Source: Jiangella alba
GTDB taxonomy: Bacteria; Actinomycetota; Actinomycetes; Jiangellales; Jiangellaceae
NCBI RefSeq assembly: GCF_900106035.1
Contig: NZ_FNUC01000004.1
Coordinates: 3,135,722-3,199,721, forward strand
DNA: 64,000 nucleotides
Direction of reading: 5' to 3'
Positions 1 to 64,000 of the stretch are shown here, piece by piece. The position numbers and the translations under genes were made by a program. Numbering within the stretch: position 1 is the stretch's first letter; the number at the start of each line of letters is the position of its first letter. Below the pieces are notes generated by a model, which saw only the letters and a list, made by a program, of their open reading frames with translations, was not told where the DNA came from and made no database searches.

Positions 1-1
1 C

Positions 2-124
2 CCGTCCGTCCTCGACGACGAGCCGGTGCTGCTGTGCTGGCTCGAGGGCGACGCCAAGCTGGCCTGGTACCACCGCGCCGATCTCGGCTTCGCCGGGCGC
101 CGTCCGCTCCCGCCTGCTCCTTAG
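2..124 (+). CDS. 3' end of an upstream gene (partial, hypothetical protein)
   Basis: Open frame with high GC3 running to a TAG at 122-124 (…PVLLCWLEGDAKLAWYHRADLGFAGRRPLPPAP*). It is not in the ORF track because its start lies outside the window. No recognisable family. Confidence 0.3.
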   Translation, partial: PSVLDDEPVLLCWLEGDAKLAWYHRADLGFAGRRPLPPAP

Positions 125-218
125 CGGTCCGGACCAGCGGCTTCACAAGATCGGCCGCGGCCGCTACGGTCCGGGCGGGGCGCGCCAGGGGGGTCGTCCT
201 CGGACGAAGGAGTCCAGC

Positions 219-3200
219 ATGGCCGCATCTCGTCGTCGCTCCCGCCGTCTCACCGCCGCTGCCGTCGCCCTCGGGCTCGGCGTCTCGCTGCTGGTCACCA
301 GCGGCGCGGGCGCCGACGACGGCGGCGAGCTCGAGGCCTACACCGCCGACGTCACCGCCGCGCAGGCGGCCGAGATCAGCGCCGACGGCCTCGACGTCAC
401 CGCCGCCGAGCCGACCGCGTCCGGCGTCCGCATGGACCTGGTGCTCACCGAGGACGAGGTGCGGGCGCTGCGCGGCCGCGGCGTCGACGCCGAGGTGAAG
501 CGCAACGCCGACGGGCTGAGCGCCACCGAGGCGGCGGCCCGGCAGGCGGCCGCCGGGTACACCGTCTGGCGCTCGTGGGACGAGGACGGCGGGCTGCGCG
601 ACCAGCTGTACGACCTGGCGAGGGCCAACCCGCAGATCGCCAAGCTGGTCGTGCTCGGCGAGACGTACGAGGGCCGCGAGATCATCGCGCTCAAGCTGAC
701 CCAGGGCGCCCGCGGCATCGCCGACGGCACCCGCCCGGCGGTGCTGTACAGCTCGCTGCAGCACGCACGTGAGTGGATCTCCGGCGAGGTCAACCGCCGG
801 ATGCTGACCAGCCTGGTCGACGGCTGGCGGGCCAACGACCGCGACGTGCGCAGCCTGCTGCGGCGCAACGAGTACTGGTTCGTGCTGGTGGCCAACCCGG
901 ACGGCTACCAGTACACGTTCGACAACGAGCGGCTGTGGCGGAAGAACCTGCGCGACAACGACGGCGACGGCACCACCACGGCACTCGACGGCGTCGACCC
1001 GAACCGCAACTACCCCGAGCACTTCCAGTACGACGAGGAGGGCTCGTCGTCGCTGATCTCCAGCGACACGTACCGCGGGCCGGAGGCCGGCTCCGAGCCG
1101 GAGACGCAGGCGATGCTGGCGCTCTACGACCGCGTCGACTTCGCCTTCCACGTGAACTGGCACTCGGCCGGCGAGTGGCTGCTGTACCCGGAGGGCTGGC
1201 AGACCGGCACCCCGAGCGCCGACGACCCGATCTACTTCGCGCTGTCGGGCAACCTGGACACCCCGGCGATCGCCGGCTGGGAACCTGGCCTGTCGTCGGA
1301 CGTCCTGTACGTGACCAACGGCGAGACCACCGACTTCGCGCACTCCCAGCGCGGCACCCTCGCGTGGACGCCGGAACTGGGCGAGGGCGTGCCCGGCAGC
1401 GGCTTCGTCTTCCCCGACGACGAGGCGCTGGTGCAGGCCGAGTTCGAGAAGGTGCGGCCGTTCGCCATGGACGTCGCGAGGTCCGCGGCCGACCCGGACG
1501 ACCCGGTGTCGCACCTGGGCCTCACGACGAAGCCGTTCTACCTGCAGAGCGACGACACCTACAAGGCCGGGCTGCCGCAGGCGGACTTCACCTTCGACTA
1601 CTCCTACGGCGACCCGCAGGAGGTGCGGGTGCTGGCCAAGCGCGACCTCGGCGACGTGACGGTGAGGTACCGCGTCGACGGCGGCCCGGTGCAGAGCGCG
1701 CCCACCGACGAGTGGGACGGCGGCGACCGCTACGGCGGCGGCACCGACGTCTACTACCGGGTGATGAGCGGCGTCGTCACCGGCACCGAGCCCGGCGACA
1801 CCGTCGAGGTGTGGTTCGAGGGCGGCGGCGAGACCAGCGACTCGTTCACTTACACCGCGGTCTCGGAATCCGCGAACGACGTGCTGGTGCTGGCCGCCGA
1901 GGACTACACCGGCGCCTCACCGGTGCAGCCGGCCGGCGGCCCGCACCACCTGGCCGCCTACGAGGAGGCGCTGACGGCGAACGGCGTCGGCTACGACGTG
2001 TACGACGTCGACGCCCGCGGCCGGACCGCGCCGGACGCCCTGGGCGTGCTGTCGCACTACGACGCCGTCGTCTGGTACACCGGCGACGACATCGTCACCC
2101 GCGAGCCGGGCTGGGCCGGTGGCACCGCGTCGCGGCTGGCCATGGACGAGCTGCTGGAGGTCCGCGACTTCCTCAACGAGGGCGGCCAGGTGCTGTACAC
2201 CGGCAAGTACGCCGGCACCCAGTACACCCAGAACCACGGGCTGCAGGCCTACGACCCGACGGCCGCGAACGCGCAGTGCGCCGCCGACCCGGCGGTGCAG
2301 GCGCGGTGCCGGGTGCTGGCAGGCTCCGGCGACCTCACCAACGACGTGCTGCAGTACTGGCTCGGCGCCTACCTGCTGGTCGACGACGCCGGCACCACCG
2401 ACGACGGCCTGCTCGACGTCATCGGCGGCGACGAGGGCCCGTTCGAGGGCATGGGCTGGGGGTTCGACCCGGCCGGGAACCAGGACCACAGCAACTCGCA
2501 GGTCGTCACCAGCGGCATCCTCGACCCCGAGACGTACCCGCAGTTCGACAGCTGGGTCGCGGCGCGCTGGGACCGCGAGGGCGGCCCGTTCGAGCCGCAC
2601 ACCGGCGACTTCTACGTCTACTCGCAGATCGGCGACGTCTCGTTCAAGCGGCTGACGAACACGGTGTCCGTGCCCGCGGGCGGCGCGACGCTGTCGTTCT
2701 GGACGTCGTACGACACCGAGGCGGCCTGGGACCACCTGTTCGTCGAGGCCGCACCGGCCGGCACCGACGACTGGACCACGCTGCCGGACGCGAACGGGAA
2801 CACGTCGCAGGAGACCGCGGGCGGCAGTTGCCCGGCGGGCTGGAACACCCTGCACCCGCGGCTGGAGCACTACCAGACCGTCGTCGACGGCACCACGTGC
2901 CTGCCGACCGGCACGACCGGCGCGTGGAACGCCGCCTCGGGCAACTCCGGCGGCTGGCAGGAATGGTCGATCGACCTCACCCCGTACGCCGGCGGCGACG
3001 TCGACCTGTCGATCAGCTACGCCAGCGACTGGGCGGTCCAGGGCCTGGGCGTCTTCGTCGACGACATCACCGTCAGCACCGGCGACGGCGACACGTCGTT
3101 CGAGACCGACCTCGGCGGCTGGGAGGTGCCCGGCCCGCCCGAAGGGAGCGCGCCGAACGCCAACGACTTCCTCCGCACGACGGCCGGCGGCTTCCCGGAG

Positions 3201-3317
3201 GCGGCCGTCACGGCGACGCCCGGCACGCTCTACGCCGGGTTCGGCCTGGAGGGCATCGAGGACGCGGCCGAGCGGGCCGCCGTCATGGAGCGGGCGCTCA
3301 AGCACCTGCTCGACTGA
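219..3317 (+). CDS. Secreted zinc carboxypeptidase, peptidase family M14, with a large C-terminal extension
   Basis: AAGGAG Shine-Dalgarno site before the ATG. N-terminal signal peptide (RRRSRRLTAAAVALGLGVSLLVTSGAGA). M14 signature region (…LQHAREWISGEV…, HxxE zinc motif, NWHSAGE). 1032 aa. Confidence 0.8.
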   Translation: MAASRRRSRRLTAAAVALGLGVSLLVTSGAGADDGGELEAYTADVTAAQAAEISADGLDVTAAEPTASGVRMDLVLTEDEVRALRGRGVDAEVKRNADGLSATEAAARQAAAGYTVWRSWDEDGGLRDQLYDLARANPQIAKLVVLGETYEGREIIALKLTQGARGIADGTRPAVLYSSLQHAREWISGEVNRRMLTSLVDGWRANDRDVRSLLRRNEYWFVLVANPDGYQYTFDNERLWRKNLRDNDGDGTTTALDGVDPNRNYPEHFQYDEEGSSSLISSDTYRGPEAGSEPETQAMLALYDRVDFAFHVNWHSAGEWLLYPEGWQTGTPSADDPIYFALSGNLDTPAIAGWEPGLSSDVLYVTNGETTDFAHSQRGTLAWTPELGEGVPGSGFVFPDDEALVQAEFEKVRPFAMDVARSAADPDDPVSHLGLTTKPFYLQSDDTYKAGLPQADFTFDYSYGDPQEVRVLAKRDLGDVTVRYRVDGGPVQSAPTDEWDGGDRYGGGTDVYYRVMSGVVTGTEPGDTVEVWFEGGGETSDSFTYTAVSESANDVLVLAAEDYTGASPVQPAGGPHHLAAYEEALTANGVGYDVYDVDARGRTAPDALGVLSHYDAVVWYTGDDIVTREPGWAGGTASRLAMDELLEVRDFLNEGGQVLYTGKYAGTQYTQNHGLQAYDPTAANAQCAADPAVQARCRVLAGSGDLTNDVLQYWLGAYLLVDDAGTTDDGLLDVIGGDEGPFEGMGWGFDPAGNQDHSNSQVVTSGILDPETYPQFDSWVAARWDREGGPFEPHTGDFYVYSQIGDVSFKRLTNTVSVPAGGATLSFWTSYDTEAAWDHLFVEAAPAGTDDWTTLPDANGNTSQETAGGSCPAGWNTLHPRLEHYQTVVDGTTCLPTGTTGAWNAASGNSGGWQEWSIDLTPYAGGDVDLSISYASDWAVQGLGVFVDDITVSTGDGDTSFETDLGGWEVPGPPEGSAPNANDFLRTTAGGFPEAAVTATPGTLYAGFGLEGIEDAAERAAVMERALKHLLD

Positions 3318-3336
3318 CGGCGACCCACTGGCGAGG

Positions 3337-3480
3337 GTGTGGCCCGCCCTGCTGGGGTGCTCACCCCCGCTGGGGCGGCCCGCCCTGCTGGGGTGCTCAC
3401 CCCTGGCGGGGCGGCCGGCGGAGTGGGCGTGGGCGGTCCCGCTCGGGGCGCTGACCCTGGCGGGGCGGGCCGATGGAGGC
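3337..3480. repeat. Intergenic tandem repeat (~36-bp period, 26-bp core ggcccgccctgctggggtgctcaccc twice, plus repeated ccctggcggggcgg)
   Basis: Read directly in the convergent intergenic region between the M14 gene and the phosphodiesterase gene. Confidence 0.6.
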
Positions 3481-3526
3481 CCGCCCCGCTGGGTGGGTGT
3501 CCTCGCTTGTGGCGGCGATCCGATGC

Positions 3527-3583
3527 GGTAGGTATGACCCGCCCCTTGAGGGAGGGTGCCCACCCTACGGGCGGGCACCGACA
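3527..3583. repeat. REP-like palindromic element, copy 1 (ggtaggtatgaccc…cccaccctacgggcgggcaccgaca)
   Basis: Near-palindromic core tgcccaccctacgggcgggca. Related copies occur at 5702-5750, 11415-11456, 11549-11590, 11705-11747 and 56417-56475. Confidence 0.55.
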
Positions 3584-3654
3584 CGCTCCGCCGACGCCGA
3601 CGCCGACGCCGGGCCTTGCCGTGGTGCTGTCGTCGGGCGGACCCGGCGACGGGG

Positions 3655-5550
3655 TCAGAGTGCCCGTGCGTCGGCGGCGATCAGGGCGGCCAGTTCGGCC
3701 GGCAGCTGGTGGCCGCCGACCCCGGCCTCGGCGATCGAGGCGACCCGGATCCAGTCGGACCGGTCGATGGCGCGCAGCAACTGGTCGCGCAGCGCGCGCT
3801 CGACGTCCGGTCCGGTGGCGAGGCGCACCAGCCCGGCCGCCGACGGCTGCACCGTCACCGTGGTGGTCGCGGTGGCGGTGCCGCTGACGCCGGTGGCCGT
3901 CACCTCGAGGGTGTGCTCGCCCGCGGCCAGCGTGTCGACGGCGATGGCGGAGCCCTCGGCGACCTCCGCGCCGTCCAGCGTGAGCGCGATCGACTCGGCC
4001 CGCTCCGACGTCACCGCCGGCACCAGCACGTCGCCGCGGGTCAGCGTCGCGCCGTCGGCCGGGGCCGCGAACGCCACGGTGGGCTCGTCCGGCACCGTCT
4101 GCACGTGCCGTGCGTTCCAGCCGACCAGCTCGCCCGGCTTGTTCGTGATGACGCCGTCGACGCCGAGGTCGCGCAGGATGGCCCACTGGGCCGGGTCGTC
4201 GATGGTGTACGGCATGACGGCGATCTCGGCCTCGTGCAGGTCGGCGATGACGTCGGTGCTGGTCTGCAGCGCCGTCCACGACGGGTTGTAACTGACGACG
4301 CCGAGGTCGCGCGCCATCGCGACCGGGTCGGCGTCGAGGCTGGAGCGCAGCAGGCCGAGCCGCAGCTCCGGCTCGATCGCCCGCACGTCGCGCAACACCT
4401 GCACGTCGAAGCTCTGCAGCAGGGTCTGCTCGATCAGGCCCTGCTCGCGCAGCTGGCCGACGATGACCTCCAGCTCGGCGTACGTCTCCGGGCCCTTGAC
4501 CTCCAGCAGCAGCACCGGCGCGCGGCCCTTCATCAGCGCCAGCACGTCGAGCAGCGTCGGCACCGGCTGGCCGGTGAACGCCGTCGAGAACCACGACCCG
4601 GCGTCGAGGCCCTCGATGTAGTCGGACGTCACGGCCGGCAGCGCGCCGGTGCCGTCGGTGGTCCGGTCGAGGGTGTTGTCGTGCAGGATGATCGGCACGC
4701 CGTCGGCGCTGCTCGCGACGTCGACCTCGACGTAGTCGGCGCCGCTGCGCAGCGCGGACTCCACTGCGGCGAGGGTGTTCTCGGGCGCGACCGACGAGTA
4801 GCCGCGGTGCGCCACCACGGCGGGCGTCGACCCGGGGCCGACCGGTCGGATCACCGGCTCCTCCTCGAGTTCCGTGACGACGACGTCGTCGAACGATACG
4901 GTGCTGCCGTTCACGATCAGGCCCAGCACGCCTTGGTCGGAGCGCTGCAGCGCGCTGGTGCGCATGACCTCCTGGCCGTCGAAGATCCAGGTGGCCCGGC
5001 TGCCGCGCACCTCGACGGCGATGCGGACGTCGGTGCCCGTGCCGGCCGCGTGCGGCGCGGCGGCCGTGTTCGTCACGTTCCAGCCGTCGGACGTGGTGCG
5101 CTGGGCGAACTCGAGCCCGTTGGCGGCGGTGGTGCCGCTGCGCATGGTGGCGATCCACCACGGCGTGGACCCGTCGGGCGCGATGTCCATGCCGACGGCG
5201 GTCCAGCGGGCGGCGTTGGCGACCTGCTCGAACCTCGCCGTCAGCTCGACCCGGAAGTTGCGCAGGTGCGGCCCGAACGTGATGCGCGACAACTGGCTCG
5301 ACGACGTGCTGACGCCGACCAGCCGCCCGTCCGATACCGACCACTGGCCGTCGACGGCGGTCCAGCCGGCGGGGATCTCACCGCCTTCGAAGTCCTCGCT
5401 GAGGACGACTGCGGGTTCGGCTGTTTCGGCTGGTTCCGCTGCCGCGGGCGCCGCGACGGTTGCCGCGCTGAGGGCGGCGGCCGGCAGGGCGGCGGCGAGG
5501 GCGACGGCCAGGGTCGCGGTCCGGAGTAGGGACGGTCTGGGTAGGCGCAC
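3655..5550 (-). CDS. Secreted glycerophosphodiester phosphodiesterase (GDPD/GlpQ-like) with an N-terminal LamG/DUF1080-like domain
   Basis: Signal peptide (LAVALAAALPAAALSAATVAAPAAA). GDPD motif block VVAHRGYSSVAPENTLAAVESALRSGADYVEVDVASSADGVPIILHDNTLDRTTDG. GTG start at 5550. Confidence 0.8.
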   Translation of the reverse strand: MRLPRPSLLRTATLAVALAAALPAAALSAATVAAPAAAEPAETAEPAVVLSEDFEGGEIPAGWTAVDGQWSVSDGRLVGVSTSSSQLSRITFGPHLRNFRVELTARFEQVANAARWTAVGMDIAPDGSTPWWIATMRSGTTAANGLEFAQRTTSDGWNVTNTAAAPHAAGTGTDVRIAVEVRGSRATWIFDGQEVMRTSALQRSDQGVLGLIVNGSTVSFDDVVVTELEEEPVIRPVGPGSTPAVVAHRGYSSVAPENTLAAVESALRSGADYVEVDVASSADGVPIILHDNTLDRTTDGTGALPAVTSDYIEGLDAGSWFSTAFTGQPVPTLLDVLALMKGRAPVLLLEVKGPETYAELEVIVGQLREQGLIEQTLLQSFDVQVLRDVRAIEPELRLGLLRSSLDADPVAMARDLGVVSYNPSWTALQTSTDVIADLHEAEIAVMPYTIDDPAQWAILRDLGVDGVITNKPGELVGWNARHVQTVPDEPTVAFAAPADGATLTRGDVLVPAVTSERAESIALTLDGAEVAEGSAIAVDTLAAGEHTLEVTATGVSGTATATTTVTVQPSAAGLVRLATGPDVERALRDQLLRAIDRSDWIRVASIAEAGVGGHQLPAELAALIAADARAL

Positions 5551-5590
5551 GGGGTCCTCCAGGGTGGGGGGTTTCCGGGATGCTACGGAT

Positions 5591-5614
5591 CGTCACTGAA
5601 TGCCGGTTGAACAC
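5591..5614 (-). promoter_or_regulatory. Candidate PhoP box upstream of the GlpQ-like gene (GTTCAAC-4 nt-ATTCAGT, exact 11-nt register)
   Basis: On the gene strand it reads ggtGTTCAACcggcATTCAGTgacg, about 45-65 nt upstream of the start. It resembles the actinomycete PHO-box direct-repeat unit GTTCACC with 11-nt spacing. Confidence 0.35.
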
Positions 5615-5701
5615 CGGGTGGCGCTCCCGGTGCCCGGCGGCGCACGCGCGTGTCGGCTGCCTTGTCCGGTGCGTTCGGCGACGTCGCGGTGGCTGGTAGG
5701 T

Positions 5702-5750
5702 GGACCCCTCCCGGCCCGGGTGAGGCCCACCCTACGGGCGGGCGCCGACA
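5702..5750. repeat. REP-like element, copy 2 (gacccctcccggcccgggtgaggcccaccctacgggcgggcgccgaca)
   Basis: Shares the cccaccctacgggcgggc…ccgaca core with copy 1. It sits immediately 5' of the 18-bp array. Confidence 0.55.
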
Positions 5751-5957
5751 CACTCGGCCGCGCCGACACACTCGGCCGCGCCGACACACTCGCCCGCGCT
5801 GACAAACGCGCCCGCGCTGACAAACGCGCCCGTGCGGGCAGGCTCGGCCGCGGGGGCAGGCTCGCTCGCGGGGGCAGGCTCGCCCGCGCGCGCAGACTCG
5901 GCCGCGCGCGCAGACTCGGCCGCGCCGGGAGGCTCGCCCGCGCCGACGACCTCGGCC
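5742..5957. repeat. Tandem array of twelve 18-bp units (gcgNNNNcaNNctcgNcc) occurring as duplicated pairs
   Basis: Units: gcgccgacacactcggcc x3, gcgctgacaaacgcgccc x2, gcgggggcaggctcgNNc x3, gcgcgcgcagactcggcc x2, and others. It lies between the cupin stop at 5976 and the phosphodiesterase start at 5550. Confidence 0.85.
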
Positions 5958-5975
5958 GCGCCGGAGCATGCGCCG

Positions 5976-6719
5976 CTATCCCACGAGCGCGGCCACGTCC
6001 CAGGTGCGCAGCCGCCCGCACATGCCGTACCGGTAGGGCTGTTCGCGCCGCTCGCCGACGTGTACCGACGCGGCGTGAAGGTGGCTCGCGTCGCCACCGG
6101 CCAGCGCCGTCAGCACCCGGCCGGTCTCGTCGACCCCGGCGCGCACGGACTGCTGCCACGTCGACTGCCAGCCCGGCACCTTCGCCGCGACCAGCACGCC
6201 GGCCCGCTCGTACAGCGACGACAGCGCGCCCGGCCCCTCCACTTCGACGCGGCGGCGGAGGTCGGCGAAGCCGGCCAGCGCGAGGTCGCGGCGGGCCCGG
6301 GCCGAGGCGGCGACGGCGTCCTCCCCGGACTCGGGTCCGGACGGCAGCGCCGCGGCCGCCGCGTACCGCGCGGGGTCGGCCAGCACCTCGTCGGGGAAGG
6401 TGAAGACGGCGTCGCCGGCCTCGGGCAGCCCGGCGTTCTGCATGACGACGACGATCTGCAGGCCGCCGTCGTTGACCAGCCGGTGCACCGTCCCCGGCGT
6501 GAACCACAGCACGGTGCCCGCGGTCAGCGGGTGCGAGCCCACACCGTCGGCACTCAGCGTCTCCAGCCGGCCGCTGCCGCCGACCACCACGTACCCCTCG
6601 CCCGACGCCGTGTGCAGGTGCGGCGACCCGCCGGCCAGTCCGTCGTCGCCGGGCCAGTCGTAGACGGTGAGATGGCTGACCGCCGTTCCGCCGGGGAACC
6701 CCGGCCGCCCTGCACCCAT
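5976..6719 (-). CDS. Cupin-domain protein
   Basis: 247 aa. Two-His cupin-like motif region (…GGSPHLHTASGEGYVVVGGSGRLE…GTVLWFTPGTVHRL…). Confidence 0.5.
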   Translation of the reverse strand: MGAGRPGFPGGTAVSHLTVYDWPGDDGLAGGSPHLHTASGEGYVVVGGSGRLETLSADGVGSHPLTAGTVLWFTPGTVHRLVNDGGLQIVVVMQNAGLPEAGDAVFTFPDEVLADPARYAAAAALPSGPESGEDAVAASARARRDLALAGFADLRRRVEVEGPGALSSLYERAGVLVAAKVPGWQSTWQQSVRAGVDETGRVLTALAGGDASHLHAASVHVGERREQPYRYGMCGRLRTWDVAALVG

Positions 6720-6834
6720 ACGACGAACCCTCCAAGCGACGCTGACGGAAAGCGCTCTCCCACCCTAGCCGCAGCCGCCACGACGCGGAAGGGCCCCGGC
6801 AGCCGTGCTGCCGGGGCCCCAGCGTGAACGCGCG

Positions 6835-8964
6835 TCAGTCGCCGATGAACGGACCACCGGTCGGGCTCTTGCGCCAGACGGTGACGACGGACGGCCGCGG
6901 CTGGTCGCCGTACGGGAACGTCGAGATCGGGGTGTCCGGCGAGGCGCCGCTGCCCTCACCCGGGTGCTGCACCGCGATGGTGGCGGTGCGGCCGTCGGGC
7001 GTGATGAACGGGCCGCAGCACTCGGCGCCGCGCGGCACCGAGGCGAACCGGCGCACGTGGCCCTTGTCGTCGCCCTCGACCGGCATGACGAACAGGCCGT
7101 CGGCGATGCTGCTGGCGCCGGGCATGCCGTCGGTGGAGATCCACAGCCGACCGGCCGGGTCGAAGGCCACGTTGTCCGGGCAGGACATGTGGCTGACCTG
7201 CGACTTGTCGTAGCCGTCGTAGTAGGTCGACGGATCGGACGGGTTGCCCGCCAGTACCAGGATGCGCCAGGTGAAGGTGAGCGCCGCGGCGTCGTTGCCG
7301 TCCTCGTCGATGCCGACGATGTGGCCCCACTTGTTGGCCAGGCGCGGGTTCGGCTCCTCGACCCCGGTGGACGCGTTGCGCGAGGTGTTGTTGGTCAACG
7401 CGATGACGACGGTGCCGGTGACGGGGTTGCGCTCGACGTCCTCGGGGCGGTCCATCTTGGTGGCGCCGACCTTGTCGCCGGCCAGCCGGGTGAACGTCAG
7501 CACCTCCTCGACGCTCATGCCGTCGACCTTGCTCTCGCCGCCGACCACGAGCGGCAGCCATTGGCCGGTGCCGTCGAACTCGCCGTCGGAGGGCAGCTTG
7601 CCGGTGCCGTCGATCTCGCCGGCCGGGCTGTCGCCGGTGAACTTGGCGACGTAGAGGTCGCCCTCCTCCAGCAGCCGCAGGTTGGAGTCGCGGTCGCGCT
7701 TGCTGGTGCCGGGGCGGTACGCGTTCTTCGAGATGAACTTGTAGACGTAGTCGAACCGCTCGTCGTCGCCCATGTAGGCGACGGCGCGGCCGTCGTCGGC
7801 GATGGAGATGGTGGCGCCCTCGTGCTTGAACCGGCCGAGCGCGGTGTGCTTGCGCGGGGTCGAGCCGGCGTCGAACGGGTCGATCTCGACGATCCAGCCG
7901 AACCGGTTCGGCTCGTTCGGCTCCTGCGCGAGGTCGAAGCGCTTGTCCGTCTTCTCCCAGCCGCGCTCGGTGCCGGCGGCGGTGCGGATGCCGTACCGGG
8001 CGTAGCGGGCCGCGACTGTCGGGTCGGCGATGGCGGCGGACGCGCCGAAGTACTGGTTGAAGTTCTCTTCGGCGGTGAGGATGGTGCCCCACGGGGTGGT
8101 GCCGCCGGCGCAGTTGTTCAGCATGCCGAGGATCTTCGTGCCGGTGCGGTCGGCGCTGGTCTTCAGCAGGTCGCTGCCGGCGACGGGGCCGGTCACGGCG
8201 AACCGGGTCTTGGTGTGGATGCGCCGGTTGTAGCGGCGCCGGCCGCCGACCGGGAGCCACTCTCCGGTCTCGGCGACCCGCTCGATCTCGACGACGGAGC
8301 CGCCGTGCGCGGCCTGCGAGACGAGCAGCTGGTCGACGGTGGCCGCGGCGGCGCCGGTCCAGCCGCGGAACATCAGCTCCTCGTTGGTGTACTCGTGGTT
8401 CACCCAGAGCAGGCCCTTGGTGAAGTTGCGGTCCAGCGGCAGGATCGCCACGAAGTCGCAGTTGTAGCCGAACTGCTGCAGCTGCGCGGCCTCGGTCTGG
8501 TGCTCGAAGTCGAACTCCGGCGCGCCCGGCAGGATCGGGTCGCCCCAGGCCACCGTCACCGACCAGTCGTAGCCGTTGGGCACGACGATGGTGTCGAGGG
8601 TGTTGTCGCCGACGGAGCGGAAGCCGACCGGGCGGCCGCGCTCGGGCACGTCCGGGAAACTCGGGTTCGGCGGCTTCGGGCCCGACGACGTCGTGCTCGC
8701 CGGGGCAGCGGCCGCGGCCAGCGCGCCGCTCCCGACACCGGACCCGACGACCAGCGCGGCCACGGCGCCGCTGCGGAGCAGACCGCGCCGCGACATCGCC
8801 TTGTTCACCATGTCGCCGAAGTACTCGTTGTCGCTCTCGTTCGGCACCGGGTGGAAGCAGGCGTCGGCGCAGCGGTACTTGCACGTCATGGCGCTGCGGC
8901 CGCCGTGCACGCCGCCCAGGACGGGCAGCAGGCGGCGGCGCTGGGCACCTTCGGGTTCGGGCAT
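6835..8964 (-). CDS. phoX: PhoX-family (DUF839) Tat-secreted phosphatase, paralogue 1
   Basis: Twin-arginine motif SRRGLLRSGAVAALVVG. PhoX-like blocks (…YNCDFVAILPL…LLWVNHEYT…). A conserved Cys-rich segment MTCKYRCADACFH precedes the Tat motif. Start taken at the second in-frame ATG (MPEPEG…); the ORF extends to 9000. Confidence 0.75.
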   Translation of the reverse strand: MPEPEGAQRRRLLPVLGGVHGGRSAMTCKYRCADACFHPVPNESDNEYFGDMVNKAMSRRGLLRSGAVAALVVGSGVGSGALAAAAAPASTTSSGPKPPNPSFPDVPERGRPVGFRSVGDNTLDTIVVPNGYDWSVTVAWGDPILPGAPEFDFEHQTEAAQLQQFGYNCDFVAILPLDRNFTKGLLWVNHEYTNEELMFRGWTGAAAATVDQLLVSQAAHGGSVVEIERVAETGEWLPVGGRRRYNRRIHTKTRFAVTGPVAGSDLLKTSADRTGTKILGMLNNCAGGTTPWGTILTAEENFNQYFGASAAIADPTVAARYARYGIRTAAGTERGWEKTDKRFDLAQEPNEPNRFGWIVEIDPFDAGSTPRKHTALGRFKHEGATISIADDGRAVAYMGDDERFDYVYKFISKNAYRPGTSKRDRDSNLRLLEEGDLYVAKFTGDSPAGEIDGTGKLPSDGEFDGTGQWLPLVVGGESKVDGMSVEEVLTFTRLAGDKVGATKMDRPEDVERNPVTGTVVIALTNNTSRNASTGVEEPNPRLANKWGHIVGIDEDGNDAAALTFTWRILVLAGNPSDPSTYYDGYDKSQVSHMSCPDNVAFDPAGRLWISTDGMPGASSIADGLFVMPVEGDDKGHVRRFASVPRGAECCGPFITPDGRTATIAVQHPGEGSGASPDTPISTFPYGDQPRPSVVTVWRKSPTGGPFIGD

Positions 8965-9038
8965 GGGAGTCCCTTCGTCACAGCTCCGGCACGTTCTCAC
9001 CAGAACCTAGGAACTGGTGCGAGCGGGAACCACCACGT

Positions 9039-9059
9039 CAGGACGAACAGAAGGTAAAG
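9039..9059 (-). promoter_or_regulatory. Candidate PhoP box upstream of phoX paralogue 1 (CTTTACC-4-GTTCGTC)
   Basis: On the gene strand it reads CTTTACCttctGTTCGTCctg, 75-95 nt upstream of the ATG, with 11-nt direct-repeat periodicity. Confidence 0.3.
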
Positions 9060-9129
9060 GGCAAACGAGGGAACGGGGCCGGCGCCGCGGACGAGGGACG
9101 CCGGCCCGCGTCCTTCCCACCCCCCGAGC

Positions 9130-11274
9130 TCAGTCCCCGATGAACGGGCCGCCGGTCGGGCTGGTGCGCCAGACGGTGACGACGGACGGCCGCGGCTGGT
9201 CGCCGTACGGGAACGTCGACGCGGGCGCCTCGGGGGAGGCGCCGTCCTCCTCACCGGGATGCTGGACGGCGATCAGCGCGGTGCGGCCGTCGGGCGTGAT
9301 GCACGGTCCGCAGCACTCGGCGCCGACCGGGACCGAGGCGAATCGGCGCAGGTGCCCGGCGTCGTCGCCGTCGAGGGGCATGACGAACATGCCGTCGTTG
9401 GCGCCGACCGACCCGGGCATGCCGTCGGTGGCCAGCCAGAGCCGCCCGGACGGGTCGAACGCGACGTTGTCGGGGCAGCTGATCATGCTGACCTGCGACT
9501 TGTCGAAGCCCGCGTAGTACGTCGACGGGTCGTCGGGATCGCCCGCGACCAGCACGAGCGACCACGTGAACGTCGTCGCCGCCGCGTCGGCGCCGTCCTC
9601 GTCCAGGGCGAGGACGTGCCCCCACCGGTTGGTGGCCCGCGGGTTGGCCTCGTCGGCCTGAGCGGGGGTGCGGCGGTCGTTGTTCGTCAGCGCCATGAAG
9701 ACGGTGCCGGTGACGGGGTGCGGCTCGACGTCCTCGGGACGGTCCATCTTCGTGGCGCCGGCGCGGTCGGCGGCCAGCCGGGTGAACACCAGCACCTCCT
9801 CGACGCTCATGCCGTCGACGGCGCTCTCACCGCCGCTGACCAGCGGCAGCCATTCGCCGGCGCCGTCGAACAGCCCGTCGGACGGCAACCGCCCGGAGCC
9901 GTCGATCTCGGCGGCCGGGCTGTCGCCGGTGAACCGGGCCACGAAGAGGTCGCCGTCCTCGAGCAGGGCGAGGTTGTGCCGGCGGTCGCGGTCGCCCTGT
10001 CCGGTGCGGAAGCGGCCCGACGACACGAACTTGTAGACGTACTCGAACCGCTCGTCGTCGCCCATGTAGACCGCGACCCGGCCGTCCGCCGTCAGCGCCG
10101 TCGTCGCGCCCTCGTGCTTGAACCGGCCCAGCGCGGTGAGCTTCTGCGGGGTCGAGCGCGGGTCGTACGGGTCGATCTGGCAGACCCAGCCGAACCGGTT
10201 CGGCTCGTTCGGCTCGCCGCTGACGTCGAAGCGGGCGTCGGCGCGCTCCCAGGCGCGGCTGGTGCCGGCGGTGGTGCGGATGCCGTAGCGGGCGTACCGC
10301 GCGGCCGTCTCGGGGTCGGTGACGTCAGCGGACGCGCCGAAGTACTGGTTGACGTTCTCCTCGCCGGTCAGCACGGTGCCCCACGGCGTGGTGCCGCCGG
10401 CGCAGTTGTTCAGCATGCCGAGGACGGTCGTGCCCGCCGGGTCCGCGGCCGTGCGCAGCAGGTCGCTGCCGGCGGCCGGGCCGGTGACGCGGAACGGGGT
10501 GCCGGCGTGGATGCGGCGGTTGTAGCGCCGGCGCCCGTCGACGGGACGCCACTCGCCGGTGTCGCCGACCCGCTCGATCTCGACGATCGACCCGCCGTGG
10601 GCCGCCATCGCGATGCGCAGCTGCTCGACCGTGGCGCCGGCCGCGCCGGTCCAGCCGCGGAACATCAGCTCCTCGTTCGTGTACTCGTGGTTCACCCACA
10701 GCAGCGCGCGCTCGAAGCGGCGGTCCAGCGGGTAGACGGCCACGAAGTCGCAGTTGTATCCGAACTGCTCGCGCTGCGCGGCGGCGGTCTGGTGCTCGAA
10801 GTCGAACTCCGGCGCGCCACGGAACATCGGATCGCCCCACGCGATGGTGACCGACCAGTCGTACCCGTTCGGGACGACGACGGCGTCCAGCGTGTTGTCG
10901 CCGACCGGGCGGAAACCGACCGGCCGGCCGTACTCCGGTGCGTCCGGGTGGTCTGGCCTGGGCGGGACGGCAGCGCGTGCGGCGCCTTCGGTGTCTGCGG
11001 GGTCGCCGGCGCCGGATGCGACGGCGGCCAGCGTGCCGGACCCGCCCCCGACCACGACGGCGGCCGCGACGGCCCCGCCGCGCAGCAGGCCGCGGCGGCT
11101 GACGGCCGCCTCGACGACGTCGCCGAAGTACGCGTTGTCGCTGGTGTTGGGCGCCTCATGCGCGCAGGCGTCGGCGCAGCGGTAGCGGCAGGTCATGGCG
11201 CTGCGGCCGCCGCGGGAGCTGTCGAGCAGCGGCAGCAGCCGCCGCCGGCCGGGGACGTCGTCGAGGTCGGGCAT
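9130..11274 (-). CDS. phoX: PhoX-family (DUF839) Tat-secreted phosphatase, paralogue 2
   Basis: Co-linear with paralogue 1, including the conserved pre-Tat segment (RRRLLPLLDSSRGGRSAMTCRYRCADACAHEAPNTSDNAYFGD) and the Tat motif SRRGLLRGGAVAAAVVVG. The 3' ends are nearly identical at the nucleotide level. Confidence 0.75.
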   Translation of the reverse strand: MPDLDDVPGRRRLLPLLDSSRGGRSAMTCRYRCADACAHEAPNTSDNAYFGDVVEAAVSRRGLLRGGAVAAAVVVGGGSGTLAAVASGAGDPADTEGAARAAVPPRPDHPDAPEYGRPVGFRPVGDNTLDAVVVPNGYDWSVTIAWGDPMFRGAPEFDFEHQTAAAQREQFGYNCDFVAVYPLDRRFERALLWVNHEYTNEELMFRGWTGAAGATVEQLRIAMAAHGGSIVEIERVGDTGEWRPVDGRRRYNRRIHAGTPFRVTGPAAGSDLLRTAADPAGTTVLGMLNNCAGGTTPWGTVLTGEENVNQYFGASADVTDPETAARYARYGIRTTAGTSRAWERADARFDVSGEPNEPNRFGWVCQIDPYDPRSTPQKLTALGRFKHEGATTALTADGRVAVYMGDDERFEYVYKFVSSGRFRTGQGDRDRRHNLALLEDGDLFVARFTGDSPAAEIDGSGRLPSDGLFDGAGEWLPLVSGGESAVDGMSVEEVLVFTRLAADRAGATKMDRPEDVEPHPVTGTVFMALTNNDRRTPAQADEANPRATNRWGHVLALDEDGADAAATTFTWSLVLVAGDPDDPSTYYAGFDKSQVSMISCPDNVAFDPSGRLWLATDGMPGSVGANDGMFVMPLDGDDAGHLRRFASVPVGAECCGPCITPDGRTALIAVQHPGEEDGASPEAPASTFPYGDQPRPSVVTVWRTSPTGGPFIGD

Positions 11275-11298
11275 CGGTGTGACTCCCTCTGCCGGGGG

Positions 11299-11328
11299 CA
11301 CGAACGTGGTGTCACAGCGTAGGTAAAC
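11299..11328 (-). promoter_or_regulatory. Candidate PhoP box upstream of phoX paralogue 2 (GTTTACC … CTGTGAC … GTTCGTG)
   Basis: On the gene strand it reads GTTTACCtacgCTGTGACaccaCGTTCGTGccc, 25-55 nt upstream of the proposed ATG. Confidence 0.3.
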
Positions 11329-11385
11329 ATTCACCCGTTGGCTACCAAAAAGTCACGAAAAGCGCGGCGACTGTTTCCGCGTGCT

Positions 11386-11750
11386 CCGGCCGGCGGTTCA
11401 CGCCTGGTTGACGTGGCCCGCCCGTAGGGTGGGTGCCCTCCCGGCCGGGAGGGGCCCGACTCCCTCCGCCGAGCCCCGGGCCTCGCGCCGGGGTTGGCCG
11501 CCGGTTCACGCCTGGTTGGCCGGTCGCCGGTTCATGCCTGGTTAACGTGGCCCGCCCGTAGGGTGGGTGCCCTCCCGGCCGGGAGGGGCCCGAGCCCTCC
11601 GCCGACCTCGAGCCTCGCGCCGGGTTGGCCGCCGGTTCGCGCCTGGTTGGCCCGCCGGCGGTTCGCGCCTGGTTGGCCGGCCGCCGGTTCACGCCTGGTT
11701 AACGTGGCCCGCCCGTAGGGTGGGTGCCCTCCCGGCCGGGAGGGGCCTGG
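11386..11750. repeat. Complex nested tandem repeat region containing three REP-like copies and six copies of ccggttcNcgcctggttNNc
   Basis: REP copies at 11415-11456, 11549-11590 and 11705-11747 (gcccgcccgtagggtgggtgccctcccggccgggaggggcc). They contain the perfect 18-bp palindrome ccctcccggccgggaggg. The higher-order unit is about 115-130 bp. Confidence 0.85.
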
Positions 11751-11835
11751 ACCCCGGCCGACCGGCAAGGCCCCCGGCCAACCGGCAAGCGCCCCGGCCA
11801 ACCGGCAAGGGCCCCGGCCAACCGGCAGGAACCCG
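11750..11835. repeat. 20-bp short tandem repeat (ccggccaaccggcaagNgcc, about 4 copies)
   Basis: Read directly in the sequence, immediately 3' of the nested repeat region. Confidence 0.8.
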
Positions 11836-11910
11836 GACCCCGGCTGACCACGATCCGCTCCAGCGGCCCCCGAGGGTGCATGCTGGGAGAACACGGGAGA
11901 GGGGGCCGGC

Positions 11911-13638
11911 ATGGTCACGACGTCGCTGATCGAACGTATTCGCGGCGGCATCATCGGCGAGGGCGAGGTCCTGCACGGGCCGTACGGCGCCCGCCGCATG
12001 ACGTACGCCGACTACACCGCGTCGGGACGGTCGCTGGACTTCATCGAGGACTTCGTCCGCGAACAGGTGCTGCCGCTCTACGCCAACACGCACACCGAGA
12101 GCTCCGGCACCGGCCTGCAGACCACGCTGCTGCGCGAGGACGCCCGGCGCACCATCCGGCAGTCCGTCGGCGGCACCGACGACCACCTGGTGGTGTTCAC
12201 CGGGTCGGGCGCCACGTCCGCCGTCAACAAGCTGGTCGCGATCCTCGAGCTGCGGTTGCCGGCCGGCGCGCCGAAGCGGCACGGCGTCCTGTACGACGTC
12301 CCGCAGAACCGGCCGGTGGTGTTCGTGGGGCCGTACGAGCACCACTCGAACGAGTTGCCGTGGCGCGAGACCATCGCCGACGTCGTCGCGGTCGACACCG
12401 ACGCCGACGGCCACATCGACCTGCGCCAGCTCGACGACCTGCTGCGCGCGTACGCCGACCGGCCGCTGCGCATCGGCAGCTTCTCCGCCGCGTCCAACGT
12501 CACCGGCGTGCTGACGAACACCGCACGCATCGCGGCGCTGCTGCACGAGCACGGCGCGCTGTCGTTCTGGGACTACGCCGCCGCCGGGCCGTACGTCCCC
12601 ATCCGCATGGCCGAGAGCACGCCTGGCGCCGGCGATCACAAGGACGCCATCTTCCTGTCGCCGCACAAGTTCGTCGGCGGCCCGCAGACCCCCGGCGTGC
12701 TGGTGGTCGACCGCGCGCTGGTGCGCAACGAGGTCCCGTCCGTCCCCGGCGGCGGCACCGTCGAGTTCGTCAGCCCCGACGAGCACCGCTACCTCGACGA
12801 TCCCGTCGCCCGCGAGGAGGGCGGCACGCCGGCCATCGTCGAGTCGATCCGGGCCGGGCTGGTGTTCGGGCTCAAGGACGCTGTCGGCACCGACCTCATC
12901 CAGGAGCGCGAGGAGGCGCTCTGGCGCCACGCGCTGCACCGCTGGCAGGACGTTCCGCAGATCGACGTGCTCGGCAACCCCGACGTCCCGCGGCTGTCGA
13001 TCGTGTCGTTCCGCATCCGCCACGGCGCCCGCTTCCTGCACCACAACTTCGTCGTCGCGCTGCTCAACGACCTGTTCGGCATCCAGGCCCGCGGCGGCTG
13101 TTCCTGTGCGGGGCCGTACGGTCACCGGCTGCTGTCCGTCGGGCCGGACGAGTCGCGCGGCTTCCGCGACGTCGTCGGCGTCGGCTGCGAGGGCATCAAG
13201 CCCGGCTGGACCCGGCTGAATTTCAACTACTTCATCTCCGACGCCGTCCGCGACTACCTGGTTGACGCGGTCGCGCTGATCGCCCGCGACGGGCACCGGC
13301 TGCTGCCCGACTACGGCTTCGACCCGCACACCGGGCTGTGGCGGCACCGCGAGGGCACGTCGCGCCCGCCGGTCCGGCTGACGGGGCTGCGCTACGACGA
13401 GCAGGGGCTGCTGGTCGGCGCCGAGCGGCACGAGCGGGTCGGTGAGGACGCGCTCGCCGAGCACCTGGCCGACGCGCGCGACGTGCTGGCCGGCCGGCCC
13501 GACGCCGTCGAGGAGGGCCCGACCGGGCTGTCGGACGAGTTCGAGGCGCTGCGCTGGTTCACGCTGCCGCCGTCGTGCGTGCTGGCGGGCGACACCGCGG
13601 TCGAGGTGCTGGTCGACGACCGCTGCGCCCACCCCTGA
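11911..13638 (+). CDS. Aminotransferase class V-fold PLP-dependent enzyme (cysteine-desulfurase-like family), 575 aa
   Basis: N-terminal block …GEGEVLHGPYGARRMTYADYTASGRSLDFIEDFV… and …FLSPHKFVGGPQTPGVLVV… (PLP-lysine region). Confidence 0.75.
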   Translation: MVTTSLIERIRGGIIGEGEVLHGPYGARRMTYADYTASGRSLDFIEDFVREQVLPLYANTHTESSGTGLQTTLLREDARRTIRQSVGGTDDHLVVFTGSGATSAVNKLVAILELRLPAGAPKRHGVLYDVPQNRPVVFVGPYEHHSNELPWRETIADVVAVDTDADGHIDLRQLDDLLRAYADRPLRIGSFSAASNVTGVLTNTARIAALLHEHGALSFWDYAAAGPYVPIRMAESTPGAGDHKDAIFLSPHKFVGGPQTPGVLVVDRALVRNEVPSVPGGGTVEFVSPDEHRYLDDPVAREEGGTPAIVESIRAGLVFGLKDAVGTDLIQEREEALWRHALHRWQDVPQIDVLGNPDVPRLSIVSFRIRHGARFLHHNFVVALLNDLFGIQARGGCSCAGPYGHRLLSVGPDESRGFRDVVGVGCEGIKPGWTRLNFNYFISDAVRDYLVDAVALIARDGHRLLPDYGFDPHTGLWRHREGTSRPPVRLTGLRYDEQGLLVGAERHERVGEDALAEHLADARDVLAGRPDAVEEGPTGLSDEFEALRWFTLPPSCVLAGDTAVEVLVDDRCAHP

Positions 13639-13654
13639 CCGCGGCCGGCCGCGG

Positions 13655-14110
13655 TCAGGAGAGCGCCCACGCCAGCAGCACCAGCAGCTGGCCGGCGGCC
13701 TGCGCGACGGCGAAGCGCCGCAGGGTGGGCAGCAACGCCGCCCATTCCACCGTCGATCGCGGCGGCACGACGGCGGCCAGCGCGGCCGTCACGTGGGTGG
13801 CGTGCGCGCCGAGCACCGCGAGACTCAGCCAGCCGGTGATCGCGCCGTCGGCGGCCAGCCCGCACAGCGCGCACACCGCCAGGAACGCCGTCGTCGCGTG
13901 CGAGGCCGGCAGCGCCGTCGCCGAGCCGCCGGCCAGCACCGCCACCGCCAGCACGACCGGCGACACCGGCGTCCAGCCGGCCACCGCGAGCACCGTCACC
14001 ACGACGGACGCCGCCAGCGCCGGGCGCAGCGCCCAGCCGGGCAGCGCCGGCCCGAGCGCGCCGGGTGCGCCGGGTGCGCCCGGCGTGCCGGGCGCGGCCG
14101 CCGCCGTCAC
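13655..14110 (-). CDS. Small multi-pass membrane protein (MoxR-module member)
   Basis: Hydrophobic helices (VVVTVLAVAGWTPVSPVVLAVAVLAGG…LLVLLAWALS). Putative GTG start overlaps the DUF58 stop (GTGA). Start uncertain. Confidence 0.4.
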   Translation of the reverse strand: MTAAAAPGTPGAPGAPGALGPALPGWALRPALAASVVVTVLAVAGWTPVSPVVLAVAVLAGGSATALPASHATTAFLAVCALCGLAADGAITGWLSLAVLGAHATHVTAALAAVVPPRSTVEWAALLPTLRRFAVAQAAGQLLVLLAWALS

Positions 14111-15438
14111 CGTCGCACCCCGCGGGCGAGCAGCCGCAGCCGGGCGAGGCCGAGTCCCAGCGCCGCCGGGTCGGCCGCGCTGACGGGCACGCCGGCCGCC
14201 TCCAGCGCCCGGATCCGTTCCTGCCGCTCGGCCAGTACCAGCCGGGCCGCCAGCGTCGTCGCGGCGTCGGCGGCGTCGAGGACCAGTGGCGACGGCAGCA
14301 CGTCGACCGCGACCACCGGGTGCCCGCGCCGCCGCCACGTCACCGCGAGCGTCCCCGGCGCGTCGTCCAGGAAGACCGAGGTGACGACGACGATCGCGCC
14401 CGGCGGCAGCCGCGGGGCGTGCCGGGGCGCGGGGAGCGCGTCGCCCGATCCGGGCCGCCGCGTGTGCCGGGCGAGGTGCGTGCGCAGCCGGAGCAGGTGC
14501 CGGCGGCCGCTGCCCAGGTGGACGGGGTCGAGCGGGCGGGCGAGGTCGAGGATGCCGACGCGGTCGCCGTGGTCGATGTAGGCGGCCGCGACCGACGCGA
14601 CGGTGTCGACGGCGACGTCGATGCTGGTGCGGCCCGGCCGTTCGGCGTGTTCGCCGAGGTCCAGCCAGGCGGCGACGTCGGCGGGGAGGTCGTAGCGGTT
14701 GTCCAGGCAGCAGACGACGTCCGCGTCGGCGTCGACCAGCGTGTGCCGCGTGTAGAGCGTCTCGCGCGGGCCGGCCTGGCGCGCCGTCACCCGCCAGTCG
14801 ATGCGCCGCATGCGGTCGCCGGGCTGGAACGGCGACACGTCGTGCAGTTCGGTGCCCTCGCCGGGGCGGCGGGTGCGGTGTGCGCCGACCATGCCGGCGG
14901 GACGGGGCGGCAGCGGCCCGGGCGGCAGCGCGGGCGCGACGGCGGGCAGCACCTGCGCGGTGTACGGCGGGCCGGCGACCGGCCCGGCGACCAGCAGGCC
15001 GTCGGCGGCGGCCGCGAGGTGGTCCGGCCGGGCCAGCTGCTGCGCGCCCCAGCGCGGCGCCGTCACCTCGACCACCAGCTGCCGCTCGCCGTCCGCGGGT
15101 GCGGCCACCGCGACGGAGTCGGCGTCGCCACCCGCCTCGGCCGGCGGCAGTACCGTCGCGACCAGCTGCGCGTCGGACGGCCCGAGCCGCACCGCGACCG
15201 GGACGGACCGGCCGGCGTCGAGGATCCGCGGCCCGATGGCGCGCACCTCGGGCGGTGGCCGCCGCGCACGCCGTTCGGCCGCCGTCCCCAGCGCCAGCGC
15301 GGTGCCCACGGCCAGCGGGACGCCGAGCAGGACGAGGTCCGCGCGGCCGAGCGCCAGCCCCGTCACGGCCAGCAACGCGGGCAGCAGCAGCGACCGGGCC
15401 AGCGCCGGGGTGGCCCGCCAGACGTAGTCGCGGGTCAT
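14107..15438 (-). CDS. DUF58-domain protein (vWA-like partner of MoxR)
   Basis: DUF58 signature …VSPFQPGDRMRRIDWRVTARQAGPRETLYTRHTLVDADADVVCCLDNRYD… The ATG overlaps the moxR stop (ATGA); the longer track ORF to 16179 is an artefact. Confidence 0.75.
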   Translation of the reverse strand: MTRDYVWRATPALARSLLLPALLAVTGLALGRADLVLLGVPLAVGTALALGTAAERRARRPPPEVRAIGPRILDAGRSVPVAVRLGPSDAQLVATVLPPAEAGGDADSVAVAAPADGERQLVVEVTAPRWGAQQLARPDHLAAAADGLLVAGPVAGPPYTAQVLPAVAPALPPGPLPPRPAGMVGAHRTRRPGEGTELHDVSPFQPGDRMRRIDWRVTARQAGPRETLYTRHTLVDADADVVCCLDNRYDLPADVAAWLDLGEHAERPGRTSIDVAVDTVASVAAAYIDHGDRVGILDLARPLDPVHLGSGRRHLLRLRTHLARHTRRPGSGDALPAPRHAPRLPPGAIVVVTSVFLDDAPGTLAVTWRRRGHPVVAVDVLPSPLVLDAADAATTLAARLVLAERQERIRALEAAGVPVSAADPAALGLGLARLRLLARGVRR

Positions 15439-16412
15439 CGGCCCGAGGCCGGGCCCGGGACCTGTCCGAGCACCTCGGTGACGATGTCCGCGGTGCGCAA
15501 CCGGGTCGTCCAGGCCTCCGGCGTCAGCGTCAGCCGGTGCGCCAGCGCCGACACCGCGACCTCCTTCACGTCCTCCGGCAGCACGTAGTCGCGGCCGTCG
15601 AGCACGGCCAGCGCCCGGGCGGCCAGCAGCAGCGCCAGCGACCCGCGCGGCGACGCGCCCACCTCGACCGCCCGGTGCCGCCGGGTCGCGGCGGCGAGGT
15701 CGACGCAGTACGCGACGATCGACGGGTCCGCGTCGACGCTCTCGACGCCGGCCTGCAGTCCGCGCACCGTCTCGGCGTCGACGACCGGCTCGACCTCGGC
15801 CGCCTCCTGCCGGCGGGCGATGCGCCGGGCCAGCACCTGCGCCTCGTCCGGCGGCTCCAGGTAGCCGGCCGACAGCCGGAGCATGAAGCGGTCCAGCTGC
15901 GCCTCCGGAAGCGGGTAGGTGCCCTCGTACTCGACCGGGTTCGACGTGGCCAGGACGTGGAACGGCTGTGGCAACGCGAACGTGCGGCCCTCCACCGTCA
16001 CCTGCCGCTCCGCCATCGCCTCCAGCAGCGCCGACTGCGTCTTCGGCGGCGTCCGGTTGATCTCGTCGGCGAGCAGCAGCCCCGCGAACACCGGTCCCGG
16101 CCGGAACCCGAACTCGCGCGTCCCGGGATCCCACACGAACGACCCGGTGACGTCGCCCGGGAGGAGGTCGGGCGTGCACTGCAGGCGGCGGAACTCCAGC
16201 CCGAGCGCCGCGGCCAGGCTGCGCGCGGCCAGCGTCTTGCCCAGCCCCGGTACGTCCTCGAACAGGACGTGCCCGCCGGCCAGGATCGCGGCCAGCGCCA
16301 GCCGCAGCGTCCGCCGCATCCCGACGACCGCCGTCCCGACGCCGTCGAGGACCTCGGACCCGACGCGGGCCACCTCGGCGACCGGGAGGGCCGTGCTGCT
16401 GTGGGTCGTCAT
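15435..16412 (-). CDS. moxR: MoxR-family AAA+ ATPase
   Basis: Walker A (GLGKT), …LLADEINRTPPKTQSALLEAMAERQVT…, …VLATSNPVEYEGTYPLPEAQLDRF…. Confidence 0.9.
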   Translation of the reverse strand: MTTHSSTALPVAEVARVGSEVLDGVGTAVVGMRRTLRLALAAILAGGHVLFEDVPGLGKTLAARSLAAALGLEFRRLQCTPDLLPGDVTGSFVWDPGTREFGFRPGPVFAGLLLADEINRTPPKTQSALLEAMAERQVTVEGRTFALPQPFHVLATSNPVEYEGTYPLPEAQLDRFMLRLSAGYLEPPDEAQVLARRIARRQEAAEVEPVVDAETVRGLQAGVESVDADPSIVAYCVDLAAATRRHRAVEVGASPRGSLALLLAARALAVLDGRDYVLPEDVKEVAVSALAHRLTLTPEAWTTRLRTADIVTEVLGQVPGPASGR

Positions 16413-16428
16413 GGACCGGCTCCTTCTC

Positions 16429-16878
16429 TCAGGGTGTGTCGAGTCGTTCGATCGCGCTCACCACCGCGTCGACGTCGCGCAGGCTGGGCCGCATCGTCTC
16501 GGCGGACAGCGTCGCGTGCACGTCCGGGCCGAGCGCCTCGGCCGCCCGCGGATCGTCCCACTCCAGCCCCAGACGCCGTAGCCGGGCGGCGGCGAGCGAG
16601 CGCAGCCGCTGGTGCAACGCGGGGTCGTAGTCGTGCTCGTAGCGGCGCAGCCGGTTGGCCAGCCGCCACACCTGCCCGGACCCGCCGCCGGACGACGGCT
16701 TCGGGCGGGCCGGCCAGCGGCCGTACCAGCCCGGCGGGATGCCCAGCACGGCCAGCGCCCCGGCCGTCACGCAGACGCCGATCAGGATCGGCCGCCAGCC
16801 CTGGACGCCGAACGCCCAGGCCACGGCGCCGGCGGCCGCGCCCAGCAGGACGGCCCGGACGATCGCCCGTCGGCTCAT
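16429..16878 (-). CDS. Small membrane protein of the MoxR module
   Basis: Two TM helices (AIVRAVLLGAAAGAVAWAF… ILIGVCVTAGALAVLGI). Start could instead be at 16914. Confidence 0.4.
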   Translation of the reverse strand: MSRRAIVRAVLLGAAAGAVAWAFGVQGWRPILIGVCVTAGALAVLGIPPGWYGRWPARPKPSSGGGSGQVWRLANRLRRYEHDYDPALHQRLRSLAAARLRRLGLEWDDPRAAEALGPDVHATLSAETMRPSLRDVDAVVSAIERLDTP

Positions 16879-17047
16879 CGGGCCCCCACCCCGTGCGCGG
16901 CGGTCCGCGCCCATCGCGCGACGGTCCGCGCCCCGCGCTCGCCTGCCGGTCGCCCCTGCGCGCCTGCCGGTCGCCCCTGCGCGGCGGCCGGGCGCCCCTG
17001 CGCGGCGGCCGCGCGCCGGGCCACCGCGTGCTCGCCTGCCGGTCGTC

Positions 17048-17776
17048 TCATCGGGCCGCCGCCGTTCCGATCGTCTCGACCACCAGGTCCAGCGCCCGCC
17101 GCGCCGCCGCGACGTCGTCCGGCCCGAGGTCCGGCCGGGCCGCGAACCGGGCCCGGTGGTACAGCCCGAGCAGCGTCGCCACAGCTTCCTCGTCGGCGTG
17201 GTGACGGCGCAGCAGCGCGGCCGTGAACTCGGTCGGCGTCTGGGCCGGGTCGCGAGCCGCTCCGCTGCCGGCCGCCGCCGACTCCAGCGCCAGCCACGCC
17301 GCCACCACCGCCGCCGCGGCGTCGGGCGCCGGCCCGGCCAGCGCGGTCGCGGCCGAACGGGCGCCGTCGCGCAGCTCGTCGGCGGCGCCGGGGTCGTCCA
17401 GCGCCTCGACCTGCCCGCCGAGCACCGTCCGCCGGCGGGCCGCCCGTCCCCGCAGCTCCGGCAGCAGCCGTCGCAGCAGGTAGTAGGCGAGATACGCGGC
17501 GGCGAGCGCCGCGATCGTCAGCACGACCGGCCACGGCACGGAGAACCCGCCGCTGTCGCTGTCGGAGGAGAACGGCGCCCCCGTCTCCCCGAGGTCGAAC
17601 GTGGGCGGCGGCTCGACCGGCTCGACCCGCGCGGGATCGGCCGTGCCGCTCAGCCAGCCCGGCTCGCGCACCTCGGCCGGCCCCACGGCCAGCGCCAGCA
17701 CGGCGACCAGCGCCGCCACCGCGACCACGGCGGCCGCCAGCGGCCCGCCGGTGGAACGTCGCCCTGACCAGTGCAT
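17048..17776 (-). CDS. DUF4129-like membrane protein
   Basis: N-terminal TM helix and C-terminal …PTEFTAALLRRHHADEEAVATLLGLYHRARFAARPD… block typical of DUF4129. Confidence 0.55.
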   Translation of the reverse strand: MHWSGRRSTGGPLAAAVVAVAALVAVLALAVGPAEVREPGWLSGTADPARVEPVEPPPTFDLGETGAPFSSDSDSGGFSVPWPVVLTIAALAAAYLAYYLLRRLLPELRGRAARRRTVLGGQVEALDDPGAADELRDGARSAATALAGPAPDAAAAVVAAWLALESAAAGSGAARDPAQTPTEFTAALLRRHHADEEAVATLLGLYHRARFAARPDLGPDDVAAARRALDLVVETIGTAAAR

Positions 17777-17794
17777 TGCTGCAATCCTCGCATA

Positions 17795-17808
17795 TGGTCA
17801 AAGGACCA
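17795..17808. promoter_or_regulatory. Perfect inverted repeat TGGTCaaagGACCA in a divergent promoter region
   Basis: Read directly in the sequence. A second palindrome attgctgcaat overlaps the DUF4129 start. Confidence 0.3.
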
Positions 17809-17885
17809 TCGGCCCCTGCGGCACCAAACGCGGGTAGCGTACGTTGAGGAGCCGTCGGATCCCTACGAACAACCCCGGGTGAGTC

Positions 17886-18521
17886 ATGGCCGTGCAGGAG
17901 AAAGAACACCTCGAGGACGCCGAGTTCGAGCTCCCCGAGACGCGCGCCTCGATCAAGGTCCTCGGCTGGCTGCTGGCCATCGGCGGCTCGGTCGGCCTGT
18001 TCGCCTCGGCGATGCTGGTCATCGAGCGTATCCGTCTGCTCGAGGACCCCGCCTACACGCCCTCCTGCAGCTTCAACCCCATCGTCACCTGCGGCACCGT
18101 CATGGAGAGCTGGCAGGGGTCGTTGTTCGGCTTCCCCAACCCGATCATCGGGGTGGCCGCCTTCCCCGTCGTCGTCACGGCCGGTGTCGTCGCGCTGACG
18201 GGAGCGAAGCTGCCGCGCTGGTTCTGGCTCGGCCTCAACGCCGGCGCGCTGGGCGGCGCGGTGTTCGTCACCTGGCTGTTCACCCAGACCACGTACTTCA
18301 TCGGCGCGCTGTGCCCGTACTGCATGGTGGTGTGGGTCGCCACCATCCCGATCTTCGTCTACACGACGGGCTACAACCTCTCCGAGGGGCACCTCAAGGC
18401 GCCCGCGTGGCTGCGCAAGGCCGTCGTCGAGAGCCGCGGGCTCATCGTCACGGTGTGGTTCCTCATCATCGCCATCCTCATCACCATCGAGTTCTGGGAC
18501 CGCTGGTACCTCGTGTTCTGA
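17886..18521 (+). CDS. Vitamin K epoxide reductase (VKOR) family membrane protein
   Basis: Conserved …CSFNPIVTCGTV… and CPYC (CxxC) motifs. 211 aa with multiple TM helices. Confidence 0.8.
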   Translation: MAVQEKEHLEDAEFELPETRASIKVLGWLLAIGGSVGLFASAMLVIERIRLLEDPAYTPSCSFNPIVTCGTVMESWQGSLFGFPNPIIGVAAFPVVVTAGVVALTGAKLPRWFWLGLNAGALGGAVFVTWLFTQTTYFIGALCPYCMVVWVATIPIFVYTTGYNLSEGHLKAPAWLRKAVVESRGLIVTVWFLIIAILITIEFWDRWYLVF

Positions 18522-18530
18522 GGCCCGCCG

Positions 18531-19745
18531 TCAGTGGTGCGGGCCGGTCGGCGCCTCGCCCCGCGACACCGCCGCGTCGTGGCTGGCCTTGGCCCGGTCG
18601 GCCAGCTCCAGCAGGCCGTCGGCGTCGCGGGCCATCTGCCGGTACCGCGGGCCGAGCGCGATGATCTGTTGCTTCTCGTCGACGAGGCACTGGAAGATCC
18701 GCTCCCGCTCGGCCGGGTCGGCGGTGTACTCGGAGTCGAGGTAGGCGGTGGCGTGCCGGCGGGCGTTGGCGATGGCCGTCTGGGCCCGCCCGGTCCGGCT
18801 GACCAGCGACGCGACGATCGTCACCACCAGCACGACGACGATGACGCCGAGCGACAGGCCGGTGCTGAGCTCCACCACCTCGACCGGCTCGCCGTTGTTG
18901 ACGAACGGCAGGTTGTTCTCGTGCAGCGCGTGCAGGATCAGCCGCACACCGATGAACCCCAGGATCACCGCCAGCCCGAACGCCAGGTAGATGAGCCGGT
19001 CCAGCAGCCCGTCGATGAGGAAGTACAACTGGCGCAGCCCGAGCAGCGAGAACGCGACGGCCGTGAACACCAGGTACACGTTCTGCGTCAGCCCGAAGAT
19101 CGCCGGGATGGAGTCCAGCGCGAACAGCACGTCCGTGCCGGCCAGCGCCACCATCACCAGGACCAGCGGCGTCATCGCGCGGCGCCCGTCGCGGACGGTG
19201 AACAGCCGGCCGTCCTCGTAGTCGTCGGTGGTGTGGAACAGCCGCCGGGCGAGGCGGACGGCGACGTTCTCGCCCTCGTCCGGCTCGCCGCCGCGCGGCT
19301 TGAGCATGTTGCCCGCCGTCACCAGCAGCACCAGCCCGAACACGTAGAACACCCAGGCGAACGTGTTGATCAGCGCCGACCCGACGAAGATCAGCGCGGA
19401 GCGGGCGATCAGCGAGAACGTGATGCCGAACAGCAGCGCCTTCTGCTGGTACTCCCGCGGCACCCGGAAGCTGTGCAGGATGACGAGGAAGACGAACAGG
19501 TTGTCGACCGACAGCGCCTTCTCGGTCAGGTAGCCGGCGAAGTACTCGGTGCCCATGGCCGTGCCGCCGACCACCAGGACGCCCAGGCCGAACGCGATCG
19601 CGATGCCGACGTACAGCGCCGACCACACGGCCGCCTCGCGCAGCGTCGGGACGTGCGCCTTCCTGACATGGACGACGTAGTCGAAGGTCAGCAGCCCGGC
19701 GATGCCGGCCACCGTCAGCGTCCACACCCAGCCGGGGACGTCCAT
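18531..19745 (-). CDS. TerC-family integral membrane protein
   Basis: TerC blocks (…EYFAGYLTEKALSVDNLFVF…, …IPAIFGLTQNVYLVFTAVAFSLLGLRQLYFL…). 404 aa. Confidence 0.85.
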   Translation of the reverse strand: MDVPGWVWTLTVAGIAGLLTFDYVVHVRKAHVPTLREAAVWSALYVGIAIAFGLGVLVVGGTAMGTEYFAGYLTEKALSVDNLFVFLVILHSFRVPREYQQKALLFGITFSLIARSALIFVGSALINTFAWVFYVFGLVLLVTAGNMLKPRGGEPDEGENVAVRLARRLFHTTDDYEDGRLFTVRDGRRAMTPLVLVMVALAGTDVLFALDSIPAIFGLTQNVYLVFTAVAFSLLGLRQLYFLIDGLLDRLIYLAFGLAVILGFIGVRLILHALHENNLPFVNNGEPVEVVELSTGLSLGVIVVVLVVTIVASLVSRTGRAQTAIANARRHATAYLDSEYTADPAERERIFQCLVDEKQQIIALGPRYRQMARDADGLLELADRAKASHDAAVSRGEAPTGPHH

Positions 19746-19872
19746 GAGCGCAACCCTAGAGCCGGGGGACCGGCGAGTGCGCTATTCTGACAATGTGCGA
19801 GGTCTGCTGCTCCTTATCGGGCCGCGCTGACTTGAAACGGACGCCCTCCAGCGGCGTCACGTCGGCGCGGCT

Positions 19873-19904
19873 GACCCCTCCTGCGTGAGGGGTCTTTCTT
19901 TGTT
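19873..19904 (+). terminator. Intrinsic-terminator-like hairpin (8-bp GC stem gacccctc/gaggggtc, 6-nt loop) plus T-rich tract tttctttgtt, 36 nt upstream of leuS
   Basis: Read directly in the sequence. It lies in the 195-bp divergent terC/leuS intergenic region. Confidence 0.45.
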
Positions 19905-19940
19905 CCGGGCCCCGACCACAGACTTGAGGGACGAAATCCG

Positions 19941-22775
<2,835 letters not shown>

Positions 22776-22780
22776 CGTCC

Positions 22781-23812
22781 GTGACCGGGCGGGTCGCGGT
22801 CGTCACCGACTCGACGGCGCACCTCGCCGCCGCCGACGTCGACGAGCACGGCATCCGGGTGGTGCCGCTCCAGGTGGTCGTCGACGGTGTCGCGGTGGAC
22901 GAGTGGACGCCGGGCGCCGGTCCTGGGCCTGGTCCTGGGCCTGGTCTTGGACGTGAGTCTGGGTTCGGCGCCGGCGGCCTGGGCGCGCCTGGCGTTGGCC
23001 TGGGGGAGCGCGGTGGCTCGGGGGAGCGCGGTGGCTCGGGGGAGCGCGGCGGCCGCGCGGGCGGCGTCGGCGGCGTCGGCGTCCAGACCCGGTTCGGCCC
23101 GCGGGAGGTGGCCGACGCGCTGCGGGCGCACGTGCCCGTGACGACGTCGCGGCCGAGCCCGCGCGTGTTCCTCGATACCTACGAGTCGGCCGCCGCCGAG
23201 GGGTTCGGCGCCGTCGTGTCCGTGCACATCTCCGGCAGCCTGTCCGGCACGGCCGACGCGGCCCGGCTGGCGGCCCGCGACGCGCCCATCCCCGTCCACG
23301 TCGTCGATTCGCGGTCGCTGGGCATGGGACTCGGCTTCGCGGTGCTGGTGGCGGCGTCAGCGGCGGAGCGTGGGCTGACGGCGGACGAGGTGGCTGCGCT
23401 CGCCCTGGACCGTGCCGTCCGGTCGTCCGCGTTCTTCTACGTCGACACGCTCGAGTACCTGCGTCGCGGTGGGCGGGTGGGCGCGGCGTCGGCCGTGGTG
23501 GGGACGGCGTTGGCGATCAAGCCGCTGCTCCACCTCCGCGACGGCTGGGTCGACCTCCTCGAGAAGGTGCGCACGTCGGCGCGGGCCCGCGCCCGCCTCG
23601 AAGACCTCGCCGTCGAGCGTGCCCTGGCCGCCGGTGGCCGTGTCGACCTCGCCGTCCACCACCTCGACAACGCCGCCCGCGCCGACGAACTCGCCGCCCG
23701 CCTCACCGATCGCCTCCCCACCCTCGGCTCCGTCGTCGTCACCGAGGTCGGCGCGGTCATCGGCGCCCACGTCGGGCCTGGCCTGCTGGCCGCCGTGATC
23801 AGCCCGCACTGA
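22781..23812 (+). CDS. DegV-family fatty-acid-binding protein with an internal Gly/Pro-rich repeat insertion
   Basis: DegV N-terminal block VAVVTDSTAHL…IRVVPLQVVVDG and the C-terminal fold. GTG start 6 nt after the leuS stop. It carries an insertion of about 55 aa (GPGPGPGPGLG…GERGGSGERGGSGERGG). Confidence 0.75.
   Translation: MTGRVAVVTDSTAHLAAADVDEHGIRVVPLQVVVDGVAVDEWTPGAGPGPGPGPGLGRESGFGAGGLGAPGVGLGERGGSGERGGSGERGGRAGGVGGVGVQTRFGPREVADALRAHVPVTTSRPSPRVFLDTYESAAAEGFGAVVSVHISGSLSGTADAARLAARDAPIPVHVVDSRSLGMGLGFAVLVAASAAERGLTADEVAALALDRAVRSSAFFYVDTLEYLRRGGRVGAASAVVGTALAIKPLLHLRDGWVDLLEKVRTSARARARLEDLAVERALAAGGRVDLAVHHLDNAARADELAARLTDRLPTLGSVVVTEVGAVIGAHVGPGLLAAVISPH
22912..23085 (+). repeat. 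In-frame micro-tandem repeats inside the DegV gene (ggtcctgggcct x3; gggggagcgcggtggctc x3)
   Basis: Read directly in the sequence. They encode a low-complexity loop. Confidence 0.8.
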
Positions 23813-23845
23813 CCCGCCCGCACCGCCTCGGTCCCGTCCCCGCAC

Positions 23846-23887
23846 CCCCGGCCCGGCAACCCCGGCCCGGCAACCCCGGCCCGGCGA
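23846..23887. repeat. 14-bp short tandem repeat, ccccggcccggcaa x3
   Basis: Read directly in the sequence. Confidence 0.7.
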
Positions 23888-24096
23888 CCCCGTCGCCGCT
23901 GCCCGGCCGCCGACCCGCCCACATCGCCACCACCTGCCGCCGGCGCCGCCGCCCCCGGTGGCCGACCCGCTGGCACTGCCACTGCCCGGTCGCCGACCCG
24001 CTGCGCCGCTACCGCCCGGTAGCCGTCCGACCGGCTCAGCCTGGCCCGGAAGCCGTCGGTCCGGAGGTTGTCGGTGGCGGCTGGCAGGATGCGCAG

Positions 24097-24555
24097 ATGC
24101 CGATCGCCTCCGAGATCTTCAACCTCACCTTCGACGCCGCCGATCCGCGCCGGCTGGCCGAGTTCTGGGCGCTGGCGCTCGGCTACCAGCTCGAGCCGCC
24201 GCCCGAGGGCTTCGCGACCTGGGAAGAAGCGCTCGCCGCCTGGAACGTCCCGGAAGATCAGTGGCAGTCCGCCAGCGCCATCATCGACCCCGGCGGCGTC
24301 CTGCCGCGCATCTTCTTCCAGCAGGTCCCCGAGCCCAAGACCTCGAAGAACCGCGTCCACCTCGACGTCCGCGCGTGGCGCTACACCGACGCCTCCGGAG
24401 GCCGGCCGCCGGAGGCCGAGGTCCAGGCCGCCATCGCCGCCAAGGTCGCCGAACTCGTCGCCGCGGGCGCGACGGTCAGCGGCACGGTCGAGCAGTACGG
24501 CAACGCCTGGACCGTCCTCCACGACCCCGAAGGCAACGAGTTCTGCGTCGTCTGA
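24097..24555 (+). CDS. VOC/glyoxalase-family protein
   Basis: 152 aa. The paired beta-alpha-beta-beta-beta module pattern ends with …DPEGNEFCVV. Confidence 0.7.
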   Translation: MPIASEIFNLTFDAADPRRLAEFWALALGYQLEPPPEGFATWEEALAAWNVPEDQWQSASAIIDPGGVLPRIFFQQVPEPKTSKNRVHLDVRAWRYTDASGGRPPEAEVQAAIAAKVAELVAAGATVSGTVEQYGNAWTVLHDPEGNEFCVV

Positions 24556-24759
24556 CCCGGCCGTGCACCGGTCACCCCCTCCCGTTCCGGTCAGCCCGGC
24601 CAGTGCCGGTGACTTCGGCGCTCGCGCGCCGGCGGCGTGACCTGCGGCGACCAGCCCGCGCCGCCACCCGGCTCCGACGTCCCGGCGACGCTCCGTCCAC
24701 AGCCCTGACCAGTTCCGCCGGTTGTCCACAGAAGCCCGTTTCGGCACCCGACCCGGTCG

Positions 24760-25887
24760 GTGCGGCGGCCTAGCGTCGCAGGCATGCGATCGTTCCGTTC
24801 CCGCTCCGTCGACGACCACACGGCGGCGCTCGCCCGAGCCCGGGTGGCGCACGTCGCTGGTCGACCCTGGGCGCACGGAACCGCATTCGCCGACGGCGCC
24901 GAACCGCCTCCTGCCCTGGCGGACGACGCGCCAGGGCCGCCGCTCTGGGCAGAGCCGGACATCCCGCATCCACCCGGCGCACCTCCGGCCGACGGACGGC
25001 ATGCGGCGCCGCACCCCCGCTCAGCCGCCCCGTCTCGGCAGGTGCGGCCACCCACCGAATCGGCACCGGCGGCGACCATGGCGGCCATGGCGCCCGACGC
25101 GGTGCCGCCGTGGGCCCGGCTGGCCAGCGCGTCCGGGCGAGCGACTGCGCCCAGCGACGCAGACACTCAGCCCGGCCACGCAGACGACCCACCGCCGCCC
25201 GCCGGGTCCACGTCACCGGTCCGGTTCTGGCGGCTGGGGCTGGAACGCGTCCAGCTCGCCGTCATCGTCCTCGTCGTGCTCATCGGGGCCATCGGCGCCG
25301 CCGTGCTGTTCCTGCTGACGCGGCCCGAGGTCGTGCCGATCGAGCCCGAACTGGTCGCCACCGGCACCGCCGTCGCCACCGACCCACCCACCAGCGCGCC
25401 CACCGACGGCGACGCACCCACTGGGAGACCCGACGATCCGCCGGCCACCGGCGGGCCGATTGTCATTCACGTCGCCGGCCTCGTCGCCCGCCCGGGCGTC
25501 GTCGAGCTGCCGTCCGGTTCCCGGGTCGTCGACGCCATCGAGGCGGCCGGTGGAGCCACTCCCGATGCCGACCTGACGCCGATCAACCTCGCCCGCGTCC
25601 TCACCGACGGCGAGCAGGTCCTCGTCACCGCCGATCCGCCGCCGGCCGCGCCGCCTGCCCCACCCACCGGCAGCGCGTCCACGCCGACGACGCAAGCGCC
25701 GGTCAACCTCAACACCGCGACGGCCGCCGAGCTCGAAGCCCTGCCCGGCATCGGCCCGGCGCTGGCCGGCCGCATCCTCGACTGGCGCGAGCAGAACGGC
25801 CGGTTCACCAGCATCGATGAGCTGCGCGAGGTTTCCGGCATCGGCGAGCAGCGCTTCGCCCAACTCGAACCGCTGGTGACGCTATGA
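24760..25887 (+). CDS. comEA: ComEA-family competence protein (helix-hairpin-helix DNA-binding), start uncertain
   Basis: TM helix LAVIVLVVLIGAIGAAVLFLL. C-terminal HhH block VNLNTATAAELEALPGIGPALAGRILDWREQNGRFTSIDELREVSGIG. The true start is probably an internal Met near 25078. Confidence 0.7.
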   Translation: MRRPSVAGMRSFRSRSVDDHTAALARARVAHVAGRPWAHGTAFADGAEPPPALADDAPGPPLWAEPDIPHPPGAPPADGRHAAPHPRSAAPSRQVRPPTESAPAATMAAMAPDAVPPWARLASASGRATAPSDADTQPGHADDPPPPAGSTSPVRFWRLGLERVQLAVIVLVVLIGAIGAAVLFLLTRPEVVPIEPELVATGTAVATDPPTSAPTDGDAPTGRPDDPPATGGPIVIHVAGLVARPGVVELPSGSRVVDAIEAAGGATPDADLTPINLARVLTDGEQVLVTADPPPAAPPAPPTGSASTPTTQAPVNLNTATAAELEALPGIGPALAGRILDWREQNGRFTSIDELREVSGIGEQRFAQLEPLVTL

Positions 25888-28781
25888 GACGCGCACCGAT
25901 CCCGCGCCCGGCCGAGCCCGTCCCAGAGCAGGCCGCTGCGCACCCCGTCACACCTGGCCAAGACCCGACGCCCACCGATCCCGGGCTGACGCCCGACGCG
26001 ACGCCCGGCCTGACATCCGACCCGACGCCCGGCCTGACGCTCGACACGGCCGCTGCCGACGCGCTGGACCTGCGTCTCGTGCCCGCCGCGCTGGGCCTCT
26101 GGCTCGGCTCGCTGGCCGGCGTCCTGGTGCCGTGGCGCACCGGCCTCGCGGGCTGCGTCTTCGCCGTCGTCATGGTCACGGTCGTCCTGCTCGGCGCCCG
26201 CCCGCGAACCGCCAACGCGTCGCCAAATGGCCCACCTCCCGTCGGTCGGCTGACACCCGCCGCCCGCCGCGCTCTCATCGCCGCGACGCTGTGCCTGGTG
26301 GCCGGGTTCGTCGTCGGCGCGGCCCGGGCGGCGCCGGTATGGGCTGGGCCGGTCACGACGCTCGCGGCGGCGGGCGCGCACGTCGAGCTCGAGGGCGTCG
26401 TCGCGCGCGATCCGGTCGTGCGGCGCGGCGGCCCGGCCGGCGAGGAGGCCGCCGCCACCGAGTACATCGTCGGCCGCCTGCGCGTCGACCACGTCGTCGG
26501 CCGTGGCCGCGCCTACGACGTCTCCGTGCCGGTGCTGCTGGTCAGCGGCGACGTCGCCTGGGCTGACCTGCTGCCGGGCCAGCGCGTCAGCGTCTCCGGA
26601 CGGCTCGAGCCCACCGACCGTCCCCGCGACGACGTCGCCGCCGTGTTCCGCCCGTACGCCGGGCCCGACGAGCGCGCGACCGGCCCGCCGAGCGTCGCCA
26701 GCCGCGCCACCGAGCCGTTCCGCGCCGGCCTGCGCCAGGCCGTCAGCGGTGTGCCGCCCGATCCGCGCGGCCTGGTGCCGGGCCTGGTCATCGGCGACGA
26801 GTCGCTGCTCTCCGACGATCTGCGCGAGGCCATGACGATCGCCGGGCTGACGCACCTGACCGCGGTGTCCGGGACGAACGTCGCGATCGTGCTGGTGGTC
26901 GCGCTCGGGCTGGCGCGCTGGGTGCGCGTACGCGGCTATGCGCTGCCGGTCGTCGGCGTGGTGTGCGTCGTCGGGTTCATGTTGCTCGCGCGGCCCGAGC
27001 CGAGCGTCCTGCGGGCCGCGGCGATGGGTCTGGTCGCCGTGGTCGGGTTGACGGTGGCCGGGCGGCGACGCGGCCTGCCGACGCTGGCCGCCGCGGTCAT
27101 CGTGCTGGTGCTGCTCGATCCGTGGCTGGCCCGTAGCGCCGGGTTCGCGTTGTCCGTGCTGGCCACGGCCGGGATCCTGCTGCTGGTGCCCGCGTGGACA
27201 CGGTCGCTGGCGTGGCTGCCGCGGCCACTGGCGGTCGCCGTCGCGGTGCCGCTGGCCGCGCAGGTCGCCTGCACGCCGATCGTACTCGGGCTGTCGGGGC
27301 AGCTCAGCCTGGCGGCGGTGCCGGCCAACCTGCTCGCCGCGCCCGCCGTGGCGCCGGCGACGGTGCTCGGCGCGGCCGCCGCGGTGGTGAGCCCGATCCT
27401 GCCGCCGGTCGCGACGGCGTGCGCGTGGCTGGCCGCCCTCCCGGCCTGGTGGATCGCCGCCGTCGCGAGGTGGTTCGCCGACCAGCCCGGCGCCGTCGTC
27501 CCCTGGCCGCCGGGCACGGGCGGCGTGGTCGCGGGCGTCGTGCTGGCGGTGATCGGCCTGATCGCGCTGCCAATGTTGCTGCGCCGTCCGCTGGTCACCG
27601 CGGTGGCCGCGGCGGTGCTGGCGATCGGCCTGTTGAAGGCGGTCCCGACGCCGGGCTGGCCGCCTCCAGGATGGCTGGTGGTCGCCTGCGACGTGGGCCA
27701 GGGCGACGCGCTCGTGCTGCGGGCCGGCGACCGGTCCGCGGTCGTCGTCGACACCGGGCCCGAGCCGCGGCTGGTACGGCGCTGCCTCGACGGCCTCGGC
27801 GTGCGGCAGGTGCCGGTGCTCGTCCTGACCCACTTCCACGCCGATCACGTCGGCGGGCTCGACGGCGTTCTGACCGGCCGTGACGTGGGCCAGGTGCTCG
27901 TATCGCCGCTCGGCGACCCGCCCGAGTCGGCCGACGGCGTGCGGCGACGGCTCGCTGCCGCGGGCGTGCCGGCGTCGGTGCCGAGGACCGGCGATCTGAT
28001 CCAGGTGGGGGAGCGGCTCCGGCTGGACGTGCTCGGGCCGGGCCGGCTGGTCGAGTCGTCGGAGTCCGAGTCCAACAACGCCAGCCTCGTCGTCGAGGCC
28101 GACATCGATGGCGTCAGCGTGCTGCTGACCGGCGACATCGAGCCGTCGGCGCAACGATCCCTGCTGCGGTCCGCGCCGGGACTCGACGCCGACGTGCTCA
28201 AGGTTGCCCACCACGGTTCGCCGCACCAGGACGCCGGCCTGCTCACGGGCGTCGATGCGCGGGTCGCGCTGATCAGCGTGGGCGAGAACACCTACGGCCA
28301 CCCGTCGCCGCGGGTGCTCGACGCGCTGCGGGAGAGCGGCGTCCGGGTCTATCGCACGGACGAGCACGGCAGCGTGGCCGTCGTCCGCACCGGCGACGGC
28401 GGGCTCGGCGTGGTCACCGGTGGACCGCGAGCCGGGCCGGCGCCGCGGGCCGGACCCACGGCGCGGCGTTCGCTCCGCAGGCGCGGGCCGCCATCCGGCC
28501 GACTGCGACGCATGGCCGACGCACCGGGTCGTCCGGTGCGGGGCGCAGGCCGTGTGGTGCGCGCACCGGACGACCCCGTGCGGGCGCCGGGACGTTGTCG
28601 GCGGGACGTGACATGCTGTGTGGCGACATGGCTGCGCTATCGACCGATCCCCTCGTCCCGGTCACTCTCGTCTTCGGTCCGGAGGCGTTGCTGGCCGAAC
28701 GCGCCGCGGGCGCCGTCGTGCGGGCAGCGCGCGCCGCCGATGCCGACGCCGATGTGTCTCAGGTGTCCGGCTCCGAGCTGA
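25884..28781 (+). CDS. comEC: ComEC/Rec2 DNA-internalisation channel with a metallo-beta-lactamase domain
   Basis: Polytopic membrane N-terminus. MBL motif …VVACDVGQGDALVL…VLVLTHFHADHVGGL… The last ~125 codons are Arg/Pro-rich and overlap holA, so the 3' end is suspect. Confidence 0.75.
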   Translation: MRRAPIPRPAEPVPEQAAAHPVTPGQDPTPTDPGLTPDATPGLTSDPTPGLTLDTAAADALDLRLVPAALGLWLGSLAGVLVPWRTGLAGCVFAVVMVTVVLLGARPRTANASPNGPPPVGRLTPAARRALIAATLCLVAGFVVGAARAAPVWAGPVTTLAAAGAHVELEGVVARDPVVRRGGPAGEEAAATEYIVGRLRVDHVVGRGRAYDVSVPVLLVSGDVAWADLLPGQRVSVSGRLEPTDRPRDDVAAVFRPYAGPDERATGPPSVASRATEPFRAGLRQAVSGVPPDPRGLVPGLVIGDESLLSDDLREAMTIAGLTHLTAVSGTNVAIVLVVALGLARWVRVRGYALPVVGVVCVVGFMLLARPEPSVLRAAAMGLVAVVGLTVAGRRRGLPTLAAAVIVLVLLDPWLARSAGFALSVLATAGILLLVPAWTRSLAWLPRPLAVAVAVPLAAQVACTPIVLGLSGQLSLAAVPANLLAAPAVAPATVLGAAAAVVSPILPPVATACAWLAALPAWWIAAVARWFADQPGAVVPWPPGTGGVVAGVVLAVIGLIALPMLLRRPLVTAVAAAVLAIGLLKAVPTPGWPPPGWLVVACDVGQGDALVLRAGDRSAVVVDTGPEPRLVRRCLDGLGVRQVPVLVLTHFHADHVGGLDGVLTGRDVGQVLVSPLGDPPESADGVRRRLAAAGVPASVPRTGDLIQVGERLRLDVLGPGRLVESSESESNNASLVVEADIDGVSVLLTGDIEPSAQRSLLRSAPGLDADVLKVAHHGSPHQDAGLLTGVDARVALISVGENTYGHPSPRVLDALRESGVRVYRTDEHGSVAVVRTGDGGLGVVTGGPRAGPAPRAGPTARRSLRRRGPPSGRLRRMADAPGRPVRGAGRVVRAPDDPVRAPGRCRRDVTCCVATWLRYRPIPSSRSLSSSVRRRCWPNAPRAPSCGQRAPPMPTPMCLRCPAPS

Positions 28782-29605
28782 CCGCCGGGGGCCTCGCCGA
28801 GCACGTCAGCCCGTCGCTGTTCGCCACGAGCCGCGTGCTGCTGGTCAACGACGTCCAGGACGTCAGCGAACCGGTCGGCGACCTGCTGGTGGGTTACGTG
28901 ACCTCGCCCATCGAGGGCATCTACGTGGTGCTGCTGCATCCCGGTGGGGTCAAGGGCAAGAAGCTGCTCACGGCGTTGCGCAAGGCCGGCATCCACGAGG
29001 TCCCGGCCGAGCGGCTGACCCGGCCCGACGACCAGGTCTCGTTCGTGCGCGCCGAGGTGCGCCGGCAGGGCGGCCGCATCGACGAGGCGGCCGCGCGGCA
29101 GCTGGTCGAGTCCGTCGGCGCCGACCTGCGCGGGCTGGCCTCGGCGGCCGGCCAACTGGCGGTCGACGCGCCGGACGGGCAGGTCACGGGCCAGGTGGTC
29201 GCGATGTACTTCGAGGGTCGCGCCGAGGTGAAGGGCTGGGTCGTCGCCGACCGCGCCGTCGAGGGCAAGACCGGCGAGGCGGTCGAGCAGTTGCGCTGGG
29301 CGCTCGAGACCGGAACCGACCCGGTGCTGGTCACGGGCGCGCTGGCGACCTCGCTGCGGTCCCTGGCCCGGCTGGCCGGCGCGCCGCGCGGCATGCGCGA
29401 CGCCGACGTCGCTCGTGACCTGGGCATTCCGCCGTGGAAGATCCGGGTGCTTCGTGGCCAACTGCGCGGCTGGACGCCGACCGGCCTGGCCCGCGCCGTC
29501 CGCGCCGTCGCCGACGCCGACCTCGCGGTCAAGGGCGGCGGCAACGATGCGACGCTCGCGCTCACGACGGCACTGGTCGCCATCGGGACTGCTCGCGCCG
29601 CCTGA
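28595..29605 (+). CDS. holA: DNA polymerase III delta subunit
   Basis: 336-aa ORF with a HolA-like N-terminal region (…VTLVFGPEALLAERAA…). Conserved position between comEC and rpsT. The start may be an internal Met. Confidence 0.7.
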   Translation: MSAGRDMLCGDMAALSTDPLVPVTLVFGPEALLAERAAGAVVRAARAADADADVSQVSGSELTAGGLAEHVSPSLFATSRVLLVNDVQDVSEPVGDLLVGYVTSPIEGIYVVLLHPGGVKGKKLLTALRKAGIHEVPAERLTRPDDQVSFVRAEVRRQGGRIDEAAARQLVESVGADLRGLASAAGQLAVDAPDGQVTGQVVAMYFEGRAEVKGWVVADRAVEGKTGEAVEQLRWALETGTDPVLVTGALATSLRSLARLAGAPRGMRDADVARDLGIPPWKIRVLRGQLRGWTPTGLARAVRAVADADLAVKGGGNDATLALTTALVAIGTARAA

Positions 29606-29737
29606 GCTCGGCACCCTGGCGCGGCACTGCTGAACGTCGGCCGAACGCTGGCGCTCACGACGGCGCTGGTCGCCATCGGGACCGCTCGCGCCGCCTGAGC
29701 TCGGCACCCTGGCGCGGCACTGCAGAACGTCGGGCGA
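29552..29737 (+). repeat. Tandem direct duplication (2 x 93 bp, about 94% identity) of the 3' end of holA including its stop codon
   Basis: Copy 1 is 29552-29644 and includes the holA TGA at 29603-29605. Copy 2 is 29645-29737. Confidence 0.85.
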
Positions 29738-29895
29738 ACGACTGCGGCCGACGGTGTCCATGGAGCGTCAGCGGCGCCTTGCGGGGCGGTGCCCTGTGTT
29801 CGCGGTGAGGGTGCCGGATGTGTCCGCTGTGGCGCTGCCGCGTGGTGCGGAGCGTCGTTAGCGGGGCGCAGGCGACGGGCGCGTGGGCACGACAA

Positions 29896-29928
29896 CGGCG
29901 CCGTTCTCCGCCTGGGAGAACGACGCCG
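29896..29928. terminator. Bidirectional terminator-like hairpin (14-bp stem with 1 mismatch, loop gcctg) between convergent holA and rpsT
   Basis: cggcgccgttctcc gcctg ggagaacgacgccg. Confidence 0.45.
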
Positions 29929-29991
29929 TCATGCGAATCGAAGCTGGTCCTACGGCGGTCCGAACGCGCTGGGCCGCCGCGGGCGCGAGCC

Positions 29992-30252
29992 TCAGAGCGA
30001 GGCGGCCCGCTTCGAGATCGAGGACTTGCGGTTGGCCGCCTGGTTCTTGTGGATGACGCCCTTGGAGGCGGCCTTGTCGAGCTGCCGGTTGGCGGCGCGA
30101 GCGGCCTCGGTGGCCTTCTCGGTCTCGCCGGCGTCGGCGGCCTCGTGGAACCTGCGGATGGCCGTCTTCAGCGACGACTTCACGGCCTTGTTGCGCAGCC
30201 GCGCCTTCTCGTTGGTGAGAATCCGCTTCTTCTGGGACTTGATGTTCGCCAC
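29992..30252 (-). CDS. rpsT: 30S ribosomal protein S20
   Basis: GTG start. (M)[34 protein letters not shown]… 86 aa. The longer track ORF to 30411 is an upstream in-frame extension. Confidence 0.9.
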
Positions 30253-30466
30253 GAACTGATGCCTTTGGTCGGTTCGGATAGGTCGTGAGGGCGTCGGCCT
30301 CGTCCGGGACCCGCGCCGGTGGGGAACCGTCGCGGCGGCAAGGAGTTGGCCGGGCGCGTCAACGACCTGGGCCGACGCGCAGCCGCCAACAATACCAGCG
30401 CGGCGGCTCACCAGCCAATTCGGCCCACCCCGGTCGCCGGCGCCGAACGGAGGGCAGGGGAGCGGC

Positions 30467-31042
30467 TCAGCTCCACCCGTAGCGGTCGCGCAGTGCGCCG
30501 ATCACCGCGTCGAACTGGTCGCGGCCGAGCGCCGCCGCCTCGCGCCGCATGCCGTCGGGGTGAACGCGCAGGACCCGGCTGATGTCGACCCAGGACGGAC
30601 GGTGCTCGCCGTCCCAACTGCCGGAGCCGACGCCGACCCAGTCGTGTTCGCCGTCGTGGTTCTTGCTGGTCAACTGGACGGTGAGCACGGTGCCGCCGGG
30701 CTCGCGCGCGACGACGAGGACGGGACGGTCCTTGCCGCGGCCGTCGTTCTCCTCGTACGGGACCCAGGTCCAGACGATCTCGCCGGGATCGGGGTCGCCG
30801 TCGGTGCTCGGGTTGTACGACGTGTGGACCTCGCCGACGGAGTGTGCCTCCGTGGTCGCGTTCCGGCCGAACTGGCCGGGCGACTCCTCGCCCTGATCGC
30901 CGCCGTCTCGGCGGTCGGCGCGCGGTGCCTGACGATCGGCGGGACGAGCCGATGGCCGAGCCTGGCGGTCGTCGTTGCGGTCGGACCGTCGCTTCGGCGG
31001 GGTCAGCAGGGTGCGCACGAGGTCGCGGAGGAGTCGGGCCAC
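30467..31042 (-). CDS. PemK/MazF-like type II toxin with a disordered N-terminal extension
   Basis: C-terminal …[46 protein letters not shown]… matches the MazF/PemK SH3-barrel signature. Confidence 0.55.
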
Positions 31043-31101
31043 GTCGGCACTGTAGCGCCGCGGCCCGCTGCGGGCCCGCCGTTCGCCGACGATCGAGCCG
31101 C

Positions 31102-31479
31102 TCAGACGTCGCCGCCGGTGTGGCCCGGCCCACCGGACCGGCGCGGCTCGGCGGACGGGCGCGGTCCACTGGACGGGGCCGGCGCGGCGGACGGGGGCGG
31201 CTCGGCGGACGGGCCCGGGCCGCCGGACGAGGGCAGTTCCTCGCCCGGTGGGGACGGCGGGCGGCCGCGGCGGGGGAGCGGACCGGCGTCCTTCGGCTCC
31301 CGCCCGGCCTCCCGCAGCGCGTTGCGCAGCACCAGCTCGACCTGCGCGTTGACGCTGCGGAACTCGTCCTGCGCCCAGCGGGTCAGCGCCTCGTGGACGG
31401 CCGGGTCGAGGCGCAGCAGGACGGCGTGCCGCTCACGCCGCCGCGCCGGGCGGGCGCCGTCGGGCTCGGGGTCGGCCAC
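31102..31479 (-). CDS. Ribbon-helix-helix (Arc/CopG-like) antitoxin with a Pro-rich C-terminal tail
   Basis: …RHAVLLRLDPAVHEALTRWAQDEFRSVNAQVELVLRNALREAGR… Located immediately upstream of the toxin gene on the same strand. Confidence 0.5.
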   Translation of the reverse strand: MADPEPDGARPARRRERHAVLLRLDPAVHEALTRWAQDEFRSVNAQVELVLRNALREAGREPKDAGPLPRRGRPPSPPGEELPSSGGPGPSAEPPPSAAPAPSSGPRPSAEPRRSGGPGHTGGDV

Positions 31480-31484
31480 CGCGA

Positions 31485-32516
31485 TCAGGTGTAGAGGCTG
31501 CCGGTGTTGACGACCGGGGTGGCGCGCTGGTCGCCGCAGAGGACGACGAGGAGGTTCGACACCATCGCGGCCTTGCGTTCCTCGTCGAGCGCGACGACGT
31601 TCTCGCGCTCCAGCCGGGCCAGCGCCAGCTCGACCATGGAGACGGCGCCCTCGACGATGCGTTCGCGGGCGGCGACGATGGCGCTGGCCTGCTGGCGCTG
31701 CAGCATCGCCTGGGCGATCTCCTGCGCGTACGCGAGGTGGCTGATGCGCACCTCCAGGATCTCGACCCCGGCGACGGCGACCCGCGCGGCGACCTCGTGC
31801 GCCAGTTCGTCGGACACGACGTCGGTCGAGCCGCGCAGCGACGTGCCCTGGTCGCTCTGGTCGTCATACGGGTGGGTGGTGGCGACGTGGCGCAGCGCGG
31901 CCTCGGACTGGACCTCGACGAAGTCGCGGTAGTCCTCGACGGCGAACGAGGCGCGCGCGGTGTCGGCGACCTGCCAGACGACGATGGCGGCGATGTTGAC
32001 GGGGTTGCCGTCGGCGTCGTTGACCTTCAGCTCGGTGGTCTCGAAGTTGTTCACGCGCACCGACACCTGACGCCGGGTGCTGAACGGGACGACCCAGACC
32101 AGCCCGGTGCGGCGGACCGTGCCGATGTAGCGGCCGAAGAACAGGATCACCCGCGTCTGTCCCGGCTGGACGACCACCAGCGGCGACGCGAGCAGCGCGG
32201 CCACCAGCAGCGCGGCGACGGCCAGTCCGGCGCGACCGGCCGAGACCCCGGCCCAGTCCTCGGTCTCGAAGGCGTCGCGCACCGACGGCGCCAGCTGGAC
32301 GGCCTGCCAGACGGCGTACGCGGCGGCGGCGAGCGCGAGGAACAACGCGACGAAGCCGCTCATGGCCCACGCGCGGTGTTCGGTGACGTCGACGCGGTGG
32401 CCGGACGTGCCCACCGGCGCCGGCCCGGCCAGACGACCGCCACGCTCGGCACCGTCGCCGTCGCGGGCGCCGCCCCGGACCGCATCGGCGGGCGGGGCCG
32501 TGGGGGTCTCGGTCAT
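31485..32516 (-). CDS. SPFH/band-7 (stomatin/prohibitin-like) membrane protein
   Basis: N-terminal TM helix, then …TRVILFFGRYIGTVRRTGLVWVVPFSTRRQVSVRVNNFETTELKVNDADGNPV…. Confidence 0.8.
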   Translation of the reverse strand: MTETPTAPPADAVRGGARDGDGAERGGRLAGPAPVGTSGHRVDVTEHRAWAMSGFVALFLALAAAAYAVWQAVQLAPSVRDAFETEDWAGVSAGRAGLAVAALLVAALLASPLVVVQPGQTRVILFFGRYIGTVRRTGLVWVVPFSTRRQVSVRVNNFETTELKVNDADGNPVNIAAIVVWQVADTARASFAVEDYRDFVEVQSEAALRHVATTHPYDDQSDQGTSLRGSTDVVSDELAHEVAARVAVAGVEILEVRISHLAYAQEIAQAMLQRQQASAIVAARERIVEGAVSMVELALARLERENVVALDEERKAAMVSNLLVVLCGDQRATPVVNTGSLYT

Positions 32517-32560
32517 GGGTCCTCCAGGTGTCTCGGCCGAGTCCGGCCAACCAGATAGCT

Positions 32561-32574
32561 AAGTGATATCACTT
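32561..32574. promoter_or_regulatory. Perfect 14-bp AT-rich palindrome AAGTGATATCACTT in the divergent SPFH/lepA promoter region
   Basis: Read directly in the sequence. It stands out against about 73% GC. Confidence 0.4.
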
Positions 32575-32684
32575 TTCTGGCACGCCCGCATCGCCGACCA
32601 TGGGATGATGTCTGGTGCGGGCGGGAAACCCCGTCCAGGCCGAGAACGTCCCGAACGACCACCCCGAAGCCCCGAGGAAACTGC

Positions 32685-34531
<1,847 letters not shown>

Positions 34532-34535
<4 letters not shown>

Positions 34536-35086
34536 ACGACCGGCGGCGCGGGCGGGAAGCCGAGGTGCGCGAGCGCCTGGCGCAGCACGATGCCGTGCCC
34601 GCCGAGCATCTCCTTCTGGACGGCGTCGTCGGCGGCGTCCTGCGGTGACAGCCAGATGAGGTCGAGCGCGTCCTGACGGGGCGCGCAGTCGCCGGTGACG
34701 GGGATGACGAACGCCAGCGCGACGGCGTGCTGGCGGGGGTCGTGGTACGGCGTGACGCCCGGCGTGGGCAGGTACTCGGCGACGGTGAACGGCGTCGGCG
34801 ACACCGGGATGCGCGGCAGTGCCAGCGGGCCGAGGTCCTTCTCGATGTGCCGCACCAGCGCGTCGCGGATGCGTTCGTGGAACAGCACCCGCCCGGCCAC
34901 GACCTCGCGCCGGATCTCGCCCTCCGGCGTCGACCGCAGCAGCAGGCCGACCGCCGTCGCGACACCGGAGTCGTCGACGCGTACGGGGACCGCGTTGACG
35001 TAGAGGATCGGGAGCCGACGACGCGCGGTGGCGAGCTCGTCGGGGGTGAGCCAGTTCTCGTGGGAGTCGACGGCGGTCTGGTTCAT
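34532..35086 (-). CDS. Conserved hypothetical protein (possibly DUF4916/Nudix-like), convergent with lepA
   Basis: 184 aa with no strong motif recognised. The 4-nt 3' overlap with lepA suggests a conserved neighbour. Confidence 0.4.
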
Positions 35087-35165
35087 GGGACTGTTCTACA
35101 CAGTCTTGGTGACGACGCGCCGACGACCACGCGAGATGTGACCGACGACCGGTCCGGCAACCCTC

Positions 35166-35194
35166 TTGACACGTGTCCGCAACGTCCCTAAATT
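35166..35194 (+). promoter_or_regulatory. Near-consensus sigma-70-type promoter: TTGACA, 17-bp spacer, TAAATT
   Basis: Read directly in the sequence, about 60-100 nt upstream of the ABC operon. Confidence 0.5.
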
Positions 35195-35241
35195 CTTCGG
35201 TCATACGTAGGAGCGCATCGGCGCATTTTTTTCGGACGCTC

Positions 35242-35257
35242 GCTCATACGTATGCGC
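35242..35257 (+). promoter_or_regulatory. Candidate LacI-type operator gctCATACGTATGcgc (perfect 10-bp core palindrome with central CG), with a half-site-like copy tcatacgtagg at 35201-35211
   Basis: It overlaps the first in-frame ATG of the track ORF and lies between the promoter and the probable real start. Confidence 0.4.
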
Positions 35258-35290
35258 AGTCATCGTTGGAACCCAGCTGGGAGTCCTGAC

Positions 35291-37186
35291 ATGCGAACCA
35301 CGAGACGTGAACTCCGGGTAGGCGGCGCCATGCGAGCGGCCGCCGTGCTCCGGGCAGTTGTGACCGGCCGGCCGGGTGCTGATGGGCCGACCGGGGCGGA
35401 CGCGGCGGCGGGTGCCGGTCGGCGGCGGACGATGCGCCGGGCGAAGGCTGCCGCCGCGGGGAGGAGCCGGGACGGCAGCGGCGCGGCGGGCAGTACCCGC
35501 GGCACGCGCAGGGCAGGCAGTACCCGCGGCGCGGCCCGCGGCACGTGGCGGACGGCGGCGGCCGCGGTGCTGGTGCTCGGTCTCGCGGCCGCGTGCACCG
35601 CCGGCACCACGAACCAGAGCGGCGGCAGCAACGAGAACGGCGGCGGCACGGTCATCTACGGCAAGACCGACGGCGGCACGACGTTCGTGCGGAACTACAA
35701 CGTGATGGGGCCGGCCACCGACAAGGCGCCGCATCCGGAGATGATCTACGAACCGCTCATGCGCATCGACTACGGCAACGGCGCGGTGATCGAGCCGTGG
35801 CTGGCCGAGAGCTGGGAGTTCAACGACGATGGCACGCAGCTGACGATGACGCTGCGCGACGACGTGACGTTCTCGGACGGCGAGGAGTTCACCGCCGACG
35901 ACGTCGTGTACAGCCTGAGCCTGCCGCTGGAGAAGCCGGAGTTCAGCATCGCGGGCGTCACCTACACCGCGGTGGAGAAGGTCGACGACACGACGGTGAG
36001 CGTGACGTTCGCGGAGCCGTCGTTCGCCACGCTCAAGCAGTTCGCCAGCGTCCTGCTGCCGATGGTCCCGGAACACATCTGGACCGCCGAGGACCTGAAC
36101 ACCTGGACCAACCCGGACCCGGTCGGGACGGGGCCGTTCACGCTCGGCGACTTCAAGCCGCAGCAGGTGACGCTGCAGGCGCGGGACGACTACTGGGGCG
36201 GCGACCTGCCGATGGACTCGTTCAAGATCATCCCGACCGGCGAGGCGCTGAAGGCGCAGCTGCTGCGCGGCGAGGTCGACCTCGGGACGGCGTCGTGGGC
36301 GAACGGGGAGGAGGAGTACGTCGGGCAGGACCCGGAGCGGCACCTGTACCAGCTGTACTCCAACGGCGGCGCGATGTCGCTGCTGTTCAACACCGCGAAG
36401 CCGCCGTTCGACGACGTGCACGTGCGGCGGGCGCTGTCGATGACGATCGACCGGACGGCGGTCGTGACGACGCTGCAGCGGCCGGGCACCGAGGCCGGCC
36501 CGACCGGGCTGTCCGAGCAGCTCTACGGCGACTGGATGCGCCCGGAGTACCTGGAGGTGCAGCCGGTGTCGGCCGACGACGCGCTGGCGGAGCTGGCGGC
36601 GGGCGGCTGGACGATCGAGGACGGCGCGCTGGTGAAGGACGGCCAGAGCTACCCGCTGACGATCCTGTTCAACGCCGACTGGGGCTGGGGCAGCTACGCC
36701 GACATCCTCATCAACACCTGGCGCGACACGCTCGGCCTGGAGGTCCAGCCGGCCGGCCAGCCGAGCGCCGGCTACTACGACCAGCAGAACCTCGGCACCT
36801 TCGACATGGTCGCGGCGACGACGGGCGGCGCGGGCATCTACGGCGTCTACAACTTCCTCAGCAGCTCGTTCCTGATGCCGATCGGCGAGTCGGCGTCGCT
36901 GAACGCGGGCCGCTGGAACGACCCGGAGACCGACGAGATCATCACGGCGATGGAGCGCACCGAGGACGTCGACGAGCTCAAGGAGCTGGGGCAGCAGCTG
37001 CAGGACATCGTCGTCGAGGAGGTGCCGTTCAGCCCGATCTACAACAACTACTGGTTCGTCGACATCAACGCGACGCGGTGGACGAACTGGCCGACGCCGG
37101 AGTCGTTCGACCACATCCCGTTCATCGGGATGGGCCCGGACATGACGCTGACCCTGCTCGACCTCGAACCGACGGGCGAGAGCTGA
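35291..37186 (+). CDS. ABC transporter substrate-binding protein, family 5 (Dpp/Opp-like, probable oligosaccharide/peptide binding lipoprotein)
   Basis: SBP_bac_5-type blocks (…YNVMGPATDKAPHPEMIYEPLMRIDY…). Lipobox LGLAAAC. Start uncertain: an unusually long Arg/Ala-rich N-terminal region precedes the lipobox. GGGAG Shine-Dalgarno site before 35291. Confidence 0.75.
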   Translation: MRTTRRELRVGGAMRAAAVLRAVVTGRPGADGPTGADAAAGAGRRRTMRRAKAAAAGRSRDGSGAAGSTRGTRRAGSTRGAARGTWRTAAAAVLVLGLAAACTAGTTNQSGGSNENGGGTVIYGKTDGGTTFVRNYNVMGPATDKAPHPEMIYEPLMRIDYGNGAVIEPWLAESWEFNDDGTQLTMTLRDDVTFSDGEEFTADDVVYSLSLPLEKPEFSIAGVTYTAVEKVDDTTVSVTFAEPSFATLKQFASVLLPMVPEHIWTAEDLNTWTNPDPVGTGPFTLGDFKPQQVTLQARDDYWGGDLPMDSFKIIPTGEALKAQLLRGEVDLGTASWANGEEEYVGQDPERHLYQLYSNGGAMSLLFNTAKPPFDDVHVRRALSMTIDRTAVVTTLQRPGTEAGPTGLSEQLYGDWMRPEYLEVQPVSADDALAELAAGGWTIEDGALVKDGQSYPLTILFNADWGWGSYADILINTWRDTLGLEVQPAGQPSAGYYDQQNLGTFDMVAATTGGAGIYGVYNFLSSSFLMPIGESASLNAGRWNDPETDEIITAMERTEDVDELKELGQQLQDIVVEEVPFSPIYNNYWFVDINATRWTNWPTPESFDHIPFIGMGPDMTLTLLDLEPTGES

Positions 37187-37189
37187 GCC

Positions 37190-37228
37190 CCGCGGGGCGC
37201 GTCCAGCGGCCCCGGACGCGCCCCGCGG
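37190..37228 (+). terminator. Perfect 15-bp GC-rich hairpin (ccgcggggcgcgtcc / ggacgcgccccgcgg, 9-nt loop) directly after the SBP gene
   Basis: No U-tract. It is a probable intra-operon attenuating or mRNA-stabilising structure. Confidence 0.4.
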
Positions 37229-37289
37229 CCAGGGGGTGGCGGACGGATCTTCCGTCAGACACCCCCTAGCGAACGAGAGGAGGGACACG

Positions 37290-38342
37290 ATGGCCACCAC
37301 CCTGACCGCCACCGCGGCGCCGGCCAAGGCGCCGAGAACGCGCCGCCGCTGGGGCTTCCTGGCCCGCCGGCTCGGCTTCTACGCCGTCGCCGCCGCGGCC
37401 GCGATCGTGCTGAACTTCCTGCTCCCGCGGCTGATGCCGGGCGACCCGTCGTCGGCGATCGTGGAGGAGCTGGAGCGGGTCAGCGGGCAGCAGGTGCCGC
37501 CGGAGACGCTGGCGTCGATCCGGGCGATCTTCGGCGACCCGAGCCAGAACCTGGGCGAACAGTTCGTCAGCTACCTCGGCCAGCTCGCGCACCTGGACCT
37601 CGGCGTGTCGATCGTCAACTTCCCGGTCCCGGTCGGCGACCTCGTGTGGCAGGCGCTGCCGTGGACGCTGCTGCTGGTGGGTGTGACGACGGTGCTGGCG
37701 TTCGTCGTCGGCACCGGGCTGGGCGTGCTGGCCGGCTGGAAGGCGGGCAGCCGCTTCGACGCCGTCGTGACGCCGCTGACGACGTTCCTGTCGTCGGTGC
37801 CGTACTTCTGGGTGGCGCTGCTGGCGCTGTGGGTGTTCGGGTTCCTGCTCGGCTGGTTCCCGCTCTCCGGCGGCTACGACCCGAACCTGACGGAGGGCCT
37901 GAACCTCCCGTTCCTGGCCAGCGTGCTGCACTACGGCGCGCTGCCGGCGACGACGATCGTGTTCTCCGCGTTCGGCGGCTGGCTGCTGGGCATGCGCAAC
38001 ATGATGGTGACGACGGTGCGCGAGGACTACGTGCTGCTGGCGCAGGCCAAGGGGCTGGCGCCGGGCCGGGTGATGCTGCGCTACGCCGCCCGCAACGCGA
38101 TGCTGCCGAGCTTCACCGGGTTCGCGATGGCGCTGGGCGGGGTCGTCGGCGGGGCGCTGCTGACCGAGATCGTGTTCAGCTACCCGGGCATCGGCTACCT
38201 CATGTACGAGGCGCTGCAGAAGCGCGACTACCCGATGATGCAGGGCGTCTTCCTGCTGATCACGCTGGCGGTGCTGGTGGCGAACCTGGTGGCCGACTCG
38301 GTGTACGTGCTGCTCGACCCGCGCATCCGGGAACAGGGGTGA
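37290..38342 (+). CDS. ABC transporter permease (DppB-like)
   Basis: Six TM helices and the EAA-loop region. Confidence 0.85.
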   Translation: MATTLTATAAPAKAPRTRRRWGFLARRLGFYAVAAAAAIVLNFLLPRLMPGDPSSAIVEELERVSGQQVPPETLASIRAIFGDPSQNLGEQFVSYLGQLAHLDLGVSIVNFPVPVGDLVWQALPWTLLLVGVTTVLAFVVGTGLGVLAGWKAGSRFDAVVTPLTTFLSSVPYFWVALLALWVFGFLLGWFPLSGGYDPNLTEGLNLPFLASVLHYGALPATTIVFSAFGGWLLGMRNMMVTTVREDYVLLAQAKGLAPGRVMLRYAARNAMLPSFTGFAMALGGVVGGALLTEIVFSYPGIGYLMYEALQKRDYPMMQGVFLLITLAVLVANLVADSVYVLLDPRIREQG

Positions 38343-38348
38343 CGGGCC

Positions 38349-39248
38349 GTGCGTGCTGACCTGCTGCGGGGCTGGAAGGTCCGGTTCGGCCTGGCCGTTC
38401 TCGGGTTCTTCGTGCTGCTGGCGATCTTCGGACCGTGGATCAACGAGTACGTGCTCGGCATCGACCCGCGGGCGAACGACCTCGAGGCGATCTCGGCGCC
38501 GCCGAGCGCGGACCACCTGCTGGGGACGACGCAGTTCGGCCAGGACGTGCTGGCGCAGACCATCGCCGGCGCTCGCGGGTCGATGTTCGTCGGGTTCCTC
38601 GCGGCGACCATCGGGACGCTGATCGCGGTGCTGGTGGGGGTACCGGCCGGGTACTTCCGCGGCGGCGTCGACAACGGACTGAACTTCCTCACCAACCTGT
38701 TCCTGGTCATGCCGGTGCTGCCGCTGATTCTCATCGTGGCCGGCTACATGCAGGGCACCGGACTGTGGATGATCGCGCTGATCGTCGGCCTGTTCGGCTG
38801 GTCCGGCGGGGCGCGGACGCTGCGCGCGCAGGCGCTGAGCGTCAGCAGCCGCGACTTCGTGCTGGCGATGCGGATGCTCGGCGAGCCGCACCGGCGGCTG
38901 ATCTTCTTCGAGGTGCTGCCGCACCTCACCGGCTGGATCGCGGCGATGTTCCTGCACGGCATCATCGGCGGCGTCATGGCCGAGGCCGGGCTGGCCTTCC
39001 TCGGCATCTCCGACTCCGGCGCGATCAGCTGGGGCACCATGATCCAGGCGGCGCAGCAGCAGAGCGCGGTCCTGCGCGGCTTCTGGTGGTGGTTCGTGCC
39101 GCCGGGGCTGTGCATCGCCCTCATCGGCACCGCCGCGACGCTGGTGAACTTCGGCGTCGACGAGCTGTCCAACCCGAAGCTGCGGCAGGCCCGGCGCTCG
39201 GTGGTCAAGCGGACGAAGACGCTGCGCGCGGCGGGGAGTGAGGCGTGA
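38349..39248 (+). CDS. ABC transporter permease (DppC-like)
   Basis: Polytopic membrane protein in the BPD-transp_1 family. Confidence 0.85.
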   Translation: MRADLLRGWKVRFGLAVLGFFVLLAIFGPWINEYVLGIDPRANDLEAISAPPSADHLLGTTQFGQDVLAQTIAGARGSMFVGFLAATIGTLIAVLVGVPAGYFRGGVDNGLNFLTNLFLVMPVLPLILIVAGYMQGTGLWMIALIVGLFGWSGGARTLRAQALSVSSRDFVLAMRMLGEPHRRLIFFEVLPHLTGWIAAMFLHGIIGGVMAEAGLAFLGISDSGAISWGTMIQAAQQQSAVLRGFWWWFVPPGLCIALIGTAATLVNFGVDELSNPKLRQARRSVVKRTKTLRAAGSEA

Positions 39249-40282
39249 TGACGGAGTCGGCGACCCTGGGCACGACGGCGACACCGGCGGCCGCGCCGTC
39301 CGGCGTCGTGCTGGAGGTCCGCGGCCTGGACGTCGAGTACGCCACCGGCGACGACCCGGTCCGGGCCTGCGTCGACGTGTCGTTCACGCTGCACCGCGGC
39401 GAGATCCTCGGCGTGGCCGGCGAGTCCGGCTCGGGCAAGTCGACGCTGATCACGGCGTTGACGCGGCTGCAGCGACCGCCGGCGGTGACGTCGGCCGGGC
39501 AACTGCTCTACCACCCGCGCGACGGCGGGCCGCCGGTCGATCTGGTGACGCTGTCCGGCCGCGAGCTGCGCCGGTTGCGCTGGACCACCCTGTCGATCGT
39601 GCTGCAGAGCGCCATGGACGCGCTCAACCCGGTCATGCGGGTGGGCGCGCAGTTCGTCGACGCGCTGCGGACGCACGACCGGCGGCTGGACAAGCGGGCC
39701 GCGTGGGAACGGGCGGCCGAGCTGCTCGGCATGGTCGGTGTGTCGGCCGACCGCGCCCGTGCCTACCCGCACGAGCTGTCCGGCGGCATGCGCCAGCGCG
39801 CCAGCATCGCGCTCGCGCTGGCCTGCCGGCCCGACCTCGTGGTCATGGACGAACCGACGACGGCCGTCGACGTCGTCATGCAGCGCCAGACCCTGGCGCA
39901 GGTGCTGCGGCTGCGGCGCGAGCTCGGCTTCGCCGTCGTGTTCGTGACGCACGACCTGTCGCTGCTGCTGGAGCTGGCCGACCGCGTCGCGATCATGTAC
40001 GCCGGGCGCATCGTCGAGCTGGGCACGTCGGCGTCGCTGTACGAGGAACCGCGGCACCCGTACACCCGGGGGCTGCGCGACTCGTTCCCGCCGCTGCGGG
40101 CGCCGCTGCGCCGGCTCACCGGCATCAGCGGCAGCCCGCCGGACCTGCGCCGCCCGCCGTCGGGCTGCCCGTTCCACCCGCGCTGCGGGCAGCGGTTCGA
40201 CGGCTGCGACGAGCGGCTGCCGGTCCTGCGCGACGTCGGCGGCAACGACGTCGCCTGCCACCTCTACCCGGAAGGGAGCTGA
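39245..40282 (+). CDS. ABC transporter ATP-binding protein (DppD-like)
   Basis: Walker A GESGSGKST. Signature LSGGMRQR. Oligopeptide-type C-terminal domain. Confidence 0.9.
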   Translation: MMTESATLGTTATPAAAPSGVVLEVRGLDVEYATGDDPVRACVDVSFTLHRGEILGVAGESGSGKSTLITALTRLQRPPAVTSAGQLLYHPRDGGPPVDLVTLSGRELRRLRWTTLSIVLQSAMDALNPVMRVGAQFVDALRTHDRRLDKRAAWERAAELLGMVGVSADRARAYPHELSGGMRQRASIALALACRPDLVVMDEPTTAVDVVMQRQTLAQVLRLRRELGFAVVFVTHDLSLLLELADRVAIMYAGRIVELGTSASLYEEPRHPYTRGLRDSFPPLRAPLRRLTGISGSPPDLRRPPSGCPFHPRCGQRFDGCDERLPVLRDVGGNDVACHLYPEGS

Positions 40283-40287
40283 CCGCC

Positions 40288-41283
40288 ATGGCACCGGTGC
40301 TGGAGGCGCGGGACGTGTCCAAGCACTTCACCGTGCGCAGCGCGCTCGGCAGCTCGGCCGTCGTCCGGGCGGTCGAGGACGCGACGGTCGCGCTGGAGCC
40401 GGGCGAGATCGTCGCGCTGGTCGGCGAGAGCGGCAGCGGCAAGACGACGCTGGCGCGGCTGCTGGCCCGGTTCTACGAGCCGACGAGCGGCGAGATCCGG
40501 CTGAACGGGACGGCGGTCGACGGCGCCGGGCGGCGGGCCGGGCGCGAGTACCACCGCGACGTCCAGCTGATCTTCCAGGACCCGTTCGGCTCGCTGAACC
40601 CGCTGCACCGCGTCCGCTACAACCTGGAGCGGGCGCTGCGGCTGCACCACGGCGTCCGCGACAAGGCCGAGCGCGGCCGCCGCGTCGTGGAGCTGCTGGA
40701 ACGGGTCAGCCTGACCCCGGTCGAGCAGTTCATCGACAAGTTCCCGCACGAGCTGTCCGGCGGGCAGCGGCAGCGCGTCGTCATCGCCCGCGCGCTCGCG
40801 GTCGAGCCGAAGGTGCTGCTCGGCGACGAGCCGATCTCGATGCTGGACGTGTCGATCCGGCTGGAGATGCTCAACCTGCTGGACCGGCTGCGCACCGAGG
40901 ACGGGCTGGCGCTGCTCTACATCACCCACGACATCGCCAGCGCGCGCTACCTGTGCGACCGGATCGTGGTGATGTACGCGGGCCGCATGGTCGAGGGCGG
41001 CCCGAAGGAGGACGTCATCGCGAACCCGCGGCACCCGTACACGCGGCTGCTGATCGACTCGTCGCCGGACCCGGCGCGGGCGGCCGGCGACCGGGCGGAA
41101 CTGTTCGGCGCCGACGCCGGCGAGCTGGGCGAGCCGCCCAGCCTCATCGACCCGCCGGCCGGCTGCCGGTTCCATCCGCGCTGCCCGTTCGCGATGGACC
41201 GCTGCCGCACCGAGGCGCCGCCCCGGACGGAGCTGAGCAACGGCCAGTGGACGCACTGCTGGCTGGAAGAGGGGGAGAAGTGA
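40288..41283 (+). CDS. ABC transporter ATP-binding protein (DppF-like)
   Basis: Walker A GESGSGKTT. Signature LSGGQRQR. Confidence 0.85.
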   Translation: MAPVLEARDVSKHFTVRSALGSSAVVRAVEDATVALEPGEIVALVGESGSGKTTLARLLARFYEPTSGEIRLNGTAVDGAGRRAGREYHRDVQLIFQDPFGSLNPLHRVRYNLERALRLHHGVRDKAERGRRVVELLERVSLTPVEQFIDKFPHELSGGQRQRVVIARALAVEPKVLLGDEPISMLDVSIRLEMLNLLDRLRTEDGLALLYITHDIASARYLCDRIVVMYAGRMVEGGPKEDVIANPRHPYTRLLIDSSPDPARAAGDRAELFGADAGELGEPPSLIDPPAGCRFHPRCPFAMDRCRTEAPPRTELSNGQWTHCWLEEGEK

Positions 41284-42344
41284 CGACGCAACGACGAGAG
41301 CGGGCGCCGCGCCAGGCCGATGTCGCGCGGCTGGCGGGGGTGTCGCAGTCCGCGGTGTCGCGGGTCATCGGCGGCGACCCGGAGGCGGCCGCGCGCATCC
41401 CGGAGGACACCCGCCGGCGCATCCTGGACGCGGTCAAGGAGCTCGGCTACGTGCCGAACCTGTCCGCCCGCAAGCTGCGCAACAAGACCAACCGGCTGCT
41501 CGGCGTGCACACCTTCGAGCCGGTGTTCCCGCACGCGCGCGAGAACTTCTACTTCGAGTTCCTGCTCGGCATCGAGGAGCGCGCCGAGGAGATCGGCTAC
41601 GACCTCGTGCTGTTCACGTCGACGGGGGCCAGCGACGGCCGCCGCCGGGTGTACCGCGACGGGACCAACCGGCTCAACGTCGCCGACGGCACCGTCCTGC
41701 TCGGCGTCGCGACGGACAAGGCCGACCTCGCCCGGCTGTGGCAGGAGGGCTACCCGTTCATCCACATCGGCCGCCGCGACGTGCCCGGCGCGGACATCCC
41801 GTGCGTCATCCCGGACTACTTCGGCATCACCGGCGACATCGCCGGGCGGCTCGCGGCGCTCGGCCACCGCCACGTTGCCTACCTGCGTGAACACCTGGAG
41901 ATGGAGCCGTACGAGGACCGCCGCCGCGGCTACGCCGACGCCGTCGAGCGACTCGGCCTGATCGACCGGTCGCCGGGCTTCCGTGGCGAGATCGGGCTGG
42001 ACGACGCCTGGCTCGACGAGCTGGCCCGCGGCCCCGAGACCGCCGTCGTGGCCGAGAGCGAGCGGCTGGCCGAGGCGCTGCGGCACGGGCTGCGCGAGCG
42101 CGGCCGCGAGGTACCGGCCGACCTGTCGGTGGTGGTCCTCGAGGGCATCGGGCCGGACGCGTCGCTGCGCTGGGAACACCTGGACATCCCCCGCAAGGAG
42201 ATCGGCCGCACCGCCATCGACGCCCTGGTCGCCATCGTCGACGACCCGGCCGCGCGCAGCGAGAGCGTCGTCGTCCCCTGCTCGATCGTCGACGGCGACT
42301 CGACCGCGCCCCCCGCCCCGAAGGAGCCCGCACCGCATGCGTGA
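41280..42344 (+). CDS. LacI-family transcriptional regulator
   Basis: N-terminal HTH …QADVARLAGVSQSAVSRVIGG… and a periplasmic-binding-fold effector domain. The GTG start overlaps the preceding stop (GTGA). Confidence 0.85.
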   Translation: MTTQRRERAPRQADVARLAGVSQSAVSRVIGGDPEAAARIPEDTRRRILDAVKELGYVPNLSARKLRNKTNRLLGVHTFEPVFPHARENFYFEFLLGIEERAEEIGYDLVLFTSTGASDGRRRVYRDGTNRLNVADGTVLLGVATDKADLARLWQEGYPFIHIGRRDVPGADIPCVIPDYFGITGDIAGRLAALGHRHVAYLREHLEMEPYEDRRRGYADAVERLGLIDRSPGFRGEIGLDDAWLDELARGPETAVVAESERLAEALRHGLRERGREVPADLSVVVLEGIGPDASLRWEHLDIPRKEIGRTAIDALVAIVDDPAARSESVVVPCSIVDGDSTAPPAPKEPAPHA

Positions 42345-43926
42345 ACTGCAGACCGACGTCCTCGTGGTCGGGGGCGGGCTGGGCGGCGTCGCCGCCGCGC
42401 TCGCCGCCGCCCGGCTGGGTCACCGGGTGGTGCTGACGGAGGTGACCGACTGGCTCGGCGGCCAGCTCACCGCGCAGGCCGTGCCGCCGGACGAGCACCC
42501 GTGGATCGAGACCGCGAACACCGCCGCCGGCTACGCCGACCTGCGCCGCCGGGTCCGCGACTACTACCGGCGCAACTACCCGCTGACGGCGGCGGCCGCG
42601 GCCGACCCGCTGCTCGACCCCGGGCTGGGCATCGTGAGCCGGTTCTGCCACGAGCCGCGGGTCGCGGTCGCCGTGCTGGACGAGCTGCTGGCGCCGCTGC
42701 GGGCGGCCGGCCGGCTCACCGTCCTGCTGGAGCACGAGCCCGTCGCGGCGCACACCAGCGGCGACGAGGTCGATGCCGTGACGCTGCGCGACGGGCGCAC
42801 CGGCGGCGAGGTCACCGTCGCCGCGAGCTACGTCCTCGACGCCACCGAGCTGGGCGACCTGCTGGAGCTGGCCGGCGTCGAGCACGTCATCGGCGCCGAG
42901 GGCCGCGACGAGACCGGCGAGCCGCACGCTCCCGCCGTCGCCGACCCGCTGGACCAGCAGGCGGTCTCGTGGTGTTTCGCGCTGGACCACCGCCCGGGCG
43001 AGGACCACACCGTCGACCGGCCGGCCGGCTACGACCACTGGCGCGACACGGCCGCTCCGTTCTGGCCCGGCCCGCAGCTGTCCTGGCACGACGTCGTCCC
43101 GATCACGCTGCGGCACCGGGAGTGGCGGCTGTTCGAGGCCAACCCGGGCGCGGCGGCCCCGTTCTCGCTGTGGCGGTTCCGCCGGGTGCTGGCCCGCGAG
43201 CAGCTGGACGGCGTCGACTCCGACGTCACGGTCGTGAACTGGCCGCAGATCGACTACTGGGAGCGCCCGCTGCTGGGCGTCGGCGCGGACGAGCGGGACG
43301 CCGCGCTGGCCGCCAGCCGGGAGCTGTCGCTGTCGTTCCTGCACTGGATGCAGACCGAGGCGCCGCGCCCGGACGGCGGCGCCGGCTACCCGGGGCTGCG
43401 GCCGCGGCCGGACGTCACGGGCACGGCGGACGGCCTGGCGAAGTCGGCGTACATCCGCGAGTCGCGGCGCATCCGGGCCGAGTTCACCGTCCTCGAGCAG
43501 CACGTCGGCGTCGACGCCCGGCCGGACGGCGCCGGCAGCGAGGTGTTCGCCGACAGCGTCGGGCTCGGCCGCTACCGCATCGACCTGCACCCGAGCACCG
43601 CCGGGCGGACCTACGTCGACATCGAGGCGTACCCGTTCCAGATCCCGCTCGGCGCGCTGATCCCGCAGCGGGTCGACAACCTGCTGCCGGCGAACAAGAA
43701 CATCGGCACCACCCACATCACCAACGGCTGCTACCGGCTGCACCCGGTCGAGTGGAGCATCGGCGAGGCGGCCGGCGCGCTGGCCGCGTTCTGCCTCAGT
43801 CACGGCCTGCCGCCGCGCAAGGTGCGCTCCGACCAGACCCACCTGGCGGACTTCCAGCGGCTGCTGACCGGCACGCTCGGCGTGACCCTGGCCTGGCCGG
43901 ACGAGATCCGCACCCACCGCGACTGA
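42337..43926 (+). CDS. FAD-dependent oxidoreductase (PF12831-like), paralogue A
   Basis: Rossmann GxGxxG block DVLVVGGGLGGVAAALAAARLGHRVVLTEVTDWLGGQ. The ATG overlaps the LacI stop. Confidence 0.65.
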   Translation: MRELQTDVLVVGGGLGGVAAALAAARLGHRVVLTEVTDWLGGQLTAQAVPPDEHPWIETANTAAGYADLRRRVRDYYRRNYPLTAAAAADPLLDPGLGIVSRFCHEPRVAVAVLDELLAPLRAAGRLTVLLEHEPVAAHTSGDEVDAVTLRDGRTGGEVTVAASYVLDATELGDLLELAGVEHVIGAEGRDETGEPHAPAVADPLDQQAVSWCFALDHRPGEDHTVDRPAGYDHWRDTAAPFWPGPQLSWHDVVPITLRHREWRLFEANPGAAAPFSLWRFRRVLAREQLDGVDSDVTVVNWPQIDYWERPLLGVGADERDAALAASRELSLSFLHWMQTEAPRPDGGAGYPGLRPRPDVTGTADGLAKSAYIRESRRIRAEFTVLEQHVGVDARPDGAGSEVFADSVGLGRYRIDLHPSTAGRTYVDIEAYPFQIPLGALIPQRVDNLLPANKNIGTTHITNGCYRLHPVEWSIGEAAGALAAFCLSHGLPPRKVRSDQTHLADFQRLLTGTLGVTLAWPDEIRTHRD

Positions 43927-43937
43927 AGGGCTCGACC

Positions 43938-46322
43938 GTGATCGAGAAACTGACGCTGGAGCAGAAGGTCCGGCTGCTGACCGGCGCCGACACCTGGGGC
44001 CTGTACGACGAGCCGGCCGTCGGCCTGCGCCGCATGGTGCTGTCCGACGGGCCGTCCGGTATCCGCGGCGAGAGCTGGGACGACCGCGAGCGCGCGCTGA
44101 ACCTGCCGTCGGCGACGGCCCTCGGCGCCACCTGGGACGTCGCGCTGGCCGAGCGGTACGGCGCCGTCCTCGCGGCCGAGGCACGCCGCCGCGGCGTCGA
44201 CGTGGTGCTCGGGCCGACCATCAACCTGCATCGCAGCCCGCTCGGCGGCCGGCACTTCGAGGCGTACTCGGAGGATCCGCTGCTGACGTCGCGGCTGGCC
44301 GCGGCGTATGTGCGTGGTGTGCAGGACGGCGGGGTGGGCGCGTGCCCGAAGCACTACGTGGCCAACGACTTCGAGACCGAGCGGTTCACCGCCGACGTGG
44401 TCGTGTCCGAGCGGGCGCTGCGCGAGCTGTACCTGGCGGCGTTCGAGGACACCGTTGTCGAGGAACGGCCGTGGATGGTGATGGCCGCGTACAACTCGGT
44501 GAACGGGACGACGATGACGGAGAACGCCCTGCTGGCGTCGCCGCTGTGCGACGAATGGGGCTTCGACGGCGTCGTCGTGTCCGACTGGTGGGCGGCGCGG
44601 ACGACGGCCGAGGCGGGACACGCGCGGCTGGACCTCGTCATGCCCGGCCCGGACGGCCCTTGGGGCGACGCGCTGGTCAAGGCGGTGCGGGCCGGTGAGG
44701 TGCCGGAGGCGGCGGTCGACGAGAAGGTGCGGCGGCTGCTCCGGCTCGCGGAGCGGGTCGGAGCACTCGACGGGTCCGAGGCGGCCGCCCCGCCGGTGGT
44801 CGCCGACGGCCCGGCGTTCGCCCGCGAGGTCGCCGCGGCCGGGACCGTGCTCGTCCGCAACGAGGGCGAGCTGCCGTGGGACGCGTCGGCGCTGCGCTCC
44901 GTCGCCGTCATCGGGCACAACGCGCTGGCCGCCCGCACGCAGGGCGGCGGCAGCGCGCACGTCGAGCCGGAGCGGGTGGTGTCGCCGCTGGACGGGCTGC
45001 GCGCGGCGCTCCCGGACGCGGACGTGCGCTGGATGCTGGGCGCCGTCGTCCAGCCGGGCATCGAGCCGCTGCCGCTGGGCGCCCTGACCGACCCGGTCAC
45101 CGGCGAGCCCGGGATCCGGCTGGTCTGCCGCGACGCCGCCGGCGCCGTCGTGCTGGACGAGAACCGGCGCACCGCGAACCTGTCCCGGCTCGGGTCGGCC
45201 CGGCTGGGCGCGACGACGACGCTGGAGGTCACCGCCCGGTACGTGCCCGCGAGCGGCGGGACGACGCGGCTGGGCGTCGCCGGGGCGGGAACGGCCGAGC
45301 TGAGCGTCGACGGCGCCGTCGTGCTGGCGACCACGCTGGTGCACGACGGCGAGGAGTTCGGCGGCGGGCTGGTCGCGCCGCCGTCGGCGACCGTCCCGGT
45401 CGAGCTGGCCGCGGGCACGCCGGTGGACCTGCGGGTCACCGTCGAGCTGCCGCCGCGCGAGAACGCCGACAGCGGCGTCACGCTGGTCGTCGGCGCCGAC
45501 CTCGCGACAGCGGACGCGGACACCGAGATCGAGCGGGCCGCCGCGGCCGCGCGGGCGGCCGACGTCGCCGTCGTCGTGGTCGGCACCAGCGCCGAGGTCG
45601 AGCGCGAGGGCGCCGACCGCGCGTCGCTGGCGCTGCCCGGACGGCAGGACGACCTCGTCCGGGCCGTCGCGGCCGCGAACCCGCGCACCGTCGTGGTGGT
45701 GAACGCGGGGGCGCCGGTGCTGCTGCCGTGGCGCTCCGAGGTGGCCGCGGTGCTGCTCACCTGGTTCGGCGGGCAGGAGTACGGCCACGCGCTGGCCGAC
45801 GTGCTGCTCGGCCTGGTCGAGCCGGGCGGGCGGCTGCCGACGACCTGGCCGGCCACCGAGGCCGACGTGCCGGTGCTGGCCACCGCGCCCGTCGAGGGCC
45901 GGGTCGCGTACGACGAGGGCGTGCACGTCGGCTATCGGGCCTGGCTGCGGACCGGCGCCGAGCCGGCGTACCCGTTCGGGCACGGCCTCGGCTACACGAC
46001 CTGGTCGTTCGACCACCTCGCCGTCGACGGCCACGACGTCACCGTCAGCGTCGCCAACACCGGGACGCGGCCCGGCAAGCACGTGGTCCAGGTGTACCTC
46101 TCGCGACCCGGCAGCGCCGTCGACCGGCCGGCCCGCTGGCTGGCCGGCTTCGCCGTCGCCGAGGCCGGGCCGGGAGAGAAGGCGACCGTGACCGTGCCGC
46201 TCCGGCGGCGCGCCTTCGAGCACTGGGACGGCGGCTGGCGCACCGAGCCGGGCACGTTCACCGTCCACGCCGGTACGAGCGTCGCGGACCTGCCGCTGCG
46301 CGCCGACGTGGCCAGCCCCTAG
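43938..46322 (+). CDS. Glycoside hydrolase family 3 (beta-glucosidase-like), cytoplasmic
   Basis: GH3 N-terminal domain blocks (…LSDGPSGIRG…, …KHYVANDFETERF…, …GFDGVVVSDWWA…). No signal peptide. Confidence 0.85.
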   Translation: MIEKLTLEQKVRLLTGADTWGLYDEPAVGLRRMVLSDGPSGIRGESWDDRERALNLPSATALGATWDVALAERYGAVLAAEARRRGVDVVLGPTINLHRSPLGGRHFEAYSEDPLLTSRLAAAYVRGVQDGGVGACPKHYVANDFETERFTADVVVSERALRELYLAAFEDTVVEERPWMVMAAYNSVNGTTMTENALLASPLCDEWGFDGVVVSDWWAARTTAEAGHARLDLVMPGPDGPWGDALVKAVRAGEVPEAAVDEKVRRLLRLAERVGALDGSEAAAPPVVADGPAFAREVAAAGTVLVRNEGELPWDASALRSVAVIGHNALAARTQGGGSAHVEPERVVSPLDGLRAALPDADVRWMLGAVVQPGIEPLPLGALTDPVTGEPGIRLVCRDAAGAVVLDENRRTANLSRLGSARLGATTTLEVTARYVPASGGTTRLGVAGAGTAELSVDGAVVLATTLVHDGEEFGGGLVAPPSATVPVELAAGTPVDLRVTVELPPRENADSGVTLVVGADLATADADTEIERAAAAARAADVAVVVVGTSAEVEREGADRASLALPGRQDDLVRAVAAANPRTVVVVNAGAPVLLPWRSEVAAVLLTWFGGQEYGHALADVLLGLVEPGGRLPTTWPATEADVPVLATAPVEGRVAYDEGVHVGYRAWLRTGAEPAYPFGHGLGYTTWSFDHLAVDGHDVTVSVANTGTRPGKHVVQVYLSRPGSAVDRPARWLAGFAVAEAGPGEKATVTVPLRRRAFEHWDGGWRTEPGTFTVHAGTSVADLPLRADVASP

Positions 46323-46387
46323 GGAAGGAGGACGAGGAGCAGTCAGACGGGGGTTCGTGGGGCCGAACGAGTTCCGAAGGAGCAACC

Positions 46388-47854
46388 ATGTTCGGGAGAT
46401 CACCGAGAACCGTCCTGCTCGCCACGGCGTCCGCGCTCGCGCTGGCGGCCGGGCTGCTCAGCGGCGCCGCCGCGGCGCCCGCACCGCAACCGGACGACGC
46501 GGCGCCCGCCGCGCTGCCCGCCCTGCGGACCCAGGGCAACAAGATCGTCGACGCCACCGGTGCGCCGGTGACGCTGCGCGGCCTGTCGATCCTCGCGCCG
46601 GAGCAGAACGACGTCTGCACCGACTGCAACTCCAAGCCGATCAACGAGCTGATCGACATGACGATCACCGGCGGCTGGGAGTCGAAGGTGCTGCGGCTGC
46701 TGGTCACCGAGGTCCTGGGCAAGGACCTCGCCGCGTACGACGCCCAGTACATCCGTCCGTACGTCGACTACGCGGTGTCGAAGGGCCTCTACGTCATCAT
46801 CGACCTGCACCTGGTGCGCAACTACGGCGACGCCGCCGGCGCGGTGCCGCAGGCGCAGGTCAAGCAGTTCTGGGATTACATCGCCCCGCGTTACGGGAAC
46901 AACCCCAACGTGCTGTTCGAGGTGTTCAACGAGCCGATCAACCCGGACAGCTGGGCCACCTGGAAGAGCTACATCCAGCCCGTCGTCGACTCCATCCGCA
47001 CCGTCTCCGACAACGTCATCCTCATGGGCAGCCCGGCGTGGAGCACCCGGGTCAACGGCGCGCTGACCAACCCGATCACCGGCGGGAACATCGCCTACGT
47101 CTACCACCTCTACCCGAACCAGGGACCGGCCACCGCGGCCAACCTGGACCCGAAGTTCGGCAACGCCTCGGCCACGATCCCGGTGGTGCTGACGGAGTTC
47201 GGCTGGGACCCGGTGCAGCCGCCGCACCCGGTCACCGGCGGGACGACGTCGGGCTGGGGGCTGCCGCTGCGGCAGTACCTCGACGCCCGTCCGCAGATCG
47301 GCTGGACCGCGTGGATCTTCGACAACTTCTGGGCGCCGGTCATGTTCGACAAGAACTGGAACCTGCTCGGCGGCGAGCACCAGGGCGCGTTCGTCCGCGA
47401 CTGGCTGGCCGGCAAGCCGGCGACGTCGCCGTGCAACACGCACCTCGCCCGCGGCGCGACCGTCACCGCGTCGTCCACCTACGCGGCGAGCTCACCGGCG
47501 AGCAAGGCCGTCGACGGGTCGTGCGCCGACGACGGCCGCTGGATGTCCGCCGAGGGTGACACGACGCCCACGCTGACCATCAACCTCGGCAGCTACAAGA
47601 GCGTCGACCAGATCGACGTCTACAGCGGCTACCGCTGGCCGGCCACGGTGGCCGACACGATCCTCGTCGCGTTCCGGGTCGAGGCGCACACGGCGTCGGG
47701 CTGGGTGACCGCGGCCACCGTCACGGGCAACACCAAGGCGGTCGTGACGGTGACCGCGCCGACGGCCCCGATCGACCAGGTCCGGCTCGTCATCACCGAC
47801 CCGTCGAACAACGCGGTCGACATCGCCCGGGTCTACGAGGTGGCCCTGCACTAG
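46388..47854 (+). CDS. Secreted glycoside hydrolase family 5 with a C-terminal F5/8-type-C (discoidin/CBM32) domain
   Basis: Signal peptide. GH5 catalytic blocks (…LFEVFNEP… as the acid/base NEP, …LTEFGW… as the nucleophile E). The C-terminal discoidin-like beta-sandwich (…ASSPASKAVDGS…RWMSAEGD…) was assigned from the translated sequence alone. AAGGAG Shine-Dalgarno site. Confidence 0.7.
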   Translation: MFGRSPRTVLLATASALALAAGLLSGAAAAPAPQPDDAAPAALPALRTQGNKIVDATGAPVTLRGLSILAPEQNDVCTDCNSKPINELIDMTITGGWESKVLRLLVTEVLGKDLAAYDAQYIRPYVDYAVSKGLYVIIDLHLVRNYGDAAGAVPQAQVKQFWDYIAPRYGNNPNVLFEVFNEPINPDSWATWKSYIQPVVDSIRTVSDNVILMGSPAWSTRVNGALTNPITGGNIAYVYHLYPNQGPATAANLDPKFGNASATIPVVLTEFGWDPVQPPHPVTGGTTSGWGLPLRQYLDARPQIGWTAWIFDNFWAPVMFDKNWNLLGGEHQGAFVRDWLAGKPATSPCNTHLARGATVTASSTYAASSPASKAVDGSCADDGRWMSAEGDTTPTLTINLGSYKSVDQIDVYSGYRWPATVADTILVAFRVEAHTASGWVTAATVTGNTKAVVTVTAPTAPIDQVRLVITDPSNNAVDIARVYEVALH

Positions 47855-47864
47855 ACCGTCCGAC

Positions 47865-47895
47865 GGCGCGGGGCGGCGGGCACCCGCCCCGCGCC
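47865..47895 (+). terminator. Perfect 12-bp GC hairpin (ggcgcggggcgg / ccgccccgcgcc, 7-nt loop) between the GH5 gene and the hydrolase gene
   Basis: Read directly in the sequence. No U-tract. Confidence 0.35.
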
Positions 47896-47922
47896 GGCAC
47901 ACCGCCGTCGAGAGGACTACCG

Positions 47923-50064
47923 ATGCCTCGCTTCAGTGTCGCCGCGATCGCCGCCTCGGTGCTCGCCCTGGCGCTCGTCCCCGCCGCACCGGCAGCCCCG
48001 CCGGGCGGCCTGGAGATCACCACGCTGTCGGGGCGGGCCGACACCGTCACCGGCGGCGACAGCCTCGTCCGGGTCGACGTGCCCCGCGCCGTTCCGCTGC
48101 ACCGCGTGACGGTCCGCCTGAACGGCGACGACGTGACCGGCGCGTTCGTCGCCGACCCGGCCGCGCGGACCCTCACCGGGCTGGTCGACGGGCTGCGGCT
48201 CGGCCCGAACACGCTGGTCGCCGGCGCCCCCGGCCGCCAGGCCCGGCTCGACGTCGTCAACCACCCGCAGGAGGGTCCGGTGTTCTCCGGGCCGCACCAG
48301 CAGCCGTTCCTCTGCGAGACCGCGCAGTTCACCGTGCCGGTGATCGGCGGGACGCTCGGCCCGCCGCTGGACGAGCACTGCACCGTCGCGCCGCGGGTCG
48401 ACTACTTCTACCGCACGACGGCGGGCGCGTACGCGCCGTGGCCGGCCGGCGCGACGACCTACCCGGCCGACCTGGCGCACACGACCACGTCGGCGGGCGC
48501 GACCGTTCCGTTCATCGTCCGGATGGAGACGGACAGCGCGAACCGGGCCGTCGTCCAGACCAGCATGCTGCACGACCCGCTCGGCGAGGCGGAGCCGACG
48601 CCTGTACGCCGGGCCGAGGGCTGGAACGGCCGGGCCGTCTTCACCCTCGGCGGCGGCTGTTCCGGCGGGTGGTACCGCTCCGGCGCCGGCACCGGCGGCG
48701 TCACCGACGCGTTCCTGCTCGGCCAGGGCTACGCGCTGCTGTCGTCGTCGCTCAACGTGTTCGGCAACAACTGCAACGACCTCACCGCGGCCGAGTCGGC
48801 GATGATGACGAAGGAGCTGTTCGTCGAGCGCTACGGCCCGCCCGAGCACACCATCGGGTTCGGCTGCTCCGGCGGCTCGTACCAGGCGCACCAGATCACC
48901 GACAACTACCCCGGCATCTTCGACGGCATCGTCGTGGGCTGCTCGTTCCCCGAGGTGGGGTTCGGGACGGTCGACTTCATCAGCGACGCGTGGCTGCTGC
49001 ACGACTACTTCAGCACCGACGCCACCGTGGCGTGGACGCAGGAGCAGCAACGGCTGGTCGCGGGGTTCGCCACCTACGCCACACTGCCGGCGATGGCCGT
49101 GAGCGCCGGGCGCATCGACCCGCGCCGGTTCTGCGGCATCCTGCCGGCCGAGCAGCGCTACGACCCTGCCGGCAACCCCGGCGGCGCCCGCTGCGACGTC
49201 TACGACCACGCGATCAACGCCTACGGCGCCGACCCCGTCACCGGGTTCGCGCGGCGGCCGCTGGACAACGTCGGCATCCAGTACGGGCTGGCGACGCTGA
49301 ACGACGGCACCATCACGCCGGAGCAGTTCCTGGAGCTGAACGAGCGGGTCGGCGGCTTCGACGCCGACGCGAACATCGTCGCGTCGCGCACGGAGGCGGA
49401 TCTCGACGCCACCCGCATCGCATACCGGACCGGCCGCCTCACCAGCGGCGGCGGTGGCCTGGCGGACGTGCCGATCATCGACTACCGGGCCTACATGGAC
49501 GACCAGTCGTACGGCGACATCCACGTCCGGTACCACACGTCGTCGATGCGGCAGCGGCTCGAGAACGCCAACGGCACGTCCGCCAACCACGTCAGCCTGC
49601 TGGAGGACGCCCGCTACGGCCTGTTCAGCACCGAGAGCCCCCTGCTGCGGCACGCGATCACGCAACTGGACCGGTGGCTGACGACGCTGGCGGCCGACGA
49701 CTCCGACGCGGCCCGCATCGACAAGATCGTCGCGGCCCGTCCGGACGCGCTGGTGGAGGGGTGCATGACCCGCTCGGCCGAGGCCGAGGCCGAGTTCGTC
49801 GCGGAGACGCTGGACCGCGACCCGGCGAGCGAGTGCGAGCAGCTGTACCCGTCGGCGTCGTTCCCGCGCGAGGTGGCCGGCGAGAGCGTCGCCGCCGACG
49901 TCGTCAAGTGCCGGCTGAAGGAGCCCGAGCGCGACGACTACGCCGTCGAGTGGACCGACGACCAGTGGGAGCGGCTGACGACGATCTTCGCCGGCGGCGT
50001 CTGCGACTACTCGGTGCCCGGCGTCGAGCAGCAGGGCCTCGCCGGCACCTGGCTGAGGTTCTGA
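47923..50064 (+). CDS. Secreted alpha/beta-hydrolase-like protein, tentatively tannase/feruloyl-esterase family
   Basis: Signal peptide. A G-C-S-G-G nucleophile-elbow-like motif (GFGCSGGSYQAH) resembles the tannase GCSTGG motif. Otherwise unrecognised. 713 aa. Confidence 0.4.
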   Translation: MPRFSVAAIAASVLALALVPAAPAAPPGGLEITTLSGRADTVTGGDSLVRVDVPRAVPLHRVTVRLNGDDVTGAFVADPAARTLTGLVDGLRLGPNTLVAGAPGRQARLDVVNHPQEGPVFSGPHQQPFLCETAQFTVPVIGGTLGPPLDEHCTVAPRVDYFYRTTAGAYAPWPAGATTYPADLAHTTTSAGATVPFIVRMETDSANRAVVQTSMLHDPLGEAEPTPVRRAEGWNGRAVFTLGGGCSGGWYRSGAGTGGVTDAFLLGQGYALLSSSLNVFGNNCNDLTAAESAMMTKELFVERYGPPEHTIGFGCSGGSYQAHQITDNYPGIFDGIVVGCSFPEVGFGTVDFISDAWLLHDYFSTDATVAWTQEQQRLVAGFATYATLPAMAVSAGRIDPRRFCGILPAEQRYDPAGNPGGARCDVYDHAINAYGADPVTGFARRPLDNVGIQYGLATLNDGTITPEQFLELNERVGGFDADANIVASRTEADLDATRIAYRTGRLTSGGGGLADVPIIDYRAYMDDQSYGDIHVRYHTSSMRQRLENANGTSANHVSLLEDARYGLFSTESPLLRHAITQLDRWLTTLAADDSDAARIDKIVAARPDALVEGCMTRSAEAEAEFVAETLDRDPASECEQLYPSASFPREVAGESVAADVVKCRLKEPERDDYAVEWTDDQWERLTTIFAGGVCDYSVPGVEQQGLAGTWLRF

Positions 50065-50065
50065 C

Positions 50066-51439
50066 ATGCACGTCTCCGGAGTGGCGCCCGACCTCGCGCA
50101 GATCGCCGACCTCGGCCCGCCGCGCAGCGAGATCGGCATCGGCGCGCTGATGCCGTGGGCCGGGAAGCTGTACGTCCAGAACTACCTCTCGCACAAGCGC
50201 ACCAGCGGCAGCGGGACCAGCCTGCGCCGCGTCGACGCCGACTTCTCCATGGAGGTGGTCCCCGAGACCCTCGGCGTCGACGGCACGTACACCAACCGGT
50301 TCGTGCACTTCCCGTCGAACCAGCTGGTCATCGGCCCGCACGTGATCGACGCCGAGCACCGCATCAGGACCGTGCCGGAACTGGAGCCGCTGCGGGTGTG
50401 CGGCACGTCGCGGCACCTTCGCGATCCCGAGAACCTCGTCTACGTGCTGTGCATGGAGGGCGAGCTGTTCGAGCTGGACGTGCGGACGCTGGCCTGCCGG
50501 CAGGTGGCCGACCTCAACACCGAGCTCGGCTCGGCCGGCGAGTTCCGCGTGCACTACAAGGACTGCTACACCGCGTTCGGCCGGCTCGTGGTCTGCTCGA
50601 ACGAGTACCACGAGCCGGACTGGCGGGGTGAGCAGGCCGAGGGCCGGCTGGCCGAGTTCGACGGGCAGCGCTGGACCATCCTGGAGCGCAGTCCGTACAC
50701 CGCGATCGGCGGGCGGCACGAGTTCGGCGGGACGATCTTCGCGTCCGGCTGGGACCGCGCGTCGGCGCTGCTGTCCGTCTACACCGACGCCGACGGCCGG
50801 TGGACCCGCTACCGGCTGCCGAAGGCGTCGCACACGTTCGACCACAAGTGGCAGACCGAGTGGCCGCGCATCCGCGAGGTCGAGCACGAGCGGTTCCTGC
50901 TCGACCACCACGGCATGTTCTACGAGCTGTCGCCGTGGGCGTACGGCGGGCGGATCTGGGGCGTGCGGCCGGTGTCGACGCACCTGTGGGTGCTCGGCGA
51001 CTTCTGCTCGTGGCGCGGCCTGCTGGTCGCCGGGATGGACAACGCGTCGCCCAGCCGCGGCCTGAGCCCGACGACGGCCGAGCCGCAGTCGGGGCTGTGG
51101 TTCGGCAAGACCGACGACCTGTGGTCGTTCGGGAAGCCGGCCGGGTGGGGCGGCCCGTGGTGGCTGGACGAGGTGCGCGCGGGGGTGCCGTCGGACCCGT
51201 ATCTGATGACCGGATTCGAGCACAAGTGCGTGCACGTCGAGAACGCCGGCGACGCCACCGCCCGGTTCTCCGTCGAGATCGACGTCCACGGGCACGGCCG
51301 GTTCGCCGCCTCCCAGACGCTGACCGTCGAGCCCGGCCAGACCGTCACGCACGTCTTCCCGGCCGGGTTCAGTGCCCACTGGGTGCGCCTGGTCAGCGAC
51401 ACCGACACCGTCGCGTCGGCACAGTTCTTCTACACGTGA
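50066..51439 (+). CDS. Hypothetical cytoplasmic protein, 457 aa, no recognisable family
   Basis: Coding-like GC3. The ATG lies 1 nt after the preceding stop, so it is translationally coupled within the glycoside-hydrolase operon. Confidence 0.5.
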   Translation: MHVSGVAPDLAQIADLGPPRSEIGIGALMPWAGKLYVQNYLSHKRTSGSGTSLRRVDADFSMEVVPETLGVDGTYTNRFVHFPSNQLVIGPHVIDAEHRIRTVPELEPLRVCGTSRHLRDPENLVYVLCMEGELFELDVRTLACRQVADLNTELGSAGEFRVHYKDCYTAFGRLVVCSNEYHEPDWRGEQAEGRLAEFDGQRWTILERSPYTAIGGRHEFGGTIFASGWDRASALLSVYTDADGRWTRYRLPKASHTFDHKWQTEWPRIREVEHERFLLDHHGMFYELSPWAYGGRIWGVRPVSTHLWVLGDFCSWRGLLVAGMDNASPSRGLSPTTAEPQSGLWFGKTDDLWSFGKPAGWGGPWWLDEVRAGVPSDPYLMTGFEHKCVHVENAGDATARFSVEIDVHGHGRFAASQTLTVEPGQTVTHVFPAGFSAHWVRLVSDTDTVASAQFFYT

Positions 51440-51452
51440 GGATCTTCTCCAG

Positions 51453-57404
<5,952 letters not shown>

Positions 57405-58113
57405 GCGCGTCGTCGTAGGCGGCGATGTTCACCGGCGCGGCCTCCCAGGAGGCGACCCAGAGATCCTGGGCGGCGGCCGCGGTCATCTCGCCGTCGGCGT
57501 GCGCGGCCATCGCGTTGAGGTGGTTGGCCCAGTCCTGCAGCCCGGCGGTCGAGGCGGCGACGGCCGTCGTCATCACGGTCTCGCGTTCCAGGCAGGCGGC
57601 GGCCTGGTCGGCGACCTCGGGCAGCGCGCCCTCCAGCGAGCCGAGATCGCCGCAGCCGGGCAGCGCGTCGTACGCCTCGAGGGCGGCCGTCGCCTGGGCG
57701 ACGTCGTCGGGGCCGGAGAGGCGGGTGCGCTTCCAGATGGCGCGCATCTCCTCCTGGGCGACGGTGCCGGCGAGCATGTCCGTCCGCGCCTGCACGTGCT
57801 CGCCCCAGTGCCCGATGCCGACGCCCGCGCTCTCGACGTAGGCCTCGCCGGCGGCCATGCGCTCGACGCACGCCCTGACGGCGTCGCGGCCGATCTGGGC
57901 GACCTCGAACGAGCCGGGCGTCTCGCCGCGCGACGCCTCGCCGGCCGCGTCGGTCCGGGAACCATCGGCCGCCCCGGCGGAGTCATTGCCGCTGTCGCCG
58001 CCGGTGAGCGCATTCACGCCGGCCCAGCCGAGCAGTGGCAGGCCGATCACGAGCAGAGCCGCGATGACGAGCCCGGCCGTTCCGCGACGTTCGCGCTTTC
58101 GTTGCCTCGGCAC

Positions 58114-58399
58114 AAGTGCCCCCCTTCAATCCCCGGGCATTTTTCCATATCAACGTGATCAAATACATAGTCAGTCTTATCGACGGAGAATACGGACATA
58201 TCGATCTTGTGAGCTGGGGATTCTCTGGTCGAGCCGGGTCGGTGCCAGAGGTTTTCCCGCCCGCCCGGGGTCTGCAAGCCCCATTGCCGCAATTCGTGAA
58301 TGTCGTCGTGACGAATCGTGAAGATGCGGCGAAAGTGGGCGCCGGAATTCACCGGCTGGACACGTCGGCGTCGCCTCGGGGCTGATCCGTGCCGACAGA
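58114..58399. promoter_or_regulatory. Low-GC island (about 50% GC) forming a divergent promoter region, with imperfect inverted repeats (ttcgtgaatgtcgtcgtgacgaa)
   Basis: The composition drops sharply relative to the flanks at about 73% GC. Confidence 0.4.
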
Positions 58400-59557
58400 G
58401 TGACGGCCGTGCGCATCCTTCAGGCCGCCAATTTCGTCGCGCCGCACTCGGGCGGGATCCGGACGATGATGCGGCATCTCGCCGACGGGTACGCCGCCGC
58501 CGGGCACGAGGTCGTGGCGGTGGTGCCGGGGGAGCGCAACGCGACGCGCGCCACGTCGTACGGACGCGTCATCGAGATCGCCGCGCCGACCATCCCGGCC
58601 ACCGGCGGCTACCGGATGATCACCCGGTGGCGCATCGTCGAGGACCTGCTCGCCGTCATCGCGCCGGACCGCGTCGAGGTGTCCGACCGCATGACGCTGG
58701 CCCGCATCGGGCCGTGGGCCGCGCGCCGCGACGTGCCGTCGGCGGTGTTCTCGCACGAGCGCCTGGACGCGCTGCTGCAGTTCCACCTCGGCCGGGCGCT
58801 GCCGACCAAACAGCTCGCCGACCGCTGGAACCGCAGGCTGGCGTCGTCGTTCGGCACCGTCGTCTGCACCACCCGGTGGGCCGCCGAGGAGTTCGTCCGG
58901 CTGGGTGTCGGCAACCTCGCGCACGTGCCGCTGGGCATCGACCTGGACACCTTCCACCCGCGACGGCGCGACCCGCGGCTGCGCGCCGAGCTGGCCCGCG
59001 GCGCCGACGTCCTGATCGTCACCGCCGTGCGGCTGTCGCCGGAGAAGCGCCCCGACCTGCTCGTCCCCATGGTCGACGAACTGGTGAGCCGGGGTGCGAA
59101 CGTCCGGATGGTCGTGTGCGGCGACGGCTCGGTCCGCGACATGGTGGCCGAGCAGGCCGAGAGCCGCCCCGTCACGATGGCCGGGTTCGTCGCCGACCGC
59201 TCACACCTGGCCGCGGTGCTGGCCAGCGCCGACGTCGTGGTGGCGCCCGGGCCGTACGAGACGTTCGGGCTGGCCGCGCTGGAGGCGATGGCCAGCGGCA
59301 CCCCGGTGGTCGCCAGCGACCGCGGCGCGCTGCCGGAGATGGTGACCGGCGGGTCCGGGCGGACCGCTCCGTCCGACCCCGCGGCGATGGCGGAGGCGGT
59401 CCTGGACGTGGTCGCGGACGGCCCCGCGGCGAGGCGGGCGGCGCGCCGCCGGGCCCAGGATTTCTCCTGGTCGGATACGGTTGAGGGGATGCTCGCGGTG
59501 CACGGATTGGAAACCCGTGCGCCGCACAGACTGTCGCTGGGAGCTACCAGGTCGTAA
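58400..59557 (+). CDS. GT4-family glycosyltransferase
   Basis: GT-B fold with the C-terminal EX7E-type block (…ETFGLAALEAMASGTPVVASDRGALPEMV…). GTG start. Confidence 0.8.
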   Translation: MTAVRILQAANFVAPHSGGIRTMMRHLADGYAAAGHEVVAVVPGERNATRATSYGRVIEIAAPTIPATGGYRMITRWRIVEDLLAVIAPDRVEVSDRMTLARIGPWAARRDVPSAVFSHERLDALLQFHLGRALPTKQLADRWNRRLASSFGTVVCTTRWAAEEFVRLGVGNLAHVPLGIDLDTFHPRRRDPRLRAELARGADVLIVTAVRLSPEKRPDLLVPMVDELVSRGANVRMVVCGDGSVRDMVAEQAESRPVTMAGFVADRSHLAAVLASADVVVAPGPYETFGLAALEAMASGTPVVASDRGALPEMVTGGSGRTAPSDPAAMAEAVLDVVADGPAARRAARRRAQDFSWSDTVEGMLAVHGLETRAPHRLSLGATRS

Positions 59558-59617
59558 CCTTCCTCCACCTGGCCGTTTCCGGCCGGTCCCGTCAAGGGCG
59601 ATTGGGAGGAATGACGC

Positions 59618-61450
59618 ATGAGCCTCGGCACCACTGACCAGGCAGATCTCGTCGCGGTGCGGCCGGCCTCGGTCGGCAGGATGTTCCTGGATCGGGTCGA
59701 GGCCACCCCGAGCCGCGAGGCCTACCGCTACCCCAGCGGTTCCGGCTGGTCGTCGCTGACCTGGGACGAGACCAAGGACCGCGTCTGGGCGTTCGCCGCC
59801 GGCCTGCTCGACCTCGGCGTCGAGCACGAGCAGCGCGTCGCCATCGCCGCCACCACGCGCATCGAGTGGATCCTCGCCGACCTCGCCATCAACGTCATCG
59901 GCGCCGCCACCACCACCGTCTACCCGACCACCACGCCCGAGGACGTCGCCTACATCCTCAGCGACTCCGACACCCGCGTCGTGTTCGCCGAGAACGCCGA
60001 GCAGGTCGCCAAGGTGCTCGAGCAGCGCGCCGAGCTGCCGCAGCTCACCCGCATCGTGGTCTTCGACGACGACGGCGTCGACTCGCACGACAGCTTCGTC
60101 ATCACCCTGGCCGAGCTCGACGAGCGCGGCCGCGCGCTGCTGGCCGAGCGTCCCGACGCCGTCGACATCGCGCTCGAGGCCGTCGGACCCGAGACGCTGG
60201 CCACCCTCATCTACACTTCCGGTACCACCGGGCGGCCCAAGGGCGTCCGGCTGGTCAACGACAACTGGGTGTACGAGGGCGTCGCGGTCGACGCCCACAA
60301 GATCCTCTCCGTCGACGACGTCCAGTACCTCTGGCTGCCGCTGTCGCACTCGTTCGGCAAGACGCTCGAGGCCATCCAGCTGCGCATCGGCTTCGCCACC
60401 GCCGTCGACGGCAACCTCGACAACATCGTCGAGAACCTCGGCGTCGTGAAGCCGACGTTCATGGCCGGCGCGCCGCGCATCTTCGAGAAGGTGCGGTCGC
60501 GGGTCATCACCGGCGTCGACAACGAGGGCGGCCCGAAGGCGAAGATCTTCGCCTGGGCGTTCGGCGTCGGTGCCAAGGTGTCGAAGCTGCGCCAGAACGG
60601 CCAAGAGCCCACCGGGCTGCTGAAGTTCCAGTACGGCCTCGCCGACAAGCTGGTGTTCAGCAAGATCAAGGCCCGGCTGGGCGGCAACATCCGGTTCTTC
60701 GTCAGCGGCGCGGCCGCGCTCTCCCGCGACGTCGCCGAGTGGTTCCACGCGGCCGGCATGCTCATCCTCGAGGGCTACGGCCTCACCGAGACCAGCGCCG
60801 CTTGCTTCGTCAACGTGCCCTGGGACTGCCGCTTCGGCACCGTCGGGCCGCCGCTGCCGGGCACCGAGGTGAAGATCGCCGACGACGGCGAGATCCTGGT
60901 CCGCGGCCCGGTCGTCATGCGCGGCTACCACAAGCTGCCCGACGTCACCGCCGAGGTGCTCGACCCCGACGGCTGGTTCCACACCGGCGACATCGGCGAG
61001 CTCGCCGACGGCTACCTGCGGGTCACCGACCGCAAGAAGGACCTCATCAAGACCTCCGGCGGCAAGTACGTCGCGCCGCAGAAGATCGAGATCATCTTCA
61101 AGGCGGTCAGTCCGCACGCCAGCCAGATCGTCGTCCACGGCGACACCCGCAACTACTGCGTCGCGCTCATCACGCTCGACCCCGAGGCCATCGGCGACTG
61201 GGCCGAGCACCACGACCTCGGCGGCCGCTCGTACGAGGAGCTGACCACGGCGCCTGAGGTGCGTGCGCTGATCCAGGGCCAGATCGACGAGCTCAACGCC
61301 CGGCTGGAGCGGTGGGAGACCATCAAGAAGTTCGAGATCCTGCCGGCCGACCTCAGCATCGAGGGCGGCGACATCACGCCCAGCCTCAAGGTGAAGCGCA
61401 AGGCGGTCGAGAAGCGGTACATGGCCGTCCTCGACGGCATGTACGACTGA
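59618..61450 (+). CDS. Long-chain-fatty-acid--CoA ligase (AMP-binding superfamily, FadD-like)
   Basis: AMP-binding motif IYTSGTTGRPKGV and …GYGLTETS… 610 aa. Confidence 0.85.
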   Translation: MSLGTTDQADLVAVRPASVGRMFLDRVEATPSREAYRYPSGSGWSSLTWDETKDRVWAFAAGLLDLGVEHEQRVAIAATTRIEWILADLAINVIGAATTTVYPTTTPEDVAYILSDSDTRVVFAENAEQVAKVLEQRAELPQLTRIVVFDDDGVDSHDSFVITLAELDERGRALLAERPDAVDIALEAVGPETLATLIYTSGTTGRPKGVRLVNDNWVYEGVAVDAHKILSVDDVQYLWLPLSHSFGKTLEAIQLRIGFATAVDGNLDNIVENLGVVKPTFMAGAPRIFEKVRSRVITGVDNEGGPKAKIFAWAFGVGAKVSKLRQNGQEPTGLLKFQYGLADKLVFSKIKARLGGNIRFFVSGAAALSRDVAEWFHAAGMLILEGYGLTETSAACFVNVPWDCRFGTVGPPLPGTEVKIADDGEILVRGPVVMRGYHKLPDVTAEVLDPDGWFHTGDIGELADGYLRVTDRKKDLIKTSGGKYVAPQKIEIIFKAVSPHASQIVVHGDTRNYCVALITLDPEAIGDWAEHHDLGGRSYEELTTAPEVRALIQGQIDELNARLERWETIKKFEILPADLSIEGGDITPSLKVKRKAVEKRYMAVLDGMYD

Positions 61451-61489
61451 CGGTTTCGCCTCCGGGCCGCCGGGCGGGGACAATGGGAC

Positions 61490-62716
61490 GTGCCCTCCAC
61501 CCTGCCCGACGGCTCGCCCGCGCCCGCTGACGGCTCGCTGCCGCCGTCCGCGCTCGACGCCGCCGGCGCCCGGCCGTTCGGCGTGTACCTGCACGTGCCG
61601 TTCTGCACCACGCGCTGCGGCTACTGCGACTTCAACACCTACACGGCCGCGGAGCTGGGCGCCGAGCCCGGCGCGTCCCGGTCGTCGTGGGCCGACGGCG
61701 CCATCGCGGAGCTGCGGCTGGCCCGGCGGGTGCTCGGCGACGCCGACGTGCCGGTGTCGACGGTGTTCGTGGGCGGCGGCACGCCGACGCTGCTGCCGCC
61801 GTCCGACCTCGGCCGTGTGTTGCGGTTCCTCGGCGACGAGTTCGGGCTGGTCCCCGGCGCCGAGGTGACCACGGAGGCCAACCCCGAGTCCGTCGACGCG
61901 CGGTCGCTGGCCGGGCTGCGGGAAGCCGGCTTCACCCGGGTGTCCGTCGGCATGCAGAGCGCCCGGCCGCACGTGCTCGCCGTCCTCGACCGCGTGCACA
62001 CGCCCGGCCGCCCGGCGCAGGCCGTGGCCGAGGCCCGCGCCGCCGGGTTCGAGCACGTCAGTGTCGACCTCATCTACGGCACGCCCGGCGAGACCGTCGA
62101 CGACTGGCGGGCCAGCGTGTCGGCCGCCGTCGAGGCCGGGCCCGACCACGTCAGCGCCTACGCGCTCATCGTCGAGCCGGGCACGCGGCTGGCCGCCCGG
62201 ATGTCGCGGGGCGAGCTGCCGTTCCCCGACGACGACGATCAGGCCGACAAGTACCTGCTGGCCGACTCACTGCTGTCGGCGGCCGGGTTCTCCTGGTACG
62301 AGCTGTCCAACTGGTCGACGTCGGCGGCGGGGCGCTGCCGGCACAACGAGCTGTACTGGACCGGCGCCGACTGGTGGGGCGCCGGCCCGGGCGCGCACAG
62401 CCACGTCGGCGGCACCCGCTGGTGGAACGTCAAGCACCCAGCCGCGTGGGCGGCCCGGCTGGCGGCGGGCGAGAGCCCGGCGCACGCCCGCGAGGTGCTC
62501 GACGCCGAGACGCGGCGGGTCGAGCGGGTGCTGCTGGAGGTCCGGCTGGTCTCCGGCCTCGACCTCTCCGTCCTCGACGACGCCGGCCGGTCGGCCGCGG
62601 CCAAGATCGTCGCCGACGGCCTCGGTGAGCCCGACGCCCTCGCCGCCGGACGCCTCGTCCTCACCCGCCGCGGCCGCCTCCTCGCCGACGCCGTCGTCCG
62701 CGACCTGCTGCCCTGA
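61490..62716 (+). CDS. hemW: Radical-SAM heme chaperone HemW (HemN-like, oxygen-independent coproporphyrinogen-III oxidase family)
   Basis: CxxxCxxC radical-SAM motif (…HVPFCTTRCGYCDFNTY…). GTG start. Confidence 0.85.
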   Translation: MPSTLPDGSPAPADGSLPPSALDAAGARPFGVYLHVPFCTTRCGYCDFNTYTAAELGAEPGASRSSWADGAIAELRLARRVLGDADVPVSTVFVGGGTPTLLPPSDLGRVLRFLGDEFGLVPGAEVTTEANPESVDARSLAGLREAGFTRVSVGMQSARPHVLAVLDRVHTPGRPAQAVAEARAAGFEHVSVDLIYGTPGETVDDWRASVSAAVEAGPDHVSAYALIVEPGTRLAARMSRGELPFPDDDDQADKYLLADSLLSAAGFSWYELSNWSTSAAGRCRHNELYWTGADWWGAGPGAHSHVGGTRWWNVKHPAAWAARLAAGESPAHAREVLDAETRRVERVLLEVRLVSGLDLSVLDDAGRSAAAKIVADGLGEPDALAAGRLVLTRRGRLLADAVVRDLLP

Positions 62717-62812
62717 GTTCGCGGCCGACGTGATGATCGACATCCCGATATCGATCATGGCCACGACGCGGCGGCACCCGGCCCCCACGGCGCCGCCGCT
62801 CAACGGCACTCC

Positions 62813-62977
62813 GTGCTGAGCGAGTTCTGGGGCCGGGCCGCGGCGGGCCGGGCTCGGGCCGATGCGCAGCAGGCCGTCGGCAAGCGCCGCGACAAGGACC
62901 TGGCTCCGTACGCCCGCCTGAAGCTCAAGATCGACAACGACATCAGGATCCTGATGAACGTCAGGGACGGTCTGTAG
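62813..62977 (+). CDS. Candidate small protein (54 aa, GTG start), very tentative
   Basis: The frame stays open with high GC3 from the hemW stop to a TAG at 62975-62977. The C-terminal half (…DLAPYARLKLKIDNDIRILMNVRDGL) looks protein-like. No ATG start is available. Confidence 0.2.
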   Translation: MLSEFWGRAAAGRARADAQQAVGKRRDKDLAPYARLKLKIDNDIRILMNVRDGL

Positions 62978-63797
62978 CGGGGTCGGTCACGAAGTCGATC
63001 AGCTCCTCGACCCGGCCGAGGAGGGCCGGCTCGAGGTCGGTGTAGGTCGTGACCTTGCCGAGGATGTGCGCCCACGCCTCCCACGTCTCGCCGCGCCAGC
63101 CCAGCCGCGTCAGCACGCCCTCCTTCCAGGGCTCGCCCTTGGGCACGTCCGGCCACGCCTTCAGGCCGAGCACGGCCGGGCGGACCGCCTGCCACACGTC
63201 GATGTAGGGGTGGCCGACGATGAGAACGTGGTCGGAGCGGCGAACGGTGTCGGCGAGGCGGGTCTCCTTGCTGCCGGCGACCAGGTGGTCGAGCATGACG
63301 CCGAGGCGCCGGCCGGGGCGGGGCTGGAACTCGGCGACGACGGCGGCGAGGTCGTCGGCGCCGCCCAGCTCCTCGACGACGACGCCCTCGACCCGCAGGT
63401 CGTGGCCCCACACCTTCTCGACCAGCTCGGCGTCGTGCTTGCCCTCGACGTAGATGCGGCTGGCCCGCGCGGTGCGCGCCTTGTGGTCCAGCACGGCGAC
63501 CGAGCCGGACGCGGACACCATGCGGCCGCTCTTCGCCGGCGCCGTGGGGCGGACCAGCTCGACCGGCTTGCCGTCGATCCAGAACCCGGGCCCGAGCGGG
63601 AACGCGCGCCGCTTGCCGTTCCGGTCCTCCAGGATCACGCCGTGCTTGTCGACCTCGACGACGGCGCCGACGTACCCCGTCTGCACGTCCTCGACGACCA
63701 GCCCCGGCACGGCGGCCTCCTGGGTGCTGACCGGGCGCTTCGGGTGCGGCGAGTTCGTGAGGACGTCGCGGCCGTAGCGGTCGTTGTAGGAGCTCAC
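62961..63797 (-). CDS. Conserved actinobacterial hypothetical protein (DUF3097-like)
   Basis: 278 aa with coding-like GC3. The family assignment is from memory and has low confidence. Confidence 0.5.
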   Translation of the reverse strand: MSSYNDRYGRDVLTNSPHPKRPVSTQEAAVPGLVVEDVQTGYVGAVVEVDKHGVILEDRNGKRRAFPLGPGFWIDGKPVELVRPTAPAKSGRMVSASGSVAVLDHKARTARASRIYVEGKHDAELVEKVWGHDLRVEGVVVEELGGADDLAAVVAEFQPRPGRRLGVMLDHLVAGSKETRLADTVRRSDHVLIVGHPYIDVWQAVRPAVLGLKAWPDVPKGEPWKEGVLTRLGWRGETWEAWAHILGKVTTYTDLEPALLGRVEELIDFVTDPATDRP

Positions 63798-63881
63798 GTC
63801 CGGTGACGCTAGCCGCTCGGCGGGCGCGGGCGCGGCAGCGACACGAATCGGACACGGCGGGGAGCCCCGCCAGGAATGGCA

Positions 63882-63910
63882 GGGGCCCCGTCGCCGGACG
63901 ACGGGGCCCC
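63882..63910. terminator. Perfect 12-bp GC hairpin (ggggccccgtcg / cgacggggcccc, loop ccgga) downstream of a partial minus-strand gene
   Basis: Read directly in the sequence. Confidence 0.4.
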
Positions 63911-63937
63911 AGTCTCGTGCGGGCGTGCTGCCCTGGG

Positions 63938-64000
63938 TCAGTGGATCATGACCGGGGCGGCCTCGCCCTCGCCGTCGAGCTCGTCGAAGGCGGCCTGCTC
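63938..64000 (-). CDS. 3' end of a minus-strand gene extending beyond the window (…EQAAFDELDGEGEAAPVMIH*)
   Basis: Open coding-like frame ending at TGA (63938-63940). Confidence 0.3.
   Translation of the reverse strand, partial: EQAAFDELDGEGEAAPVMIH

Follow-up and report, generated by a model that had tools for sequence, protein, structure and literature searches.

The short palindromic repeats found along a 64-kb stretch of the Jiangella alba chromosome (the whole of the DNA analyzed here, called the window) probably belong to a family of small, non-autonomous REP/MITE-type palindromes that is restricted to the genus Jiangella, and we infer that these elements move as a folded strand and provoke replication slippage at their edges. 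REP-type elements are well studied in Proteobacteria. The best reading is that the Jiangella family is new and that the REP/MITE-like kind to which it belongs is already known, with hardly any documentation in Actinomycetota; a literature search found no published description of this Jiangella family. Two features go beyond what is ordinary for such elements, namely the frequency of neighbouring minisatellites and the in-frame insertions into proteins.

Anatomy of the element and its copies in the window

Oriented on the strand that gives GCCCGCCCGTAGGGTGGG, the copies share a unit of ~60 nt in which a conserved 8-nt box, TGTC(G/A)G(T/C)G, is followed by two adjacent GC hairpins and a variable tail (for example, GACCGTACCC or TCATACCTACC). 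Hairpin 1, GCCCGCCC-GTA-GGGTGGG, has 8 pairs with a central G.T pair, and a linker of 1-4 nt separates it from hairpin 2, which consists of CCC(T/A)CCC, a loop of 4-5 nt and GGG(C/A)GGG. All four arms have the form C3NC3 or G3NG3, arm patterns that are partly imposed by the parsing, just as the 100% conservation of hairpin 1 is partly forced by exact-match sampling. Hairpin 1 is asymmetric with respect to strand, carrying the G.T pair on one strand and A.C on the other. In hairpin 2, 89 of 92 copies have a non-Watson-Crick central pair (T.C in 55, A.C in 22 and A.A in 12), and the three cases with a T-A pair are the window's triplicated copies 3-5, described below.

An alternative long hairpin that pairs arm 1 with arm 4 and arm 2 with arm 3 is feasible, the arm 1:arm 4 central pair being G-C in 77 of the 92 copies. 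Since the loops are constant (3 nt and 4-5 nt) and the linker is short and variable, the two-hairpin form appears, as judged from the sequences, to fit better than the long hairpin. The tetranucleotide GTAG is invariant in the Jiangella element and spans the loop and the 3' arm of hairpin 1; it comes to lie at a hairpin foot solely in the alternative arm 2:arm 3 pairing, the loop of which would be 1-4 nt. We rejected an extended hairpin in which the 5' box pairs with the 3' tail, as the two do not covary (325 observed vs 330 in shuffles). Predicted minimum free energies are no better than those of dinucleotide shuffles in five of the six window copies, copy 1 being the only one that folds better (z = -3.6).

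The window is core chromosome, encoding leuS, comEC, rpsT, lepA, an opp-type ABC transporter, two phoX genes, a GDPD gene and a GH2 beta-galactosidase, and no transposase is present in its 64 kb. The LepA encoded there has 100% identity to LepA of J. alba; an exact look-up of the aminotransferase gave no record, probably owing to the choice of start codon. The dispersed palindromic repeat family that the earlier note on this DNA described there is real. The 18-mer core CCCACCCTACGGGCGGGC is enriched, with exact occurrences at 3559 and 5726 on the plus strand and at 11416, 11550 and 11707 on the minus strand (5 matches vs 0.38 expected by chance), and none of 100 shuffles reaches 6 core matches. 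With an nhmmer profile made from 91 Jiangella copies, the matches in the window below E = 0.1 are the six reported copies (E = 1.5e-14 to 1.8e-5) and no others. Hairpins of the C3NC3-loop-G3NG3 type are likewise confined in the window to element sites, including an inverted solo hairpin at 3480-3497 (0.04 expected). The claim of at least six copies holds as a count, but the three at 11.4-11.7 kb are a single local tandem triplication, and the window therefore holds four independent sites rather than six. Similarly, the proposed extension of the core (cccaccc...ccgaca) is seen in the three copies outside the 11.4-11.7 kb array and fails in the array copies, while the perfect 18-bp palindrome ascribed to three copies, CCCTCCCGGCCGGGAGGG, does occur exactly three times (11436, 11570 and 11727), adjoining the last three cores.

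Copy 1 (3523-3586, minus strand; nhmmer E = 1.5e-14) is a full element with the TGTCGGTG box, hairpin 1, hairpin 2 with a TCAA loop and a TCATACCTACC tail, located in the convergent spacer between the GDPD and M14 peptidase genes, 69 nt 3' of the GDPD stop codon. The solo hairpin beside it (3480-3497, plus strand) is a hairpin-1-like palindrome, CCCGCCC-CGCT-GGGTGGG, in inverted orientation, which makes the pair a partial tail-to-tail doublet. A 36-bp x2.1 tandem repeat of GC hairpin units (3341-3416), within a J. alba-specific inserted block, lies on the 3' side of copy 1, and a (CGCCGA)x3.8 tandem repeat (3589-3611) starts 3 nt from its 5' box. Copy 2 (5690-5754, minus strand; E = 1.8e-12), between the cupin stop and the GDPD start, is also full, with the box TGTCGGCG, a GGGCC loop in hairpin 2 and a TCCACCTACC tail. 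An 18-bp x12.3 tandem array (5742-5963) begins within its 5' box; the proximal units are GCCGACAC, the reverse complement of the box, and the distal ones are progressively divergent.

Copies 3, 4 and 5 (11404-11466, 11538-11600 and 11695-11757, all on the plus strand and all recovered by nhmmer) make up a tandem triplication of a 101-nt unit (11404-11757) with spacings of 134 and 157 nt. Copy 3 (E = 1.4e-9) is a variant in which a 5' extension, GGTTCACGCCTGGTTGACGTG, replaces the TGTCGG box and hairpin 2 is perfect (CCCTCCCGGCCGGGAGGG); copies 4 and 5 are the second and third units. The three 101-nt units are embedded in a composite block of ~445 nt (11363-11831, plus strand), together with 26-bp repeats of the 5' extension, present in 1, 2 and 3 copies ahead of the successive elements, and a 20-bp x3.8 array.

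Copy 6 (56412-56478, minus strand) is decayed: it retains the box, hairpin 2 and an CACCTACC tail but has a broken hairpin 1 (GCCCGCCCTCATGGTCAAGC). A search allowing 3 mismatches missed it, and nhmmer recovered it at E = 1.8e-5. The earlier note had called this copy (56417-56475) intragenic, and it is indeed read in frame, on the plus strand, within the GH2 beta-galactosidase gene. It forms part of an in-frame insertion of ~74-77 codons in the Bgal_small_N domain (56336-56566, plus strand), in which a 21/42-bp tandem duplication of the host motif GSGLAVEG is followed by copy 6 and then by a 24-bp x2.3 repeat. The insertion (~74-77 residues with copy 6) is missing from all seven aligned homologues; in the GH2 search, the local alignments of nearly all of the at least 120 matches listed cover just part of the query. 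The beta-galactosidase P0036 of Phytoactinopolyspora endophytica, also of the Jiangellaceae, has an in-frame repetitive insertion of its own (NTVGNSVGENSVVGNSVVGNS...TLTTLTALTAL) at a different place (alignment A2, columns 625-665), a hint that tandem expansions of this in-frame type are frequent among the Jiangellaceae.

Distribution, placement and turnover in Jiangella

We scanned one genome per species (185,579 species) with exact patterns, and at least 120 loci matched. Among the matches listed are at least 102 full-architecture copies in 92 Jiangella loci, drawn from ~0.74 Mb of sampled Jiangella DNA and distributed over six species other than J. alba: J. muralis, J. endophytica, J. rhizosphaerae, J. 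ureilytica, J. aurantiaca and J. anatolica. One MAG labelled Nocardioidaceae among these matches also carries a full copy, and the remaining non-Jiangella matches listed contain hairpin 1 only, in unrelated contexts. The family thus extends beyond the window, contrary to the first outcome that the earlier note had named as fatal to its proposal, and its description as lineage-specific and REP/MITE-like agrees with both this distribution and the REP-like placement described below. Two family-specific patterns had zero matches in 241 million metagenome contig records. Rfam yields no match in the window at gathering score and, over the element regions at E<=1, only one unrelated snoRNA match, due to chance, within the GDPD gene.

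Two observations on individual loci may be recorded here. At an orthologous site in three Streptomyces genomes (L016, L114 and L116), the core 18-mer occurs as GTGCGCGCCCGCCCGTAGGGTGGGCGCATG immediately before an ATG; with TAGGGT 7 nt upstream, it looks like a conserved leaderless-mRNA promoter plus hairpin that is unrelated to the Jiangella family. In J. ureilytica, a perfect tail-to-tail inverted doublet is found at a contig start (L077:3-77), the only clear REPIN-like dimer seen.

Placement relative to genes was determined with a crude GC3-based ORF caller on 8-kb loci, by which ~80% of the copies are intergenic: 24 lie in convergent, 10 in divergent and 37 in unidirectional spacers, and 22 more are inside ORFs. 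Convergent spacers are favoured over divergent ones (24 vs 10, p = 0.024). In unidirectional spacers the copies lie a median of 75 nt from the upstream stop vs 280 nt from the next start, with 27 of the 37 nearer to the stop (p = 0.008), and distances from stops are spread over 10-200 nt or more. Orientation relative to transcription is not biased among these unidirectional copies (15 co-oriented vs 22 anti-oriented, n = 37), and a small sample gave no sign of strand clustering along contigs. Some copies are found in the promoter spacers of divergent genes, and some are read in frame within ORFs. Several of the intragenic copies are in real genes, with Pfam domains flanking the element on both sides: one lies between the HD and ACT domains of GlnD, one in the linker between the membrane and ATPase domains of an ABC transporter, one in the linker of a double ABC ATPase, and others are in frame in a WYL regulator, a LysR regulator and a multicopper oxidase.

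The history of individual insertions can be followed by comparison of orthologous regions. We compared the surroundings of the GDPD gene with ~22 kb each from J. alkaliphila, J. endophytica and J. anatolica, and with a 13-kb stretch from J. ureilytica that covers the GDPD/M14 end only. Gene order is kept (aminotransferase, PhoX, PhoX, cupin, in some cases an epimerase, GDPD, M14 peptidase), and there are no family copies in any of the four species over these regions (for J. ureilytica, the GDPD/M14 end only). The spacers differ accordingly in length: the GDPD/M14 peptidase spacer measures 337 nt in J. alba vs 0-77 nt in the four other species, the cupin/GDPD spacer 425 nt vs 115 nt in J. anatolica, and the aminotransferase/PhoX spacer 576 nt vs 141-162 nt in three other species. 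The ~445-nt block with its three elements and arrays is wholly extra in the last of these J. alba spacers, and the three other species are without it. Because the window's three intergenic sites are empty in other Jiangella, these insertions are lineage-specific and were gained in the J. alba lineage. A Logan contig (SRR31343448_948, 2152 nt; L126) with a 97%-identical GDPD gene shares the first two J. alba insertions. This short-read contig terminates within the element at both ends, which indicates that the family fragments short-read assemblies. As a separate observation, an NAD-dependent epimerase gene stands between cupin and GDPD in J. alkaliphila, J. endophytica and J. ureilytica and is missing in J. 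alba and J. anatolica (window 5550-5976 compared with L122:9015-9899, L123:9033-9914 and L125:202-1101); the J. alba cupin/GDPD spacer, which lacks the epimerase, houses copy 2 and the 18-bp x12 array.

Other copies persist. Eight orthologous sites are common to several species, for example J. muralis, J. endophytica and J. aurantiaca. At these sites the box is 91% and the arms are 92-94% identical, while linker, loop, tail and outer flanks show 50-61% identity, which is background for such alignments, and orthologous copies may carry different hairpin-2 subtypes. In this comparison, too, hairpin 1 identity is forced by the exact-match sampling, and the parsing partly imposes the arm patterns. 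Searches for target-site duplications found no fixed length, only a weak and inconsistent excess of 4-6-mers (for k = 4, 50 vs 40.7 expected). Taken as a whole, the mobility of the Jiangella element is well supported.

Some motifs within and near the elements resemble regulatory signals. The sequence GGTTCACGCCTGGTT(G/A)AC, which has an 11-nt periodicity and adjoins the two phoX genes, was considered as a PHO-box promoter and rejected: it belongs to the 445-nt insertion specific to J. alba, orthologous phoX spacers lack it, and the one further occurrence, in J. muralis (L019), comes after a gene that is unrelated. The TAGGGT in hairpin 1 resembles a -10 box, a reading rejected for want of a sigma-70 consensus. 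A canonical intrinsic terminator was also rejected, with none predicted and no U-tract terminator consensus. Separately, a ~55-nt block upstream of phoX (window 11296-11352) is almost invariant in four Jiangella species (L122:3610-3670, L123, L124). On the phoX strand it reads TTCGTGACTTTTTGGTAGCCAACGGGTGAATGTTTACCTACGCTGTGAC, with 11-nt periodic TTCACC/GTCAC-like repeats followed by TACGCT, and by its sequence it is a better candidate for a PhoP box and -10 element than the element-borne repeats.

Tandem repeats beside the elements

The earlier note had remarked that most copies sit next to other tandem repeats. In the window such repeats abut all six copies, and the association holds across the genus: a tandem repeat of period 5 or more is found within 30 bp of 43 of 110 elements (39%), vs 181 of 1860 control windows (10%), the controls being random 60-nt spacer windows from the same loci. 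Repeats are thus ~4x more frequent beside copies (odds ratio 6, p = 5e-15). The arrays occur on either side of the element, often start within its terminal nucleotides, and have a unit that differs from site to site. The duplicated unit can be host coding sequence, as beside copy 6, where the repeated GSGLAVEG motif is conserved in the host protein. In the glnD gene of J. muralis (L014:4139-4385), the element between the HD and ACT domains is trailed by a 42-bp x5.7 in-frame repeat whose peptide units resemble PPDGDGAGLAVEMT; in the J. rhizosphaerae orthologue (L009) the 42-bp array is missing and there is just a 15-bp x2 repeat.

We also considered that repeat units on the 5' side might generally be copies of the TGTCGG box. 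This was unsupported (p = 0.36), and it is true only where arrays overlap the element end. Since 5'-side units are generally unlike the box, a slippage model rests on adjacency and on the individual cases; with that basis, hairpin-induced replication slippage would most simply explain the link between elements and tandem repeats. MIRU-type intergenic minisatellites of mycobacteria are variable-copy tandem arrays in actinobacterial spacers, as are the arrays in Jiangella. The Jiangella arrays differ from them in having a different unit at each site, in flanking a dispersed palindrome and in not being themselves a dispersed family.

Tandem repeats are also abundant in this DNA at large. TRF reports 61 rows in the 64 kb of the window, many of them with a period divisible by three and inside ORFs, and repeats make up 3.3% of the sampled Jiangella DNA. 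The stretch 29552-29740, between comEC and rpsT, is a 93-bp x2.0 tandem duplication (94% identical).

Relation to known elements and proposed mechanism

The closest parallels are the GTAG-tagged REP/REPIN elements mobilized by RAYT in E. coli, Pseudomonas and Stenotrophomonas, which are likewise short GC-rich imperfect palindromes of high copy number with subfamilies within and between species (PMC3733652, PMC6006769). Common to both are an invariant GTAG, the preference for unidirectional and convergent spacers near 3' ends, occasional in-frame copies, and vertical inheritance at orthologous sites combined with lineage-specific gains. The differences are several. The Jiangella host is an actinomycete, whereas a 2013 survey found GTAG and CGTC REPs only in Proteobacteria, Cyanobacteria, Chloroflexi, the PVC group, Chlorobi, Bacteroidetes, Spirochaetes and Thermotogae, with no Actinomycetota. 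Canonical REPs have GTAG at the hairpin foot, not in the loop and 3' arm, and lack the fixed pair of different hairpins with a TGTCGG box that makes up the Jiangella unit. They typically form inverted doublets (REPIN/BIME), whereas the Jiangella copies are nearly all single, the exceptions being the L077 pair and the partial doublet with 3480-3497 in the window; even so, a single Jiangella unit may be viewed as a pair of inverted C3NC3/G3NG3 palindromes. Most REPs are reported without association to other repeats, in contrast to the strong tandem-repeat association in Jiangella. Finally, the REPtron arrangement, a single-copy RAYT flanked by REPs, was not seen in the DNA searched: the RAYT-like transposase that the earlier note had suggested looking for was sought with an HUH plus Y-NPV regex and by tblastn with E. 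coli RayT, and nothing credible was found in 0.99 Mb of DNA (~2% of the Jiangella genomes), which makes this weak negative evidence. The Jiangella element therefore shares only part of the features of a canonical REP.

Other known families are further away. The CGTC/TGTC-tagged REPs of alpha-proteobacteria, Neisseria (dRS3) and Rickettsia (RPE-4/6) likewise have a TGTC tag 5' of an 8-bp stem, no identified transposase and, in places, in-frame intragenic copies. They are defined by an unpaired tag at one end, an 8-9 bp stem starting with two A-T pairs, a loop of 4-5 nt and a CCA tail. The Jiangella element falls outside this definition: its tag is 3-4 nt from the stem, the stem is all G-C or G.T without the two initial A-T pairs, the loop is the 3-nt GTA rather than 4-5 nt, and the tail is variable with no CCA. 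Rickettsia palindromic elements (RPE) resemble the in-frame copies in that they too add peptide segments in loops and linkers, but their sequences and hosts are unrelated, and most Jiangella copies are intergenic. The TRIT motif of Mycobacterium is, like ours, a palindrome of conserved sequence in one actinobacterial genus, with ~150 copies at gene termini; it keeps to a narrow range of positions around -8 relative to the stop codon and has been described as a terminator that works in both directions (PMC3152330). The Jiangella element has a different sequence, stands 10-200 nt or more from stops as well as in promoters and ORFs, and varies in presence or absence between species, so that genus, sequence and distance distribution all differ from those of TRIT.

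TRIT is nevertheless the model for the main rival reading, a doubtful one in our judgement, in which the element is not selfish but a selected cis-acting RNA or DNA signal, namely a terminator-like or 3'-end-protecting hairpin module, with a factor that might read the TGTCGGTG box and hairpin 1. The clustering of copies near stop codons and in convergent spacers would follow naturally from such a role, as would the retention of box and stems at orthologous sites where linkers, loops and flanks have diverged to background, and the 147 TRIT copies near gene ends provide a precedent within Actinobacteria (PMC3152330). But a signal read in RNA is hard to reconcile with the lack of orientation bias (15 vs 22), given that one strand alone gives a G.U-compatible hairpin 1, and neither a U-tract nor a terminator consensus is present. 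Copies in divergent promoter spacers and in frame inside ORFs also speak against it, and the orthologous genes in four species (J. ureilytica over the GDPD/M14 end only) manage without the J. alba copies. Selection on some copies would be compatible with secondary exaptation of a mobile element.

The other alternatives concern how the copies arose or what they form. A classical MITE, that is, a deletion derivative of a DDE-type IS moved as double-stranded DNA via terminal inverted repeats and leaving target-site duplications, is unlikely. The outer arms CCCGCCC and GGGCGGG are, to be sure, perfect inverted repeats in the copies with the central G-C pair (77 of 92), the match extends in the commonest subfamily to CGGTGCCCGCCC / GGGCGGGGACCG as read from the alignment, and short direct repeats flanking copies are weakly enriched (50 vs 40.7 for k = 4). 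Yet no target-site duplication of fixed length accompanies these ends, the 3' tail varies greatly and shows no covariation with the 5' box, and neither a transposase nor a parent IS or longer element with matching ends was found in the ~1 Mb searched; the conserved central mismatches, moreover, suggest recognition of a folded single strand. That the repeats are G-quadruplex or i-motif sequences acting on replication or transcription we regard as very improbable. Each strand does carry four G3 tracts (G3-N-G3 ... G3-N-G3; GGGTGGG ... GGGCGGG on one strand and GGGNGGG ... GGGCGGG on the other), and a structure blocking replication would also fit the neighbouring tandem repeats, but because the complementary C-rich arms are immediately adjacent, hairpins should out-compete quadruplexes, and this reading does not account for the conservation of the box, for the GTA loop or for the restriction of the other loop to 4-5 nt. 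The idea that the copies are pieces of larger segmental duplications or assembly artefacts, which the earlier note had also named as potentially fatal, describes the local triplication at 11404-11757 and is refuted for the family as a whole, since the other copies have unrelated flanks and more than 100 copies occur in differing gene contexts in six independently assembled species; as a general account it is almost certainly wrong.

Returning to the reading as a mobile REP/MITE-kind family, three features suggest that a protein acting in trans recognizes a folded single strand: the box is invariant, the hairpins are imperfect and keep their central mismatches, and the two strands are asymmetric. 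The element would then move as a folded single strand, recognized via its imperfect hairpins and box, with the enzyme supplied in trans and an HUH/Y1 (RAYT-like) transposase as the leading candidate. Its stable hairpins would stall replication and provoke slippage, giving rise to variable arrays at the element edges, including duplications of host coding sequence. A role at the RNA level, such as 3' end protection, would be secondary, and some copies may have been exapted.

More speculatively, and with a good deal less confidence than in the family itself, the element could represent a new actinobacterial type of hairpin transposon that operates without RAYT and whose folded ends repeatedly seed minisatellites. 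If so, each insertion would be a local generator of tandem duplications of the element termini and the adjacent host DNA, producing variable spacers and, in linkers such as those of GlnD, ABC transporters and beta-galactosidase, in-frame repeat peptides; a mobile palindrome would be tied directly to the birth of tandem repeats and to the evolution of protein linkers in a high-GC genome. The elements break short-read assemblies, as in L126, and inflate the number of predicted ORFs, so that Jiangella genomes would be better annotated if the elements were marked. With sites filled and empty between species, persistence that preserves structure, in-frame copies and the link to tandem arrays, Jiangella is a tractable system in which to address how hairpin elements move in high-GC Gram-positives, whether they need a RAYT-like enzyme, and whether hairpins seed minisatellites.
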